A stretch of 64,000 nt of DNA from Candidatus Bathyarchaeia archaeon. GTDB lineage: Archaea > Thermoproteota > Bathyarchaeia > Bathyarchaeales > Bathycorpusculaceae. Positions within the stretch are counted from its first letter, which is position 1, and every line of letters begins with the position of its first letter. Positions 1 to 64,000 of this stretch are shown here, in pieces. A model generated the notes under the pieces. It worked only from the letters and a program-made list of their open reading frames with translations. It was not told the DNA's origin and did not search any database. The translations under genes were made by a program, and so were the position numbers. Location: NCBI GenBank assembly GCA_038882955.1, contig JAVZNC010000006.1, forward strand, positions 1 to 64,000, given 5' to 3'.

Positions 1-38
1 TTGGAATAGTTAAGGGAGAAAGTGCAACGATCATATGA
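1..38 (+). CDS. cas2: Probable 3' end of CRISPR-associated Cas2 (truncated by window edge)
   Basis: Frame from nt 3 reads GIVKGESATII*, resembling type I-B Cas2 C-termini; lies directly upstream of the CRISPR leader. Only 11 codons are visible. Confidence 0.5.
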   Translation, partial: GIVKGESATII

Positions 39-150
39 ACCAACCGTCGATCTGACATTACCAATTCTTCATTACACATCGACGAAAACATCCCCCCTAT
101 AAAAAGCCGAAAAAAGCTATAAAACAGAAAAATAACCAATTTTACCAAGG
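39..150 (+). promoter_or_regulatory. CRISPR leader
   Basis: Non-coding, A-rich tract before repeat 1; contains inverted repeat CGTCGAT (45-51) / ATCGACG (78-84). Confidence 0.75.
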
Positions 151-1376
151 GTTCCGAGAATACCTATAAGGGCTTGAAACTTTAAAGTGAAGGGGCAAAA
201 ACGATGAGTAAAGTTGTGTTCCGAGAATACCTATAAGGGCTTGAAACGTCCCTTCTTTGGAGTGTATTTTTCAATTAAATATTGTTCCGAGAATACCTAT
301 AAGGGCTTGAAACGCACTTCAGCCATGGCGTGTTCTCTGGCTAAAGCAGCGTTCCGAGAATACCTATAAGGGCTTGAAACCTGTACACGTACGCAGCTAA
401 GACTGCGCCCACAAAAGTTCCGAGAATACCTATAAGGGCTTGAAACACACCTTCAGGGGCACATTACGCAGCTGTTGATGACGTTCCGAGAATACCTATA
501 AGGGCTTGAAACGTTTAACGTCGTTTCGCAACAGGTTAAATTGGAACCGTTCCGAGAATACCTATAAGGGCTTGAAACTTCCATGCCAAAAGACGGTGTA
601 AACGTATGTTGTGTGTTCCGAGAATACCTATAAGGGCTTGAAACAACTCTTTGTTTACATCAACCATCAATCGCTTTCCGGTTCCGAGAATACCTATAAG
701 GGCTTGAAACGGAGTTAATTCGCCTGGCGGCAGTTCCACGGTAACGGGTTCCGAGAATACCTATAAGGGCTTGAAACACACTTCAGCCATGGCGTGTTCT
801 CTGGCTAAAGCAGGTTCCGAGAATACCTATAAGGGCTTGAAACCGTTTTCAGTCCATGCACATCGCCTTCTGGAGCGTGGTTCCGAGAATACCTATAAGG
901 GCTTGAAACCGAACAGAAAGCTCAAACTTAAAGAAGCAAATTTGGGTTCCGAGAATACCTATAAGGGCTTGAAACCCCTATTTCAAAGGAGATTTTCTAC
1001 AAAACCTACGAGTTCCGAGAATACCTATAAGGGCTTGAAACGATGTTAACCAACATGCCTGCCGACATACTTATTCCGTTCCGAGAATACCTATAAGGGC
1101 TTGAAACTGTCCAGCTAAACGTGACGTGCTTTCCGAATATTTTGTTCCGAGAATACCTATAAGGGCTTGAAACCAGTTGGATGGTTAAGTTATTGGGTTT
1201 TGCTTATAATGTTCCGAGAATACCTATAAGGGCTTGAAACTAGGGTCTTCGTCATAGTCCAACCATTTTGTTTCGCGTGTTCCGAGAATACCTATAAGGG
1301 CTTGAAACTCAACTCCTAAAACATCATTTCCTAAATGGCGACTTATGTTCCGAGAATACCTATAAGGGCTTGAAAC
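151..1376 (+). CRISPR. CRISPR array, 19 identical 30-nt repeats GTTCCGAGAATACCTATAAGGGCTTGAAAC, 18 spacers of 36-38 nt
   Basis: Repeats start at 151, 218, 284, 351, 417, 483, 549, 615, 681, 748, 814, 880, 946, 1012, 1078, 1144, 1211, 1279, 1347. The GAAAC 3' end and leader position give + orientation. Possible degenerate 20th repeat at about 1412-1441. Confidence 0.99.
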
Positions 1377-1556
1377 TTTGATGCTGGCGACGACAAATGG
1401 CAGCTTATCGTATTACAAGAATTACCTTCAGTTGATGAATTTCCATAAAGTTGCAATCAGCATCTTCTGTTAGTTGCAGTTAATCGAAAAAGCCTCAAAT
1501 TGGCTAGAAAACAGAAAAAGAGGGGGATCTGCGGGAGATTTCGCCATGAATCTTGA

Positions 1557-1577
1557 GTTCAAACCCGGCCCTCGGCA
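1557..1577 (+). mobile_element. tRNA 3'-end fragment, possible att site of an integrated element
   Basis: G-TTCAAAC-CCGGC-CCTCGGC-A parses as T-loop, T-stem 3' strand, acceptor 3' strand and discriminator; the 5' part of the tRNA is absent. Confidence 0.5.
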
Positions 1578-1627
1578 CTCGACTTTCTTTCTGAAAATTT
1601 CGACTTAGCTTGTTTGTACTGGTGACG

Positions 1628-2401
1628 CTACAATTTCCATGTGCTTTTGCATATATTTTGTATTGCATGCAAAGCCGTTGAATTTTTGTTTTTTAGTGGG
1701 GTTTCCCCGCGCATTTCTGCTTCAGCCACTGTTGAATCGAAGGGCACTATGCCTACAAGTTTTAGGTTATGTTCTTCAGCAAATTTTTCGATTGTTTCTT
1801 TTTGTCTATCATTTTCAACTTTGTTTCCTACGAGTAGCGTTTGTTTTATGCGCGTTTGTGATGCCAGTTCGTTGATGCGCTTTGCCGTTTCAAGAGCCTT
1901 CAAATTTGCATCAGCAACAATGAGCATGGCGTCCACGTGTTGGGCTGTTCCTCTTCCCATGTGTTCAACACCAGCCTCCATGTCTAACACCACAGCCTCG
2001 TTGCGTTCAACAACCAAATGGCGAAGCAAGGCGCGGACAACGGCGTTTGCTGGGCAAGTGCATCCGGAACCCATTGATTTAACTGTGCCCATAACGATTA
2101 GTTTCACGCCTAGAGGTGTGTCAACAGCGTAGTCGCGGATTATGTCGTTGACGCTGAATGATAAGCGAAAAACGCCGGCATACCCCGTGCCCGTTTTTGA
2201 CTCGATTAAATCTTTGTTTTCGGATAATGGCAATATTTTTCTGGCCTCTTCTTGTGATAAGCCCAAAGTTAAAGCGAGGTTAGGCGACGGGTCGGCGTCG
2301 ATGGCTATGGTCTTTAGTCCCTTGTTCGCGAAACAATAGGCTAAGCTGCCAGCAATAAATGTCTTGCCCACGCCGCCCTTGCCAGAAACAGCAACCTTCA
2401 C
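1628..2401 (-). CDS. cooC: CooC/AcsF-like nickel-insertion ATPase (CODH/ACS maturation)
   Basis: GKGGVGKT P-loop, DADP, GSGCTCP (CxC) and DMEAGVEHMGRG motifs. Confidence 0.9.
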   Translation of the reverse strand: MKVAVSGKGGVGKTFIAGSLAYCFANKGLKTIAIDADPSPNLALTLGLSQEEARKILPLSENKDLIESKTGTGYAGVFRLSFSVNDIIRDYAVDTPLGVKLIVMGTVKSMGSGCTCPANAVVRALLRHLVVERNEAVVLDMEAGVEHMGRGTAQHVDAMLIVADANLKALETAKRINELASQTRIKQTLLVGNKVENDRQKETIEKFAEEHNLKLVGIVPFDSTVAEAEMRGETPLKNKNSTALHAIQNICKSTWKL

Positions 2402-2467
2402 TTATGATTCCTCTTCTTTTTGGCTAACACTTGCATACTTATTTACATTTCCTAGTTTACGCTTCAG

Positions 2468-3622
2468 CTACAGTAATGCGTTTCTGGCAAGTTCCACTCC
2501 TAAAACCATGTTTTTAAGTTTTGCAAAGCTTATTTCCCATGTCCTTGTTCTTAAGCCGCAGTCTGTGCTCACATATATTCTGCTCGGGTCGCCTACGACG
2601 CTTACGGCGTGGAGTATTCTATCTCTTACCAGTTCTGGTGATTCAACGAAGTCTGTATGGACGTCCACCACGCCCAACCCGTATCTTCCATTGAAACCGT
2701 GATCTTCAAAAAGTTTTAGCTCCTTATAGCCTATTCGCGTTTCTCCTACTCCTGCTTGTTTGCTGTCTCTGTTGGCGAACTCGAGGGATAGCTGACTGCA
2801 ATTATGCAGTTGACTGGCATATTTCGCAAGTATTTTGTAGTTGCTGTAGCAGTTGTGAAGGCTGAAGGTGCAGTTAAAACCCTTAACGGTTTCGTTAAAA
2901 GCTTCAACAAATAGTTCCATTTCTTCAGCAGAGGGGTTCGTCGTCGCCGCGGGCTCGTCTATCTGAATCCACTTTGCTCCGGCCTCTATTAAGCGGTTTA
3001 TTTCTGGTCTTATAACCGCTTTTATCAAGTCGAAGAGGAAATCCCTTCTCGCTGCGACTTTTCTCTGTTTAAATTCCCTTATTTTGCCCATTGCCTTTCG
3101 CTCATAATACTCGTTAAATGTCCAGTCGACAAGCGTGTATGGTCCGGTGAAGGGTACTTTTATCGTTTTTTTGGTGTTTTCTTTCACGAAAATGAATTCT
3201 TCAGTGTAGAAGGGTTTCGAATATTTTGGCTTGTCTGTGCACGCGGCTTTGTTAAAGTATCTGTAATCGAAGGATTTTACGTAACCCAGAAACTCGAATC
3301 CTTCAATATTTCTTATGACGTGTTCATACATTTCCGAGCGCCATTGTTCTCCATCAAAAACCACATCCAGTCCTGCAGTTTCAAAAAAGCGTATGGCAAA
3401 CTTCGCTGACCATTGAAGCAAAGCCTTTCTATCCGCTGGAGTTCGCGCCTTGCTCGTCAAGATTTTAACTAGTTCTTCGGGTTTTTCTATGCCCAGCTCC
3501 TGTCCCCAGCGTATTGCTTCTGCTATTTCCTCTTTTGAAAGGGGTTCCCCTCTGTAGCCTTTAACCCTCCAAGCTGGCTTGGCAAGGCTTCCTATCTCTT
3601 GTGTAGGAAAAAGTTTTTCCAT
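2468..3622 (-). CDS. metE: Cobalamin-independent methionine synthase, catalytic half of split MetE
   Basis: PTQEIGSL, DGEQWR, TGPYTL, IQIDEPA, Zn ligands LHNC and DCGLR. Confidence 0.88.
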   Translation of the reverse strand: MEKLFPTQEIGSLAKPAWRVKGYRGEPLSKEEIAEAIRWGQELGIEKPEELVKILTSKARTPADRKALLQWSAKFAIRFFETAGLDVVFDGEQWRSEMYEHVIRNIEGFEFLGYVKSFDYRYFNKAACTDKPKYSKPFYTEEFIFVKENTKKTIKVPFTGPYTLVDWTFNEYYERKAMGKIREFKQRKVAARRDFLFDLIKAVIRPEINRLIEAGAKWIQIDEPAATTNPSAEEMELFVEAFNETVKGFNCTFSLHNCYSNYKILAKYASQLHNCSQLSLEFANRDSKQAGVGETRIGYKELKLFEDHGFNGRYGLGVVDVHTDFVESPELVRDRILHAVSVVGDPSRIYVSTDCGLRTRTWEISFAKLKNMVLGVELARNALL

Positions 3623-3623
3623 T

Positions 3624-4625
3624 CTAGCTCAACTCACTTTGGAGGCATTTTGACACGTTGGCTATGACCTTCATTTTTCCTTCAGCCCTTTCCCATGGGA
3701 GAAATTCCAGATCGCAGTTTGGACAAATGAAAACGTCGCAAGTTTTTGATGGATAAATTGCTTCTATCAGCTTCTTGGCAAAAATCGCAAGTTCTCTTTC
3801 ATCTTCCACCAGTGAACTGCGGGCATCCACAAGTCCTAAGGCAACACCTTTATCAAAAGAGTATTCCTTCAGTTTTTCTAAACTCGCCTCGTACAAATCT
3901 ATGCCCAAATCGTCAACTGGAAAATCTAATGCTTCGGGTAAAATCTGAATAAAATCCCCGAAAAATGTTTGCAAACACACTCTTGCTTTTGCATCCTTAA
4001 CGGCCACTTCTAAAGCATCACCAACATCAACAAGCGTATCCTTCGATATTGGTTTTTTAAGGGGGTTGTAGACAAGTGCTGGGTCGCTTAGCTGAATATA
4101 TTTGAAACCGCTTTCTGTGAGGCTTCTAATTTCGTCTCGCAGAATCTCAGCATATTTAAACATTAATTCTGTCTCACTTTTGTAAAAATTGTTTTCAGAT
4201 AACTTTGTAAGTGTGTAAGGTGCAGGTAAAATGGCTTTCCACGGAACATTTTTTGGCAGACACTCCATACTCAACATTTCAATAGCTATGCTCTTTTCTC
4301 GCTGCAGTTCCCCCAAAACTATAGGCTTCCTATAGAACGTGTTATTATTGAACCATCTAGCAAGACCTCCAACTTTCACGCCCTCCAAGTTTTCGGTGAA
4401 AGGTCTCAAAAGGTCTTGCCACCTGAGCATACCGTCGGTGATGTAACTAAACCCTGCAGAGGTTTGCGTCTTCACAACTTTAACTGTAGCCTCTTTGAAG
4501 GCTTTTTCCAGCACTTCTTTACTAATTCTTTTTCTATCGTATTCTCTAGTTGCCTCGATAAGTTGCTTTGGTCTTGGAAGGATACCCGTAACGTAGCAGC
4601 CAATCATACAATCAACTCTGTGCAT
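3624..4625 (-). CDS. Split MetE, N-terminal-like non-catalytic subunit
   Basis: TDGMLRWQD, RWFNNNTFYRKP and LGLVDARS; lacks the HxC Zn motif; abuts the catalytic half. Confidence 0.82.
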   Translation of the reverse strand: MHRVDCMIGCYVTGILPRPKQLIEATREYDRKRISKEVLEKAFKEATVKVVKTQTSAGFSYITDGMLRWQDLLRPFTENLEGVKVGGLARWFNNNTFYRKPIVLGELQREKSIAIEMLSMECLPKNVPWKAILPAPYTLTKLSENNFYKSETELMFKYAEILRDEIRSLTESGFKYIQLSDPALVYNPLKKPISKDTLVDVGDALEVAVKDAKARVCLQTFFGDFIQILPEALDFPVDDLGIDLYEASLEKLKEYSFDKGVALGLVDARSSLVEDERELAIFAKKLIEAIYPSKTCDVFICPNCDLEFLPWERAEGKMKVIANVSKCLQSELS

Positions 4626-4745
4626 GTCTTAATTTCGCATGGCACGTATAAAATCTGAAGTAGAGATATTAAACCTTGCACTCATCTGCGCGTGCATGAA
4701 AAATTTTAATTATTATAAGTTACAGATGAGTCATAATTCTGTTAA

Positions 4746-5489
4746 ATGCGAGATGATGAGCAAATGAGAATATTACACGAGTTTGTTCCAACACGCAAAT
4801 TCCTCAAGCTTGCCGAAGAAGTTAAGGACTTAGTCGACGGATGGAACATAACCGACAGCGCTGCTGGGATGCCTGCGCCAAGCGGCACGGCTGTGGGCTG
4901 CGTCCTTAAAGCCAAATATCCAGACAAAATAGTGATACCAATATTTATACTCCATTACAAGGGACCAGTCGAAGTTGGAGGCTTGGCTTTGGCTGCAGAT
5001 GCCGTAGCCCTTGATGGACTTGTGCTTACAATGGGAGATATTCCCAAATACGGCGAACCCATAAAAATGTTGAAATCCTCCGAGGAAGCCCGAGACTTTT
5101 TACGCACAACAATACGCCTAAAAAACGTTAAATTAGGATGCTTGCTCACCGCACGCCGAACTGTTGAGGAAACAATTGCCCGCGCAAAAGAACCATGGGA
5201 CTTCGTGTTTTTCATGCGCCTTGAAGATAAGACATTCCCAACACTAGAGCAGGTGGCAAAGGAATGCAAACGCCTAAACAAGCCCATATACACGTACTTC
5301 CTCGTCGGAACACCCAAAAACGCTGAAATGGTCAAGATGATAGGGTGGCCTGTCACAGCAGCCATGGATCACCTTGAAGAGGTTGCAGGCAAACTTGATG
5401 GGCTCGTGGATGGCATAATAGCGACATGCGCTGGAGACTATGAAGGAGATAAAGAGCTGTTAACACGGCTTCAAAAGTTCAGAAGCTGA
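4746..5489 (+). CDS. Methylenetetrahydrofolate reductase (MetF)-like FAD-linked protein
   Basis: N-terminal EFVP, NITDS and LTMGDIP resemble the MTHFR barrel; divergent from the metE pair. Confidence 0.6.
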   Translation: MRDDEQMRILHEFVPTRKFLKLAEEVKDLVDGWNITDSAAGMPAPSGTAVGCVLKAKYPDKIVIPIFILHYKGPVEVGGLALAADAVALDGLVLTMGDIPKYGEPIKMLKSSEEARDFLRTTIRLKNVKLGCLLTARRTVEETIARAKEPWDFVFFMRLEDKTFPTLEQVAKECKRLNKPIYTYFLVGTPKNAEMVKMIGWPVTAAMDHLEEVAGKLDGLVDGIIATCAGDYEGDKELLTRLQKFRS

Positions 5490-5539
5490 CAACACACAAA
5501 TCCTTTTTCCTTCATGCTTTGTTGGAAAACGAGCCTGAA

Positions 5540-5734
5540 TTATATTTCTCGAATTTCGCATTGAAGCCTCTTTACAACCTCTTCAGCCTTTGAAGGCTCA
5601 ACCTTCAATGTATAAAGCTTCTTCGCAGTTCGAAGCTTAAGCTTAACAACATCACGCAAACGCTTAACAGCACAATACTCAGCACGCCCACTAATCTCAA
5701 CAAACTTCTCAATATCAAAGACCTCCGAAGGCAA
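5540..5734 (-). CDS. rpl38e: Ribosomal protein eL38
   Basis: From TTG at 5734: MPSEVFDIEKF...VKLKLRTAKKLYTLKV; KLRT..LYTL is the L38e signature. Confidence 0.85.
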   Translation of the reverse strand: MPSEVFDIEKFVEISGRAEYCAVKRLRDVVKLKLRTAKKLYTLKVEPSKAEEVVKRLQCEIREI

Positions 5735-5782
5735 ACAAACCACCACCCACAATCTGGTTAAAACACGCGCTTTTATCCGTTT

Positions 5783-5860
5783 TGGTGGGCCGGACCGGAT
5801 TTGAACCGGTGACCTTCCGCACGTCAAGCGGATGTCCTAACCGAGCTAGACTACCGGCCC
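5783..5860 (-). tRNA. tRNA-Val(GAC), CCA encoded
   Basis: Cloverleaf GGGCCGG...CCGGCCC-A-CCA; anticodon arm TCCGC-TTGACGT-GCGGA. Confidence 0.96.
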
Positions 5861-5913
5861 ATTGTTTTCCGTAGTCTTTAATTGACAAATTTCTTTTTGA
5901 ATAGGTTTTCGGT

Positions 5914-6450
5914 TTAGCCCTCTTGGCATGCTTCCTCTTCTTCTCCTTTTAGGTTTTCTAGGTATTCTTTTATCGGCTGGAGGGTTAGGCACCTATATTG
6001 TTCTGTGGCTTTTAGACTTGCGAGGAAGTTGCCTATGACTTCCGTGTTTACTGTTTCTGTTTTCAGTTCTCTCATGAATTGGGTGAAGCTTGCGAAGTCC
6101 TTGTGAAGAGAGACGATTATTCCGTCTGCACCCATGCCTTCACCTCGGAGGGCGAGTATTATGTTTGAGTGGTTTTTGAGGAATTCTTCTGTTTTTCTTC
6201 GAATTTCGCTGAGGGTTTCTTTTGTGGCTCCTACGCGGATCTTGAAGAATGTGAAGGCTATTATTTCAAGTCCAACCTTTGAAAACTTGGGGATAATCGT
6301 GTATTCTCTTATGAAGTTGTTCTTTTCAAGCCATGTGCGCACGCGCGTAACTGTTGGCTGGGAAATATCCAGCGCTTTTGCAAGCTCCCTGTCGCTTCGC
6401 TTACAATTACCTATTAGCTCCATGAGCACTCTCTTTTGAATCTCTTTCAA
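5914..6450 (-). CDS. Lrp/AsnC family transcriptional regulator
   Basis: HTH SDRELAKALDISQPTVTR followed by a RAM-like C-terminal domain. Confidence 0.85.
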   Translation of the reverse strand: MKEIQKRVLMELIGNCKRSDRELAKALDISQPTVTRVRTWLEKNNFIREYTIIPKFSKVGLEIIAFTFFKIRVGATKETLSEIRRKTEEFLKNHSNIILALRGEGMGADGIIVSLHKDFASFTQFMRELKTETVNTEVIGNFLASLKATEQYRCLTLQPIKEYLENLKGEEEEACQEG

Positions 6451-6557
6451 CTTAACACACCACTAAGCGCACTATGAATCATTAATACATGTTGCTTATT
6501 TAAATTTCCGAATGAAACGGAAACATTTTAGAATAAAAAAGCCTAATTTTCAAACGA

Positions 6558-6642
6558 GCCGGGATGGCGGAGTGGATAACGCGCAGGCCTTGAGAGCCTG
6601 TGGTCCTTCGGGGCCGCGTGGGTTCGAGTCCCACTCCCGGCG
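6558..6642 (+). tRNA. tRNA-Ser(UGA)
   Basis: GCCGGGA...TCCCGGC-G; anticodon arm CAGGC-CTTGAGA-GCCTG; long variable arm. Confidence 0.96.
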
Positions 6643-6733
6643 CTTATTTGTTGGTGAAGAGAAAAAGAGAGTATTTACGTGATAGCCTCAATTGGATGTA
6701 ATTTTTAATAAAAAGAGGTTGGGTTAAAAGGGC

Positions 6734-8830
6734 TTATAGGCCTAACAATTTTAGCAGGTTATAATTCACAATTAGTGTTGCGAATAGTGTGGCGATTAAT
6801 GACATTACTGTGATCATTGTGTTGAGTGAAGGGCCAGCAGTATCCTTGAATGGGTCGCCAACAGTGTCGCCTACTACGGCAGCCTTGTGTGCTTCTGAAC
6901 CCTTTCCGCCGTGTTTTCCCGACTCAATTAGCTTTTTGGCGTTGTCCCAGAGACCGCCAGCATTGCTCATCAAAAGAGCGAGCAGCAAGCTTGAGAATAT
7001 AGCGCCCGCAAGGAAGCCTCCGAGTGCTTTTATTCCACCGACAAAGCCGATAATCAAGGTTGCAACAATTATTGTTATACTTGCTGGCATGAGTTCACGT
7101 AATGCTCCAACGGTAGCGATGTCAACGCATTTTGCATAGTCAGGTTTAACACCTTGCTTTCCTTCTCTGAGACCTGGAATTTCTCTAAATTGTCTTCTTA
7201 TTTCAGCAACCATTCGCTCAGCATTCCTTCCGACGCCAAGCATAACCATAGCTGAGAAAACCGCAGGAATAGCTACTCCTATTATTGCACCGAGCAGAAC
7301 AATGGGATCCATGATGTCAAAATTAACAGTGTAGCCAGCTCTTGAAGCAGTTTCCTGAAATGCTGCTAACAATGCAATTACGGTTAGTCCTGCTGCGCCT
7401 ATTGCAAAGCCTTTAGTTATCGCTTTTGCAGTGTTCCCCGCAGAATCAAGCTCATCTGTAATGGCTATTACTTCTTCGCTGAGCCCAGACTGTTCAGCTA
7501 TGCCTTTGGAATTATCAACGATTGGACCATAGGCATCGTTTGAAACTGTTAATCCAACAATTGAAAGCATACCAAGAGCTGCGAGAGCTATTCCATATAA
7601 AGCGTATTTTATACCTAAAGGCTCGCATACTTTATATGAGATTACTGCTGCTACGGCTATGCCAATCAACGGAAAGATTGTGCTGCGTAGACCATAGGAG
7701 AATCCGGTTATAATATTCAGTGCTGGTCCAGTTTCGGATGCTTCTGCCGTCTTTAAAACTGGAGCTTTATCTTCTGAAGTGAAGTAGTCACTTGTGACGC
7801 CGATTATTATTCCAGCCACTAGGCCTACGACTACTGCTCCCCAAAAAGCCCACTCGTATCCAAGATACCATGTAGCTAAGGCGGTTAAAATTCCGAAGAC
7901 TGTGCATGTTATGTATGTGCCGCGATTTAATGCTGCACCGGGGTCGCCCTTAGGTCCAACTCTAACTAATAAGGCGCCTATGACGGCGGATAATATACCT
8001 AATCCAGCGAACACTAGTGGTATTTGTACATACTTGCTTGGGACATCAAGCCCTACGCCTAAAATCATGGCGGCTACAACGCTTGCGACATACGAGTCGA
8101 AGAGGTCTGCTCCCATGCCAGCAACATCTCCAACGTTGTCGCCTACGTTGTCGGCTATGACGGCTGGGTTTCGCGGATCATCTTCTGGAATTCCCAGTTC
8201 CACTTTGCCAACAAGGTCTGCGCTGATGTCTGCAGTTTTTGTGTAAATGCCTCCTCCGGCTTTGGCGAAAAGTGAAAGTGAGCTTGCTCCGAAGCTGTAG
8301 GCTAACACTCCAGGAACGGCTTGTTCAGCGGACATTCCGGTGATTGCGTAAACTATGCTTATTCCAAGCAAGCCTAAACCTACAACGGCTAAGCCCATCA
8401 CTGCTCCTCCTCGGAAACCTATTGGAAAAGCCTTATTCAATCCCTTTTGAGCTGCATTAGCCACTTTGGCATTCGCTTTTGTTGCAACATTTAATCCCAA
8501 ATAACCAGCCAACGCCGAACAGAAGGAACCGAACATGTACGCTACTGCCAGTTGAATGTTAAGCAGTAGATCGTGCGTTTCCCATAATGGTTGTGGCAAG
8601 AATATGCATATTATTACTGCTACAACCATCACAAACATTGCCAGCACTGTGTATTCTCGCCTTAGAAAAGCGTCTGCGCCTTCTTTTATGGCAGCAGCAA
8701 TTTCCTGCATACGTTCTGTCCCATGGTCTTGTTTGTTTACATAATGATAGAAGTACAACCCGACGATTACCGAAATTAAAGCGGACAGCGGTGCTACGAA
8801 CCACGGTTCAAACATGCTTGCTTCCTCCAA
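6734..8830 (-). CDS. hppA: Membrane-bound H+-translocating pyrophosphatase, probably K+-independent
   Basis: GGGIYTKTADISADLVGKVE, DNVGDNVGD and GDTVGDPFKD; GNTAKAIT carries the Lys/Thr K+-independence signature. Confidence 0.95.
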   Translation of the reverse strand: MEEASMFEPWFVAPLSALISVIVGLYFYHYVNKQDHGTERMQEIAAAIKEGADAFLRREYTVLAMFVMVVAVIICIFLPQPLWETHDLLLNIQLAVAYMFGSFCSALAGYLGLNVATKANAKVANAAQKGLNKAFPIGFRGGAVMGLAVVGLGLLGISIVYAITGMSAEQAVPGVLAYSFGASSLSLFAKAGGGIYTKTADISADLVGKVELGIPEDDPRNPAVIADNVGDNVGDVAGMGADLFDSYVASVVAAMILGVGLDVPSKYVQIPLVFAGLGILSAVIGALLVRVGPKGDPGAALNRGTYITCTVFGILTALATWYLGYEWAFWGAVVVGLVAGIIIGVTSDYFTSEDKAPVLKTAEASETGPALNIITGFSYGLRSTIFPLIGIAVAAVISYKVCEPLGIKYALYGIALAALGMLSIVGLTVSNDAYGPIVDNSKGIAEQSGLSEEVIAITDELDSAGNTAKAITKGFAIGAAGLTVIALLAAFQETASRAGYTVNFDIMDPIVLLGAIIGVAIPAVFSAMVMLGVGRNAERMVAEIRRQFREIPGLREGKQGVKPDYAKCVDIATVGALRELMPASITIIVATLIIGFVGGIKALGGFLAGAIFSSLLLALLMSNAGGLWDNAKKLIESGKHGGKGSEAHKAAVVGDTVGDPFKDTAGPSLNTMITVMSLIATLFATLIVNYNLLKLLGL

Positions 8831-8969
8831 CTCTCCTACATTCTTTTTAATACTCTTAGAGTTGAGTGGGGAATATCTTAATAAACTTATTTGGAGAACT
8901 TTCCAAAAACCATGAGAAAAGAATATAACCCGAATATGTTAACAAGTTAGCTCTGTGCTTAATTGACGA

Positions 8970-11738
8970 GTGGAGTGGGGAAAAATGTCGAAACCTTGGC
9001 ATGCGATGGAGATTGAAGAAACTTTGAAGATTCTAAATACGAAGGAAACGGGTTTAAGTCAAGAAGAAGCGCAGAAACGCCTAGCAGAGTATGGACCCAA
9101 CGAGCTTAAAAAGGAGAAGGGAATATCGCCAATTAGGCTTTTCCTAGAACAGTTTGCAGACATACTTATAATAATACTTTTAATTGCAACAGGCCTGTCA
9201 ATCTATTTAGGTGAAATTACTGACGCCATTGTCATAATCGCCATAGTTTTAGCATGCGCCATCTTGGGTTTTGTGGAGGAGTATCGTTCAGAAAAGGCTT
9301 TAGAAGCATTAAAGAAGATGACGGCGCCAACAGCCATGGTGTTGCGTGATGGGAAAGAAGTTAAGGTTCAAGCAAGCGAAATTGTTCCGGGCGACATCAT
9401 CCTATTGTACACTGGCGATAAGGTTCCAGCAGACGCCAGACTCATTGAAGCTATCAATCTAAAAATGGATGAGGCTCCATTAACAGGAGAATCCACGCCG
9501 GTGAATAAGACTGTGGATCCGTTACCTGAAGGAATCGGGATTCCCGAAAGGCGAAATATTGTTTTTACTGGAACTGCTGTTGTTTATGGGCGTGGAAAGG
9601 CTGTTGTCACTTCAACTGGGATGAACACGGAGTTTGGCAAAATAGCTAAAATGGTTCAAGTGGCAGAGGAGGAAGAGACTCCTCTTGAAAAGCGTATGGC
9701 TTCTGTTGGGAAATGGATTGGAATATTATGCATATCAGTCTGTCTAGCAGTTGCAGCCATAGGCATAGCGGAAGGACGCAATCCACTTGACATGATTTTG
9801 TGGGGAGTAAGCCTCGCCGTTGCTGCTGTCCCAGAAGCATTACCCGCCATAGTAACAGGCGCCCTCGCTGTTGGCATGTACCGTATGGCTAAGGTTAATA
9901 CCATAGTTAGGAGACTTCCAGCCGTTGAAACACTGGGATGCACAAGCGTCATCTGCGCCGACAAAACTGGAACAATGACTAAAGGTGAAATGACTGTTCA
10001 AAGGATATACGTGAATGACAAAACAATCAAAGTTTCAGGAGTAGGCTACGAGCCACAAGGCGAATTCATATTTGAAGACAAAAAATTGGATCCAGCACAA
10101 GAAGAAGAGCTTGTGACGCTTTTAAAGATTTCAGCTTTGTGTAATGATGCAAAGTTAGAAAAGGAAAAAGAAAGTGGGAGATGGATAATTAAAGGCGATC
10201 CCACAGAAGGCGCTTTGGTTGTTGCTGCAGCTAAGGCTGGATTATGGAAAGAAGAACTAGAAAAGGAAAATCCACGCATAGGTGAGGTGCCATTTTCTTC
10301 TGAAAGAAAACGCATGACCACCGTTCACTTAGCATCTAAGAAGAAAATGGCTTTCATGAAAGGAGCGCCTGAAATAGTCTTGGAAAGATGCACAAGGATT
10401 CTTTCAAAGGGAAAAGTGCGCAAAATAACAAAAGAAGACAAAGAAAAAATACTGGAAGTAAACGAAGCGATGGCAATGCAAGCACTGAGAAATTTAGGCT
10501 TCGCTTACAAAGAACTGCCAGAATCCACAACAAATTTTGACGAGAAAATTGAGAATGAAATGACCTTTGTTGGAATAATGGGAATGATTGACCCTCCAAG
10601 GGAGGAAGTCAAAGATGCAATTTCACTTTGCAGAAAAGCTGGAATCAGAGTTGTCATGGTAACGGGCGACCACAAACTTACGGCGGTTGCTGTGGCAAAA
10701 GAACTTAACTTAATTGGCGAAAATGAAGCGCCGAGTCAAGTGCTCACTGGCGAAGAGTTGGACAAAATAAATGACGAACAGCTAACCCAAATGGTTGAGA
10801 ATGTTGTGATTTATGCTCGTGTTTCGCCTGAACATAAAATGCGGATTGTTAAGGCTTGGAAGGCAAAGGGATATGTTGTTGCAATGACTGGTGATGGAGT
10901 TAATGATGCGCCAGCCCTCAAATTGTCAGACATAGGCGTCGCCATGGGAATCACTGGCACAGAAGTGACAAAAGAAGCTTCAGATATGGTTTTAACAGAT
11001 GACAACTTCGCGTCCATTGTTAAGGCAGTCAAAGAAGGACGCGAAATCTATGATAACATAAAGAAATACTTAACCTATCTGCTGCGCTGCAATGTCATGG
11101 AAATCCTTGTAATGTTCATAGTAATGATAAGCGTTCCATACTTGGCGGGTTCAGCCTATCAGTCAGGTGGAGATCCGAAACTTTCTCCAACAGTTGCTTT
11201 AACTGCAATACAGCTTTTATGGGTTAATTTGACAACGGATGGTTTACCAGCCTTAGCCTTGGGGATAGATCCAGGCGATCCGGATTTGATGGAAAGGAAA
11301 CCTAGAGATCCAAATGAGAGTGTGTTCACGCGCGATGTCAAACTCTATTTGACATTAGTGCCTATTATGATGACTGTTCTTCTTCTGTATGGCTATTTTA
11401 TGCATCAACCATGGTTAAGCGAATACAACTTGCTTGAGGCTAGGACACAGTTGCTGACGGCTATGATTCTAATGGAGTTGGCAAACGCCATATCTGCCCG
11501 TTCATTAAGATACACGGTTTTCAAAGTTGGCGTCTTCAAAAACAAATTCCTCTGGGTTGCAATTCTTTCGTCATTAGGTCTTCAACTGATGGTGCTCTAC
11601 ACGCCGTTTCTCCAAGACTTGTTTGATGTGCATGCACCGGAGCTTATCGACTGGGAAATCGCAATACTATTTACAGCAATAGTCTTCGGCTCGTTAGAGT
11701 TAGGAAAGTATATTGCAAGTAAGAAACGAAAGGCATGA
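8970..11738 (+). CDS. P-type ATPase, P2A (Ca2+-transporting type)
   Basis: TGES, PEALP, DKTGT, KGAPE and GDGVND motifs. Confidence 0.95.
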
Positions 11739-11805
11739 CCAGAAAAACATATATCCCAACCCATTTTTATGTAAGGTTTTCCCAACAAAAGAAGGATGAA
11801 ATGAT

Positions 11806-12408
11806 ATGAGTGAAAAAACTGCAAATCCAGCCCCCCTTGGGCTTTTAGGCTTCGGAATAACCACAGTTCTGCTAAACTTTGTTCACAACGCTCAGCTTGG
11901 ACCGCTGGACACGATGATTTTGGCGATGGGCATAGCTTACGGAGGACTAGCCCAAATAATAGCTGGGGTAATGGAGTACAAGAAGGGCAACACATTCGGC
12001 ACAGTTGCGTTCACATCCTACGGCTTGTTCTGGTGGTCATTCGTAGCCCTAACGCTGTTGCCGAAAATCACGTTTTTCAACGGGCTTGCTGCGCCTTCGT
12101 ACGAAGCTCAAGCAGCATACTTCTTCATGTGGGGCCTGTTCACGCTGGCAATGTTTTTTGGCACGCTGAAAACAAACCGCGCACTACAATTCGTATTCAT
12201 AAGCCTAGCAACACTGTTCTTCCTGCTCGCGGCAAAATCAGCGCTGCTAGCGTACACGTCAATGACGACGGTGGATCTTGAACTTTTCACACGCATAATA
12301 GGCGTTGAGGGAATAATCTGCGGATTAAGTGCAGTCTACCTCGCAATCGCGGAAGTGTTAAACGAAGCTCACGGAAAAACAGTTTTGCCAATATGTCCAG
12401 TAAGCTGA
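11806..12408 (+). CDS. satP: Acetate uptake transporter (GPR1/FUN34/SatP family)
   Basis: [11 protein letters not shown] signature, GNTFG, SYGLFW; six predicted TM segments. Confidence 0.92.
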
Positions 12409-12527
12409 AACTCAATTTTCTTTCTTTTTATAGAAGGGCCTATATCTTCGGGGCGAAAGTCAACAATAATTCCGCTCTAAACAACCTAAACCTATAAATA
12501 TAATTACACATTTTTGTAAAGAAAATC

Positions 12528-14588
12528 TTGGGTGAAATGGTAATGTCCAAGGAAGGAGTGGAATTATATAAAGAATTTGAAGCCGACATAATTCCACCAA
12601 GCTGGAAAGACAAGGCATGGGACAAAAATGACTTCAAAAAATGGTACGAAAGCACGGTGAAAGACAAAAGAGCAGTAGAAGAATGGTGGGGTAAGTGGGC
12701 AAACGAGATTTTCTGGTTTAAAAAATGGGACAAAGTACTGGATGACAGCAATCCTCCGTTTTACAGATGGTTTGTAGGAGGAGAAACAAACCTAGCGTAT
12801 CTCGACACAGATTGGCAGATTGAGCAAGGAAGAAAGAACAAGTTGGCGTTAATTTGGGAAGGCGAACCATGGGATGAGACGCTTGAACAGCCGAAAGAGG
12901 TTAGAAAGTTCACGTATTACGACCTCTACAGAGAATCGAACGTAATTAGCTACGCTCTAAAAGAGAAACTTGGCGTCAAAAAGGGCGAAATAGTGACATT
13001 ATACCTTCCAATGATTCCAGAATTACCCTTCTACATGCTTGCCCTCCAAAGATTAGGAGCAAAACACAGCGCAGTCTACAGCGGTTTCAGTGCTGATGCC
13101 TTGGCCACAAGAGCCATGGATGCAGGTTCAAGAATAATCGTCACCGCCGACGGTTTCTATAGAAGAGGAAGAATAATTAGCCTCAAACCTATAGTGGACG
13201 AAGCCATAAAAATATGCGCCCAAAGCGGTGTTAAAATAGAGAAAGTCATAGTGGTTAGGAGGGCTGGCAATGAAATACCTTGGAACAGCCAAATAGACGT
13301 TTGGCATCATGAATTAACAAGAGACGTGCCGAAAAATGTGAAGGTTCCAGCTGAAAGATGCGGTTCAGAAGACTTCTCATACATACTCTACACGTCGGGA
13401 ACAACAGCCGCCCCAAAGGGAGCACAAATCCCCATAGGTGGATATGCAGTCGGATTGTACGCTACCATGAAATTAATATTCGATGTAAAAGAAGATGACA
13501 TCTACTGGTGCACAGCAGACATCGGATGGGTTACTGGGCACTCTTACATAGTTTACGGTCCACTTCTAACGGGTTTAACATCAATAATGTATGAGGGAGC
13601 ACCAGATTTTCCAAATCCTGAAAGATGGTGGAACATAATTCAACGCTATGGTGTTACACTGTTCTATACAACGCCAACGGCAATAAGAATGCTTATGAAG
13701 TTTCCAGAAGAACTTGTCCGAAAATACGACTTGTCCACGGTCAGAATCTGCCATTCAGTAGGTGAACCAATAAACCCAGAAGCATTTAAATGGTACTTCA
13801 AAAACATTGGAAAAGAAGACATCGTAGCCTCAAGCACATGGTGGATGACTGAAACAGGACAAATGTTGACGGGGCACTATCCAGGACTAGGAAAAATATT
13901 CCCACTTAAACCTGGAACGAATGGTTATCCGTTTCCAGGCGTCACATTAGAAGTCCTTGACGACGATGGAAATCCATGTCCGCCAGGCGTTAGAGGATAC
14001 TTGGCTATAACTTCGCCATGGCCTGCAATGTTAATGACGCTTTTCAAAAATCCACAAAGGTACGTGGACGTTTATTGGTCAAGGTTCAAAGGTAAAACAT
14101 ACTTCTACACTGGAGATTTTGCCATAAAAGACAAGGACGGATATCTATGGGTGTTAGGAAGGGCAGATGACGTTCTAAAAGTTGCAGGACACAGAATCGG
14201 AACCGCAGAAATCGAATCCGCAATGATCAAGCATCCGGCGGTTGCAGAATCAGCATGCATAGGCAAGACTGACCCTGTCAAGGGAGAAATTCCATTTATC
14301 TTCACAGTGCTTAAACAAGGATACAAGCCAGACCCGAACCTTACAAACGAAATAAAAATGCACCTAAGGGCAACAATCGGACCGCTTGTGGCTTCAGACG
14401 CGGTGATAGCCTTCGTTGACTCTGTGCCCAAAACAAGAAGCGGCAAAATCATGAGGAGGCTGTTAAAGGCGATTGTAAGCGGAGCAGCCATAGGCGACGT
14501 TACCACATTGGAAGATGGAGTGGCAGTTGAAGAGGCAAAGAAGGCTTACGAGAGCGTGAAAGAAGCCCTAGAGCGCGGCAAAAGTTAA
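12528..14588 (+). CDS. acs: AMP-forming acetyl-CoA synthetase
   Basis: YTSGTT..PKG, WCTADIGW, TWWMTETG and PKTRSGKIMRR. Confidence 0.93.
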   Translation: MGEMVMSKEGVELYKEFEADIIPPSWKDKAWDKNDFKKWYESTVKDKRAVEEWWGKWANEIFWFKKWDKVLDDSNPPFYRWFVGGETNLAYLDTDWQIEQGRKNKLALIWEGEPWDETLEQPKEVRKFTYYDLYRESNVISYALKEKLGVKKGEIVTLYLPMIPELPFYMLALQRLGAKHSAVYSGFSADALATRAMDAGSRIIVTADGFYRRGRIISLKPIVDEAIKICAQSGVKIEKVIVVRRAGNEIPWNSQIDVWHHELTRDVPKNVKVPAERCGSEDFSYILYTSGTTAAPKGAQIPIGGYAVGLYATMKLIFDVKEDDIYWCTADIGWVTGHSYIVYGPLLTGLTSIMYEGAPDFPNPERWWNIIQRYGVTLFYTTPTAIRMLMKFPEELVRKYDLSTVRICHSVGEPINPEAFKWYFKNIGKEDIVASSTWWMTETGQMLTGHYPGLGKIFPLKPGTNGYPFPGVTLEVLDDDGNPCPPGVRGYLAITSPWPAMLMTLFKNPQRYVDVYWSRFKGKTYFYTGDFAIKDKDGYLWVLGRADDVLKVAGHRIGTAEIESAMIKHPAVAESACIGKTDPVKGEIPFIFTVLKQGYKPDPNLTNEIKMHLRATIGPLVASDAVIAFVDSVPKTRSGKIMRRLLKAIVSGAAIGDVTTLEDGVAVEEAKKAYESVKEALERGKS

Positions 14589-14617
14589 GCCGTCAAATTT
14601 TATTTTTCTTCTTTTCA

Positions 14618-17281
14618 TTAAGAGAATTCCATGGATACCACCTTGGTTTCGCTGTCAACAGGCTCAATTTTGAAACCCTTTTTCGTGCACAAATTAATCA
14701 TTCTCACATTGTCTGAAAATACAAAACCGTAAATTTTTTTCATCCTCATCTCCTTGCTAACCTCGATTATGTGATCGACAAGTTTCGAACCAAGACCAAG
14801 CCCTTGCCATTGGTCGCCAACAACAACGGCGAATTCTCCACAGTTCCGTCCAGGTTCTGAAACAATCCTTGCAACACCGATTATTTGCTTTCTATCCCGT
14901 TGAATTTCGGCAACTATAGCCATTTCGCGGTCATAGTCCAAATTGCAATATCTTGTTAGGGTTTCATGCGGCATATCCCTAATAACTCGGAAAAACCGCA
15001 AACGCATGGTTTCTTCTGAAAGGGACTTGAAAAGCTCTGCTAGGAGCATCTCATCTTCTGGTCTAATTGGTCGAAGTGTCACGCAAACCCCATTTTTTAG
15101 TTGCCAATTTGTGACGTACTTTCTTGGGTATGGCGCTATAACCAAGTGCTCATGTGACTGAACGTCCTTTGTAATTCTTTCAATGTCTATTACTATGCGG
15201 GCGTCAACAGCCACGGCATTGTTTCCATCAAAAATCAGCGGGTTTACGTCTATCTCCTTTATCTCTGGAAAGTCTATGACAAGCTGTGAAAACTTTACCA
15301 AAATTTCCTCGAGAACTTTCGCACCAGACTTGGACTCGCTTGACAACCGCGAATATATTTTGGTTCCTTCCATAAGACGCCTTGCAAGAACCAAATTTAG
15401 GGGCGGAAAACCTATGCTTATGTCTCTTGCAACTTCCGTCGCTACACCACCCATGCCAAATGCAATAACTGAACCAAACTGTGAATCCTTCTTTGCGCCT
15501 ATCAACAATTCATAACCTCCCTTCTGAATCATGGGTTGAATGACGACGCCTTGAAATTCCGCTCCTGGACTGTAATTCTTGACTCTTTCAGCCAGCTCGT
15601 TAAAGAATGTTTTTACTTCTGTTGGAGACCAAATGTTTAGGATTATCCCCTCAGCTTTTGACTTGTGGGTTATCTGCGGCGAAACAGCTTTCATAACCAC
15701 TGGATACCCAACTTGAGAAGCAGCAGCCTCCGCCTCTTCCGAAGACTTTGCAAACAAAGTCTTTATCGTTGGAATTTTATAGGCTTCAAGAAACTGCAGG
15801 GACTCGTAAACGTTAAGGATCTGCCTTCCCTCATCAAAAGCCTTCTTCAAGACTTCCTTAAGGAAAGCTGGAATTGAAAATTCTATTGGAAGTTCCTCTG
15901 GGGTCTGATATAGTAGTTCAAGGTTCTGCGTGTAACTGTACATATACATAAAAGTGAAGACGGCTTGCTCTGGAGTTGTGAATGCTGGAATGCGATTTTT
16001 CTGTAGCATGCGTCTAGCAATTCGGCAACCATCCTCGCCAAGAAGCGAAGCCAAAACTGGTTTAGAAGTCCTTTTAGAAGCTTCAACAATTATCCTTGCA
16101 ATGGTCATTGGGTCTGTTGCTCCTTGGGGAGTATAAATAATCAAGAAACCGTCGCTGTTCGGGTCTTGCAGACAAATTTCGATGACTTTTCTGAACCTTT
16201 CTGGCATTGCTTCTTCGAAAACGTCGATGGGGTTGGATATGCTGCAGTATGGCGGCAAGATCTCCTTTAAAGCCTTAACCGTTTCGTTGCTTAAGCGTGC
16301 AAGTTTTCCGCCCTTAGCGATTAACGTATCGGTTGCAATTATTCCAGGTCCTCCAGCATTTGTTATTATTGTAAGGTTTGGACCATTTGGGTTGGGCTGC
16401 ATCGCCAAGGCTTCTGCGCAGTTGAAAAGGTCGTTCAGTGCTTCCACGCGTACTATTCCAGCACGCCTAAATGCGGCGTCATAAACAGCGTCGTCTCCGC
16501 ACAACTCTCCAGTGTGAGAGAGAGTTGCTTCTGCGCTTTCGCTGAAGCGTCCAGCCTTTACAACGACTATTGGTTTTGCTCTTGCAAAGCCTCTCGCTGC
16601 GCTCATGAATTTCCGCGCATCTTTTATGCATTCTAGGTAAAGTACTATGCTTCTTGTTTGGGCGTCTGCTCCAAAATAGTCTATCAAGTCTCCAAGGTCA
16701 ACATCGAGCATGGAACCCGTGGATACAACAGCGCTGAAGCCTATGTGCGCGTCGGAAGCCCAGTCCAGAGCAGATGCGCATAAGGCTGCGCTCTGCGAGA
16801 TGAACGCTATTTTTCCTGGAAGCGCTGCTTTGTTCGCGAAAGTTGCGTTTAATCCTATTTTTGGTCGCATAACCCCAAAACTGTTTGGTCCAATCACGCG
16901 CATTCCATACTCGCTCTTACATTTTATAATCTGCTTTTCAATAGCATCTCCGTTCTTCCCAGTCTCTTTATATATGGCTGAGATTATGACAACTCCTGAA
17001 ACTCCGGCTTTTCCGCATTCCTCCATGATTTGTGGAATTGTGTGTGCTGGAGTTGCTATTATTGCAAGGTCTACATGCCATGGAATCTTTAAAATGCTTG
17101 GGTAGGCTTTTATTCCCTGCACTGTGGATTTGAATGGGTTAACGGGGTAGACGACGCCTTGATAGCCAACACCAACAAGGTTTCGCAGAAGCCTAGCGCC
17201 TACAGAGCCTTCTTTGCTGCTTGCGCCTATAACTGCAACACTTTTTGGATTAAAAATTTTGTCGAAGTTTTCTGTGCCCAC
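14618..17281 (-). CDS. Acyl-CoA synthetase (NDP-forming)-like / GNAT fusion, Pat/PatZ-type protein acetyltransferase
   Basis: CoA-binding VAVIGAS, GPNSFG, SHTG, TNAGGPG, ATP-grasp EIDVNPL, then C-terminal GNAT (WQGLGLGSKL). Confidence 0.9.
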   Translation of the reverse strand: MGTENFDKIFNPKSVAVIGASSKEGSVGARLLRNLVGVGYQGVVYPVNPFKSTVQGIKAYPSILKIPWHVDLAIIATPAHTIPQIMEECGKAGVSGVVIISAIYKETGKNGDAIEKQIIKCKSEYGMRVIGPNSFGVMRPKIGLNATFANKAALPGKIAFISQSAALCASALDWASDAHIGFSAVVSTGSMLDVDLGDLIDYFGADAQTRSIVLYLECIKDARKFMSAARGFARAKPIVVVKAGRFSESAEATLSHTGELCGDDAVYDAAFRRAGIVRVEALNDLFNCAEALAMQPNPNGPNLTIITNAGGPGIIATDTLIAKGGKLARLSNETVKALKEILPPYCSISNPIDVFEEAMPERFRKVIEICLQDPNSDGFLIIYTPQGATDPMTIARIIVEASKRTSKPVLASLLGEDGCRIARRMLQKNRIPAFTTPEQAVFTFMYMYSYTQNLELLYQTPEELPIEFSIPAFLKEVLKKAFDEGRQILNVYESLQFLEAYKIPTIKTLFAKSSEEAEAAASQVGYPVVMKAVSPQITHKSKAEGIILNIWSPTEVKTFFNELAERVKNYSPGAEFQGVVIQPMIQKGGYELLIGAKKDSQFGSVIAFGMGGVATEVARDISIGFPPLNLVLARRLMEGTKIYSRLSSESKSGAKVLEEILVKFSQLVIDFPEIKEIDVNPLIFDGNNAVAVDARIVIDIERITKDVQSHEHLVIAPYPRKYVTNWQLKNGVCVTLRPIRPEDEMLLAELFKSLSEETMRLRFFRVIRDMPHETLTRYCNLDYDREMAIVAEIQRDRKQIIGVARIVSEPGRNCGEFAVVVGDQWQGLGLGSKLVDHIIEVSKEMRMKKIYGFVFSDNVRMINLCTKKGFKIEPVDSETKVVSMEFS

Positions 17282-17388
17282 TCTTTAGTGCTCCTCCCTC
17301 CAAAGAAGACACTTTCAGTATGTAGTATATACATTACATACTTTTTAATGTTCTGAAAATGTTACGCCTTGCCTACCACTCTGTGGCT

Positions 17389-18678
17389 TTAAGGATAAAA
17401 TCTTCTTATCGTCCTCGGGAATGGTATGGCGTCTATTATGTTTTCGAGGTCAAGCATCCATGTTAGGAGTCTCTCCAACCCCATTCCAAAACCAACATGT
17501 GGAACAGTTCCATAACGTCGTAGGTCAATGTACCAGTCATAATCTTCCTCTTTTAATCCCATTTCTCTTATCCTTGCGATTAAAACGTCCTTGTCGTCTT
17601 CTCTTGCGCCGCCAGTTGAGATTTCTCCTATGCGCGGGACAAGTATGTCCGTGGACAATGCTATTTCGGGCTTGTCCCTACGCGTTTTGCAGTAGAAAGC
17701 CTTTATTTGCTTTGGATAGTCGTATATGAAGAACGGTTGTCCAATTTGTTCGGCTATTGTCTTTTCCTCATCATAGCCCATGTCCTCACCCCACTTTATC
17801 GAGAAGCCTTTCGCGTTCAATCTTTCAATAGCCTCTGTGTACGTTATTCTTGGAAGTGGCGTTTTGATGGAGGTCAGTTTGGAAATGTCTGCACCCAACT
17901 CTTCGATTTCTTTTCTGCATCTTTCGGCTGCGCCGTGGCAGATGTGGGCTAAAAGTTCTTCTTCTAGATGCATGAGGTCATCCATGTCCGTGAATGCTTG
18001 TTCAGCCTCTATATGCCAGTATTCTGTCAAGTGTCTTATGGTTCGGCTTTTTTCAGCCCTAAAAGAGGGGGCGATGCAATACACCTTTTCAAGGGAATAA
18101 ATCAAAACTTCGAGGTAGAGCTGAGCACTTTGTGTTAGGTATAGGTTTCTGTCGAAATATTTTAAGCCGAAAAGCGTTGAGCCGCCTTCACACGCGCTTG
18201 TTATAAACATTGGTGGTGAAACTTCAATGAAGCCAGATTGTTTGAAGAATTCGTGTGTAAGCCTCAAAACTTCGCTTCGCACCCTCATTATCAAGTTCAT
18301 GCGTCGGCTGCGAAGCCAAAGGTGGCGAACATCTCGTAAGAATTCTTCACTTTTGTCCTTTGTTATTGGGAAGACTTCAGCCAACCCAATTATTGAGAGG
18401 TTTTCAACAGAAATCTCGTAGCCTCCTGGTGCGCGTTTGTCATGTTTGACTGTGCCTTCAAGTGTGAGCGATGATTCTATTGTTATTTTTTTGGCGTTTT
18501 CCCACGCTGACGCTTCCTTTTTAACTGTGCATTGTATTATGCCACTTGCGTCGCGTACGACAAGGAATATTGTCTGTTTTTCTTCGCGTTTGCGGTAAAC
18601 CCATCCTCTTATTACAATTTTCTCGCCTACATGTTTTCCTTCCAAGATTTGCTGTATTGGAACAAACTCCATGTGCAT
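17389..18678 (-). CDS. asnS: Asparagine--tRNA ligase
   Basis: OB-fold anticodon domain, LTQSAQLYLE, FRAEKSRTIRHLTEYWHIEAE and GFGMGLER. Confidence 0.88.
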   Translation of the reverse strand: MHMEFVPIQQILEGKHVGEKIVIRGWVYRKREEKQTIFLVVRDASGIIQCTVKKEASAWENAKKITIESSLTLEGTVKHDKRAPGGYEISVENLSIIGLAEVFPITKDKSEEFLRDVRHLWLRSRRMNLIMRVRSEVLRLTHEFFKQSGFIEVSPPMFITSACEGGSTLFGLKYFDRNLYLTQSAQLYLEVLIYSLEKVYCIAPSFRAEKSRTIRHLTEYWHIEAEQAFTDMDDLMHLEEELLAHICHGAAERCRKEIEELGADISKLTSIKTPLPRITYTEAIERLNAKGFSIKWGEDMGYDEEKTIAEQIGQPFFIYDYPKQIKAFYCKTRRDKPEIALSTDILVPRIGEISTGGAREDDKDVLIARIREMGLKEEDYDWYIDLRRYGTVPHVGFGMGLERLLTWMLDLENIIDAIPFPRTIRRFYP

Positions 18679-18784
18679 CAGTCTCTTTTTGGTTTTAGAC
18701 AGCCTGAAGCCTATTTGTAGGTTAAAGATTTAAGCATAAATAAATGTGTAGCGCCAACGCGCAACTCTTAAATCTTGCGGGTTT

Positions 18785-20179
18785 ATGCGATATAAACGAA
18801 GAATAATGCAAAACCCCTTAGAAAAAAGCCATAAATTGAGGGTTCTTAAACTTTCAACAATCGCCATATCGAGCGTTGTTCTTGTTGAAATTGTCCTAGG
18901 CTTAATAGTTTCTAGCTTAGCCATCCTAAGCGATGGATTCCATGCGCTACTTGACGCGTTAGCCACTTTCGGGCTTTTCTTTGCAACACGTGAAGCCTTA
19001 AAGCCGCCAGACGCCGAACACACCTACGGGCATGAAAAATTTGAGTCCCTAGGCGGACTTGCCGGCGGCATGGTTCTTGTTGGAATAGCGTTATGGATAA
19101 TGTACGAGGCTGTAGAGCGCATAATTGGAAATCAGCCATACTTAAACTTGGAATTCAAGCTTGCGGGTTTCTTTGCGATAGGATACACCTTCTGCATAGA
19201 CATCGTCAGAGTTAGCCTGTTCTCAAAGTTCATTCACGCGGAGAGCTCCACGGTGAAAGTTGGATTTTACCATGCCATCGCAGATTTAGCATCGACCATA
19301 ATAGCACTGATTGGATTTGGACTTGCAACACAAGGAATTTACAATGGAGACGCTCTAGCTTCGATGTTCCTAAGTGCGATGCTGGTTTATCTAAGCGTGA
19401 AGACGATTTGGAGTAGCGGAATGGAACTAAGCGACGCCATCTCAAAAGACATTGTTGAAAAGGTGCGAAAAGAAGTTTTGGGGACAAGCGGTGTGTGCGG
19501 ATGTGAAGGACTAAGGGTTAGAAGAGCTGGCGCAAAAACTTTCATCGAAGCCACGGTGAAGGTTCCAGAGGACATGAGTCTCGAAGAGGCACATGCATTG
19601 GCATCAAAAATTGAAGAGAACATTAAAACTTCCATCGGCGAAGCGGAAACGACAATCCATGTTGAACCTTTAAGGGAGAAAATCAAAACCGAAAGCCTTG
19701 TGGAAAAGTTGGCATCGGAAGTAGAAGGTGTTAAAGAAGCACATAGGGTAAATGCAGTGCACATGGATGGAAGACTTTACATAACTCTACATGCAAGGGT
19801 CGACCCGAAACTTTCAGTTAAAGAGGCTCATGAGATAGCTGAAAAAATTGAGGATAAAATAGATGGGGAAATAAGCGATGTTGAAAACGTAACAGTCCAT
19901 ATAGAACCCTACAGCATGAAAAAGGGCAGGGCATCAGAGGTCAGCGAGAAGGAAATTAGAAAAATAATCGATGATGCTGTGGAGGAGTTTCCACAGGCTT
20001 TACGCTGTAGAAGAATAGTGACGTATGTTGCTGACAATAGGCGTTACATAAGCATAGACTGTAGCTTCGCAAGTCAAATCTCGATAGAAGAGGCGCATAA
20101 AATTGCTTCAAAAATAGAAAGGAACGTGAAAAAACGCTTTAGGAAAGCGACAGTAACGGTTCACACAGAACCAGATTAA
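18785..20179 (+). CDS. Cation diffusion facilitator with three tandem C-terminal cytosolic domains
   Basis: SDGFHALLD, HTYGHEKFE and HAIAD; three repeats of EEAH..A..IE...T(I/V)H.EP. Confidence 0.9.
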   Translation: MRYKRRIMQNPLEKSHKLRVLKLSTIAISSVVLVEIVLGLIVSSLAILSDGFHALLDALATFGLFFATREALKPPDAEHTYGHEKFESLGGLAGGMVLVGIALWIMYEAVERIIGNQPYLNLEFKLAGFFAIGYTFCIDIVRVSLFSKFIHAESSTVKVGFYHAIADLASTIIALIGFGLATQGIYNGDALASMFLSAMLVYLSVKTIWSSGMELSDAISKDIVEKVRKEVLGTSGVCGCEGLRVRRAGAKTFIEATVKVPEDMSLEEAHALASKIEENIKTSIGEAETTIHVEPLREKIKTESLVEKLASEVEGVKEAHRVNAVHMDGRLYITLHARVDPKLSVKEAHEIAEKIEDKIDGEISDVENVTVHIEPYSMKKGRASEVSEKEIRKIIDDAVEEFPQALRCRRIVTYVADNRRYISIDCSFASQISIEEAHKIASKIERNVKKRFRKATVTVHTEPD

Positions 20180-20197
20180 GAATGCTTAAATGCAGGT

Positions 20198-20773
20198 TTA
20201 ACTCTTAAGCACTTTCAAAATTTCTTCATGTAAATACTCAATTGGCTTGTCCGCATCCAATATTTTCCAATTGTCTGCAAAGGCTAGCGTGAGCGCTTTA
20301 CGCCTAATCTTTTCAAGTTCTTCCAAACTTTCGAACATTTCGCGCCTCTTGCGCGACTGTAATATTCGTTTGTGTGCTTCCTGTGGGCTTACGTCTAAGA
20401 AGAACATGAAGTTTGATTTTGGTACCCACAAGGCGAAAAAGTGGTAGGCTATTTTATGCATTGGCGATGGTAAATAGGCAGTTCCCATAAGGTATCTGAC
20501 GAAGATTATGTAATCGTATTTTTGCCATGAGTAAAGCATTATTGAACGTAACACGTCGAGCATGTAAAAAATTGCGGAGGCAAAGTGAGCGCTCTTTCCA
20601 TGTTGATAAAGGAACTGCCTAGTTTTCACACCGAAAAAATTGTCGTTTGATGGGTGAATGCGAAGGAAAACAGACTTTTCAGATGCTTTCAAAAAATTGT
20701 AGAGCATGACCGCTTGTGTGCTTTTGCCGGACGCGTCAAGTCCATCGATAACTATGAAAACCAATCTAGGCAT
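20198..20773 (-). CDS. tmk: Thymidylate kinase family protein
   Basis: IDGLDASGKSTQ P-loop; FLDVSPQEAHKR. Confidence 0.8.
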   Translation of the reverse strand: MPRLVFIVIDGLDASGKSTQAVMLYNFLKASEKSVFLRIHPSNDNFFGVKTRQFLYQHGKSAHFASAIFYMLDVLRSIMLYSWQKYDYIIFVRYLMGTAYLPSPMHKIAYHFFALWVPKSNFMFFLDVSPQEAHKRILQSRKRREMFESLEELEKIRRKALTLAFADNWKILDADKPIEYLHEEILKVLKS

Positions 20774-21473
20774 TCCACCCCAAAAGCACAAGTGTTAAAA
20801 CACTAAAGGCTGGAACTGTCAAGTTGTCAAAACCCAGCGGTGAAACGCCTTCAACAACAGTCGCAACCAAAGCTACAACACCAGCGCTAAAAAGTTTATC
20901 AAAGAAGTAAAAATTATAAAGCGTTGAAAAAAAGGCTAGGCTTAGAGCGTAACTGGAAAAACTGAAAATGAACATTGCAGCCGAACCCTCAACGCTTTTA
21001 TTCGCAAAAAGCCTAAACTTCTTCTTGCCATACTTTTCGCCGATAATTGAGGCGAAGGCGTCGCCGTAAGCCATTGGCAAGATGCCAGCAGCCATGACGT
21101 AGGGCTTTGAAGCGAAGAAAAAAGCTAGGACAGTGTAGGAGATTGCGTAAAAAACAAGTCCTAGACTGTGTCCCTCTTCTGTTATGCCCACAAGTCCCCT
21201 CATTTTTTCGCCTGCAGACTTGAGTGGAGAATATGGCGAAGCCAAAAACGTCACGAGTATAAAGGGCGCTGCAACAAGTGTCGGATAAATGTTTGATGTG
21301 AAAAGCGGAATTATGAAGGGCAAGTTTCCAATCATTATGTGTAGAAACTTTCGGGAAGCCTTACGTGATACATGCAAGAAATCATTCAGTTTGCTGGAGA
21401 TTGCGATTACAAGCACAATGTAAGCGTAGCAAACTGCCATCAGAAGGATGTTCCACAAAACTTCATCAAACAT
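20766..21473 (-). CDS. Phytol/dolichol kinase-like membrane protein
   Basis: RKFLHI, YGDAFASIIG and KSVEGS...DNL; start placed at MFDEV. Confidence 0.82.
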   Translation of the reverse strand: MFDEVLWNILLMAVCYAYIVLVIAISSKLNDFLHVSRKASRKFLHIMIGNLPFIIPLFTSNIYPTLVAAPFILVTFLASPYSPLKSAGEKMRGLVGITEEGHSLGLVFYAISYTVLAFFFASKPYVMAAGILPMAYGDAFASIIGEKYGKKKFRLFANKSVEGSAAMFIFSFSSYALSLAFFSTLYNFYFFDKLFSAGVVALVATVVEGVSPLGFDNLTVPAFSVLTLVLLGWNA

Positions 21474-21477
21474 CAGC

Positions 21478-22329
21478 TCACCCCAAAGCGCCAACAAGAA
21501 AAGCCAAAAGTCCAACAATAAACCACAGAAGAACGGCGTTCTTGATTTTCCTCGCGTTTTCTCGAGAGTAATCCCGCAGAAGCATGGCTGAAGATGCCAA
21601 AAGCCCAAGGTCAGTAACAGCCACAAGAGGGATAAACCAGAAAGAAACTTTCATCAAAAGCGGAGGCAACGGGCTTAAAGCAACAGCAGAAACATAGAAT
21701 AGGGAAGCAGCCAACGCCGCCTTTCTCGCGCCATGACGCACAGCCAAAGTTTTAACGCCCCTAGCTTCGTCTCCTTGAACATCAACAATTCCCTTTGTTA
21801 TTTCTCTGCCAGTATTTGACAAGAAAACCATGAAAACGAAGATCAAGACATTCGGCATAATCTCGCCGACAAAAGCCAAACTTCCATAAATGAACGGGAT
21901 CACCACACAAGCACTGACAAGGAAGTTGCCTGGCAATCCGCTTCGTTTGCCAATTGTAGTGTATACTGTAAAAATTGTCCACGCCAACAAGGCTGTGAAA
22001 AGGCAAGCGTAATTTGTCAAGTAAGCAGACGCAAAACCAATAATTGTTAAAACAGATGCGAAGATTAACGCCTCTTTTGGTTTTACTGTACCGCTTGGAA
22101 TTGGTCGGTTCGGCTCGTTTACTGCGTCAATCTCCCTATCATAATAGTCATTTATAGCCATTGAAGCTGCAGTCAACATGAAACCAGTAACAAAGCCATA
22201 GATGAGGACTTGCCATTTCACGCCTAAAACATTCGGGTTTGCAAGGGCAGCGCCAACAATCACAGCGAAGCCCATCATTAGGCAGTTGACTGGACGCATC
22301 AAACGCAAATAGCCGCCAATTTTCTTCAT
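21478..22329 (-). CDS. UbiA-family prenyltransferase, probable DGGGP synthase
   Basis: RPVN, NDYYDREIDAVNEPNRPIPSG and REITKGIVDVQGD. Confidence 0.88.
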   Translation of the reverse strand: MKKIGGYLRLMRPVNCLMMGFAVIVGAALANPNVLGVKWQVLIYGFVTGFMLTAASMAINDYYDREIDAVNEPNRPIPSGTVKPKEALIFASVLTIIGFASAYLTNYACLFTALLAWTIFTVYTTIGKRSGLPGNFLVSACVVIPFIYGSLAFVGEIMPNVLIFVFMVFLSNTGREITKGIVDVQGDEARGVKTLAVRHGARKAALAASLFYVSAVALSPLPPLLMKVSFWFIPLVAVTDLGLLASSAMLLRDYSRENARKIKNAVLLWFIVGLLAFLVGALG

Positions 22330-22451
22330 TGCACCAAGCCTTTGCATAACCATAAACCAGCATCAAAGTTATAAAATTCACTTTTCGACTAGAAAGTTTA
22401 ATTACGTTTAATGGTTTATCCATTAGTAAAAAGTTTGTAGGGTGCAAACTT

Positions 22452-23723
22452 TTGAATGACAATTACGCTTCAGAAAGGCTCCGAGTGATAATTCCAGTCG
22501 GCGGAAAAGCGAAGCGCTTGTTACCGTTAACCGCAGAAACAAGCAAGGCGTGTTTGCGCATCCTGAACAGACCGTTAATAGAATTTTCGCTGTTGTCTCT
22601 TGCGCGTCAAGGCATAAGAAACTTCATTTTCGGAGTGAAAGGCTACACAAACTATAGGGACTTACACGACTATTTCGAGTCTGGTTACGGGTTTTCCGCA
22701 AAATACGGAATAAAGCCACGCGTCCACATAAAATATCAGCCAAACGTGGAAGACTATGGCAGCGCAGACTCCGCTAGGATAAACATGGAATACTACAACG
22801 TTAGAGACCCAGTTTTTGCGGTTCAAGGTGACAACATTTTTGATGTAGACCTAAAAGAACTTGTGGAGTTCCACGAGAAAAAAGAAGCCATGATGACGAT
22901 AGCACTGAGAGAAGTTGAAGATGTTGAAGGCTACGGAATAGCAGACATAAACAAGGACATGCGCATTTCACGTTTCGTGGAAAAGCCAACGCCGAAGGAG
23001 GCGCCTTCGAACTTGGCGAACACGGGCTTGTACATGGTTTCGCCGGAAATAAGGAAAATATTCAAGGAGAAAGGCGTCAAACAAATAATCAAGGAGAAGA
23101 AGCGTCTAGACTTTGGCTACGATTTCATTCCATACATAATAAAGACGGGTAGACCAGTTTACGGTTACACGCTCAAAGGATGCTGGTACGACGTTGGTAC
23201 GCCAAAACGCTATTTGGAAGCAATGCAAGACATGCTTAATGGACGCTTTTCCTCACTTAGGGATTTTGGCGGAAGAATAGATGAAGAAGCAAAAGTTTGG
23301 GTTCAAGGCGAAAGCGTGGAATCGCAAAGGCGACGTAAAGAAATCATAAGGAAGATTAAGCAAGGAAAAATTGAAGTTGAAGGTGCTGTTCTAATTGGGA
23401 GACACTGCCAAATAAGCGATGGCACAAGAATAGTGAACTCGTGCATCGATAATTACACGAAAGTTGGAAGGAACGTTGTAATCGAGAATTCTGCTGTTAT
23501 GGACCGAGCCATAATCGGAGAAAAGGCGGAAATAAGAGAAAGCATAATCGGCAGACACGTAACCGTGCGCTCAAGCTCAAGAAAACAAACGAAGATAGAC
23601 GCTGTGTCGGTTGTTGCCGATGATGTTGTAATAGCTGAAGGATGCATACTTTCATCAACTAAAATTTATCCACACCAGTATGTTAGGGGAGAGTTCTTCA
23701 ACCAAACTCTTATGCCGGGATGA
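22452..23723 (+). CDS. Sugar-phosphate nucleotidyltransferase with left-handed beta-helix tail
   Basis: GGKAKRLLPLT, QGDN, FVEKP, WYDVGTP and hexapeptide-like C-terminus. Confidence 0.88.
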   Translation: MNDNYASERLRVIIPVGGKAKRLLPLTAETSKACLRILNRPLIEFSLLSLARQGIRNFIFGVKGYTNYRDLHDYFESGYGFSAKYGIKPRVHIKYQPNVEDYGSADSARINMEYYNVRDPVFAVQGDNIFDVDLKELVEFHEKKEAMMTIALREVEDVEGYGIADINKDMRISRFVEKPTPKEAPSNLANTGLYMVSPEIRKIFKEKGVKQIIKEKKRLDFGYDFIPYIIKTGRPVYGYTLKGCWYDVGTPKRYLEAMQDMLNGRFSSLRDFGGRIDEEAKVWVQGESVESQRRRKEIIRKIKQGKIEVEGAVLIGRHCQISDGTRIVNSCIDNYTKVGRNVVIENSAVMDRAIIGEKAEIRESIIGRHVTVRSSSRKQTKIDAVSVVADDVVIAEGCILSSTKIYPHQYVRGEFFNQTLMPG

Positions 23724-24199
23724 AAATGAAGGCGAATTTAGCGGAGATTAGAGGGAAAACTGTCACAGTAAGCGATTACATAGAAAAGCTTGAAGGCGAT
23801 TTTCGGGAGAGATTCCTAACAAGAAAGACGAATTATCAACTCAAACAAGGAGTTGTGGATAAGCTTAGACAGTTTGCGAAGAAGTATTTTGTGGTTGCAT
23901 TTTCGGCAGAGTGGTGTAAGGACTGTGCAGCAAACATTCCAGTGTTAGCCCTGATATCTGAAGCAACAGGCTTGGAAGTTAGAATTTTCGGTGGTTTGAA
24001 GAAAGACCCGCTGAGCGGAACCAAGAAGTGGCGTGTTCCACCTTCACCGCCAGAAGTTGAAACATTCGGCGTCGACAAAATCCCCTTAATAATAGTGTTC
24101 AACACGGAAGGAAATGAGGTTGGAAGAGTTGTTGAAAACCCGAAAGAGCCAACGTTGGAGGAAGAACTGCTCAAGGTGATTTTAGGCAGTACATGGTAG
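23720..24199 (+). CDS. Thioredoxin-family protein
   Basis: WCKDC motif; cis-Pro loop KIP. Confidence 0.85.
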   Translation: MKMKANLAEIRGKTVTVSDYIEKLEGDFRERFLTRKTNYQLKQGVVDKLRQFAKKYFVVAFSAEWCKDCAANIPVLALISEATGLEVRIFGGLKKDPLSGTKKWRVPPSPPEVETFGVDKIPLIIVFNTEGNEVGRVVENPKEPTLEEELLKVILGSTW

Positions 24200-24201
24200 G
24201 T

Positions 24202-24759
24202 TTACGCCTTAAACCACTTGAAAATTAGATAGCGCACTTTTCCCCTTTCAAGGTCTGGCACGGCAATTATAAACCTCTTGCGGACTGTTGTTGCGAGTCT
24301 TCCAGCCTTGACTATTTCTGTGGCGGTTATTTCGGATTTGGCGCTTTTAACAGAAACCATGTAGGGCGCGTGTTCAATGCCTGGTCCATGCTTATAAACT
24401 GCGAAGTCGCATCCAAACTTTATTCCAGGAGTAACGACAAGCCCGCTGTCGCGAAGGTCGCGGTAAACAATGTACTTTTCATCAAACTCCCCATATAGGC
24501 GTCGGGCTCTTTGCCTCAAAGTTTTGAGGTTAACTTTTCGCTTTTCTTCGCCCTCATAAATTTTTATAATCTTTTTCTCGGCTAAGTATACGCCTTCCAT
24601 TAGGTCTAAGATTAGCGGCACCTTGAATTCTGGAACCTTTGGCTTTGGTATGCCAACTGGTTTCCCGTAAAACCCCATTTTGTAGAGTTCAGACCCTTCC
24701 GTGGGATTCCATACAACAAGGAAGTTTTCGATGAACTCCACTTCTATCTTTTTTGGCAT
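24202..24759 (-). CDS. endA: tRNA-splicing endonuclease, catalytic subunit
   Basis: VYRDLRDSG..V.PGIKFGCDFAVY..GP..EHAPY...RLATTVRK (Tyr-His-Lys triad). Confidence 0.93.
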   Translation of the reverse strand: MPKKIEVEFIENFLVVWNPTEGSELYKMGFYGKPVGIPKPKVPEFKVPLILDLMEGVYLAEKKIIKIYEGEEKRKVNLKTLRQRARRLYGEFDEKYIVYRDLRDSGLVVTPGIKFGCDFAVYKHGPGIEHAPYMVSVKSAKSEITATEIVKAGRLATTVRKRFIIAVPDLERGKVRYLIFKWFKA

Positions 24760-24778
24760 TTCGGTTTGTCGCCTTTTC

Positions 24779-25438
24779 TCACATGATAAAGGATAGAATT
24801 CGCGCTGCGTCAGCGGCATCCTCAGCTTTGTCAGCGGCATCCTCCAGAAGCTGCAAAATATCCCTAAGCAATATTAACGCTGGAAACTCGAGTTTACTGT
24901 TTAAGAGTTTAATTTCAAGTTCCCGATAAAGTTCGTCAACAGTTCGTTCTGCAATTTCAACGTCCTTGGCTTTTTCCATAGCCTTGGAAGACCCGTACGT
25001 TAAGACCATGGTTGTTTCCCTAAGCTTAATCACAGCGTCCAAAACAGCTTCTGAAAGCTTTAACAAGTCTTTCTTGATTTCCGATGGAACGTTCCACCCG
25101 TGCTCCATTATTTCGACAAGGCGGAAGGCAATTCCCTCAGAGAAGTCGGCAATTTCGCTTGTCAAATTTGTAAACCTTAGGAAGTCCTCTCGGCTTATGA
25201 GAATTGCTCCTATTTCGGCAAGCTCTTGCGAAACGAGACGCCTTGCATCGTCAACTTCATCCTCATTTTTCCTGATTTCTATGAAAAGCTTTTTTGCCCT
25301 TTCCCTATCATTTTTTATGAAGCAGTCCATTATCTGCGGGACTTTTCTGGCAACTTCTAAGACCTTTCTGAGGTGTTCTTGGCAAGTGTTTAGAGCCCTT
25401 CGTTTTACACGCTCTTCGGTTTCCGCTGGTAGCATCAA
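24779..25438 (-). CDS. DUF47 / PhoU-like phosphate transport regulator
   Basis: Helical; E.E.D..RR, REDFLR and EDAADKAEDAAD motifs. Confidence 0.8.
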   Translation of the reverse strand: MMLPAETEERVKRRALNTCQEHLRKVLEVARKVPQIMDCFIKNDRERAKKLFIEIRKNEDEVDDARRLVSQELAEIGAILISREDFLRFTNLTSEIADFSEGIAFRLVEIMEHGWNVPSEIKKDLLKLSEAVLDAVIKLRETTMVLTYGSSKAMEKAKDVEIAERTVDELYRELEIKLLNSKLEFPALILLRDILQLLEDAADKAEDAADAARILSFIM

Positions 25439-25513
25439 GCTTTCCCGCCCAACAATTTATAGGAGTTTCCTCAACATATGATGTGCTTAAGTGTTAAAAA
25501 AGCTAGCGTCGAC

Positions 25514-27277
25514 TTACGATTCTAGAGGCTTGCCTAAATCCTCAAAATTTATTTTCCACCTAAAATATTCATGCAAAAGTTTGGGCAAATTCCTGATTGC
25601 TGTTCTGACTTGTTTCCAAGTGTCTCTGTCGCGAATTGTAACAGTGTCTTCTTTTAGCGTTTCATAATCAACAGTTATGCCCAATGGTATGCCAACTTCG
25701 TCGGCGCGTGCATACCGTCTACCAATAGAACCTGCATCATCATATTCCGCGGTGAAGCCCTCGTCCACCAAAAATTTATGCAGCTCCAACGCCTTTTCGG
25801 GTATTCCATCCTTGTTGACTAGTGGATAAACGCCAAGCTGTATTGGCGTTATGTCTCTTGGAAAACTTAAAATTGTTCTATCATCCTTCACGCAATAAGC
25901 GTATTCAAGTGTCACGTAAAAAAGCCTATCCGAGCCGAAACTTGGTTCAACAACGTGCGGAATAAAGCGTTTCCCACGTTCAACAACTTTTTGGCGAACT
26001 ATTTCCACATGTTCAGGCAGAATCTTGTATTTTCCGATGTCGTAGTAGCCGTTTTTGCTTAATGCTGCCTCAACCTCTCTTGGGTCGGCTTTTGAAAGCA
26101 TTTCCAAAACCTTTGCAGTTTCATCTTTGTAGATTGGTCCAAGCTTCGCCACCAACGGTTTTATTATAAGCTGCTCTTTCTCTACTGGTTTTTCATATTC
26201 CTTGTAGATGCGCATGTCTTCGCCACTGAATTCCATGTGCCTCTTCAAATCATAATCCGTTCTATAAGCGTGCCCAGAAACTTCAACCCATCCCCAACGT
26301 TCAACGTAGACTTGCTGGTCGAAACTTTGAAGCGAGTAGTGGGCTCTTTCCCATGGAAGCTTCTCTATGAAACGTTGCTTTTCTTCTGGAACACCCAAAT
26401 CGCATAGAAGCCTCTTCGCGTAAGCCATGAAAACTGCTTGCCACTCCGCTTTAATGTAGCTTTTAGCCAACGCATCCTTTACGGCTAATTCTGTTATTTG
26501 CTCCGAGCCCTTCAGTTTGTGTTCGGCCAAGACCAGTCTTAACTTTTCATTTTCTACTTCCTTTAGCAAGTGGCAGTTTGGCTCTTCTGGATCGAAGAAG
26601 AACTCCAAATCGGCTATTGTGAACTCTCTCAGCCTTATTAGGCTCTGTCTTGGTGATATCTCGTTCCGCAACGCATGACCAATCTGCAAAACGCCGAATG
26701 GAATTTTCTCCCTAGCCATCTCGTAGAGGCGTTTAAATTCTACGAATATTCCCTGTGCTGCTTCTGGTCTGCCATAACCCACGGTTTCAGAGTACGGACC
26801 TATAGTGGTTTGGAACATCGTTAGAAAATGTTTTGGCTCGCCCAGTTCTCCATTACATTCTGGACATCGAACGTTATTCTTTTCAATAGCCGCTTGTATC
26901 TCCTTTAAGCTCATTTTCTCCGTTTCAGTTTCACCCATCCCAGCGAACTCTTGAAGCAAATGGTCGGCGCGAAATTTTTTCTTGCATTTTAAACATTCAA
27001 CCATCGGCTCTTTGAAGTGCTCAACATGTCCAGAAGCCTCGAAAACCTCGCTTGGAGCAATTATTGGAGACTCGATTTCCAAAACTCCAAGCTTATTCAC
27101 AAAGAGTTCCCGAAGTTTCTTCTCAATGTTCTGTTTGAGCTTTGCCCCAATCGGCCCGTAGGTTGCGAAACCTCCAACTCCACCATATATTTCATAAGAT
27201 TGCCAGAAAAAGCCTCTTCTACGTGCTAGCTCGCTGATCAAAGTGAATTTGTCTTGCCGTTTTATCTCATTTGCCAA
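25514..27277 (-). CDS. glyS: Glycine--tRNA ligase (archaeal/eukaryal type)
   Basis: RRGFF, RPEAAQGIF, RNEISPRQ, VEPSFGSDR and SIGRRYARADE. Confidence 0.96.
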   Translation of the reverse strand: MANEIKRQDKFTLISELARRRGFFWQSYEIYGGVGGFATYGPIGAKLKQNIEKKLRELFVNKLGVLEIESPIIAPSEVFEASGHVEHFKEPMVECLKCKKKFRADHLLQEFAGMGETETEKMSLKEIQAAIEKNNVRCPECNGELGEPKHFLTMFQTTIGPYSETVGYGRPEAAQGIFVEFKRLYEMAREKIPFGVLQIGHALRNEISPRQSLIRLREFTIADLEFFFDPEEPNCHLLKEVENEKLRLVLAEHKLKGSEQITELAVKDALAKSYIKAEWQAVFMAYAKRLLCDLGVPEEKQRFIEKLPWERAHYSLQSFDQQVYVERWGWVEVSGHAYRTDYDLKRHMEFSGEDMRIYKEYEKPVEKEQLIIKPLVAKLGPIYKDETAKVLEMLSKADPREVEAALSKNGYYDIGKYKILPEHVEIVRQKVVERGKRFIPHVVEPSFGSDRLFYVTLEYAYCVKDDRTILSFPRDITPIQLGVYPLVNKDGIPEKALELHKFLVDEGFTAEYDDAGSIGRRYARADEVGIPLGITVDYETLKEDTVTIRDRDTWKQVRTAIRNLPKLLHEYFRWKINFEDLGKPLES

Positions 27278-27332
27278 TTCAGTTCAGCCTCTCTAAGCTC
27301 TTTAAGCCTAAGCCTTACCCACAGCATAAGTG

Positions 27333-27584
27333 TTATTCTAGCTTTAAATGTTCAGCTATTTTCGCTTTCCTCATTTTGCCATTTTCGTCGACTTGAAACT
27401 CAAGCATAACTCTATCCGTTGCATTCTTTTTGCTGTTAAATTCTGCTCCGCAGCATCCACACTCAATGTCAGACTCCATTTCAACAATGTACCATGAAGC
27501 ATCAACATAAAAGCGTCCACAATTTGGACAACGCAAAACAGCCACGTCCAAGTAGGCTTTCATTTCTAACATCCCCTTATGCAT
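27333..27584 (-). CDS. Small zinc-ribbon protein
   Basis: CPNC ... CGCC in about 76-83 aa; upstream of glyS. Confidence 0.65.
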   Translation of the reverse strand: MHKGMLEMKAYLDVAVLRCPNCGRFYVDASWYIVEMESDIECGCCGAEFNSKKNATDRVMLEFQVDENGKMRKAKIAEHLKLE

Positions 27585-27777
27585 TAAAGAGCAAAATTAA
27601 TAGTAAAGTTTTAGTTTGAACCGAATTACGCTGCTATTTTTAGCTAAACGTGATGGGCGCCAAGTTATAATACATGTGCCTATTGAAAAACTAGCACTCC
27701 AGCCATTTCAATCTTAACCTTGAGCCGTGTTGAAGCATAGTGTTTTATAAAGCGGTCGTGAAATATGAAATGCAAGT

Positions 27778-28854
27778 TTGGAGGCGTCAAAATTGTCGAA
27801 GATAAAAGTGGCCATAGTGGGTGTTGGAAACTGTGCATCCGCTTTAATTCAGGGCTTAAGATATTATTGCAACTGTGAAAGAGCGGAAGAAAGCCTGGGA
27901 TTGCGCCACCTTTTTTTGGGAGGCTTTCATCCTAGAGACATACAAGTTGTTGCGGCATTCGACATAGACAGCCGAAAAGTTGGAACAGACTTGGCTCAGG
28001 CAATATTTGCGCATCCAAATAACGCTCCAAAAATACTTGATGTTCCACTGACGGGCATAATGGTGCAAAAGGGTCCAGTTTTGGATGGAGTTGGCGAATA
28101 CACAAAGAAAGTGATTCAAATAAGCAGTCAGCCAGAAGCAAATGTTAAAAGGGCTCTTGAAGAAAGCGGTGCCGAGGTTCTGTTAAACTTGCTTCCGAGC
28201 GGAGCCTTTAAAGCCTCGCAGTGGTATGCTGAGCAAGCATTAAGCGCCGGATGCGCCTTCATCAACGCAACACCAGTCTTTATAGCAAGCGACAAAGCGT
28301 GGGCTGGAAAGTTTGAGAATGCTGGACTTCCAGTTGTGGGTGACGATTTAGTCGACCAAGTTGGAGCGACAACTTTGCATAAGACTCTGTTGAGGCTCTT
28401 ATCAATGCATGGTGTTCGCATAACTGAAACTTATCAACTTGATGTTGGCGGAGGAACAGAATCATTGGATACTTTGGAGCGTACAAGAGAGGTTAAGCGC
28501 ACTGTTAAAACGCGTTCTGTTGAGGCTGCCTTGCCATATAAGGCAGAGGTTGTTGCCGGTTCAATGGACTATGTTGATTTTCTAGACAACAGAAGGGACA
28601 GTTACTTCTGGATTAGGGGTGTGTACTTCTGCGGCACGCCCATGCAAATAGACTTAAAACTTTCAACGATTGACGCGCCCAACGCTGGTTCGGTTCTCTT
28701 CGACGTAATAAGAGCTGTGAAAATCTCCCTAGAGAGGGGAGTAAAAGGGGCTGTGCTGCCGGTTTGCGCCTATGCCTTCAAAAATCCGCCTAAACTCCTG
28801 CCAATCGAAGAAGCTGAAAAAATGTTTTACGATTTTGTCTCTGGAAACATTTAG
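27778..28854 (+). CDS. ino1: myo-inositol-1-phosphate synthase
   Basis: VAIVGVGNCASAL, VAAFDID and GDD..Q.GAT..H. Confidence 0.88.
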   Translation: MEASKLSKIKVAIVGVGNCASALIQGLRYYCNCERAEESLGLRHLFLGGFHPRDIQVVAAFDIDSRKVGTDLAQAIFAHPNNAPKILDVPLTGIMVQKGPVLDGVGEYTKKVIQISSQPEANVKRALEESGAEVLLNLLPSGAFKASQWYAEQALSAGCAFINATPVFIASDKAWAGKFENAGLPVVGDDLVDQVGATTLHKTLLRLLSMHGVRITETYQLDVGGGTESLDTLERTREVKRTVKTRSVEAALPYKAEVVAGSMDYVDFLDNRRDSYFWIRGVYFCGTPMQIDLKLSTIDAPNAGSVLFDVIRAVKISLERGVKGAVLPVCAYAFKNPPKLLPIEEAEKMFYDFVSGNI

Positions 28855-29969
28855 CTATTAGTATTTACAAGTTTCTGCAGTTCACTTATCACTTTTTCTT
28901 TAACGCCAACGCTCTTCATTTTTTCCTTCAAAAATGCTATAGTTTTGACTGGCGTTGGGTCTAAACCGCGAAGTATGGCTAAGTAAACTGACACGAAGTC
29001 GCCTACGCAGATGGCGGATAGCATCCTAGCCAAAACGCTTTTGCCGACGCCGTGCATCTCAAAAGTTTTGACAGATGCCCTGCTCATCAGTTCTTGTGTG
29101 GTTATAATTCTTTCGCGTATGGCTTCTGGTTCATAGGCGTCTCTGAGGAAAATAACTGAGAAAAGCTTTGCAAGTTCAAGTGCGGATTCCCAGCCGACAA
29201 TTTCGTTATGGTTAAGTTCTGGGAAAGTTTCCCATTTTGACGGAATCTTGCTGTTTTCGTTAAATTGTTGTTTAAGGCGTTGGGCAACTGCACGGTAGAT
29301 GCCAAAGCCGTAAATTACTGGAACTGTTCCGCAAATGTCTAAGGCGAGTTTCTTGGAAAAGTTCTCTTTTAAAGGCTTGTCTGGAGCATTTGCAGCGCCT
29401 ATGTCCTTCAACAAACTCAGGGTTTCCGAAATTTCAGAGTAGACTCCAGAAACCAAGTCAATCTTCTCCATAAGTATCGGTAAGGGTATGAACAAGTAGG
29501 GAAGCGCTGCCCTCGGGGCGATGCCAGAAGGAACAGTTAAATGTGGCACTTCCATTTTTTCCGCGAATTTTTGCAGAGTGCCGCCAGAGCTTATGCATAC
29601 AGTCATACACTTCTTTTTGATGGCGTCCAAGTAGGCGCTTAGCGACTCTTCTGTTTCTCCAGAATAGCTAATGACAAAGACAAGTGTTTTGCGGCTTGCA
29701 TATGCTGGTAGGAAATATTCGCGGCAAACTTCGATTGGAACAGCGATTTTCTCCCTAGCCCAGTCCTTCAGCAGTTCGCCGCCTATGGCGGAGCCACCCA
29801 TACCAGCAACAATTATCGTTTCAGGTTTTGGATAGCTTAACTTCATGTTCTTCGCTAGTTTTGCTGCTTCTGTACAGTGCTTTGCGAAGTTAACGCAGAA
29901 GGAAAGCATATCTTTTTTGTCAATTTTCCTAATCTCGTTTGGGTCGTCAAGAACGGTGGTTCTTGTCAA
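28851..29969 (-). CDS. Bifunctional phosphoglucose/phosphomannose isomerase
   Basis: GMGGSAIGG, SYSGETEE, NENSK and PELNHNE. Confidence 0.92.
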   Translation of the reverse strand: MTRTTVLDDPNEIRKIDKKDMLSFCVNFAKHCTEAAKLAKNMKLSYPKPETIIVAGMGGSAIGGELLKDWAREKIAVPIEVCREYFLPAYASRKTLVFVISYSGETEESLSAYLDAIKKKCMTVCISSGGTLQKFAEKMEVPHLTVPSGIAPRAALPYLFIPLPILMEKIDLVSGVYSEISETLSLLKDIGAANAPDKPLKENFSKKLALDICGTVPVIYGFGIYRAVAQRLKQQFNENSKIPSKWETFPELNHNEIVGWESALELAKLFSVIFLRDAYEPEAIRERIITTQELMSRASVKTFEMHGVGKSVLARMLSAICVGDFVSVYLAILRGLDPTPVKTIAFLKEKMKSVGVKEKVISELQKLVNTNS

Positions 29970-30078
29970 TTTGTTTCACCCTTTAAACTTCGCTGCATAA
30001 CCTATTATGTTTTAGGCTATTTATCAAATCTTTTAAGCAAAATCAACCAATTATCATATTTCATTAGGAGAGCAAGCT

Positions 30079-30936
30079 TTGAAGAAAAAATTTTCCATAG
30101 CTATACCAGCATCCGTTGTTTCCGACACTCCGCATTTACGCGAAAAAACAGCAAAGGTGGGATTAATTGGAAGGGCAGCAGCAATCTTTAGGGTTGACGA
30201 AATCATAATTTACATGGACAATCCGAATGTTAGACAAGCGGCAGACATGGACTTGGTTGCCACTCTGCTCGCTTATATGGAAACTCCGCAGTACTTGAGA
30301 AAACGGCTTTTCAAGCTGAAGCCGCAATTGAAGTATGCTGGAGTGTTGCCGCCGCTTAGAACGCCACATCATCCGTTGAACCGCAGAATAAGGGACTTGA
30401 GGGTTGGCGAATACCGTGAAGGCGTAACAGTGTCAAGCGACAAGGACGGTACAAGAGTTGACATCGGCGTGGAGAAGACAGCGCTAATTCCTAATAGGCA
30501 AATAGCCAAAAACCAACGCCTAACAGTCAAAGTTACGAGGATTGATGGGCAAGTTGAAGTAGCCGTTGCAAGTCGCGAAGAGATACCCTGTTATTGGGGT
30601 TACGATGTTGTTGCTGAAAGGAAAACTCTTGGAAAACTGTTGAAAGAAAAAGATTTCGACTTGATAATTGCAACCTCAAAATATGGTGTCCCATTTTCAG
30701 ACACCGCTGAGGATATGGGCAGACGATGGGAAAAAGCCGAAAGCATGCTGTTGATTTTTGGAGCCCCAACGCAAGGACTGTACGAAATAGCGAGGTTGGA
30801 GGGACTCGCCCTAGACGACATTGTGGATTTTGTTGTTAATACAATTCCTATGCAAGGAACGGAAACCGTCAGAACAGAGGAGGCGATAATGGCTACTTTG
30901 GCGATTTTTAACATCACATTCGCTTCTAAGGTTTAA
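30079..30936 (+). CDS. SPOUT RNA methyltransferase (DUF171/SPOUT1-like)
   Basis: IGRAAAIFRVDEI, ETPQYLRK, LPPLRTPHH and QGTETVRTEEA. Confidence 0.92.
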   Translation: MKKKFSIAIPASVVSDTPHLREKTAKVGLIGRAAAIFRVDEIIIYMDNPNVRQAADMDLVATLLAYMETPQYLRKRLFKLKPQLKYAGVLPPLRTPHHPLNRRIRDLRVGEYREGVTVSSDKDGTRVDIGVEKTALIPNRQIAKNQRLTVKVTRIDGQVEVAVASREEIPCYWGYDVVAERKTLGKLLKEKDFDLIIATSKYGVPFSDTAEDMGRRWEKAESMLLIFGAPTQGLYEIARLEGLALDDIVDFVVNTIPMQGTETVRTEEAIMATLAIFNITFASKV

Positions 30937-30940
30937 ATGT

Positions 30941-31993
30941 TTGTTTTCATATTTTGCATCTATGCGATTCGACATCGCCATGCCCCTAACGTTATTCGCG
31001 GTTACACTGATAGCAGTGATGCTTAACGAGAGAAGCGAGGGAAAACTGAAAAAGTCTTTGGAAGAGAGAAAATTCGGCACTAAAGATGCTGTCCTGTTAG
31101 TAGCAGCAATAAGCATAACAGTTTCCCTAATCGTTTTTGTTCCACAAACCGCCGTTATGACAGTGTTCCTATTCTCTTATTCCATGCTCCTTTTCCTATT
31201 CACCTACATCTTCTCAGACATTTCAAAGCCAAAAGCAAAAGCATTCTTCCTAACATTTTTCGTCGTTTCCCTAGTAGCCGCCATAACAAGCCTTTTCAAA
31301 TTCGGCGCAAACATCATGGTGGCTTACGGCGGATTAGCCCTAATATGTCTATCAAGTTTCGCCTTCGTTGCTTTCTTGTACGAAAATGTGCGGGAAAGCA
31401 CGAAAGAAAGGTTTTATATGGCGGTATTGCCGCCAGCACTTTTCCTCTGCCTATACTTGTTTTTCAGCGGAACTCCCGCATGGTTTCCCTACCTTATAAA
31501 CGCTTATGGAGTGATATTCGCAGTACTCGTAATAATCTACATTGGAAGCGTGTTTACGTGGAAAACGACACTAATCTTTGTTGGATTGTTAACACTTATG
31601 GACGTAATCCTAGTCCTATTCACTGGCACAATGGTTTCCGCGGCAAGACACGTTTCAAGTTTAAGGCTACCCATACTAGTAACAATACCAATAGTCCCAA
31701 CAATCATGGTTAACGGCAGCACACTTTACATGTCTTTAGGCTTAGGAGACTTCTTCTTCGCCGGAATAATCGGAATACAAACAGCGAAGAAATTCGGCAA
31801 AAAAACAATGCTATGGTCAATAGCCGCCATGTGCTTATCCTTCTTTGCATTTGAAACATTCATACTTAACACTGAACTGAGAGCCTTTCCAGGCACATTA
31901 ATGATTGTGTGCGGTTGGATACCAATCGCAGTTTGGAAAAGCATCAAAAGTGAAGAGAAACACACCAAAGGTTTAACCGAACAATGCTCCTAA
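30941..31993 (+). CDS. Presenilin/signal peptide peptidase-like GxGD intramembrane protease
   Basis: Multi-TM; LMDVILV and LGLGDF catalytic Asp motifs; FPGTL at the PAL position. Confidence 0.75.
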
Positions 31994-32296
31994 TCCTTCT
32001 AGGGCTTCTTCCTCTTTGGCTTTTTCTTCCTCGGTCTTTTTCTTCTTCTCTTCCTCTTTCGGTTTAGCCTCCGCCGGCTGCGCCGCTGCAGCAGTTGGCG
32101 CCGTCACTGGAGCCATCATTGTTGGAGCTGATTTTATTGCTTCTTCAATGTTGACTTCTGCTAGGGAGGCGACAAGCGCTTTAACGCGAACTGCATCAAC
32201 ATTTATTCCCGCGGCTGACAAAACCTGTGTTAGGTTTTCTTCATTTATGGGTTTTCCAGCCTTGTGGAGGAGCATTGCAGCGTAAATGTACTCCAT
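31973..32296 (-). CDS. rpl12: Ribosomal stalk protein P1 (aL12)
   Basis: [11 protein letters not shown]...EGLGALFG. Confidence 0.97.
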
Positions 32297-32334
32297 ATCT
32301 TTTCACCTCTTCATTCCAAATACTTTCAACCTTT

Positions 32335-33228
32335 TTAAGGCTTTTCACTCGAAACGGCTTTTTCCTCTAAATTTGGCAGTCTACTACTTAAACTTAACAT
32401 CTGCATGTTCGCCTTTCTAATCAAATCCCCTATCGTTTCCTTTGTCGGTATAGCAGCGTTCATTGCAAGAGCGTATGCCTTTTGATGGGCAATTTGCAAA
32501 AGGACTATGACGTTTTCTCGGGTTGGATAAGCCACGCTTAAGGACAATGCAAAAGCGTCGCAATGCGCCCTTTCAATGTCTTGTTTTACGCCATTAATGT
32601 CTAGTTGGAGATGCTCCTGAGTTATTATTAAGCCATCGTCGTATACCACTTTCATTGAAAGTCCAGCTTCAACAGGCTTTATTCCAAGCTTCGACAATAC
32701 GCTTGCCAACCGCTCATCAATAACCTCGCCTTTCCTTACAACTAACGTGTCCTTGCTAATCCAGACACTTCCAGATTCGATTCGCGTAGGCAAACCAACA
32801 GCGTTCAACTGGCTTATGATTGGACCTGGAGGCTGTCCAGTGTTTCCAGCTGGCACTATAACGTCGAAGGCTGCTATGTCGCCTGCTTTGGCTGTTGTTT
32901 TAACTTTGCTCTTTTCGAGGATGAGCGCTAACGTGAATGGATTTAAGTCGGTGAACAAGTACACGTTTGAGTTTGTTAAATGTTCGCAGAGTTTCTTTAG
33001 TTCCGGCTTTTCCTTGCAGTTTTCAATTGCAATCTTTATCAACGTGTTCTTTATAACTTTCATGTAAACTTTGTCTGCCAAGCTTTTCTTGAGTTCTTGA
33101 AGTTGTGAAGCCCTAACCTTCTGCAGTCCAGCAACGCCGATAACCCTATATCGCGTTAGAAGTTGCTTTATCCTCTCAACTTCGTCGACCTTTTCTTGTA
33201 GTACTTGTTGAGACGGCATTGCTTTCAT
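32335..33228 (-). CDS. rpl10: Ribosomal protein uL10/P0
   Basis: KNTL, GNTGQPPGP and operon context. Confidence 0.95.
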   Translation of the reverse strand: MKAMPSQQVLQEKVDEVERIKQLLTRYRVIGVAGLQKVRASQLQELKKSLADKVYMKVIKNTLIKIAIENCKEKPELKKLCEHLTNSNVYLFTDLNPFTLALILEKSKVKTTAKAGDIAAFDVIVPAGNTGQPPGPIISQLNAVGLPTRIESGSVWISKDTLVVRKGEVIDERLASVLSKLGIKPVEAGLSMKVVYDDGLIITQEHLQLDINGVKQDIERAHCDAFALSLSVAYPTRENVIVLLQIAHQKAYALAMNAAIPTKETIGDLIRKANMQMLSLSSRLPNLEEKAVSSEKP

Positions 33229-33232
33229 CTCT

Positions 33233-33883
33233 TTATGGCTTAATTTTAACGGGGGAGCCCATTGTCGTTTTTATGTAGGCGAACTTGATGTTCTTAATTC
33301 CCTTTTTAAGTTTTCCCTCAACAGCCCTCAAAATAGCCAGAATGTTTTCGGCTATTTCTTCTTCCTTCATATTTTCCGTGCCAACGCAACATTGCAAAAC
33401 CGGCTGGTTGCGCATCCTAACAACAACAGTTTTACGATGTTTCGCCAGCAAACTTTCAATATCCGCTGTAGGCGGAACGGGAATCGGCATTTTGCCGCGC
33501 GGACCCAAAACTGGACCCAAAACCTTGCCCACGAGAGGCATTAATGGGGCCTCGGCAATGAAGAAGTCATAATCGTTTGCAATTTTCCGCAGTTCCTTTT
33601 TCTTACCAGCCAGTCCCTCAAGTTCTGGCTTTTCAATAACAAGGTCGGCATTCGCCCTTTTCGCTTTAAGTGCAAGCTCACCAGAAGCTATGACGCATAT
33701 TTTATTCTGCTTTTCTGACGAGTGGGGCAGTTCAATTATTTCTTGAAGTTTTCCTTCAGAGGATTTCATGTCAATGTCTTTTAGGCTTAGAACAAGCTCT
33801 ATTGATTGGGAGAAATTCCTTTTCTTCGACTTCTCCTTTGCTTCTTTAACTGCACTTAAAATTGTTTTCTGGTCTAGAGGCAT
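33233..33883 (-). CDS. rpl1: Ribosomal protein uL1
   Basis: RNFSQSIEL, LGPRGKMP and KTTMG. Confidence 0.97.
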   Translation of the reverse strand: MPLDQKTILSAVKEAKEKSKKRNFSQSIELVLSLKDIDMKSSEGKLQEIIELPHSSEKQNKICVIASGELALKAKRANADLVIEKPELEGLAGKKKELRKIANDYDFFIAEAPLMPLVGKVLGPVLGPRGKMPIPVPPTADIESLLAKHRKTVVVRMRNQPVLQCCVGTENMKEEEIAENILAILRAVEGKLKKGIKNIKFAYIKTTMGSPVKIKP

Positions 33884-33934
33884 TTCAGCGACCCCGCGCC
33901 AAAAAGGAAATGTAAAGCGCTTATAAAAGTGTTC

Positions 33935-34429
33935 TTATCCCTCACTTTTGCTAAGTACTTGGTCATACTTGCCCTCATCGATTTCCGCCTGAACCTCTTT
34001 GGGGTCTTTGCCCTCGACGGTTACACCCATGCTGACGCAACTGCCCAAAACTTCTTTAACAGCACCCTTCAAAGTTTTTGCCAGCAGCTCATGGCGCTTA
34101 ATCTTAGCTATACGTATAACTTGCTCCATAGTCAAATTCCCAACCTTCTGCGTCTTGGGAGCACCAGAACCCTTCTCAATCTTAAGCTCGCTCACAATCA
34201 AAGCCGAAGTCGTCGGCGTTCCAACACTCACTTCAAAGGCTTTGGTTTCAGGGTCAACTGCAACCTTCACTGGAACCTTCATTCCAGCATAATCCTTCGT
34301 AAGCTCGTTTATCTTGTTCACAATAGCCATAACGTTAACGCCCAAAGGTCCCAAAGCTGGACCGAGTGGCGGTCCGGCGGTGGCTTGTCCTCCGCTGACG
34401 AGCAGCTCAACAACCTTTTTCTCGCCCAT
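33935..34429 (-). CDS. rpl11: Ribosomal protein uL11
   Basis: [18 protein letters not shown]. Confidence 0.98.
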
Positions 34430-34432
34430 TTC

Positions 34433-34924
34433 CTATTCCTCACCTTTTGTTTCTGCTTCTGCTTTTGCAACAAGCTTCACATAGTCAGAATGCACGGTTA
34501 TAGGCAAGGTGAATGTGGCTTCAAGCAGTTCTAATGTAACTTCCTCCTTTGCCTTGTCTACGCGGGTTATTTTTGCACGCATGCCCTTGAATGGCCCGCC
34601 TGTGATTTCTACAATTTGGTTTTCGCTTAATTCCTCAATAATTGGCTTTCTGACAATGTATTTTTCGATTTCAGCGAAGTTCACAAACTCTGTTCGCATT
34701 CCACGTACGTGCCTTACGCCTTCTATTGCCCTCTGCACAATATGTGGGCCTTCAGCCTCTATGAAGATGAATCCCCGCAAAGTTTCTGGTACAAGGATTG
34801 CTTTTACTGGAATTTTGTTCATTTCGACCTTTGCAGCCACAAGTTTGGCTACGTTTCTCTCTTGTCCAGTTGTTGTCTTTACAGCGAAAATTTTTGTTGG
34901 TGTTTCTTCGACTTTCTTCTCCAT
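34433..34924 (-). CDS. spt5: Transcription elongation factor Spt5/NusG
   Basis: KTTTGQE NGN domain; KOW motif ITGGPFKG. Confidence 0.95.
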   Translation of the reverse strand: MEKKVEETPTKIFAVKTTTGQERNVAKLVAAKVEMNKIPVKAILVPETLRGFIFIEAEGPHIVQRAIEGVRHVRGMRTEFVNFAEIEKYIVRKPIIEELSENQIVEITGGPFKGMRAKITRVDKAKEEVTLELLEATFTLPITVHSDYVKLVAKAEAETKGEE

Positions 34925-34937
34925 TGTTTTCTCCTTC

Positions 34938-35132
34938 TTACGCTCCGCCCATTAGGGCTGAAGCCAACATTTTAATTATAAATCCTAGTACGCCTATTAC
35001 GCCTAAACCTAGAAAGCATATTTTTATTGATAGCCAAAGCTCGCTTTTATCTGGTTTTATTGCGAGTTTTAATGTTCTCGCGCATTGGGATAGGAATGAC
35101 CTTAAGCCCATGGTTCTTCCCAAACTCAACAC
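34938..35132 (-). CDS. secE: Protein translocase SecE/Sec61 gamma
   Basis: RTLKLAIKPDKSE followed by one TM; precedes spt5. Confidence 0.9.
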   Translation of the reverse strand: MLSLGRTMGLRSFLSQCARTLKLAIKPDKSELWLSIKICFLGLGVIGVLGFIIKMLASALMGGA

Positions 35133-35210
35133 TTTAAATCTGATATAAAGGTTACTGTAAATCCAAGCATTAATAATTATTTAAGCCCATTTCTATTAAA
35201 TTTTCCCGTT

Positions 35211-36035
35211 CTAAACTTTCTCATACCTAAGCCCAACCTCATCAAGCAGTTGAACTACTTTCGGCTTATCCTCGCCCTTTATCCCCTTCCAGTCCAAAAC
35301 AGCATATTCAGCCTTCTCAAAGGTTTTCTCTACGCATTGCTTAAGAATTTCAGAGTCCACCTGTGGAATGGCGTACTTTGGAATTATGTGGCCGAAGGCT
35401 ATTTCGCTTTCGATGGCTATCCTCGTAAACTTCGCATTATAGTGCGGTCCGCCTATTCCAAGAACTGCCTTAGCCTTAGACACGCCAAAATTTGCTATTG
35501 CATTCATTACTGCGTTGGCAACTGCTTCTGCTGCCCTCAAATCAGACCATTGTTTTGGAGAGCTGCCCAGTTCAGCAAACATTGTTGGCACATTTAATGA
35601 TGGTCCATGATGGGTGCATTCATAGCAAACATCGTACTGCAGCTGCATTTTCTCTTTAAGTTGCGCCATACTCAGCAGAGTATCTCTCATGGTGTTGGCT
35701 GGCGAAACAGAAACGTTTCTTGGAAGTCCGCCAAATTCCGCTTTGCCCAAATTTCCTGGAGTGTGCACAGAAAGCGTTGGGGTTCCGCTTTCGCTGCTGT
35801 GCCTCGAAATAAAAATCGCAAGTTCTGGATTCGCGAAAAAATCTGTGAGGTTTTGGGCGTAAATAGACTCTTGGTTTAAAGTTACAAGTTTAACAGCAAA
35901 ACTGTTAATTTTGGTTTCGTAAACTGGATTTTCGTCGAAGATTTCGCTTTTCCTTTTAAAAGGATAGCGTTTTAGGATTTGTTTTGCTATGTTCAAGCTC
36001 GCAATGTCCTTGTTTGACGCAATAATTAAGATTAT
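35211..36035 (-). CDS. dtdA: D-aminoacyl-tRNA deacylase (archaeal DTD2); start probably ATA at 36035
   Basis: SRHSS, LSVHTPGN, ECTHHGP, AELGS and GGPHY. The conserved-looking N-terminus IILIIASNKDIAS lies upstream of the called TTG (35996). Confidence 0.9.
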   Translation of the reverse strand: MILIIASNKDIASLNIAKQILKRYPFKRKSEIFDENPVYETKINSFAVKLVTLNQESIYAQNLTDFFANPELAIFISRHSSESGTPTLSVHTPGNLGKAEFGGLPRNVSVSPANTMRDTLLSMAQLKEKMQLQYDVCYECTHHGPSLNVPTMFAELGSSPKQWSDLRAAEAVANAVMNAIANFGVSKAKAVLGIGGPHYNAKFTRIAIESEIAFGHIIPKYAIPQVDSEILKQCVEKTFEKAEYAVLDWKGIKGEDKPKVVQLLDEVGLRYEKV

Positions 36036-36142
36036 TTTTCTGCCCCCTCCTACAATTATATGATTGTTATTGGTCGATTATGAAGTTACCGCCCAAAACT
36101 TAAATTGAATTGTCAAAAGATTTGTAAAAGGGCGCTCTAGTA

Positions 36143-36910
36143 ATGAAGGATGAATTTGCTTTTGAGGCGAAGTTTTACGACAAGATTTGGGGAAGGTATG
36201 ACTATGATACCGACGTGAAATTTCTGGACGCTTTATTTCGCAGATATAAATGCCAAAGTGTTCTTGATGTAGGTTGCGGAACCGGGAATCATGCGATGAG
36301 GCTAAGCCGAATTGGATATGAAGTAACAGGTGTTGATATAAGTACGTCGATGCTTAAAATAGCCAAAGGAAAGGATGAAGAAGGGAAAATTAGATTTCTG
36401 CAAGGTGACATGAGAAAACTTGAGAAAATCATCCCAAAGGGACAGAGATTCGACGCAGCAATATGTTTAGGACAAGTTTTTTCTAACCTAACCACCGAAG
36501 AAGATGTACGCACATTTCTAAAGCAGCTACATAACGTATTAAAGGAAAATGGAATATTCGTTTTTAACGTCAAAAACGCAAAGACGATTAGGACTGAATA
36601 TCTGGATAAGCTTTGCTTGGACCATATGATAAATGAGGAAGGATTGCAGCTTTTGATACTGACGTATAATACTCTTGATTCAGAAGATCCGGACATAATC
36701 GTTTGGAGGCCTATCTACCTAATCAACGAGAATGGTAAAGTGAATTTCCAGATAAGGGAACATAAACTTAAGCGGTTTAGATTTTCGAGGCTTAAGGAAA
36801 TAATGTCTGGAAGTGGTTTTAACATACTGGCGATTTATTCTGGTCCACGGAAAGAGGAATTTAGGGAAAATGAAGATGATACGATGTGGTTTGTGACGGA
36901 AAAACGATAA
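36143..36910 (+). CDS. Class I SAM-dependent methyltransferase
   Basis: VLDVGCGTG, GVDIS and QGDMR. Confidence 0.9.
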   Translation: MKDEFAFEAKFYDKIWGRYDYDTDVKFLDALFRRYKCQSVLDVGCGTGNHAMRLSRIGYEVTGVDISTSMLKIAKGKDEEGKIRFLQGDMRKLEKIIPKGQRFDAAICLGQVFSNLTTEEDVRTFLKQLHNVLKENGIFVFNVKNAKTIRTEYLDKLCLDHMINEEGLQLLILTYNTLDSEDPDIIVWRPIYLINENGKVNFQIREHKLKRFRFSRLKEIMSGSGFNILAIYSGPRKEEFRENEDDTMWFVTEKR

Positions 36911-36990
36911 AGCAATGTTCAAACTTTCTCCATATAATCGGAAAATTTTATAATCTGAACATAATGGTGTTGTCTGGAAGTGGTGAAATC

Positions 36991-37902
36991 ATGCATTTAA
37001 TCAACTTTAAAGAGTTGTCTGGTAAACAGTTAATGAAAATCATTAATAAGGGAATCGAAGTTAAGCGTAATCCAGAAAAGTTTAAGGATGCTTTGGCTGG
37101 AAAGTCTTTAGCCATGATTTTCCAGAAAACTTCCACGAGGACGCGTGTTTCATTTGAGGTTGCTATGACGCAGCTTGGTGGTCACGCGCTTTACATTGAT
37201 TGGAGAACGACAAACTTCGCTCTGGCGGATGTTTATGATGAGACGCAATATTTGTCGCGTAATGTGGATTATATAATGGCTAGGCTGCTTCGAAACGCCG
37301 ATTTGCAAGTCATGGCTAAAGCCTCACGTGTCCCGGTGATTAATGGATGCGATGAGAAATATCATCCAAGCCAAGCCATTGCAGACCTAATTACAATGAA
37401 AGAGAAGGAGGGAAAGCTTAAGGGACTAAAGCTCGTATACATTGGCATTCACAACAACGTTTGCAACTCACTTATAGAAGGATGCACAAAAACAGGAGTT
37501 AAAATAACAACCGTAACGCCAATATTCAACGAGCCATCACAGGATGACGAGCTTCTGGAAAACGCGAGGAAAACTGGACTTTGGGAAACAACATTAAACG
37601 TTAAAGAGGCAGTTAAAGACGCAGATTTTGTTTACACAGACACTTGGGTTGACATGGAATTTTTCTTAGACCCGAAGTACGCGGCAGAAAAGGAGAAGCG
37701 CATCAAAACCATGATGCCGTACCAAATAAACAAGGAACTGCTAAAGGGTAGCAACGCCTACATAATGCATGACATGCCGATACACCGCGGCTACGAAATA
37801 AGCGAGGACATGATCGAAAGCCCAAGATCGATAATATATGAACAAAGCGAAAACAGATTATACTCTGCAGAAGCAATATTGCTGGGACTGCTGGAAAAAT
37901 AG
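36991..37902 (+). CDS. argF: Ornithine carbamoyltransferase family
   Basis: FQKTSTRTRVSF, HPSQ and QSENRL; start at ATG 36991 after GGTGA. Confidence 0.85.
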   Translation: MHLINFKELSGKQLMKIINKGIEVKRNPEKFKDALAGKSLAMIFQKTSTRTRVSFEVAMTQLGGHALYIDWRTTNFALADVYDETQYLSRNVDYIMARLLRNADLQVMAKASRVPVINGCDEKYHPSQAIADLITMKEKEGKLKGLKLVYIGIHNNVCNSLIEGCTKTGVKITTVTPIFNEPSQDDELLENARKTGLWETTLNVKEAVKDADFVYTDTWVDMEFFLDPKYAAEKEKRIKTMMPYQINKELLKGSNAYIMHDMPIHRGYEISEDMIESPRSIIYEQSENRLYSAEAILLGLLEK

Positions 37903-37960
37903 GAAACAGCAACAATAAGCTACATGAAAAGAAAAAGTTGATAATAAGGGGCTCTGTGCA

Positions 37961-38473
37961 TTAAGCGGTTGGTGGAGGCGGCGTAGCAACTTTACCTTCT
38001 TTTAGTAACGTGGCAATTATCATTATTATCGCAGAAATCAAGGCTAGCCAAAAGCCAAATGAAAGATAGGCTGAATAATTCCATGAGATTTCCAAACCTC
38101 CAAAGGAGCCACTTGAAAACAGCCCCAGTTCGGTTATTCCCAACTCGTAGGATAACTGTGGAAGGTCCATTTGCAAGCCAACAGCAAAGACTATTATCGA
38201 AAGTAATGCAAGTGCTCCGGCAATAATTAGCATATATTTCCCTTTGATAATTATGCTTGCTAGAATCCCCAATACGCCCGCTATAATAATTAGGGCTAGT
38301 GCTGCCCAACCGTACCAGAAACTCGTATCAAATGTAATGCCAGAAACTTGATATGGATACACTGAAATGTCCATTGATAGTCCATTGTACGATAATATCA
38401 ACGTCCACCATGGCAGAACTAGACTGATAAAAGCCAGTATTGCCCCAACAAGGCCGATTATGTTTACTTTCAA
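37961..38473 (-). CDS. Four-TM hypothetical membrane protein
   Basis: Hydrophobic segments, LPWW, GFWL and Pro-rich tail. Confidence 0.7.
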   Translation of the reverse strand: MKVNIIGLVGAILAFISLVLPWWTLILSYNGLSMDISVYPYQVSGITFDTSFWYGWAALALIIIAGVLGILASIIIKGKYMLIIAGALALLSIIVFAVGLQMDLPQLSYELGITELGLFSSGSFGGLEISWNYSAYLSFGFWLALISAIIMIIATLLKEGKVATPPPPTA

Positions 38474-38562
38474 ACCATTTTTCTCCTAATGCCTACCCTT
38501 TCAAGGCAGATAATATATAATGTTTGCCATATTCAACATCTAAAAAACACTGTTTTGATTCA

Positions 38563-39468
38563 TTACTTCAATATTAGTTGTACGAATTTTTCTGGGTCAA
38601 AGTCTTCTAGGTCGTCGTATGTCTGTCCTGTTCCAATGAAGAGTATTGGCTTTTTTGTTACGTATGTTACGCTTATGGCTGAGCCACCCTTTATGTCCGC
38701 GTCCACTTTGGTCAGTATCGTCGCGTCTATGCCCACGCTTTTGTGGAATTCTTCTGCTTGCATGACTGCGTCATTTCCCGTAAGTGAATCAACTGTTAAG
38801 ACTGTTAGGTCTGGGTTTACTACACGTTTTATTTTTGCAAGTTCGTTCATCAAGTTTCTGTTCGTCTGGATTCTTCCAGCAGTGTCTATTAAAACAACGT
38901 TTATTCCATGTGCTTTCGCGTGGCTTATTGTGTCGTAGGCTACTGCGGCTGGGTCCGCGCCGTACTTGTGCTTAACCATCTTTATTCCCAAGCGCTTTGA
39001 ATGCTCTTCCAGTTGTTCTATTGAGCCCGCCCTGTAAGTGTCGCTGCACGCAAGCACGACTGAATAGCCCTTTTTTGTTAGGAGGTTAGCCACCTTAGCA
39101 ATTGTTGTTGTTTTTCCAGTGCCATTTATCCCAACAAAAATTATGACGAAGGGCTCACCCTTTTTGCGCTTTTCCTCTATAGCTTTGAAAAGGTCTATTT
39201 TGTTGTTTATAAGCATGACTTCGAGAAGAATTTCCCGAAGGTTTTTTTCAACAATTTTCTTGCGGTCTTCAAGCCTTTTAACTTGCACGCCATCCAATCG
39301 CTTTTCCATTTCGTCACAGATTCTCTCCGCCACTGGGAAAGCCACATCGTTTTCCACAAGGCTTATTTTAAATTCGGAAAGTATTGGGCGAAGATTTTCA
39401 GCTTTAAGCTCTGTTGTCGTGACCTTGTTTACTAGCCCCTTTAAGCCAGACTTAAGCTTCTCAAACAT
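38563..39468 (-). CDS. ftsY: SRP receptor FtsY
   Basis: GINGTGKTTT, DTAGR and TKVDAD. Confidence 0.97.
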   Translation of the reverse strand: MFEKLKSGLKGLVNKVTTTELKAENLRPILSEFKISLVENDVAFPVAERICDEMEKRLDGVQVKRLEDRKKIVEKNLREILLEVMLINNKIDLFKAIEEKRKKGEPFVIIFVGINGTGKTTTIAKVANLLTKKGYSVVLACSDTYRAGSIEQLEEHSKRLGIKMVKHKYGADPAAVAYDTISHAKAHGINVVLIDTAGRIQTNRNLMNELAKIKRVVNPDLTVLTVDSLTGNDAVMQAEEFHKSVGIDATILTKVDADIKGGSAISVTYVTKKPILFIGTGQTYDDLEDFDPEKFVQLILK

Positions 39469-39927
39469 TTATGGAGTTTTCTCCTCTCGGAGCTGGGCAA
39501 CTAAACTCTCAAATTTTTCGCGGTCTTCATTGATTTTTTGCATAACTTGGACAAGTTGGTTTTGAAGCGAACCCCGCGTTTTCTCCAGGTTTTCAAGCCT
39601 ACTCTTTATTATCTCTTTAGCCTCTTGTAAGGTCTTTTCAATTGAGACTCCAGCGCCCATGCCCACTATAACCTTGTCTGAGTTGCCAAGCTTCACCTTT
39701 ATGTAGGAGCTACCGCCGATTGGAACAAGCAGTTCAGCGTTTTCCTTTTCCTTCTCTAATCCTTCCAAAGACATGTTTGCGTATGTTAGGTCTGTTATTA
39801 CGGCGTTCACCATGTTAATTCTGGATTGAATGGTTTCAGCTGTCTGTTCCAAAAACCGCATTTCCAAGTTCAGCTTACGAAGTTCATCTTCAATTTTACT
39901 CTCCAACGTGACCTTCTCCAACAACAA
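39469..39927 (-). CDS. pfdA: Prefoldin alpha subunit
   Basis: Coiled coils flanking LVPIGG...VIVGMGAGV. Confidence 0.93.
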   Translation of the reverse strand: MLLEKVTLESKIEDELRKLNLEMRFLEQTAETIQSRINMVNAVITDLTYANMSLEGLEKEKENAELLVPIGGSSYIKVKLGNSDKVIVGMGAGVSIEKTLQEAKEIIKSRLENLEKTRGSLQNQLVQVMQKINEDREKFESLVAQLREEKTP

Positions 39928-40147
39928 GTTTTTTGAGGATAGGATTTTCTATCTCTTCGGGCTTTATCTCCTCGACACTTAATATTTTTATCTGGAAACG
40001 TTTAGCCCTATGCCTACTCCCCAACTCCGCATAAACCTTTTCAATGGCATGTTCTGGCTTTACGGCTACAACCTCCTTCGCGAATGACGTTTCCAAGTTT
40101 GGCTTTCGAATTTCACCCTTTATTCTGAAGACTTTCAACGTGTTCAT
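39896..40147 (-). CDS. rpl18a: Ribosomal protein eL20 (L18Ae/LX)
   Basis: AIEKVYAELGSRHRAKR. Confidence 0.93.
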   Translation of the reverse strand: MNTLKVFRIKGEIRKPNLETSFAKEVVAVKPEHAIEKVYAELGSRHRAKRFQIKILSVEEIKPEEIENPILKKLVVGEGHVGE

Positions 40148-40820
40148 CTTCCCTCACCACATCCAATGCATTCCCAATTATAAACATCTCGGGTCCAGTT
40201 GTCAAGGCTCCAGCAACAGCCGCATGGCTGTTGCAGATTAACCCAGTCCCAACGTAGGGTATTCCACAGTTAATCGTGCCAACATCAACTGGAACTTTCA
40301 ACACTTCTTCTAAAAGTTTTCTCTCTGAATCCTTCAGAAGCGGGTGGGCTAATACGCCCTTGTTTGTGGCAACAGCCAAGGCTCCGACATATGGCAAACC
40401 AGCAATCTCTCCCTGAACAGCTTCCACGCCCAAAGTTTCAGATATTAGTTTTACTTCAGGCGCTTTTAACCTTGGGTCAACAAGTGCTCCATGGTCATTT
40501 GCTAAAACCATGTTGCCGTAGGCTGTTTTCCGCGTTTCCATAACGGTTATTTTTCCATCGAAGTTGGCGCTTATTGCTTCAAGTTCCTCATCGCGGATTA
40601 TGTGTGGAAGAATGATGCCGTTCGAGTTTGCAGATGCCAAAGCGCCAACCAAAATGGAGCCGCCGATTGTTGTGTGTATTAGCTTAACTTTTAGCCATTC
40701 TTCAAACCGATTTGCCTTCTTAAGCGGAACAAGACTCGGGACAACAGCGATTTTGTCTGTTGCTAATGCGTAAACTCCTATGCTTGCGCTTCCAAAAAGA
40801 CTGGCGAAGTAAACTGGCAA
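40113..40820 (-). CDS. eif6: Translation initiation factor 6
   Basis: GNMVLANDHGAL, GTINCG and TTGPE. Confidence 0.95.
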   Translation of the reverse strand: MPVYFASLFGSASIGVYALATDKIAVVPSLVPLKKANRFEEWLKVKLIHTTIGGSILVGALASANSNGIILPHIIRDEELEAISANFDGKITVMETRKTAYGNMVLANDHGALVDPRLKAPEVKLISETLGVEAVQGEIAGLPYVGALAVATNKGVLAHPLLKDSERKLLEEVLKVPVDVGTINCGIPYVGTGLICNSHAAVAGALTTGPEMFIIGNALDVVREDEHVESLQNKG

Positions 40821-40823
40821 GCA

Positions 40824-41366
40824 CTAATCTCCTTCAGCCAAATAGACAGTTACGTTGCCATCCTTATCCTTTGCGGCTCTCACTCGAATCTTTCTAGGAG
40901 GCTTCTCGATGCCTCTACTCCAAATTCTCTCATTAACCTCATTAGTGATAATAAGTCTCTTGGGTTCCCCCTCTTCCTCGCCTTCCTCGCGAGCCTCAAG
41001 CTTCATGTGCTTTTTCAAAAAGTCTCTCAATATCCTAATGGCTCTTGCTGCTCGCTTGTTAGGCGGCATAATCCAAGCCTTGCCAAGAGGAACAGTGTAA
41101 ATCCGCTCTTCAACAATATCTTCTTCTTTAACCTTCTCCCCACGCTTCGGCTTGGCTTCCTCCTCCAAAACCTCTTCCTCAACTGGTTTTTCCTCAGCTT
41201 CAACAGTCTCTTCAGAAATTTCTTCCCCTTCTTTTTCCTCAGCCTCGACTTCGGCTTCGGCTTTCATTTCAGCTTCTTCTGCTTCCTTCTCAACTTCCTT
41301 GGTCAGCTCTTCAGTCTCCTCTCCGCTTTCTGACTCCTCTTTCTTGACATCTTTCTCTTCTTCCAT
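40824..41366 (-). CDS. rpl31e: Ribosomal protein eL31 with long acidic N-terminal extension
   Basis: ERIYTVPL...KRAARAI...IWSRGIEKPPRKIRV preceded by about 85 aa Glu/Lys-rich segment. Confidence 0.92.
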   Translation of the reverse strand: MEEEKDVKKEESESGEETEELTKEVEKEAEEAEMKAEAEVEAEEKEGEEISEETVEAEEKPVEEEVLEEEAKPKRGEKVKEEDIVEERIYTVPLGKAWIMPPNKRAARAIRILRDFLKKHMKLEAREEGEEEGEPKRLIITNEVNERIWSRGIEKPPRKIRVRAAKDKDGNVTVYLAEGD

Positions 41367-41378
41367 ATGTAGGCACCC

Positions 41379-41534
41379 TTAAGCCTTTATCTTTCTGATG
41401 CGCCATTGCCTCCTCTTTGGATGAGTCCTAAATTTTCCTCCCGTTTTAGCAATGACCCATGTTGGAACAGCCTTCTTTTGTTTTCCAGCCTTTGCAAGTC
41501 TCCTTTTTTTGGCTGTGGGTTTATTTCTCGCCAA
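41379..41534 (-). CDS. rpl39e: Ribosomal protein eL39 (missing from ORF track, 51 aa)
   Basis: TTG start; [51 protein letters not shown]. Confidence 0.95.
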
Positions 41535-41536
41535 TT

Positions 41537-41869
41537 TCATATTCTCCTTATTCTTGTTTCGCGTCTCTGAGACTGAAGTTGTATAAGTATCTGTTTAAGC
41601 TGCTCATCACTTAACGGTATTGGAAGCTTTCCTTGCTGCGCCAACTGGATTAACTGCAATTCTAAGGCTTCTGTGAACTCTGGCTTAACCATTTTTAGGT
41701 TCGCGAGTCTCTGCCTAGCATCAGGCGTTAGAATCTTTCTCAGAATTGCCTGTTTCTGCAGCTCCATCTGCTGCTGAATTTGGGCTTGCTTCTGCTCTTC
41801 GGCTAGTTTCTGCTGTAAAGCCAAGAGCTTTCTCTTACGAATTTCTTCAAGCTCCTCCTCAGACATCAC
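41537..41869 (-). CDS. PDCD5-like DNA-binding protein
   Basis: [10 protein letters not shown]...[13 protein letters not shown]. Confidence 0.92.
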
Positions 41870-42333
41870 TCGCCCTTCCCATACTTGGCCAATTGCGGGA
41901 ACTCCTTCGCAAGTCCATTATGCACTTCTTCAGCTATTTCACACATGAGCTTTCTGCCCTCTCGCGTCACAACTCTTCCATTGGGCTTGACGGTTTCAAT
42001 TAAACCAGCAGCCTCCAACTGTTGTAGGGCTTTCCTAATAATGGCTCCGCCAGCCTTGACTGCGTGTTCTGGTCTAACACCGAAATCCTTTCGTCCGCCA
42101 TACTCAGCTCTTAGTTTTTCTGTGCCTATTGGTCCGTGAACATAAATTTTCCTTAAAAGCGAGGCACAGCGCGTGTACCACCAGTCGGGGTCTTGTGGTT
42201 GCTTCTGAACATGCGAGCCCGTCTTCGACATGCTAGCCCATTGGGGCGGATTCACTTCGTCCACGTTCTCCTTTAGATATTTAGCTAATTTTTCGATGAA
42301 TGCTTGTGCTGGAACATCATGCGGGGTTATCAA
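41866..42333 (-). CDS. rps19e: Ribosomal protein eS19
   Basis: PPQWA..KTG, DWWYTRCASLLRK and ALQQLE. Confidence 0.97.
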   Translation of the reverse strand: MITPHDVPAQAFIEKLAKYLKENVDEVNPPQWASMSKTGSHVQKQPQDPDWWYTRCASLLRKIYVHGPIGTEKLRAEYGGRKDFGVRPEHAVKAGGAIIRKALQQLEAAGLIETVKPNGRVVTREGRKLMCEIAEEVHNGLAKEFPQLAKYGKGE

Positions 42334-42446
42334 GACTATTTATTCCTCTCAGCTTTCCTTCAGTAAAACATGAAGCCAAATATAAAGGCTTTCACTTTTA
42401 CCCTACATTTTGTCATTAAGCAAACATGCTGAAAATGTTTACATTT

Positions 42447-42743
42447 CTACTTTTTCGGAGCAACCTTGCTCTTGCGCTTGTAAAGGATGAATGTGTGTCC
42501 CCTAACCTCTATTAGCGACGCTTCTGCCATACCAGCAATTTTGGACGCAATCTGCTTTGCGGTTCCTTTTTCTAGAGCGCTTTTCAAGATTTTAACCTTG
42601 ACCATCTCATTCTTATCTAGCTGTTTCCCAATCTCCATAATAATTTCAGACGAAGCACCACCCTTGCCAATCCATATGGTCGGTTTCTCCATGCTCAATT
42701 CCCGCTTGATTCGTCGCTTCATTCCAACAGTAAGCTTACTCAA
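42447..42743 (-). CDS. YhbY/CRM-domain RNA-binding protein
   Basis: KPTIWIGKGG, EMVKVK and RGHTFILY. Confidence 0.9.
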   Translation of the reverse strand: MSKLTVGMKRRIKRELSMEKPTIWIGKGGASSEIIMEIGKQLDKNEMVKVKILKSALEKGTAKQIASKIAGMAEASLIEVRGHTFILYKRKSKVAPKK

Positions 42744-43062
42744 GAAATGTCTCCCTTCTTCTACTTCTTAATGGAATTCGCATATGCTTACCACATTCGA
42801 GGCATGTTATGACCACGTGTGGTTCTCTCCACTGCCTTATCCGCACACGACAATTTACGCCTGGCAAGATAAAGCTTTTACAGTGGCGACAAACTTGGCG
42901 CCTATACTCTTTTGGCAAACGCACCTTTGCAGCCATGGCTATCCTTCGTGCAATGTCCACGTAACGCTGTGCTAGGGCATGATCTTCGCGGTAAGTTTCC
43001 TTTGCCAAACGAAATAGTGTGTGGATTCTCTGCATGGCGATGCGTTTGGTTTCGGCGTCCAC
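42736..43062 (-). CDS. rnp4: RNase P protein component 4 (Rpp21)
   Basis: IAMQRIHTLF, CRHC...CLECG zinc ribbon. Confidence 0.93.
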   Translation of the reverse strand: MDAETKRIAMQRIHTLFRLAKETYREDHALAQRYVDIARRIAMAAKVRLPKEYRRQVCRHCKSFILPGVNCRVRIRQWREPHVVITCLECGKHMRIPLRSRRRETFLE

Positions 43063-43084
43063 CTTATTTACACGTCACCCTTTT

Positions 43085-43909
43085 TTAGTTCGCAATGAGC
43101 TTCTCTCGAATCTCATTACATTTTTTAGTTGCCTCTTCGACAGCCTTCATTAAGCCTTGGCGAATTTGGCTGCCCTCAAGCTCAAAAATTGCCTCGATGG
43201 TTGTGCCGCCTGGAGTGGTCACCATATCCTTTATTTTCGCTGGGTGTTCCCGCGTTTCAAGGATGAGCTTTCCAGTTCCTAGGACTGTTTGTGCAGAACT
43301 GTAGAGGGCAAGGTCCCTTGGCAAGCCTACCTTTAATCCTGCATACATTAGGGCTTCAATGATTATTGAGATGTATCCTGGTCCGCTTCCGCTTAGGGCT
43401 GTTATGGCATCCATGTATTTTTCTTCAACCTCCTCGGATATGCCCATCATGTCCAAAATTTCCTTGACTTTTCGCTTTTCTTTTGCGTTTAAGCTGTCAT
43501 CACAGCAGTATGCAGTAAAGGACTCTTGGACCAATACGGCGATGTTCGGCATAGTCCTGACAAACTTGGCTTTCGGCGCAATTTTCTTATAAAATCCCAA
43601 AGGAATGGTTGCAGCCGTGGAAATTACAAGTTTACCATCGATTTCTTTGCTTATTTCCTTCAAAACCTTTTCAACATCATTAGGCTTAACGCATAAGAAA
43701 ATTATGTTAGCTTCCCGTGCCGCTCGCCTATTGTCCGCATAAACAGAAGCGCCCAGCTTCTCGATTTCCCTTAGCTTTTCTACATCACGCCTCGTAGCAA
43801 CAACCCTACCCTTATAACCCCTCTTCAAAAGACTCTTAACTATGGCTCCACCAATTACCCCAGCGCCGATAACTGAAATGCACTCCATAAACCCAGCCTC
43901 AATCCACAA
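43085..43909 (-). CDS. proC: Pyrroline-5-carboxylate reductase
   Basis: IGAGVIG, RTMPN, TALSGSGP and VTTPGGTT. Confidence 0.95.
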   Translation of the reverse strand: MWIEAGFMECISVIGAGVIGGAIVKSLLKRGYKGRVVATRRDVEKLREIEKLGASVYADNRRAAREANIIFLCVKPNDVEKVLKEISKEIDGKLVISTAATIPLGFYKKIAPKAKFVRTMPNIAVLVQESFTAYCCDDSLNAKEKRKVKEILDMMGISEEVEEKYMDAITALSGSGPGYISIIIEALMYAGLKVGLPRDLALYSSAQTVLGTGKLILETREHPAKIKDMVTTPGGTTIEAIFELEGSQIRQGLMKAVEEATKKCNEIREKLIAN

Positions 43910-43989
43910 TATTATATTTAACTAACAGAATAACAAGCTGATGCGCTATAAAAATAGATTACCTTTCAAAATTTCATGAGTGATGTTGG

Positions 43990-44101
43990 TGGCGCCGGGG
44001 GTGGGATTTGAACCCACGCGGCCCGTTATGGGCCACAGGCTTAATGGCGTTTATGCGTTTTGTCTCCAGGCCTGCTCCCTACCTGACTAGGAGACCCCGG
44101 C
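43990..44101 (-). tRNA. tRNA-Ser(GGA) with 22-nt intron at canonical 37/38 position (44042-44063), CCA encoded
   Basis: GCCGGGG...CCCCGGC-G-CCA; CAGGC-CTGGAG[ACAAAACGCATAAACGCCATTA]A-GCCTG; long variable arm. Confidence 0.93.
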
Positions 44102-44220
44102 TTTAATTTGGTGCTTAAGTTTAATTTGATTTTTTGTTTATTATGGCTTTTGTGTTTATTGCGTGTTCAATGTTTTGTTGGTTTGTGTCTGAAAAGGTTT
44201 ATATTTAGGGTTCTTGATGT

Positions 44221-45192
44221 GTGTGGGAAACCGGGCTGCATATGGAGCCTTTGATTTTAGGCGCCGTTGCATTTGCAGCGAGTTTATTGCTCCTATATGT
44301 TGGCGCCAAGAAAACGTTGCAGGGAGCCGTTTGCTTAGCTAACAGCATGTGCATTAACAAGGTTGTTGCGGGCACTGTCGTTGTGGCGTCTATTACCGCT
44401 TTGCCGGAGTTGATGAGTTCGCTCATGGCTGTTTTTTGGGGGTCATCCCATTTGGCGCTTGGGAATCTTATAGGCTCAAACATTTACAATATACCCTTGA
44501 TTATTGGATTGTGCGGTTTAATTAGGGAGTTTAAAATGAAAAATTCGTCTGTTGTGACTGAAAGCGCTTTTATGATTGTTTTAAGTTCGATTTTCGCCGT
44601 AATCATAATCCTAACTGGTCAAGTGACTTGGTGGCTTGGTCTAATTTTTCTTTTCGCGTATCTGCTGTTCATTTATTATTCAATTCGAAAGTCAAACAAC
44701 AATCATGAGGGTGATGGGAATGGAAGTTCAAGAAAAGCTTTGGCGTATGTTATTCTTGGTGGTGCTGCGCTTTTGGGCGGCACGGCGTTGCTTGTGCGTA
44801 GTGCTTTGCTTATTAGCGAAGTTTTTGGTTTAAGGGAGTTTTATGTTGGACTTACGATTACTGCTTTGGGCTGTATTATTCCAGAGGCTGCGGTCTCCAT
44901 ATTTGCCGCTTTAGAAGGGGAGGAGGAAATATCAATTGGCAACGTTATAGGCGACAACATTATCACAATCTCTCTTGTTTTCGGGCTTGTTGCAATAATA
45001 GTTCCATTTAGGGGGCGTTCTTTTGAAGTGGCGCCTCAAGAAATCCTTACAACCGTGCCCTTCATGGTTCTTGTCACGGTTATGCTACTTGTTATGAGTA
45101 AGAAGCATCAAAGAATTACTAGACCATTAAGCGTTTTAATGTTAATTGTTGCCGCAGTAAGTTTTATAGTTCAAACGCTATTTCTAGCTTAA
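44221..45192 (+). CDS. Na+/Ca2+ exchanger (YrbG-like)
   Basis: Alpha repeats TALPEL...GNLIGSNIYN and CIIPEA...GNVIGDN. Confidence 0.9.
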   Translation: MWETGLHMEPLILGAVAFAASLLLLYVGAKKTLQGAVCLANSMCINKVVAGTVVVASITALPELMSSLMAVFWGSSHLALGNLIGSNIYNIPLIIGLCGLIREFKMKNSSVVTESAFMIVLSSIFAVIIILTGQVTWWLGLIFLFAYLLFIYYSIRKSNNNHEGDGNGSSRKALAYVILGGAALLGGTALLVRSALLISEVFGLREFYVGLTITALGCIIPEAAVSIFAALEGEEEISIGNVIGDNIITISLVFGLVAIIVPFRGRSFEVAPQEILTTVPFMVLVTVMLLVMSKKHQRITRPLSVLMLIVAAVSFIVQTLFLA

Positions 45193-45454
45193 ACGTGCAT
45201 AAAGCGGTGCGAGTGAACATTTTGAGGATTGATAAAGGGTATTTAACGGTTTTGTTTAGTGTTCTTATGTAGCTGTGTATGTCGTTCTCGCACTCTCTGG
45301 TCATTAGCATAATAAATTTGAGGGCTTTTATCTTGAAAGATGGCTTTTTGCGTTTGCGGTAGGATTTGCGGTGAGTATTTAACGTCTTTGGCTGTAATCC
45401 CGGTTGTAAGAAGAATTGTTAGGTTAACTGGCTAAATGCCTTCTACTGAATTCT

Positions 45455-46096
45455 TTATTCTTTTTCTGCGATTAAAACTCGGTATCCGCTTTTTCTTGCG
45501 TGCACCTTAACGTTTCCAAAAGCTTCTTTGAAAATGTTTTGCATTCTTTCTCCACAGATTTTTGATTTTAGAACCATTTGGAAAGTAGCTCCATGCGTTA
45601 TGTGTTCTGGTGCTTTGGAAACTATTGCCTTGACGGTTTTTATTCCAGCACTTACTGGTGGGTTTGAGAGAATACAATTGAATTTTAAGTTTTTAACTGG
45701 CTCGTATAGGATGCCGCGTTTAACCGTGGCATTGTAGACTTTGTTTACTTGTATATTTTGTCTTGCAAGCCAAACAGCCCTCTCATTTACGTCGACCATT
45801 ACCACGTGTAATTTTGGATTGAGTTTGGCTGCTGCTATTCCAACGGCGCCGTAACCGCATCCGACATCCAACACGTGTCCTTCTTCTGGAAGAGACATAG
45901 ACTCGATTAGTAATCTAGTGCCCAAATCCACGCGTTTCTTTGAAAAAACGCCAGACGCTGTTAAAAATTCGAATTGTTTTCCTCGAAGATATGTGCGTAC
46001 AAGTCCAAGCTTTATCTTTGACCTTTGTTCAGCAGTGAAATAGTGGCTGAAGGCATTTGCTTTATTATGCGTCATATTTCTCCGCTTTTCCAACAT
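45455..46096 (-). CDS. RsmC-like small methyltransferase
   Basis: SHYF, GVFSKKRVDLGTRLL, LDVGCGYG and SNPP. Confidence 0.9.
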   Translation of the reverse strand: MLEKRRNMTHNKANAFSHYFTAEQRSKIKLGLVRTYLRGKQFEFLTASGVFSKKRVDLGTRLLIESMSLPEEGHVLDVGCGYGAVGIAAAKLNPKLHVVMVDVNERAVWLARQNIQVNKVYNATVKRGILYEPVKNLKFNCILSNPPVSAGIKTVKAIVSKAPEHITHGATFQMVLKSKICGERMQNIFKEAFGNVKVHARKSGYRVLIAEKE

Positions 46097-47113
46097 TTGG
46101 GGTAAGTGCCCCTTGGCATGAGCACCCTTTCAGTTTTAGCTACAATACCATGATTCATGTTCAAGATTTCCTCTGCGGATGCAACGGCTTTAGCTAAGGC
46201 TACGGCTTCGCCCTTCAATGTGAATATAGCCACAACTGAGCCTAGGTCTATTCCAGTTTCAAGCGATAACACGCCTGGTGCTGTTAGGCTTGCACCGTGG
46301 CAGATTGCCTCAACGGCTGAATCTCTAACGTAAATTTTTGGGATAAGCGCCAAAGCCTTTTCCATTGGCTGTATGAATTTTCTCAAGATTTCGTCGTCTT
46401 TTCTTTCTTGCCATTCCCTAAACCAGTATGCAACCTCGTGCAGTGTGGCTATTCCCTCGTTTTCGATGAAAGGTCCCGCCCTTGTTCTGCGTAGTTCTTG
46501 CATGTGCGCCCCGCATCCGAGAACTTCTCCGATGTCGTAGCATAGTTTACGTATGTATGTTCCGCCTTCACAACCAACCTTGAAAAGAACGTTTCGCCCA
46601 CTCATTTCCAAAAACTCGTTGTAATAGATTTTCCTTGTCCTAAGCCTCCGCTTCACAGAAGCTCTTACAGGCGGTTTCTGATAAATCGTGTCCTCAAATT
46701 CACTCAAGACTTCTCTAACACGGTCTTCAGATACATCGGCGTGCAGCTTCATTAGGCAAACGTATTCTTTTCCACTGTAGAGCAGAGCCTGAACAACCCT
46801 TCTTGATTCCTCAAGTGTTATTGGCAGTACACCGGTCACGTTGGGGTTTCTCTGGCGTTTATCGCGCCCCTAGAGTCCCGCCGTGACCGACTTGCTTTAG
46901 GTTTAGGATGCGTTTGACCCAAGCAGCAATTTCGTGGCTTGTTGGGCCGGCTGGTTTGTCAAGGTTTATTACGCCGTAGCGTATGTATTCTTCGGCTGGT
47001 CTTTCTTCTGGTTTGTGTCCGTACTTCGGATCTGTTTTGTCTTCGGCTTTAACTATTGTTTTGCGTTCAATTTCCCATGGCGGAATGCTTCTTGGCATGA
47101 GTTGATGCATCAC
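46072..47113 (-). CDS. cbf5: H/ACA RNA-guided pseudouridine synthase Cbf5, interrupted by a 22-nt intron
   Basis: Two ORFs (46859-47113 and 46072-46839) join as [15 protein letters not shown] after removing 46848-46869; [19 protein letters not shown] and PUA domain present. Confidence 0.95.
46848..46869 (-). other. Bulge-helix-bulge pre-mRNA intron in cbf5
   Basis: GGGA-CUCU-AG|G-GGCG-CGAUAAA-CGCC-AGAG-AA|A-CCCC: 4-bp central helix CUCU/AGAG with two 3-nt bulges; splits the G|AC Asp codon. Confidence 0.92.
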
Positions 47114-47151
47114 TCCCTTATTTTATACTGAGAAGTAAGAGGTATAATAGT

Positions 47152-47448
47152 TTAAACTGGAGTTATTTTTGGCTTAATAACTTGCGTCATCTCCTCGATT
47201 TTGCCAACTTCCTTAAGTGCCTCCATAACTTCCTCGTCTGTTGCGCCTCTCTTAATGTTTATCTTTTCTTGTAATGGCTCAACGTGGTTTACGTTTGCCC
47301 TTCGCCTTTTCACGCCAGTCAAATTTTTGGGTCCTGTGATTAAAACGAAGCTTTTGTCTATAACGTCAACTATTACACATTTTCTTCCAGCCTCTCGCCC
47401 AGTAAGTTTAAGGCATATTCTACCAACTTCTATTGCTGGCATTTCCAA
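47152..47448 (-). CDS. rpl14e: Ribosomal protein eL14
   Basis: [25 protein letters not shown]. Confidence 0.96.
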
Positions 47449-47528
47449 ATCACCTCTAGAATTGTATAGAAACCGTTTAAAGACATATATTTAATGATTG
47501 CTCAATTATAGGTTAGGCTTGGATTAGA

Positions 47529-47999
47529 ATGGCAAAAAGCAAAACATGGTTTGAAAAACTTGTGAGTAGCAAGGATTTGCCGAAGGTGCAGAAGATTAGT
47601 GGAAAAATGAGTAAACGTTGGGGCGAGGGCACAATGGTTATTCCAGCGCCAATTGAAGTTGACGAGATTATGAGAAAAGTGCCCAAGGGAAAGTTGATGA
47701 CCATAAACGAAATTCGCATAGCCCTAGCTAAAAAACACAAAGCAACAATTGCTTGTCTCATGACTACTGGTATGTTCGCATGGATTGCTGCAAACGCTGC
47801 AGAAGAGCAGAGGCAAAAAGGCGAGAGGAATTTTACTCCTTACTGGCGCACATTAAAGGTTGGCGGAGTAATAAACGAGAAATATCCTGGCGGGGTTGAA
47901 GAGCAGAAGCGGCTTTTAGAGAATGAGGGACACAAGGTGATAAAGAAGGGAAAGAACTTCATCGTTGCTGATTATGAAAATTTTCTGGTTAAGCCATGA
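47529..47999 (+). CDS. MGMT/alkyltransferase-like DNA-binding protein
   Basis: VPKGKLMT HTH start, PYWRT in place of PCHRV and QKRLLENEG. Confidence 0.7.
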   Translation: MAKSKTWFEKLVSSKDLPKVQKISGKMSKRWGEGTMVIPAPIEVDEIMRKVPKGKLMTINEIRIALAKKHKATIACLMTTGMFAWIAANAAEEQRQKGERNFTPYWRTLKVGGVINEKYPGGVEEQKRLLENEGHKVIKKGKNFIVADYENFLVKP

Positions 48000-49344
48000 A
48001 CTTTTCAACAACGTTGTAGAGGACGCTTGTTCCGAAAATTAAATTTTGTATTGATATGTGCTCATCTATTCCGTGAACCATTTTCAATATTTCCCCGTAG
48101 GGTAAGTCTGCTTGCATTGGTTGAAAACCATAGCACACGCTGCCCAATGCTCTGAAAAATCTGGAATCCGTTCCGCCAGTTAACATGAGCGGTGCCGCCA
48201 AGCAGTTTGGCTCAAACTCTCTTAGGGTTTCCACAATGCTCTTGTACAACGGGGTGTTCATGGGTGATTCTGAAGGTTCGTTGGCTTGGATTTTTTCAAA
48301 TTCAAGTTTTTCCAAGTTAACGTCTTTCAGCAACTCTTTGATTTCTTCCATAGCTTGTGCTGTTGTTTTTCCTGGCAAAATTCTGCAGTCAAATACTGCC
48401 TCGCATTCCGATGGTATTATGTTTTCTTTTACGCCACCGTGAATCATTGTTGGCGCTATTGTCATCCTCAACATTGCACGGATGTCCTCGGCTACTGCCC
48501 TATCCATTTTGGAAAGCTCATCAAGCACCTTGTCGGCTTCAGCTGGTTTTTTGAGGATGGATGAAAGGTACGGTTTTAATTGCTTGTTTCCTTCCGCAAT
48601 TGCCTCCAAATAATATTTAGTTGTTGATGTAAGCGATATCGCTGAGCGATAATTGCCAAGCTTATCCACAACTTTGTTAATGCGTATTATAGCGTTGTCC
48701 GCCAAACCAGGTTTTGAGCCGTGTCCTGGTCTACCCTTCGCCTTGATTTTCAGCCACAAAATTCCCTTTTCAGACGTTTGAATCGTGTAGATGTTTCTGC
48801 CGTCATCGGCTGGTATTGCAAAACCGCCGCCCTCGTTTATAACGTAGCCTGCCCGAACCTTTTCTGGGTAATTGCGCACAAGCCATCCAGCTCCAGCTTC
48901 TCCGCCCTTTTCTTCGTCTGCTGTCGCTGCCAATATTACGTCTCCCTTGAGTTTCACACGGTTCCTTTTCAGAAGTTTCATAACCATAATTTCGATGGCG
49001 GTCATGGACTTCATGTCTAGTGCACCTCTTCCCCAAACGAAACCGTCATTAACCATCCCAGAGAATGGGTCAACGCTCCATTCCTTTGGGTTTGCTGCTA
49101 CAACGTCTAGATGCGAAAGTAGCAATAAGCTTGGTTTTTCGCCGCTTCCTTTTAGGCGTGTGATCACGCTGCCTCTTCCAGGGGCCGACTCAAAGAGCTC
49201 ACATTTGAATCCGTCTTTCTCCAAAGTTTTTGCCACGTATTTTGCGGCTTCAGTCTCGTTTCCAGGAGGGTTTGTCGTGTTTATACGAATTAAGCCGCTG
49301 AGAAGGCTTGTAACTTCCTTCTCAACCTCTTTAATTAGTCGCAT
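47989..49344 (-). CDS. M20 family metallopeptidase/deacylase
   Basis: SHLDVV, WGRGALDMK, DEEKGG, NEGG, GGTDSR and HGIDE. Confidence 0.92.
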   Translation of the reverse strand: MRLIKEVEKEVTSLLSGLIRINTTNPPGNETEAAKYVAKTLEKDGFKCELFESAPGRGSVITRLKGSGEKPSLLLLSHLDVVAANPKEWSVDPFSGMVNDGFVWGRGALDMKSMTAIEIMVMKLLKRNRVKLKGDVILAATADEEKGGEAGAGWLVRNYPEKVRAGYVINEGGGFAIPADDGRNIYTIQTSEKGILWLKIKAKGRPGHGSKPGLADNAIIRINKVVDKLGNYRSAISLTSTTKYYLEAIAEGNKQLKPYLSSILKKPAEADKVLDELSKMDRAVAEDIRAMLRMTIAPTMIHGGVKENIIPSECEAVFDCRILPGKTTAQAMEEIKELLKDVNLEKLEFEKIQANEPSESPMNTPLYKSIVETLREFEPNCLAAPLMLTGGTDSRFFRALGSVCYGFQPMQADLPYGEILKMVHGIDEHISIQNLIFGTSVLYNVVEKFMA

Positions 49345-49412
49345 TTGTAGGCATCTCGCTTTTCTTTATCTGTCCTAACGTTTAAGCTGGTCTAACCGTT
49401 TAAGCTTTACAT

Positions 49413-49759
49413 TTAGCATGTCAAATGGAAGGCGCCGACCACGCACTTTTTTGATTTTAGAAGTTTGTTGAATGTTTGGCAAGCTTCCTTTGTCGGCTGA
49501 GTTATTAACGTGATTCCTTGAGATTTTAAGGCGTTTTCGACTTCTGGCAAAATTTTCACTATACCATAATAGCCAGTTCCGATTACAAGGGTTTCTGGTT
49601 TTGACTCGCTGTTAAGAACTTCCTTTAAATCTTCTAGACAAACTTTGTGTCCTTCCCTTCTCCACCAACCGTCAAAACTCTCTCTGGAAAAATTATAACA
49701 TCGCTTGTGTACCTTTTGCCGTTGACAACTATAACGCCGAAATCGTAGGAATCTATCAA
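49413..49759 (-). pseudogene. Mth938/DUF498-like gene with a single frameshift
   Basis: MIDSYDFGVIVVNGKRYTSDVIIFPERV, frame change near 49674-49677, then DGWWRREGHKVCLED...VIGTGYYG...VGAFHLTC*; total length 347 nt (3n+2). Confidence 0.85.
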
Positions 49760-49841
49760 CGTGTTTCCTCCAGCAAAGATTTTAGGATAACAGAAGCTTA
49801 AATTTCTTAACCGCCACCATCATTCCTTATCAAAAGGGAAA

Positions 49842-50429
49842 ATGGCAATGCGCGTGCTAAAGCGAAGTTTTTACGAAAGAGATCCCGCATGCGTCGCAAA
49901 AGAACTTTTGGGAAAAAGGTTAATTAGAAGGCTGAATTCGGAGACTCTTTCTGGAAGAATTGTTGAAACAGAAGCCTACTACGGCGAAAAAGACCCAGCC
50001 TCAAAGGCGTATAAAGGTAGGAAAAATTTTAATGAACCCATGTTTCTCGATGTCGGCAAAGCGTTTATTTACATGGTTCATGGGAATTGGCTTCTAAACA
50101 TAGTTGCGCATCCGAAAGGCGATGTTGGAGCAGTTTTAATAAGAGCTTTAGAGCCATTAGACGGTATAGAAATCATGCAAACCAACCGAAACATAAAGAT
50201 CTTGTATAAGCTAACAAGTGGTCCTGGGATGCTAACCAGGTCTTTGGCAATAACCAAGGCGCTCAATGGTATTGATGTAACCGAAGCGGACAGCCCTTTG
50301 CTTATAGTTGCGGATGACAAGGGGATTTTTGAGATTGGTTCTTCTCGCAGAGTAGGCGTCAAGGCTGATTTGCCTCGAAACTTAAGATTTTTCATTAAAG
50401 AGAACAAGTTTGTTTCGAGAGTTCCGTAA
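49842..50429 (+). CDS. mpg: 3-methyladenine DNA glycosylase (MPG/AAG family)
   Basis: GRIVETEAY, AVLIRALEP, SGPG and RRVGV. Confidence 0.93.
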   Translation: MAMRVLKRSFYERDPACVAKELLGKRLIRRLNSETLSGRIVETEAYYGEKDPASKAYKGRKNFNEPMFLDVGKAFIYMVHGNWLLNIVAHPKGDVGAVLIRALEPLDGIEIMQTNRNIKILYKLTSGPGMLTRSLAITKALNGIDVTEADSPLLIVADDKGIFEIGSSRRVGVKADLPRNLRFFIKENKFVSRVP

Positions 50430-50485
50430 AATGGTTTAGAAGCACTTTTATTTTCAGTATTATACAAGATTCTTGAGGACTCTGG

Positions 50486-51028
50486 ATGGCTGTCCAGCAA
50501 CCCCAACATTTTCAGCTCCGCGAATCCACACCAGCAAAAATTGTTGGGTTAATTTCTGACACGCATATACCAGTTAGAGCCAGAAGCATTCCAAAAAAGG
50601 TTTTTGAGGTTTTTGAAAAAGCAGATTTCATAGTTCATGCTGGAGACTTGGTTGACATGTCCGTCTTGGACGAGTTGGAGCAACTTGCGCCAGTTTTGGC
50701 TGTTTACGGAAACATGGATGGACCAGAAGTTCGAGGAAAACTGCCAAAAATGAACTCCTTCAAAATTTTTGAGTGGAAAATTGGGGTTATGCATGACCCT
50801 GGAGCGCTTTTTGGGATGAGTAAGATGCGTGAGATTGTTAAGCAGAACGGCTTTAACGTTTTGGTTTATGGGCATACGCATAATCCCAGCATAAAGTGGG
50901 AAGCCGAACTCTTATTCATAAATCCTGGAAGTCCAACGAACCCTATTCCGCCATTTATAATAAAGCCTAGTGTGGGTTTGTTGAGGGTGACGAAGGAGAA
51001 GATTATGCCAGAAATAATCCAAATATAA
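50486..51028 (+). CDS. Metallophosphoesterase (YfcE/Vps29 family)
   Basis: SDTH, HAGD, GNMD, GHTH and NPGS. Confidence 0.93.
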   Translation: MAVQQPQHFQLRESTPAKIVGLISDTHIPVRARSIPKKVFEVFEKADFIVHAGDLVDMSVLDELEQLAPVLAVYGNMDGPEVRGKLPKMNSFKIFEWKIGVMHDPGALFGMSKMREIVKQNGFNVLVYGHTHNPSIKWEAELLFINPGSPTNPIPPFIIKPSVGLLRVTKEKIMPEIIQI

Positions 51029-51041
51029 AGGTATATGTGAA

Positions 51042-51485
51042 TCAGGTCTTTGCGAATAAGCGCCTATATTCTTGCATCATGCACTTATCCATGATAACAA
51101 TCAAGCCTGCTTCTTCTGCGGTTTTGGCTGCCTTCTCGTTTATGATTCCAAGCTGCATCCAAATCACGTTCGGCTTCCCAAACTTCTCCTTTAACCGAAC
51201 TGCCTCATGAACTATTGGCAAAACTTCCTCCGCTGGTCGGAAAATGTCAACAATTTCAATTGTTTTTTGAACTTCCTCTGGCATTTCTAATAGGCTCTTA
51301 TAGCATTTCTCGCCCAAAATCTCTTCAGCAAACGGATTTACTGGTATAATCTTAAAGCCTTCCCTTTTCAAGCGTTCAGCCACCAAATAACTGTCCTTCG
51401 ATGGATCACGGGACAACCCCACAACAGCAACAGTTCTATAAAGTGAAAGAATTTTTTGCATTTCAGCGTCTTGAGGCATTTTCAC
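51042..51485 (-). CDS. CoA-binding protein (YccU-like)
   Basis: VAVVGLS, IPVNP, VDIFRP, WMQLG and MDKC. Confidence 0.92.
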   Translation of the reverse strand: MKMPQDAEMQKILSLYRTVAVVGLSRDPSKDSYLVAERLKREGFKIIPVNPFAEEILGEKCYKSLLEMPEEVQKTIEIVDIFRPAEEVLPIVHEAVRLKEKFGKPNVIWMQLGIINEKAAKTAEEAGLIVIMDKCMMQEYRRLFAKT

Positions 51486-51591
51486 TTTAACTCAACTCTC
51501 TCCACTGCCAATGAATGTCGTATCACGAACAGCCTTAAAAGCAAACTATGCGCAAACCACAAATTAAGGCTTGTTAGAGGAGGTTCGCTTA

Positions 51592-51729
51592 ATGGAACGT
51601 TGCAGAAACCCTTGGAATAGGGAATGCAAGAGCGACGACATAGAAGTTTACATAATGTTTAGAGGCGAAAAACTTCCCATATGTCGGCGCTGTTGGAGTA
51701 AAATTGCAGTTAAAGACTTGGAGTGGTAG
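51592..51729 (+). CDS. 45-aa four-Cys microprotein (missing from ORF track)
   Basis: GGAGG upstream of ATG; MERCRNPWNRECKSDDIEVYIMFRGEKLPICRRCWSKIAVKDLEW*. Confidence 0.75.
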   Translation: MERCRNPWNRECKSDDIEVYIMFRGEKLPICRRCWSKIAVKDLEW

Positions 51730-51732
51730 TGG

Positions 51733-51978
51733 ATGGAACGATTCAACCTTAACATAGCGAAAACGTTCTTAGGCAAAAACGTTAACCTTCACCTGAAAGA
51801 CGGTTCGGTCATAGTTAACGTACAATTTTTAGAGTTTATGAAGGACAAGTTTGGGAAAGAAACTTTTGTTAGGTGTGTTCCTTATGGGAAGAGGAACGAG
51901 CTTAAAGTGCCGCTTAGGAGTATAGCGTGGGCTGAGCAGTTAAACCTAAACTTGATACTGCCAAAAAGCGAGGATTAA
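51733..51978 (+). CDS. Small hypothetical protein, possibly Sm/LSm-like fold
   Basis: FLGKNVNLHLKDGSVI resembles the Sm1 motif; begins 3 nt after the previous stop. Confidence 0.6.
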   Translation: MERFNLNIAKTFLGKNVNLHLKDGSVIVNVQFLEFMKDKFGKETFVRCVPYGKRNELKVPLRSIAWAEQLNLNLILPKSED

Positions 51979-52056
51979 AACGACTTTTGTTCAAGAAGCC
52001 TTTTTACACGAACGTGGCAAACAACCTTAAATAAATCTGCAATAATTTTCACAACG

Positions 52057-53064
52057 GTGATATGCGTGCCGTGCATGGTTATTGCTGGAGCTTTCTGGGG
52101 AGACGAGGGTAAGGGCAAAATAATCTCCTATTTGGCTTTGAAGGATAAACTGGATGTTTGTGTTAGAACTGGTTCTGTCAATGCTGCGCACACGGTTTGG
52201 TTTGAGGGGAAACGTTACGCCTTGCACATGGTTCCAGCAGCGTTTGTATATGAGAAATGCCGCCTACTGATAGGTGCAGGCTCAAATGTTCACGTTGCAC
52301 AATTTCTCAAGGAAGTTGAGGAGACAAACGTCAAAAACAGGATAGGCGTGGATGCGCAAGCCTCCATAATTGAGGAGAAACATTCGACGCAGGACAAGAC
52401 AAGCGCGCACCTAAAGGGAATCGGGACAACTGGTTGGGGTGTAGGTCCAGCAATAGAAGAACGTGTACGCAGAACAGCAAAGCTCGCAAAGGACATACCC
52501 GAACTAAAGCCATACATAACAGACGCCGCAGAAGAAGCAAACAACGCAATAGACGCAAACAAAAAGGTTTTGCTTGAAGGGACACAGGGCTTGATGCTTT
52601 CACTTTTCCATGGAACATACCCCTACGTTACTGGAAGAGACACAAGCGCTGCAGCAATATGCTCCGAAGCGGGCGTCGGACCAACAAGAGTCAACGAAGT
52701 CCTAATAGTTTTCAAGTCTTTCATGACCCGTGTTGGAGCTGGTCCGCTTCCAGGAGAACTTACGAAAGAGGAAGCCATAAAACGGGGATGGTTTGAAACT
52801 GCCGCTGGAACTGGACGCGACAGGCGTTCAGCCCCCTTTAATTTTGAGATTGCCAAGAAAGCCGTAAAAATTAACGGCGCAACGCAAGCAGCACTGACAA
52901 AGCTTGACAGTGTATACCCGCAATGTAAGGGCGCAAGAAGCTTTGATGAACTTCCAAGCAATGCGAAGGAGTTTTTGAGGGAAATCGAGCGTCAAGTTGG
53001 CATTCCAGTTGTGCTTATCGGCACTGGACCAGAAGCCCTAGACATAATTGACCGAAGAAAATGA
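52057..53064 (+). CDS. purA: Adenylosuccinate synthetase (short archaeal type)
   Basis: WGDEGKGK, EGTQG, GTYPYVT, TRVGAGP and TKLD. Confidence 0.96.
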   Translation: MICVPCMVIAGAFWGDEGKGKIISYLALKDKLDVCVRTGSVNAAHTVWFEGKRYALHMVPAAFVYEKCRLLIGAGSNVHVAQFLKEVEETNVKNRIGVDAQASIIEEKHSTQDKTSAHLKGIGTTGWGVGPAIEERVRRTAKLAKDIPELKPYITDAAEEANNAIDANKKVLLEGTQGLMLSLFHGTYPYVTGRDTSAAAICSEAGVGPTRVNEVLIVFKSFMTRVGAGPLPGELTKEEAIKRGWFETAAGTGRDRRSAPFNFEIAKKAVKINGATQAALTKLDSVYPQCKGARSFDELPSNAKEFLREIERQVGIPVVLIGTGPEALDIIDRRK

Positions 53065-53138
53065 TGGTGAAACTCTAACTTAAAGGTTAAAAGTATTTAA
53101 CGGCATCTTCTGGAAATTGTGAGAGAGGAGTTTTTACC

Positions 53139-55064
53139 TTGGCATCCAACATTTGGGCAAAGCCGCAAACACATAGAATAGAGTATTCGCCGAAGCTGAA
53201 GTCTATGCTTAAGAGGGCTTTAGAGAACACTGAAGATTTTTGGGGAGAAATCGCCGCGGAACTGCACTGGTTTAGGCGTTGGGACAAGGTTTTCGAGTGG
53301 AACTATCCAAACTTCTCATGGTTTAAGGGCGGAATAACAAACATAGCCTACAACTGCCTAGAAAACAACATCGCAAAAGGCAGAGGCAATAACGCAGCAA
53401 TAATATACGAGAATGGCGAAGGCTTACCAACACGCGTCATAACATACAGCCAACTTTTACACGAGGCTAAACGTTTCGCCTCAGCCCTCAAGGCTTTAGA
53501 GGTTAACAAGGGCGACAGAATAACAATTTACATGCCAATGGTTCCAGAAGCCGCCATTGCAATGCTCGCATCAGCCCGTATCGGCGCTATTCACTCTGTT
53601 GTCTTTGGAGGATTTGGTTATGGCGCCCTGGCAGATAGGATTGAAGATGCTGCGCCAAAAGTTGTTGTAACTGCAGATGTTGGTTATAGACGTGGCGGAA
53701 CAGTCAACCTCAAAGAAGTTGTTGACGAAGCCTTAAAGGCGGCGGGAAAAAGCGTGGAAAAAGTTGTCGTTTTAAAGCGAAGCCAAAAAGACTTGCCTCT
53801 AATTTCTGGTAGAGATTTACTTTGGGAAGACGCGGTCGAAAAGGGCAGCAACGTTAGCGCTGAAGTTGAAAAAATGGGTGCTGATGAACCGCTTTTCATT
53901 CTGTACACTTCTGGCACCATGGCTAAACCAAAAGGAACGGTTCAAACGCACGGAGGCTATCAAGTTTACATTTACGCCATGGGCAAGTGGGTTTACGACA
54001 TGCGCGAAAACGACGTTTGGTGGTCAACATCAGACATAGGATGGATAGTTGGACACAGCTATGTTGTTTATGCGCCATTACTTTTCGGCTGCACAACAAT
54101 AATGTATGAAGGTACGCCAGACCACCCAGCGCCAGACGTTTGGTGGCAAATAGTCGAGAGAAACCGCGTTACAAAACTTTGGCTTTCACCGACAAGCGCG
54201 AGAGCCCTAATGAAATACGGCGAAGAATGGCCCAAAAAACACGATTTAAGCTCAGTTAAAGCTGTATTCTGCGCTGGAGAAGTTTTAAATCCGCCAGCTT
54301 GGGAGTGGCTCCAAAAGAAAGTCTTCGGGGATAAGGTTCCAGTAATAGACCATATGTGGCAAACAGAAAGCAGCGGACCCATGGTGGGCAACCCCTACGG
54401 CATAGAGCTACTGCCAATAAAACCAAGCTCAGCTGGGATTTCGCTTCCTGGTATAGACGCGGAGATAGTTGATGATGACGGTAAACCCGTTTCGGTTGGT
54501 GTTGAAGGAGCATTTGTGTGTAAAAGGCCGTTTCCGGGCTTGGCGCCTACGCTTTGGAGGGACCATGAACGTTACGTGCAGGATTATTGGAATAGGATTC
54601 CGGGTTTTTATTATACTGGTGATGCAGCCTTCAGGGATGAGGATGGCTACATCTGGTTTTTGGGGAGAAGAGACGAGGTTATCAAGATTTCAGCCCACAG
54701 AATCGGCACTATAGAAATTGAAAGTGCGTTGCTTCAGCATTCTGCTGTTGCAGAGGCGGCTGTTGTTGGGCGTCCAGACCAAGTAAAGGGCGAAACGGCA
54801 TGTGCCCTAATTGTTTTGAAGGGCGGGTATAAGCCAACTGACGCGCTTAAGCGTGAATTGGCAGATTCGGTTAAGAAAACCCTTGGTCCAATAGTTGTTA
54901 TAAGCGAAATATTCTTTGTGGATAAGCTTCCAAAAACCAGAAGCGGCAAGATAATGCGCAGACTGATAAAGGCGCTGATAACTGGCTCGCCCCTTGGCGA
55001 TTATTCGACAATAGATGATGAAACGGCGATTGAAGAAGTGAAGAAAGCCTTAAAAAAAGCATAA
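53139..55064 (+). CDS. acs: Second AMP-forming acetyl/acyl-CoA synthetase
   Basis: YTSGTMAKPKG, SDIGW, WQTE and PKTRSGKIMRR. Confidence 0.9.
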   Translation: MASNIWAKPQTHRIEYSPKLKSMLKRALENTEDFWGEIAAELHWFRRWDKVFEWNYPNFSWFKGGITNIAYNCLENNIAKGRGNNAAIIYENGEGLPTRVITYSQLLHEAKRFASALKALEVNKGDRITIYMPMVPEAAIAMLASARIGAIHSVVFGGFGYGALADRIEDAAPKVVVTADVGYRRGGTVNLKEVVDEALKAAGKSVEKVVVLKRSQKDLPLISGRDLLWEDAVEKGSNVSAEVEKMGADEPLFILYTSGTMAKPKGTVQTHGGYQVYIYAMGKWVYDMRENDVWWSTSDIGWIVGHSYVVYAPLLFGCTTIMYEGTPDHPAPDVWWQIVERNRVTKLWLSPTSARALMKYGEEWPKKHDLSSVKAVFCAGEVLNPPAWEWLQKKVFGDKVPVIDHMWQTESSGPMVGNPYGIELLPIKPSSAGISLPGIDAEIVDDDGKPVSVGVEGAFVCKRPFPGLAPTLWRDHERYVQDYWNRIPGFYYTGDAAFRDEDGYIWFLGRRDEVIKISAHRIGTIEIESALLQHSAVAEAAVVGRPDQVKGETACALIVLKGGYKPTDALKRELADSVKKTLGPIVVISEIFFVDKLPKTRSGKIMRRLIKALITGSPLGDYSTIDDETAIEEVKKALKKA

Positions 55065-55123
55065 GCGCCAAAAGCCATAATAATTTTATCTTAACTGTTT
55101 ATCGGAGCCTCGAGGCTTCAAGC

Positions 55124-56317
55124 TTGACCAAAAACAGCAGCACAAAGATCTCTGGAATATTCGCCCCATTTAAATTCTTAAACAGGGATTTAAGGCTAAT
55201 TTTCGCATGCAACCTGGTTGGCTCTTTTGGAGATGGCCTTTACGCGTACACATTGCCAAAGTATTTAACGGGGAGGCTTGGTGCAAATTCCGTTGAGCTT
55301 GGGATACTTTACGCCATAATGAGCCTTGTCGCAGCGATAACACTTTTCGCGGCTGGAATGCTGGCTGACAGATATGACCGAAAAAAGATTATGGTTGCAG
55401 GTTGGATTGCGTGGATTCCAGCGCCAATAATTTTTTCCATAGCCACAAACTGGGTTCACGCTTTGCCAGGGATGCTTCTGTGGGGCTTCTGGCTTGGAGG
55501 TCCAACAACCACAGCTTATGTTGTAACATCCGCAGACAAGAGTAGGCTATCTTCAAGTTTTATGGTGCTTTCAGCAGCATGGTCCATTGGATACATTTTT
55601 TCTCCAGGTATTGGCGGGTATCTATCCGAAGTTGTCAGTTATGAAATTGTCTTCTATTCAGCTGCAATTCTCTACGCTTTGGCAGCTTTAATTCTAGCCT
55701 TCACAAGCAGCCAGAAGGCACAACGGTACAAGGTGGAAAATTCTCGTGAAGATGTCCTACCCCTACGCAGGCTCATTCGATTTAGAAGGCTCCTTGTTTT
55801 TTCAGCTTTTTTCGCTTCAGTAATGTTCACCTTAATGCTCTTTAGACCCTTCGTCCCAAGCTTCCTTTCAGACATCTACAACTATCAAGAGTTTGAAATA
55901 GGCGTTTTTGGTTCAATTTCCTTTTTCGGCTCAGCCGTTCTGGGCATACTTTTGGGCAAGGTTGGCGATAGATGGAAGAAAGCCTACGCGCTTGCCATTT
56001 CACTGGTTCTTTGCAGCGTTTCGCTTGTTCTGCTTTTGCTGTTTGGCAACTTCCACATATTAACACTTGTTTTCTTCTTAACCGGCGGCTCCTACATGAC
56101 ATGGTCATTGATGAGCGCAATCATTGGACCATCAGCTCCTGAATCAAGCAGAGCCAGATGGGTGGCAATCCCGCAAACAGTAAGCATGTTTGTCTCTGTT
56201 TTGGCGCCGTACATTGGCGGTTTTCTGTACTCAATTTCGCCATATCATCCATTCATCATAGCCATAACAGCCTCGCTTTTACTAGCCGCATTAGCATTAT
56301 GGCTGTTGAAAGAATAG
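55124..56317 (+). CDS. MFS transporter
   Basis: About 12 TM; motif A GMLADRYDRK and GKVGDRWKK. Confidence 0.9.
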   Translation: MTKNSSTKISGIFAPFKFLNRDLRLIFACNLVGSFGDGLYAYTLPKYLTGRLGANSVELGILYAIMSLVAAITLFAAGMLADRYDRKKIMVAGWIAWIPAPIIFSIATNWVHALPGMLLWGFWLGGPTTTAYVVTSADKSRLSSSFMVLSAAWSIGYIFSPGIGGYLSEVVSYEIVFYSAAILYALAALILAFTSSQKAQRYKVENSREDVLPLRRLIRFRRLLVFSAFFASVMFTLMLFRPFVPSFLSDIYNYQEFEIGVFGSISFFGSAVLGILLGKVGDRWKKAYALAISLVLCSVSLVLLLLFGNFHILTLVFFLTGGSYMTWSLMSAIIGPSAPESSRARWVAIPQTVSMFVSVLAPYIGGFLYSISPYHPFIIAITASLLLAALALWLLKE

Positions 56318-56399
56318 CAGTTTTGGGTGCTTACTGTCTTTCTGCAGAACTTTTATTTTTGGGATTATCTTCTCTCTTCACGAATGTGAGGTGAATTAG

Positions 56400-57551
56400 T
56401 TGGGCGATGAATTTGCAAGGCATTATGTTCGGTCTTCCACATCTTTTATCATGGCGGTTTTTCTGCTTGGGCTTATCGTTGGAAGCGTGGCAACCTATTA
56501 CCTCGTTTCCACGCAGATTAACAGTTTGAAAAACGATGTTGCAAATCTTCGAAGCCAAATTTCAGCGATACTTGGAAACCAGACAGTCATTTACGAGTAC
56601 ATTAATATAACGCAGGATGGCGTAGACCTTTCAGAACTATACGCGAGAGTGAAAGATTCCGTCGTTATGATTCGCGGAACATTCGCAAACGGCACAACCG
56701 TCCAAGGTTCAGGTTTTGTTTATAACTTCTCTGGTTTAATGGTTGTCATAACGAATTACCATGTTGTGCATGACACAGTGAGTAGAAGCGTAACCTTTTC
56801 TAGTGGAAATGGATACGCCGCAATAATAAATGGAACAGACCCCTACGCGGATTTAGCAGTGCTAATATTGCCCGATGCTCCAGAAAGCGAATTCAAACCG
56901 CTGGAAATCGTAAGTTCATCAACATTAAAGGTTGGCGAATCAGTCATAGCAATAGGCAACCCATACGGCCTCGTAGGTTCGATGACGACTGGCGTTGTAA
57001 GCGCCCTAAACAGGACAATACAGGAAACTTACACTGGAGGGTTCAGCATAGCGGGCATAATACAGACAAGCGCACCCATAAACCCTGGAAACTCTGGTGG
57101 TCCGCTTCTGAACTTTAACGGCAAGGTCGTTGGAATAACAACAGCCATAATTCAGGACTCGCAGGGTCTAGGCTTCGCCATACCCTCCAACACCATACTT
57201 AGGGAAATAGCCTCCCTGGTATGGAACGGCTCATATGAGGGGCACTCCTACTTGGGCTTGCAGTTGAGGGATATGAGTTATGAACTGGCACAGCAAATAG
57301 GCGCAAGCGTCACATACGGTGTCCGAGTAGAAGGTTTCTTGGACCCAAGTCCAGCGAGGGATGCTGACATCCAGATGGGCGATATAATAATCGCCCTAAA
57401 CGGCACGCGAATTATAAGCGTGGACGATTTGGCATCCTACCTTGAGGAAAACACCTTGCCTGGAGAAACACTGTCGGTAACAGTTGTCAGGGGAAGCGAA
57501 CAGAAGAATTTGCCGGTGGTTTTGGGAAGAAGAGCGCCACCACAGCCATAA
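56400..57551 (+). CDS. Membrane-anchored HtrA/DegP-like serine protease with PDZ domain
   Basis: N-terminal TM, TNYHVV, DLAVL, GNSGGPL and C-terminal PDZ. Confidence 0.93.
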   Translation: MGDEFARHYVRSSTSFIMAVFLLGLIVGSVATYYLVSTQINSLKNDVANLRSQISAILGNQTVIYEYINITQDGVDLSELYARVKDSVVMIRGTFANGTTVQGSGFVYNFSGLMVVITNYHVVHDTVSRSVTFSSGNGYAAIINGTDPYADLAVLILPDAPESEFKPLEIVSSSTLKVGESVIAIGNPYGLVGSMTTGVVSALNRTIQETYTGGFSIAGIIQTSAPINPGNSGGPLLNFNGKVVGITTAIIQDSQGLGFAIPSNTILREIASLVWNGSYEGHSYLGLQLRDMSYELAQQIGASVTYGVRVEGFLDPSPARDADIQMGDIIIALNGTRIISVDDLASYLEENTLPGETLSVTVVRGSEQKNLPVVLGRRAPPQP

Positions 57552-57639
57552 TAGTGTTGTATGTTGCTAATGAGCAGCTACAATTCAAGTAACTGCAAAT
57601 ATTAGCATACCATCCATTGTCAATTTTCTAACATTGTGA

Positions 57640-57714
57640 TGGGGCTGCCCGGATTTGAACCGGGGTCTAGAGCGCCCGAGGCTCCAAGCCTAGACCAAGC
57701 TAGCCGACAGCCCC
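57640..57714 (-). tRNA. tRNA-Pro(CGG)
   Basis: GGGGCTG...CAGCCCC-A; anticodon arm GGAGC-CTCGGGC-GCTCT. Confidence 0.95.
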
Positions 57715-57789
57715 TCTTTTTGGAAAGCATTTTAAATAGAGGGAGTCTTAACCTTTAAACCCTTACTCTGCAACTTTGCGTTTGAGGGG

Positions 57790-60003
57790 TTGATTGGAGT
57801 GTCTGTTGGTCAGCGTGTGCGTGGAGTTAAGGTGCTCAAGGCTGTTTCTTCGCCTGTCCGACTGCAGATTTTAAACTTACTTTTTGATAAGGGTTCGCTT
57901 TCTTATACTGAGCTTATGAGCGCGCTTAAGATGAGCCCAAGCAGAGACGCGGGCAGATTTGCTTATCACTTGAAGTTTTTGCTTAAGGCGGATTTGGTTG
58001 AGGCTGATGTTGAATCAAAGAAATATTGCCTAACAGATTTGGGGAAAATGGTTCTTGACGTCGCGGAAAGAATTGAGAAGAGGGCAATAAAACCAAGAGG
58101 ATTAGTTGTCCGCACTTCACGTTTAGCCCTAGAAGAGTTTGACGCAAACAAAATTGCAAACTCGCTTGTGAAGGAGGCGAAGATGCCAGACGACTTAGCT
58201 CAAAAGATTGCAAAAGAAGCTGAAAAACGTTTGCTAAAGTCAAAAACGAAGTATCTAACGGCGCCGTTGGTTAGGGAATTTGTCAACGCAATCCTAATAG
58301 AAAAGGGTCTAGAAGAGTATCGCCATAGGCTTACACGGTTGGGATTGCCAGTCTACGACGTAACAAACCTAATAGAGTCAAAAAGCAAGGGTTCACAGAA
58401 AACGGCTTCAATACATGAAAGTGCAGGCGCGGTGGTTTTTGAGGAGTATATGCTTTTACATGTTTTTCCAAGGGACATTGCAGATGCGCACTTGTCTGGG
58501 GCGCTGCACATTAAAAGTTTAAGCTCATGGACTTTAAAGCCAAGCGAAGTCATGCATGATTTAAGATTCTTCTTTCAAAACGGCGTAAACCTTGAAAAAA
58601 TAGACGCGCATAGATTTTCTTATTCACCACCAAAAAATCTGAATGAAGCCTTATCCCTAACGCTTAACGTAATTCAAAATTCAGCCAAGGAAACAGCCGA
58701 AAGCCAAACAATCGATTACTTCAACGTTTTCCTAGCACCATTTGCGACGGGCATGAACCCGCAAGATGTTAAGGAAGCGCTTAGACTTTTCGTTTTAAAT
58801 GCAAGTCAGGTGGAAAATTTTTCTTTAGGCTTGGAACTTACGATTCCAGAATTTGTGAAGGAGAAGCCAGCGGTTAGCCCAAATGGAAAACAAGCGGGTA
58901 AGTATGGCGACTTTGCAGTAGAAAGTCAACTTTTGGCTTCGCTTTTAATGGAAGTATTCGCCGAAGAGAGCGCCCAAAAACCACTGCTTAACCCAAAATT
59001 GATAGTGAAGCTGCGTTCAGAAACATTTGCAAACGAGAAAGCACGCGAATTGCTATTTAAGGCTCACAAGCTCGCATTGGAGCGCAGCCTACCCTACTTC
59101 GCAAACAACTTCGCAAAAAACCTAGAAGCCTCCGTGTTCTCGCATTCTGGTTTTAGATTGAACGTGGACATGAAGGGCGACTGGGAAATTGACACGTTGC
59201 GCACTGGATGCCTAGGATATGTCAACGTGAACATGCCGCGCATAGTAAACGAGTCTGAAGGAGACAAGCGAAAATTCTTGGAAATTCTTAAAGAAAGGCT
59301 TGAGATGGCAGCAAGAGCTCTTGAAATTAAGGATAAGGCTTTAAGACAGAGGTGCAGCGGCTTGCTGCCTTTCCTAATGCAGAACATTGATGGAGACCAT
59401 TATTTTAGGCTGGAAGGATGCTCGCGCATAATAAACATGGTTGGACTGAAAGAGGCAGCGGAAGCATTCTGTAAAAGCCCGTTCACAGACGAAAAGACTT
59501 TAGGATTCGCCGCAGAAGTTTTACAAGCTGCAGCAGATTACATGGCTAAAATTGGAAGACGCAAAAGACGCCTTTTTACTGCGCTGCTTCCAGATTTTGA
59601 GGCTTCAGAGCGCCTCGTGCAGTTGGACATTGAAAGATATGGCATCGCGAGGGTGCGATTTTCTGGAGCTAGGGAAAATCCATTCTATTCCACAGTAAGT
59701 CGAATGAGCCTTGATGGCGAAAAGTTCGTTGAAGCGTCTATGAGGTTCAAAAGTGTTTCTGGCAAACTTAATGGTGGAAACATAATCGTAATAGAAATTG
59801 AAGATTTCAAGGGAGGCGCCGAAGAGTTAATGGCATTAACCAGAGATATAGTAGAAAAGAAAATCCATGAATTCTTTACGTACAACCGCAAACTAACCTA
59901 TTGTGCGCGCTGTAAGAAAAGCTGGTATGGAATTAGGCACAAATGCCCATCATGTGAAACCACAGGCACATTAACGGTCTTTGACAGATTCGTACAAGTC
60001 TAG
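57790..60003 (+). CDS. ArsR-type wHTH + ATP-cone + class III RNR (NrdD)-like protein, apparently catalytically dead
   Basis: N-terminal LKAVSSPVRLQIL...FAYHLKFL...YCLTDLG; ATP cone VRTS...EEFDANKI; NrdD body (ADAHLSG, DTLRTG, NMPRI, CARC/CPSC); no MGCR and no RxxGY. Confidence 0.85.
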   Translation: MIGVSVGQRVRGVKVLKAVSSPVRLQILNLLFDKGSLSYTELMSALKMSPSRDAGRFAYHLKFLLKADLVEADVESKKYCLTDLGKMVLDVAERIEKRAIKPRGLVVRTSRLALEEFDANKIANSLVKEAKMPDDLAQKIAKEAEKRLLKSKTKYLTAPLVREFVNAILIEKGLEEYRHRLTRLGLPVYDVTNLIESKSKGSQKTASIHESAGAVVFEEYMLLHVFPRDIADAHLSGALHIKSLSSWTLKPSEVMHDLRFFFQNGVNLEKIDAHRFSYSPPKNLNEALSLTLNVIQNSAKETAESQTIDYFNVFLAPFATGMNPQDVKEALRLFVLNASQVENFSLGLELTIPEFVKEKPAVSPNGKQAGKYGDFAVESQLLASLLMEVFAEESAQKPLLNPKLIVKLRSETFANEKARELLFKAHKLALERSLPYFANNFAKNLEASVFSHSGFRLNVDMKGDWEIDTLRTGCLGYVNVNMPRIVNESEGDKRKFLEILKERLEMAARALEIKDKALRQRCSGLLPFLMQNIDGDHYFRLEGCSRIINMVGLKEAAEAFCKSPFTDEKTLGFAAEVLQAAADYMAKIGRRKRRLFTALLPDFEASERLVQLDIERYGIARVRFSGARENPFYSTVSRMSLDGEKFVEASMRFKSVSGKLNGGNIIVIEIEDFKGGAEELMALTRDIVEKKIHEFFTYNRKLTYCARCKKSWYGIRHKCPSCETTGTLTVFDRFVQV

Positions 60004-60006
60004 AGA

Positions 60007-60957
<951 letters not shown>

Positions 60958-61056
60958 CTAAATAACCTTTTTATTTTGATGCAAAATGGCGTTTACATTA
61001 AATTAAAATCTTTTATCCTTGTTCTGATATAGCGTTTCCCGAGAAGAGGAATCTGC

Positions 61057-61521
61057 ATGAGTGAAACTGTGTTGCATGTTTCAAAAATTAAGGATGGAAC
61101 AGTCATAGACCATATTACTGGCGGACATGCGTTGGATGTTGTCAAGATTTTGGGTATAACTGGGCGTGAAAAGCGTGTAATAACCATAGCGATTAATGTT
61201 CCTAGTAAGCGTTTCAAGGTTAAGGACATTGTGAAGGTTGAGGGCAGAGCGTTAAATCCGCAGGAAGTGCATAAGATTGCTTTGGTTGCTCCGCACGCGA
61301 CGATAAACATAATACGTGATTATAATGTTGTTGAGAAGCAGCGTGTTCAGCTTCCAAAAGTAATCGAAAACATTATTAAATGTGCGAACCCCGCGTGTAT
61401 AAGCAACAGCAACGAGCCTGTTCAAGCGAAGTTTTATGTTGAGAGTGAGGAGCCTTTGCTTTTGAAGTGTCATTATTGTGGTTATATTATGGAGAAGAAG
61501 GATGTTTTGGCGCAGTTTTAG
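61057..61521 (+). CDS. pyrI: Aspartate carbamoyltransferase regulatory subunit
   Basis: GTVIDHI, KDIVKVE and CANPAC...CHYC. Confidence 0.97.
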   Translation: MSETVLHVSKIKDGTVIDHITGGHALDVVKILGITGREKRVITIAINVPSKRFKVKDIVKVEGRALNPQEVHKIALVAPHATINIIRDYNVVEKQRVQLPKVIENIIKCANPACISNSNEPVQAKFYVESEEPLLLKCHYCGYIMEKKDVLAQF

Positions 61522-61655
61522 GCTTTTAGGCGTTGTTGACTATTCGGTTTTTTAGATAATGCTTATATCGTAAGAAAGAATATTCCAAGAATAGATATGT
61601 CCCACCGTGGACATAATGTACACGTGTAGAACACAAATACGCAAGGCGAAAACAC

Positions 61656-61982
61656 ATGTGGGAAATAATCACGTCCACAATATGGGCATGCTTCGCAGCC
61701 TACGCAACATGGTACTTTACATACGCAAAACACTTCGCCCCAATAACCTACAATGAAGCAAGAATCCTATGGAAAATCCACAAACAAAACACAAACTGTA
61801 ATGGACGAAGGTGGAGAGAAATCAAACGCAAAGAAGCAATAGTAGGCTTTGAATGCGAATGCGGATACAAACACATACAAAGACGCCCAATAGTAAGCGA
61901 ACTACCAAACACTAAAACCACGCTGGGAGACACAAGAAACATGGCAATCAAAAAACTCCACACAACATACGAATCAACATAA
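61656..61982 (+). CDS. Hypothetical protein with N-terminal TM and possible metal-binding His/Cys motif
   Basis: Hydrophobic N-terminus; H...C and CECG. Confidence 0.65.
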   Translation: MWEIITSTIWACFAAYATWYFTYAKHFAPITYNEARILWKIHKQNTNCNGRRWREIKRKEAIVGFECECGYKHIQRRPIVSELPNTKTTLGDTRNMAIKKLHTTYEST

Positions 61983-62060
61983 AATCCTAAACAAAAACAA
62001 GATGAAGCACCATCCCCTACTTATATCAAATAAAGAACTATAATTAAAAAGGGGAGAGAG

Positions 62061-62810
62061 TCAAGCAGCTTTCGGCTGCTTGTTCTTTGTCTTATAGATC
62101 TTGGCTAGCATTAGCGTCGCGACATGAACAATGGCAGAATTGTCATGTTGCAAATTCTGGTATAGCCTCGGTGGCGATAATTTCTATTATGTGTGCGCTA
62201 TGTGTGTAGTTAACGAGGAGTGTGTTGTGGGTTCCGTTGTAAAACCGCGTGTAATTCACGTCTTCTACTACGACAGAACCGTCGGTGCAGAGTGAAAAGA
62301 TGTCCCATAACAGTGTTTCAGGTATTGTAATGTTACATGCGCCATATGTTCTAATGGGACCGGAAATGTTTAGGCTTATTTTCTTGCTTTTTCGCTAAAA
62401 AGAACGTCTGTCACAGTTGAATTGCTTAGTGTACTGACACGGTGATAAGTTCCACATGCATTAATGTAGAAGTTTGCTGGTATATACGCTTCCAGTATCT
62501 CAGTTGCATAGAAGCCGAAAGGTATGTTGTTCCTGCCATGGCTTGTTTAGTCTGTGTGAACAAGTATTCTTCGAATTTTTGGTCATCACCAGTTTGAGGA
62601 GTGTCTGGAAAGTCATGTAGAATATTCTATTTTGTGGTCAGGGCCCCAGCTTTCAAGCAATGGGTACTCCCAATTTTTTACGTATCCGAGCACATTGTGG
62701 CGTTGACCATTTGGTGAAGTATACGTGCCAATTAGGTTTGGAGCTGCTTCTACATAATTGTCTATTGATGCTTTGAGAGTGAGTGTGCCCTCCCAACAGT
62801 CATGAACCAT
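62061..62810 (-). pseudogene. Degraded secreted/surface protein gene with PEF-CTERM-like sorting signal
   Basis: Frameshifted fragments: SNSTVTDVLFSEK / KKISLNISGP...CNITIPETLL...NYTHSAHIIEIIATEAIPEF / broken TM and basic tail. 5' limit uncertain. Confidence 0.7.
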
Positions 62811-62981
62811 TTATACGTGCCTACCAAAATCTTGTTTCTGTATGCTGGGCACTCCTTTGATTCTGAGTGAGGGTCTCCGAAAAGGTGAAACTTCGGTTGT
62901 TATGGTTTAAAGAACGCTGTCACAAAAATTTATTTTACTTGACTGCTATTCATATATTAGGAGGATACGAAGGGTTCAACT

Positions 62982-63668
62982 GTGATTATTGAGGTGCTTA
63001 TTGCAAGCGAGTTCGTTTCAACTGTGCTGACTTTAATTCTTGTCTATTTTTTCTTCAGGGTTTATAGGTTTACGCGCCATCTTTATTTGCTTGGGCTTAT
63101 AGTTGGCTTCTTACTTTTAGCATCTTCTTATATCCTCCTTGGGGTTTTCCTCTTTTATAAAACCGATGTGGCGATTTCTGAAACGGTTCTCTGGGCACGA
63201 TTAATTGTTCAAGGCTATGGATATGCCTTTATCGCTTTTGCCTATTATTTTTCCGGAAAAAGCGAGAAAGCAACAATGTTTTATTTTGTGCTAATTTCTA
63301 TATTCTGTCTCCTTTCTATCAGTTTGTTCTTTGCAATTTTAATTGTTGTTCCGCCTTTTTTGGAACTTCCGTCAGTAATGGTTGCTGACGAATGCTTTAG
63401 GGTAGCAAATCTCATCTTTCTGGGATATGTTATTTATTATGTTGTTAAACATTTTGAATCTTCTCTTAAGGTAATTTCTGGCTTGAGGTGGACCGTTTTA
63501 GCGTTTTCCCTGCTTTGGTTGGCTCAATATTCTATGCTGATTTGGGGGGTTGATGGCAGTCAAACGGCGTTCGCCTTAGCACATTTGGCTAGATTGGTTT
63601 CTCTGACTCTTTTTATTTTTATTTATCGCTCTTCTAGGAGAGTTAAAAATGAAAGTGGAGAAGCGTAG
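62982..63668 (+). CDS. Multi-pass (about 7 TM) hypothetical membrane protein
   Basis: Hydrophobic throughout; GGAGG upstream of GTG start. Confidence 0.75.
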   Translation: MIIEVLIASEFVSTVLTLILVYFFFRVYRFTRHLYLLGLIVGFLLLASSYILLGVFLFYKTDVAISETVLWARLIVQGYGYAFIAFAYYFSGKSEKATMFYFVLISIFCLLSISLFFAILIVVPPFLELPSVMVADECFRVANLIFLGYVIYYVVKHFESSLKVISGLRWTVLAFSLLWLAQYSMLIWGVDGSQTAFALAHLARLVSLTLFIFIYRSSRRVKNESGEA

Positions 63669-63927
63669 CAAAGTTCAAATTTACTTTGACATTCTTCAAA
63701 TCTTATGTGATGAGGCGAAGAACGAAAAGCCGAGTCTTACAAAGGTTGCGCACTTAGCTAATCTGCCATATGACAGATTCCAAAAATGCTTGCATCAACT
63801 TGTTCAACTTGGCATGGTTAGCTGTGCTGAGGGTGGGAAAATTTTTGTGACCGAAAAAGGTTTAGAGTATATTGATGAGTGTATGAAATTCAACAATTTT
63901 CTTAAGAAAATGGGCCTTTTGCCTTGA
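63649..63927 (+). CDS. Winged helix-turn-helix protein
   Basis: KRSKVQIYFDIL...TKVAHLANL...VTEKG, an archaeal wHTH pattern. Confidence 0.85.
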   Translation: MKVEKRSKVQIYFDILQILCDEAKNEKPSLTKVAHLANLPYDRFQKCLHQLVQLGMVSCAEGGKIFVTEKGLEYIDECMKFNNFLKKMGLLP

Positions 63928-64000
63928 ATTCAGTTTTCATTAATACGAGCTAATTCTTCTAATATGGTTTGTTTACTACTTTAGGCTTTTTGTCCGGACG

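Follow-up and report, generated by a model that had tools for sequence, protein, structure and literature searches.

The wHTH-NrdD locus

The window, the whole 64,000-nucleotide stretch of DNA that was analysed, contains an open reading frame in which a winged helix-turn-helix (wHTH) is followed by an ATP-cone-like domain, the body of a class III ribonucleotide reductase (RNR; NrdD) and a Zn ribbon, in that order. The coordinates of these features, and of the neighboring pyrB gene, are listed in Table 1. An in-frame GTG at 57799 begins 10 nt after a GAGGGG at 57784-57789 and is, as judged from the sequence, a more likely start than the upstream TTG, giving a protein of 734 residues. This start is favored because the length fits that of P0001, a database protein of 734 aa that is 100% identical to the query. 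A TTTAAAC-type word is found 5' of the wHTH-NrdD orthologue at 69 of 72 loci and probably acts as a TATA box.

Table 1. Features of the wHTH-NrdD locus, in window coordinates.
Feature	Position	Strand	Evidence
TATA-like TTTAAAC, promoter of the wHTH-dead-NrdD gene	57754..57760	+	
Whole ORF, wHTH + cone + dead NrdD	57790..60003	+	737 aa counted from TTG 57790
ArsR-type winged helix-turn-helix, residues 15-95	57832..58074	+	Pfam HTH_5, DUF7347
ATP-cone-like domain, 'VRTS' type, residues 105-180	58102..58329	+	Pfam; hhalign
Class III RNR (NrdD) barrel without catalytic residues, residues 205-700	58402..59889	+	Pfam NRDD, Foldseek
Glu253 codon at the T4 NrdD Cys79 position	58546..58548	+	BLASTP + profile alignment
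Former finger loop HSGFRL, residues 452-457	59143..59160	+	BLASTP + profile alignment
Zn ribbon CxxC-x10-CxxC (Cys705, 708, 719, 722), kept	59902..59955	+	
Glycyl-radical motif remnant TVFDRFVQV, then stop	59974..60003	+	
pyrB (aspartate carbamoyltransferase), tail-to-tail neighbor	60007..60954	-	TIGR00670, 403.8 bits

Domain architecture and predicted fold

Pfam assigns HTH_5 (PF01022) to residues 21-71 (32.6 bits, cut-off 22), DUF7347 to residues 15-90, ATP-cone (PF03477) to residues 107-177 (32.4 bits, cut-off 25.8) and NRDD (PF13597) to residues 207-733 (210.7 bits). The NCBIfam NrdD model, TIGR02487, scores 230.6 bits, under its cut-off of 326.35. The wHTH holds a near-invariant DAG(R/K)FAYHL helix. 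As in ArsR/SmtB proteins (PF01022), the N-terminal 95 residues match HTH_5, and their profile matches the solved ArsR structure 6j05 with an E-value of 8.6e-4, whereas about 640 extra residues follow here; the ArsR metalloregulator subfamily model NF033788 scores 34.8 bits, under its cut-off of 55. When aligned by hhalign with a set of canonical ATP-cones, the cone-like domain gave a probability of 98.1% and an E-value of 1.4e-13 over 71 columns. A single-sequence search with the cone alone matched no solved ATP-cone.

The AlphaFold2 model has a mean pLDDT of 91.3 and a pTM of 0.81. Its wHTH comprises three helices (residues 22-34, 39-45 and 54-66) and a beta wing formed by strands 70-73 and 78-81. 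All top Foldseek matches of the model are class III RNRs, among them 9d3x (E-value 2.3e-26) and the T4 enzyme 1hk8 (TM-score 0.75, target). The predicted structure is a high-confidence NrdD fold, with its ten-stranded barrel, carrying a separate N-terminal wHTH. A predicted complex of two copies of the core, residues 205-700, scored 0.03 against a mark of 0.42, a value that has no weight either way.

Loss of the catalytic residues

We located the catalytic positions by BLASTP and by a profile search of solved structures; Cys79 and Cys290 of NrdD are given in what we take to be the T4 numbering. BLASTP against the active NrdD of the same genome (24% identity, E-value 4e-37) pairs PYCV with PSEV and SMCCRL with HSGFRL, and the alignment stops at the Zn ribbon. 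In the profile search, T4 Cys79 corresponds to Glu253 and the MGC290R loop to Gly454-Phe455-Arg456. Phe455 (59152-59154) occupies the place of the thiyl-radical Cys, which is Cys290 in T4 and the second Cys of SMCCRL in the own-genome enzyme. The R-x-x-G-Y motif of the P. copri and T. maritima NrdDs corresponds to Arg733-Phe-Val-Gln736-Val737 followed by the stop codon, with Gln736 (59995-59997) at the position of the radical Gly. This short tail without Gly is present in 36 of 36 close orthologues. The HIHD sequence of P. copri NrdD aligns with His240-Ile-Lys242-Ser243, and the HxHD motif, which binds the substrate triphosphate according to an excerpt of PMC11226230, is lost.

No member of a set of 82 diverse, full-length wHTH representatives combines the three catalytic features, whereas 6 of 22 representatives without the wHTH do, and a Cys within one column of the T4 Cys79 position occurs in none of the 82 either. 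On this sequence evidence, the protein is a catalytically dead paralogue of NrdD and carries a conserved domain of DNA-binding type.

These results bear out most of an earlier, sequence-only reading of the locus, which had described by eye a wHTH-ATP cone-NrdD fusion with an intact Zn ribbon that lacks the catalytic Cys and the radical Gly. The Pfam domains and the four ribbon Cys agree with the architecture, the alignments place Glu253, Phe455 and Gln736 at the catalytic positions, and the finger loop HSGFRL, read as lying at 59143-59160, lies exactly there. The class III RNR body that it recognized is also what the structure prediction returns, and orthologues from a single clade keep both the architecture and the residue loss.

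Conservation within the family

Conservation was computed column by column for the 82 wHTH representatives introduced above. On average, the commonest residue of a column has a frequency of 0.66 in the cone, 0.51 in the wHTH and 0.35 in the core, and the columns conserved at 80% or more number 29 of 76, 13 of 81 and 23 of 496, respectively. Conservation is highest in the cone. In residues 701-737, the only columns at this level are the four Cys of the Zn ribbon. The position equivalent to Cys79 varies between T, E, S, N, D and V, and that equivalent to Cys290 between L, I, S, V, E and T. Variation across the family extends to the T4 Asn311 position, to the second His and Asp positions of HxHD and to the place of the radical Gly. 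The core residues conserved family-wide are Y220, D232, H234, G237, N481, P483, R484, G552, E555, R608, D613 and Y633. Selection thus appears to act on the non-enzymatic parts, the wHTH and the cone, while the old active site drifts.

In the hhalign columns, Thr109 and Ser110 replace the Lys-Arg pair of canonical cones. This pair is represented in P. copri NrdD by Lys7 and Arg8 of the ATP-cone beta-hairpin, which contact the nucleotide phosphates according to an excerpt of PMC11226230. Of the 82 representatives, 63 have T in the first column, 9 have R, 6 have S and 2 have K; in the second column, 78 have S and the other 4 have T. The protein may sense (d)NTPs, although the canonical Lys-Arg of the cone and the HxHD of the core are lost.

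Distribution and phylogeny

A search of a representative library at 50% identity gave 1747 matches, and the wHTH, scored with a purpose-built wHTH HMM, is present in 93 of the best 150 of these 1747. At least 120 clusters were found at 62-100% identity. Among the 120 listed, 110 combine PF24038, the N-terminal wHTH domain, with PF13597, in open frames of about 725-759 aa. A conserved family of this size is no accident of the present assembly. Of 401 genomes sampled from the phylum, 251 have a match; all 56 from family f15 and all 25 from the family of the window's own genome are among them. The source labels of members include Bathyarchaeia, Nitrososphaerota/Thaumarchaeota, Asgard (Jordarchaeia) and Ca. 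Terraquivivens. Judging by the labels on the query's cluster, f15 would belong to the Nitrososphaerota, and we would guess that its members are ammonia oxidizers. Among the orthologues with DNA sequence in the data set, the closest has 69% protein identity and is too diverged for dN/dS.

In a FastTree phylogeny of 110 rows, all 87 wHTH rows fall inside one clade of 88 with a local support of 99. The active NrdDs P0178, P0180 and P0228, which have an additional canonical cone at their N-terminus, branch just beyond this clade, and the active NrdD of the window's own genome belongs to a different subgroup. Together with the enzymes encoded at loci L144 and L146, these three proteins are active archaeal NrdDs with a 'VRTS'-type second cone. 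They share the fold, the cone type and the Zn ribbon of the dead protein, are homologous to it over residues 105-737, and have the wHTH clade among them in the tree. In contrast to them, the dead protein is devoid of both catalytic Cys, of the radical Gly-Tyr and of HxHD, scores under the TIGR02487 cut-off, and has an N-terminal wHTH that stands where the related active enzymes have their first, canonical ATP-cone.

Gene context

We found related loci by a search with a 28-row alignment. In Bathyarchaeia, pyrB is the next gene downstream at 76 of 80 loci, facing the dead gene across 0-93 bp; because of this convergent orientation, it is not co-transcribed with the dead gene. The gene directly downstream in f15 is on the same strand and carries ATP-cone, Ribonuc_red_lgN and Ribonuc_red_lgC domains, that is, a class I/II-type RNR, at 28 of 30 loci, these 30 genomes being close kin. 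A more diverse set comprised 20 loci, drawn from 17 further families or genera. There, the gene directly downstream encodes a class I/II-type RNR in three cases and an active NrdD, identified by WSRITGYYQ or WSRVTGYYQ, in another three (6/20 together). The locus includes pyrB or pyrI in 12 of the 20 and an RNR or pyrB/pyrI in 14; the remaining 6 have no RNR or pyr neighbor.

At three loci (L144, L146 and L147), an active NrdD paralogue with the same cone type lies directly 3' of the dead gene; the 'VRTS' cone is a feature of neighboring active NrdDs as well. The adjacency of pyrB may have been left over from an earlier arrangement, in which the dead gene was followed by an nrdD facing pyrB, as persists in L144 and L147. 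The sequence-only reading had already noticed pyrB/pyrI next to the gene, and across the family gene order links the protein to both RNR and pyrimidine genes.

RNR genes elsewhere in the genomes

The window's own genome has a separate, intact nrdD-nrdG pair on contig C1, where the sole NrdG over the cut-off of TIGR02495 adjoins the active nrdD. An NrdR (TIGR00244, 160.8 bits, cut-off 124.65) is encoded directly upstream, so that the whole is a normal nrdR-nrdD-nrdG operon. The TIGR02495 profile has no match on the window's contig, C6, in agreement with the earlier statement that no nrdG lies in the window.

In 5 of 5 complete genomes from families f15, f58 and f59, the wHTH protein is the sole PF13597 match over the cut-off; G221 has one further match elsewhere, at 17.8 bits, which is under it. 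The wHTH protein of these complete genomes adjoins a class I/II-type RNR gene. The suggestion in the sequence-only reading that the protein might form a heterodimer with an active NrdD is disfavored, because these five genomes carry the wHTH protein and no active NrdD.

Search for an operator

A palindrome, GTGTT-N4-AACAC, lies beside the TATA box, with at most two mismatches, in 11 of 72 orthologous promoters, all from one subclade. Exact sites number 2, 3 and 1 in the genomes of three relatives. One site in each is in the promoter of the gene itself; of the others, one is intergenic, preceding a hypothetical 135-aa ORF, and two are intragenic. Within the window's own genome the promoter block occurs just once, and the dead-gene promoter has no 8-mer in common with that of pyrB. 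GATC-rich boxes common to both f15 promoters were rejected as candidates, as they are not rarer genome-wide than a control (49, 30 and 121 against 33, 44 and 33). Single-genome comparisons of dead-gene and RNR promoters returned only AT-rich noise and unconnected small palindromes, and no operator was derived from the promoter comparisons.

Comparison with known regulators

NrdR, which represses RNR genes in bacteria and some archaea, is a protein of about 150 aa whose N-terminal Zn ribbon binds DNA and is followed by a canonical, single ATP-cone. It offers the closest functional analogy to the wHTH protein, since both combine a nucleic-acid-binding module with a cone-type domain. Adjoining RNR genes, as the wHTH protein does in many lineages, is a further NrdR-like trait. 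The present protein differs from NrdR in its 737 residues, its wHTH, its 'VRTS' cone without Lys-Arg and its whole dead RNR body, and TIGR00244 is not among its NCBIfam matches. The analogy with NrdR drawn in the sequence-only reading therefore holds for the type of modules and for the RNR neighborhood, but not as a replacement: a true NrdR precedes nrdD-nrdG in the same genome, so the dead protein is no simple stand-in for it there. According to an excerpt of PMC9110341, NrdR is found in most bacteria and in only some archaea.

The same concept is met in NrtR, in which, as an excerpt of PMC2330246 describes it, a Nudix-like domain is joined to a wHTH: an enzyme fold with lost or reduced catalysis is combined with a DNA-binding domain and annotated as an enzyme. 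The enzyme fold and the pathway differ from those of the present protein, and NrtR has a known ligand and operators.

A candidate regulator of DNA-precursor synthesis

A dead RNR joined to a wHTH and encoded beside a working reductase or pyrimidine genes is probably a regulator of DNA-precursor synthesis. We favor, with moderate confidence, a non-catalytic class III RNR paralogue that binds DNA and controls the transcription of genes for nucleotide precursors. Its targets would be RNR genes in many lineages and, in Bathyarchaeia, perhaps pyrimidine genes. Its strongly conserved cone-like domain would receive the signal, and the dead barrel would serve as a scaffold. Binding to DNA, the targets, the ligand and the oligomeric state are inferred. 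Weighing against this model are the negative operator search, the lost nucleotide-binding residues of cone and core, the convergent orientation of pyrB, the six diverse loci without an RNR or pyr neighbor and the presence of a true NrdR in the same genome. A more ambitious version, possible but on balance doubtful, is a widespread master regulator that governs deoxyribonucleotide as well as pyrimidine supply in archaea. It would have arisen once from an archaeal NrdD, would control RNR genes of class III and of other classes in response to a nucleotide signal received through the 'VRTS' cone, and would be the missing counterpart of NrdR.

The signal might instead be something other than a nucleotide, such as redox state or a metal sensed through the Zn ribbon, or a protein partner, and the regulon of such a DNA-binding regulator might lie outside nucleotide metabolism. 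The loss of Lys-Arg from the cone and of HxHD from the core speaks for this, as do the Zn-ribbon Cys being the sole strongly conserved C-terminal columns, the 6 of 20 diverse loci devoid of an RNR or pyr neighbor, and the second intergenic palindrome copy in front of the 135-aa ORF. We nevertheless consider it unlikely, given that no other domain is as conserved as the cone (29 of 76 columns at 80% or more), that neighboring active NrdDs have the 'VRTS' cone too, and that nucleotide genes are the usual company: RNR or pyr in 14 of 20 diverse loci, RNR downstream in 28 of 30 in f15, and pyrB in 76 of 80 in Bathyarchaeia. Less probable again is a regulatory subunit working at the protein level, which would pair with an active NrdD or bind another RNR and modulate its activity, the wHTH being secondary. 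In its favor, NrdDs are dimers, and an active paralogue with the same cone directly follows the dead gene at L144, L146 and L147. But in 5 of 5 complete genomes from f15, f58 and f59 no PF13597 match other than the wHTH protein exceeds the cut-off, and its neighbor there is a class I/II-type RNR, an enzyme of a different class. In the window's own genome the sole active NrdD is only 24% identical, falls in another subgroup and has its own NrdR, and in the family the wHTH is conserved more than the core.

That the protein is still an enzyme, with the RNR barrel used for a different chemistry, seems very improbable. The twelve core residues from Y220 to Y633 that stay conserved across the family are in its favor; however, the catalytic positions vary freely, no conserved replacement constellation is seen, and there is no activase gene in the neighborhood. 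Decay to a pseudogene, or an artefact of assembly or truncation, might be suspected from a C-terminus that ends one residue past the former Gly position. This we regard as refuted, with a negligible chance of being right, by at least 120 clusters with open frames, the same tail in 36 of 36 close orthologues and a model with a pLDDT of 91.3.

The conserved pseudo-RNR, which adjoins RNR genes of two different classes, is a concrete candidate for the transcriptional control of RNR genes in archaea. If it does act as a regulator, it would rank among the rare examples of a radical enzyme reused whole as a sensor or scaffold. In the literature searched, we found no description of the wHTH-dead-NrdD family. 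Its members are labeled 'anaerobic ribonucleoside-triphosphate reductase' or 'ArsR family transcriptional regulator' in public databases. Because of the enzyme label, metabolic reconstructions may credit Bathyarchaeia, Nitrososphaerota and Asgard archaea in error with making dNTPs anaerobically.

Domain organization and loss of catalytic residues

The dead NrdD protein combines a winged helix-turn-helix (wHTH), an ATP-cone-like domain, an NrdD body and a Zn ribbon. Its database counterpart P0001 is 100% identical to the query and 734 aa long, a length that fits initiation at an in-frame GTG with GAGGGG 10 nt before it. This GTG appears the likelier start than the TTG from which residues are numbered here. 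The protein falls below the cut-off of the NCBIfam NrdD equivalog (230.6 vs 326.35 bits), and all the best solved-structure matches of its AlphaFold2 model (141 input sequences, mean pLDDT 91.3, pTM 0.81) are class III ribonucleotide reductases (RNRs).

Coordinates of features in the window and of domains in dead NrdD
Feature	Position	Strand	Remark
tRNA-Pro (anticodon CGG)	57640-57714	-	directly upstream of dead NrdD gene
GAGGGG	57784-57789		
Dead NrdD ORF	57790-60003	+	737 aa counted from TTG
In-frame GTG	57799		
DUF7347	residues 15-90		Pfam, over gathering score
HTH_5 (ArsR-type winged HTH)	residues 21-71		Pfam, over gathering score
ATP-cone	residues 107-177		Pfam, over gathering score
NRDD	residues 207-733		Pfam, over gathering score
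pyrB	60007-60954	-	
pyrI	61057-61521	+	
108-aa ORF	61656-61982	+	Cys-rich motifs

BLASTP against the active NrdD paralogue of the same genome (24% identity, E 4e-37) pairs PYCV with PSEV and SMCCRL with HSGFRL. A 28-member family profile searched against solved structures places Glu253 at the column of T4 NrdD Cys79, Phe455 opposite the Cys of T4 MGCR and Cys474 at the column of T4 Asn311. In the same alignment R733-F-V-Q736-V737 and the stop pair with R-x-x-G-Y in the NrdDs from P. copri and T. maritima. The position of HxHD, the substrate triphosphate site of NrdD according to PMC11226230, is occupied by H240-I-K-S. All four Cys of the Zn ribbon are retained. These alignments show that the residue assignments and coordinates made by eye in the sequence-only reading were right. 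The fusion lacking catalytic residues that it had described is confirmed. The pseudoenzyme reading is solid.

The cone, judged by profile comparison, is a homologue of ATP-cones (hhalign probability 98.1%, E 1.4e-13), yet not a canonical one. A V-R-T-S hairpin (Thr109-Ser110) stands at the Lys-Arg site, which in the P. copri NrdD cone is the phosphate-contacting pair Lys7 and Arg8 (PMC11226230). Thr-Ser is nearly invariant, with S110 in 78/82 representatives, and a VRTS-type cone is also found in the active NrdDs adjoining the dead gene at two related loci (L144 and L146).

Family and distribution

A word-index search returned at least 120 clusters with identities of 62-100%. Of the 120 listed, 110 combine PF13597 with PF24038, which is the N-terminal wHTH domain; those with a name come from Bathyarchaeia and are labelled 'anaerobic ribonucleoside-triphosphate reductase' or 'ArsR family transcriptional regulator'. 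An exhaustive search of 50%-identity representatives gave 1747 matches (347 with E ≤1e-30), and a custom HMM detected the wHTH in 93 of the 150 listed. None of the 82 full-length wHTH representatives has all three catalytic features, vs 6/22 without wHTH; Cys is found at the first catalytic position in 0/82 and no more than two columns from the finger position in 7/82, and an RxxGY regular expression matches 4/82. Dead NrdD is a family member, not an accident.

In a quick FastTree phylogeny (110 rows, wHTH columns stripped, rooted on one long branch), one clade of 88 takes in all 87 wHTH rows with local support 99. The active NrdDs P0178, P0180 and P0228 branch immediately outside it and begin with a further, canonical cone at their N-terminal end; the wHTH therefore occupies the place of the first cone. 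Many of the closest active NrdDs (P0173, P0175, P0179, P0181, P0212, P0224, P0237 and others) reach 1100-1700 aa, and their similarity to the query is split into 2-5 stretches, which suggests inserted elements such as inteins. Two clades without wHTH (P0241, P0247, P0218, P0238, P0243, P0246 and P0248; P0190, P0193, P0219 and P0234) have neither the finger-loop Cys nor the Gly motif, and several of their members open with a canonical ATP-cone; these may be other pseudo-RNR families.

Across 401 genomes of the phylum, 251 matched the Nitrososphaerota-labelled query P0183 (E ≤1e-20). The gene was found in 25/25 genomes of the window's family and 56/56 of family f15, and four other families gave no match to P0183 (0/23, 0/16, 0/12, 0/15). 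Distant clusters bear the names Jordarchaeia/Freyarchaeota (Asgard), Thaumarchaeota/Nitrososphaerota and Ca. Terraquivivens. Of 600 candidate stretches in one-genome-per-species contigs, at least 587 code for a relative; the best 80 are Bathyarchaeia throughout.

Genomic context

In 76 of these 80 loci the next gene downstream is pyrB, encoded on the opposite strand (gap 0-93 bp); only 35 loci include PyrI, and only 8 the upstream protease. In the window, pyrB and pyrI diverge from a 102-bp spacer and form no pyrBI operon. In 33 of the 35 loci that bear it, pyrI lies downstream of the pyrB position on the plus strand, usually some 1 kb further along. The 108-aa ORF matches no NCBIfam model and has a homologue in 25/80 loci, nearly always just past pyrI.

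In family f15 a gene whose product has ATP-cone, Ribonuc_red_lgN and Ribonuc_red_lgC domains directly follows the dead gene on the same strand in 28/30 loci (gap 98-575 bp); these genomes are close kin and are not independent events. Among 20 additional loci, drawn from 17 further families or genera, a class I/II-type RNR is directly downstream in three (L141, L142, L145), of which L142 has the dead gene, the RNR and pyrB in that order on a single strand, and an active NrdD (WSRITGYYQ or WSRVTGYYQ) in three more (L144, L146, L147). In L147 the dead gene and nrdD are separated by a CPRC glutaredoxin-like ORF, and a convergent pyrB lies past them. Either pyrB or pyrI lies within 12/20 of these loci, and 6/20 have no RNR or pyr gene. 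The layout of the window, in which the dead gene faces pyrB, looks as if the active nrdD had been removed from the L144/L147 order.

Possible function

The genome (1.54 Mb, 31 contigs) also holds the separate intact nrdD-nrdG that had been suggested as a check. On contig C1 a second PF13597 gene (660 bits) has SMCCRL and YSRVVGY, with nrdG next to it. Its start is overlapped by the stop of a true nrdR (L001, 701-1147; 148 aa; TIGR00244, 160.8 bits), giving an nrdR-nrdD-nrdG unit in an archaeal genome. The dead protein thus coexists with NrdR. Heterodimerization with an active NrdD, also proposed from sequence, is disfavoured: five complete genomes, from families f15, f58 and f59, have the wHTH protein as their only PF13597 match over the family cut-off, and one further match (17.8 bits), below that cut-off, lies elsewhere in G221. 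A class I/II-type RNR is encoded on contig C4, where a short rubredoxin-like ORF with two CxxC pairs precedes it (L121, upstream part of about 930 bases).

The conservation pattern across the 82 diverse representatives argues against a new enzymatic activity. The commonest residue of a column has a mean frequency of 0.66 in the cone (29/76 columns at least 80% conserved), 0.51 in the wHTH (13/81), 0.35 in the barrel (23/496) and 0.31 in the Zn ribbon and tail (4/37, the four Cys), and former catalytic positions vary freely. The same pattern speaks against a lack of purifying selection on the wHTH, which the sequence-only reading had named as a ground for refuting it. The best explanation, somewhat more likely than not, is that the protein binds DNA and regulates genes connected with nucleotide precursors. 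Nucleotide sensing by the protein is plausible, with the canonical binding residues absent. No description of a wHTH-dead-NrdD family was found in the literature searched, supplementary files aside.

Promoter region

The promoter of the dead gene is well conserved, with a TTTAAAC-type word upstream of the orthologue in 69/72 loci. Promoter-sequence searches in the window's genome, its relatives and f15 yielded no derivable binding site. The tRNA-Pro gene leaves about 75 bp for the promoter, and many Bathyarchaeia loci likewise have its sequence ahead of the orthologue. In f15 (L091-L120) a conserved ORF of about 55 aa, encoding a Zn-ribbon-like peptide with two CxxC pairs, lies just upstream of the dead gene after OB-fold/thiolase genes, and GATC-containing A/T-rich boxes recur in the dead-gene and RNR promoters. 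In genome G401 (contig C5, L122, about base 1501) an unknown ORF of 135 aa is preceded by a TTTTAAATA box and, directly adjoining it, a second exact copy of the GTGTT-N4-AACAC palindrome; the dead-NrdD promoter of G401 is laid out in the same way.
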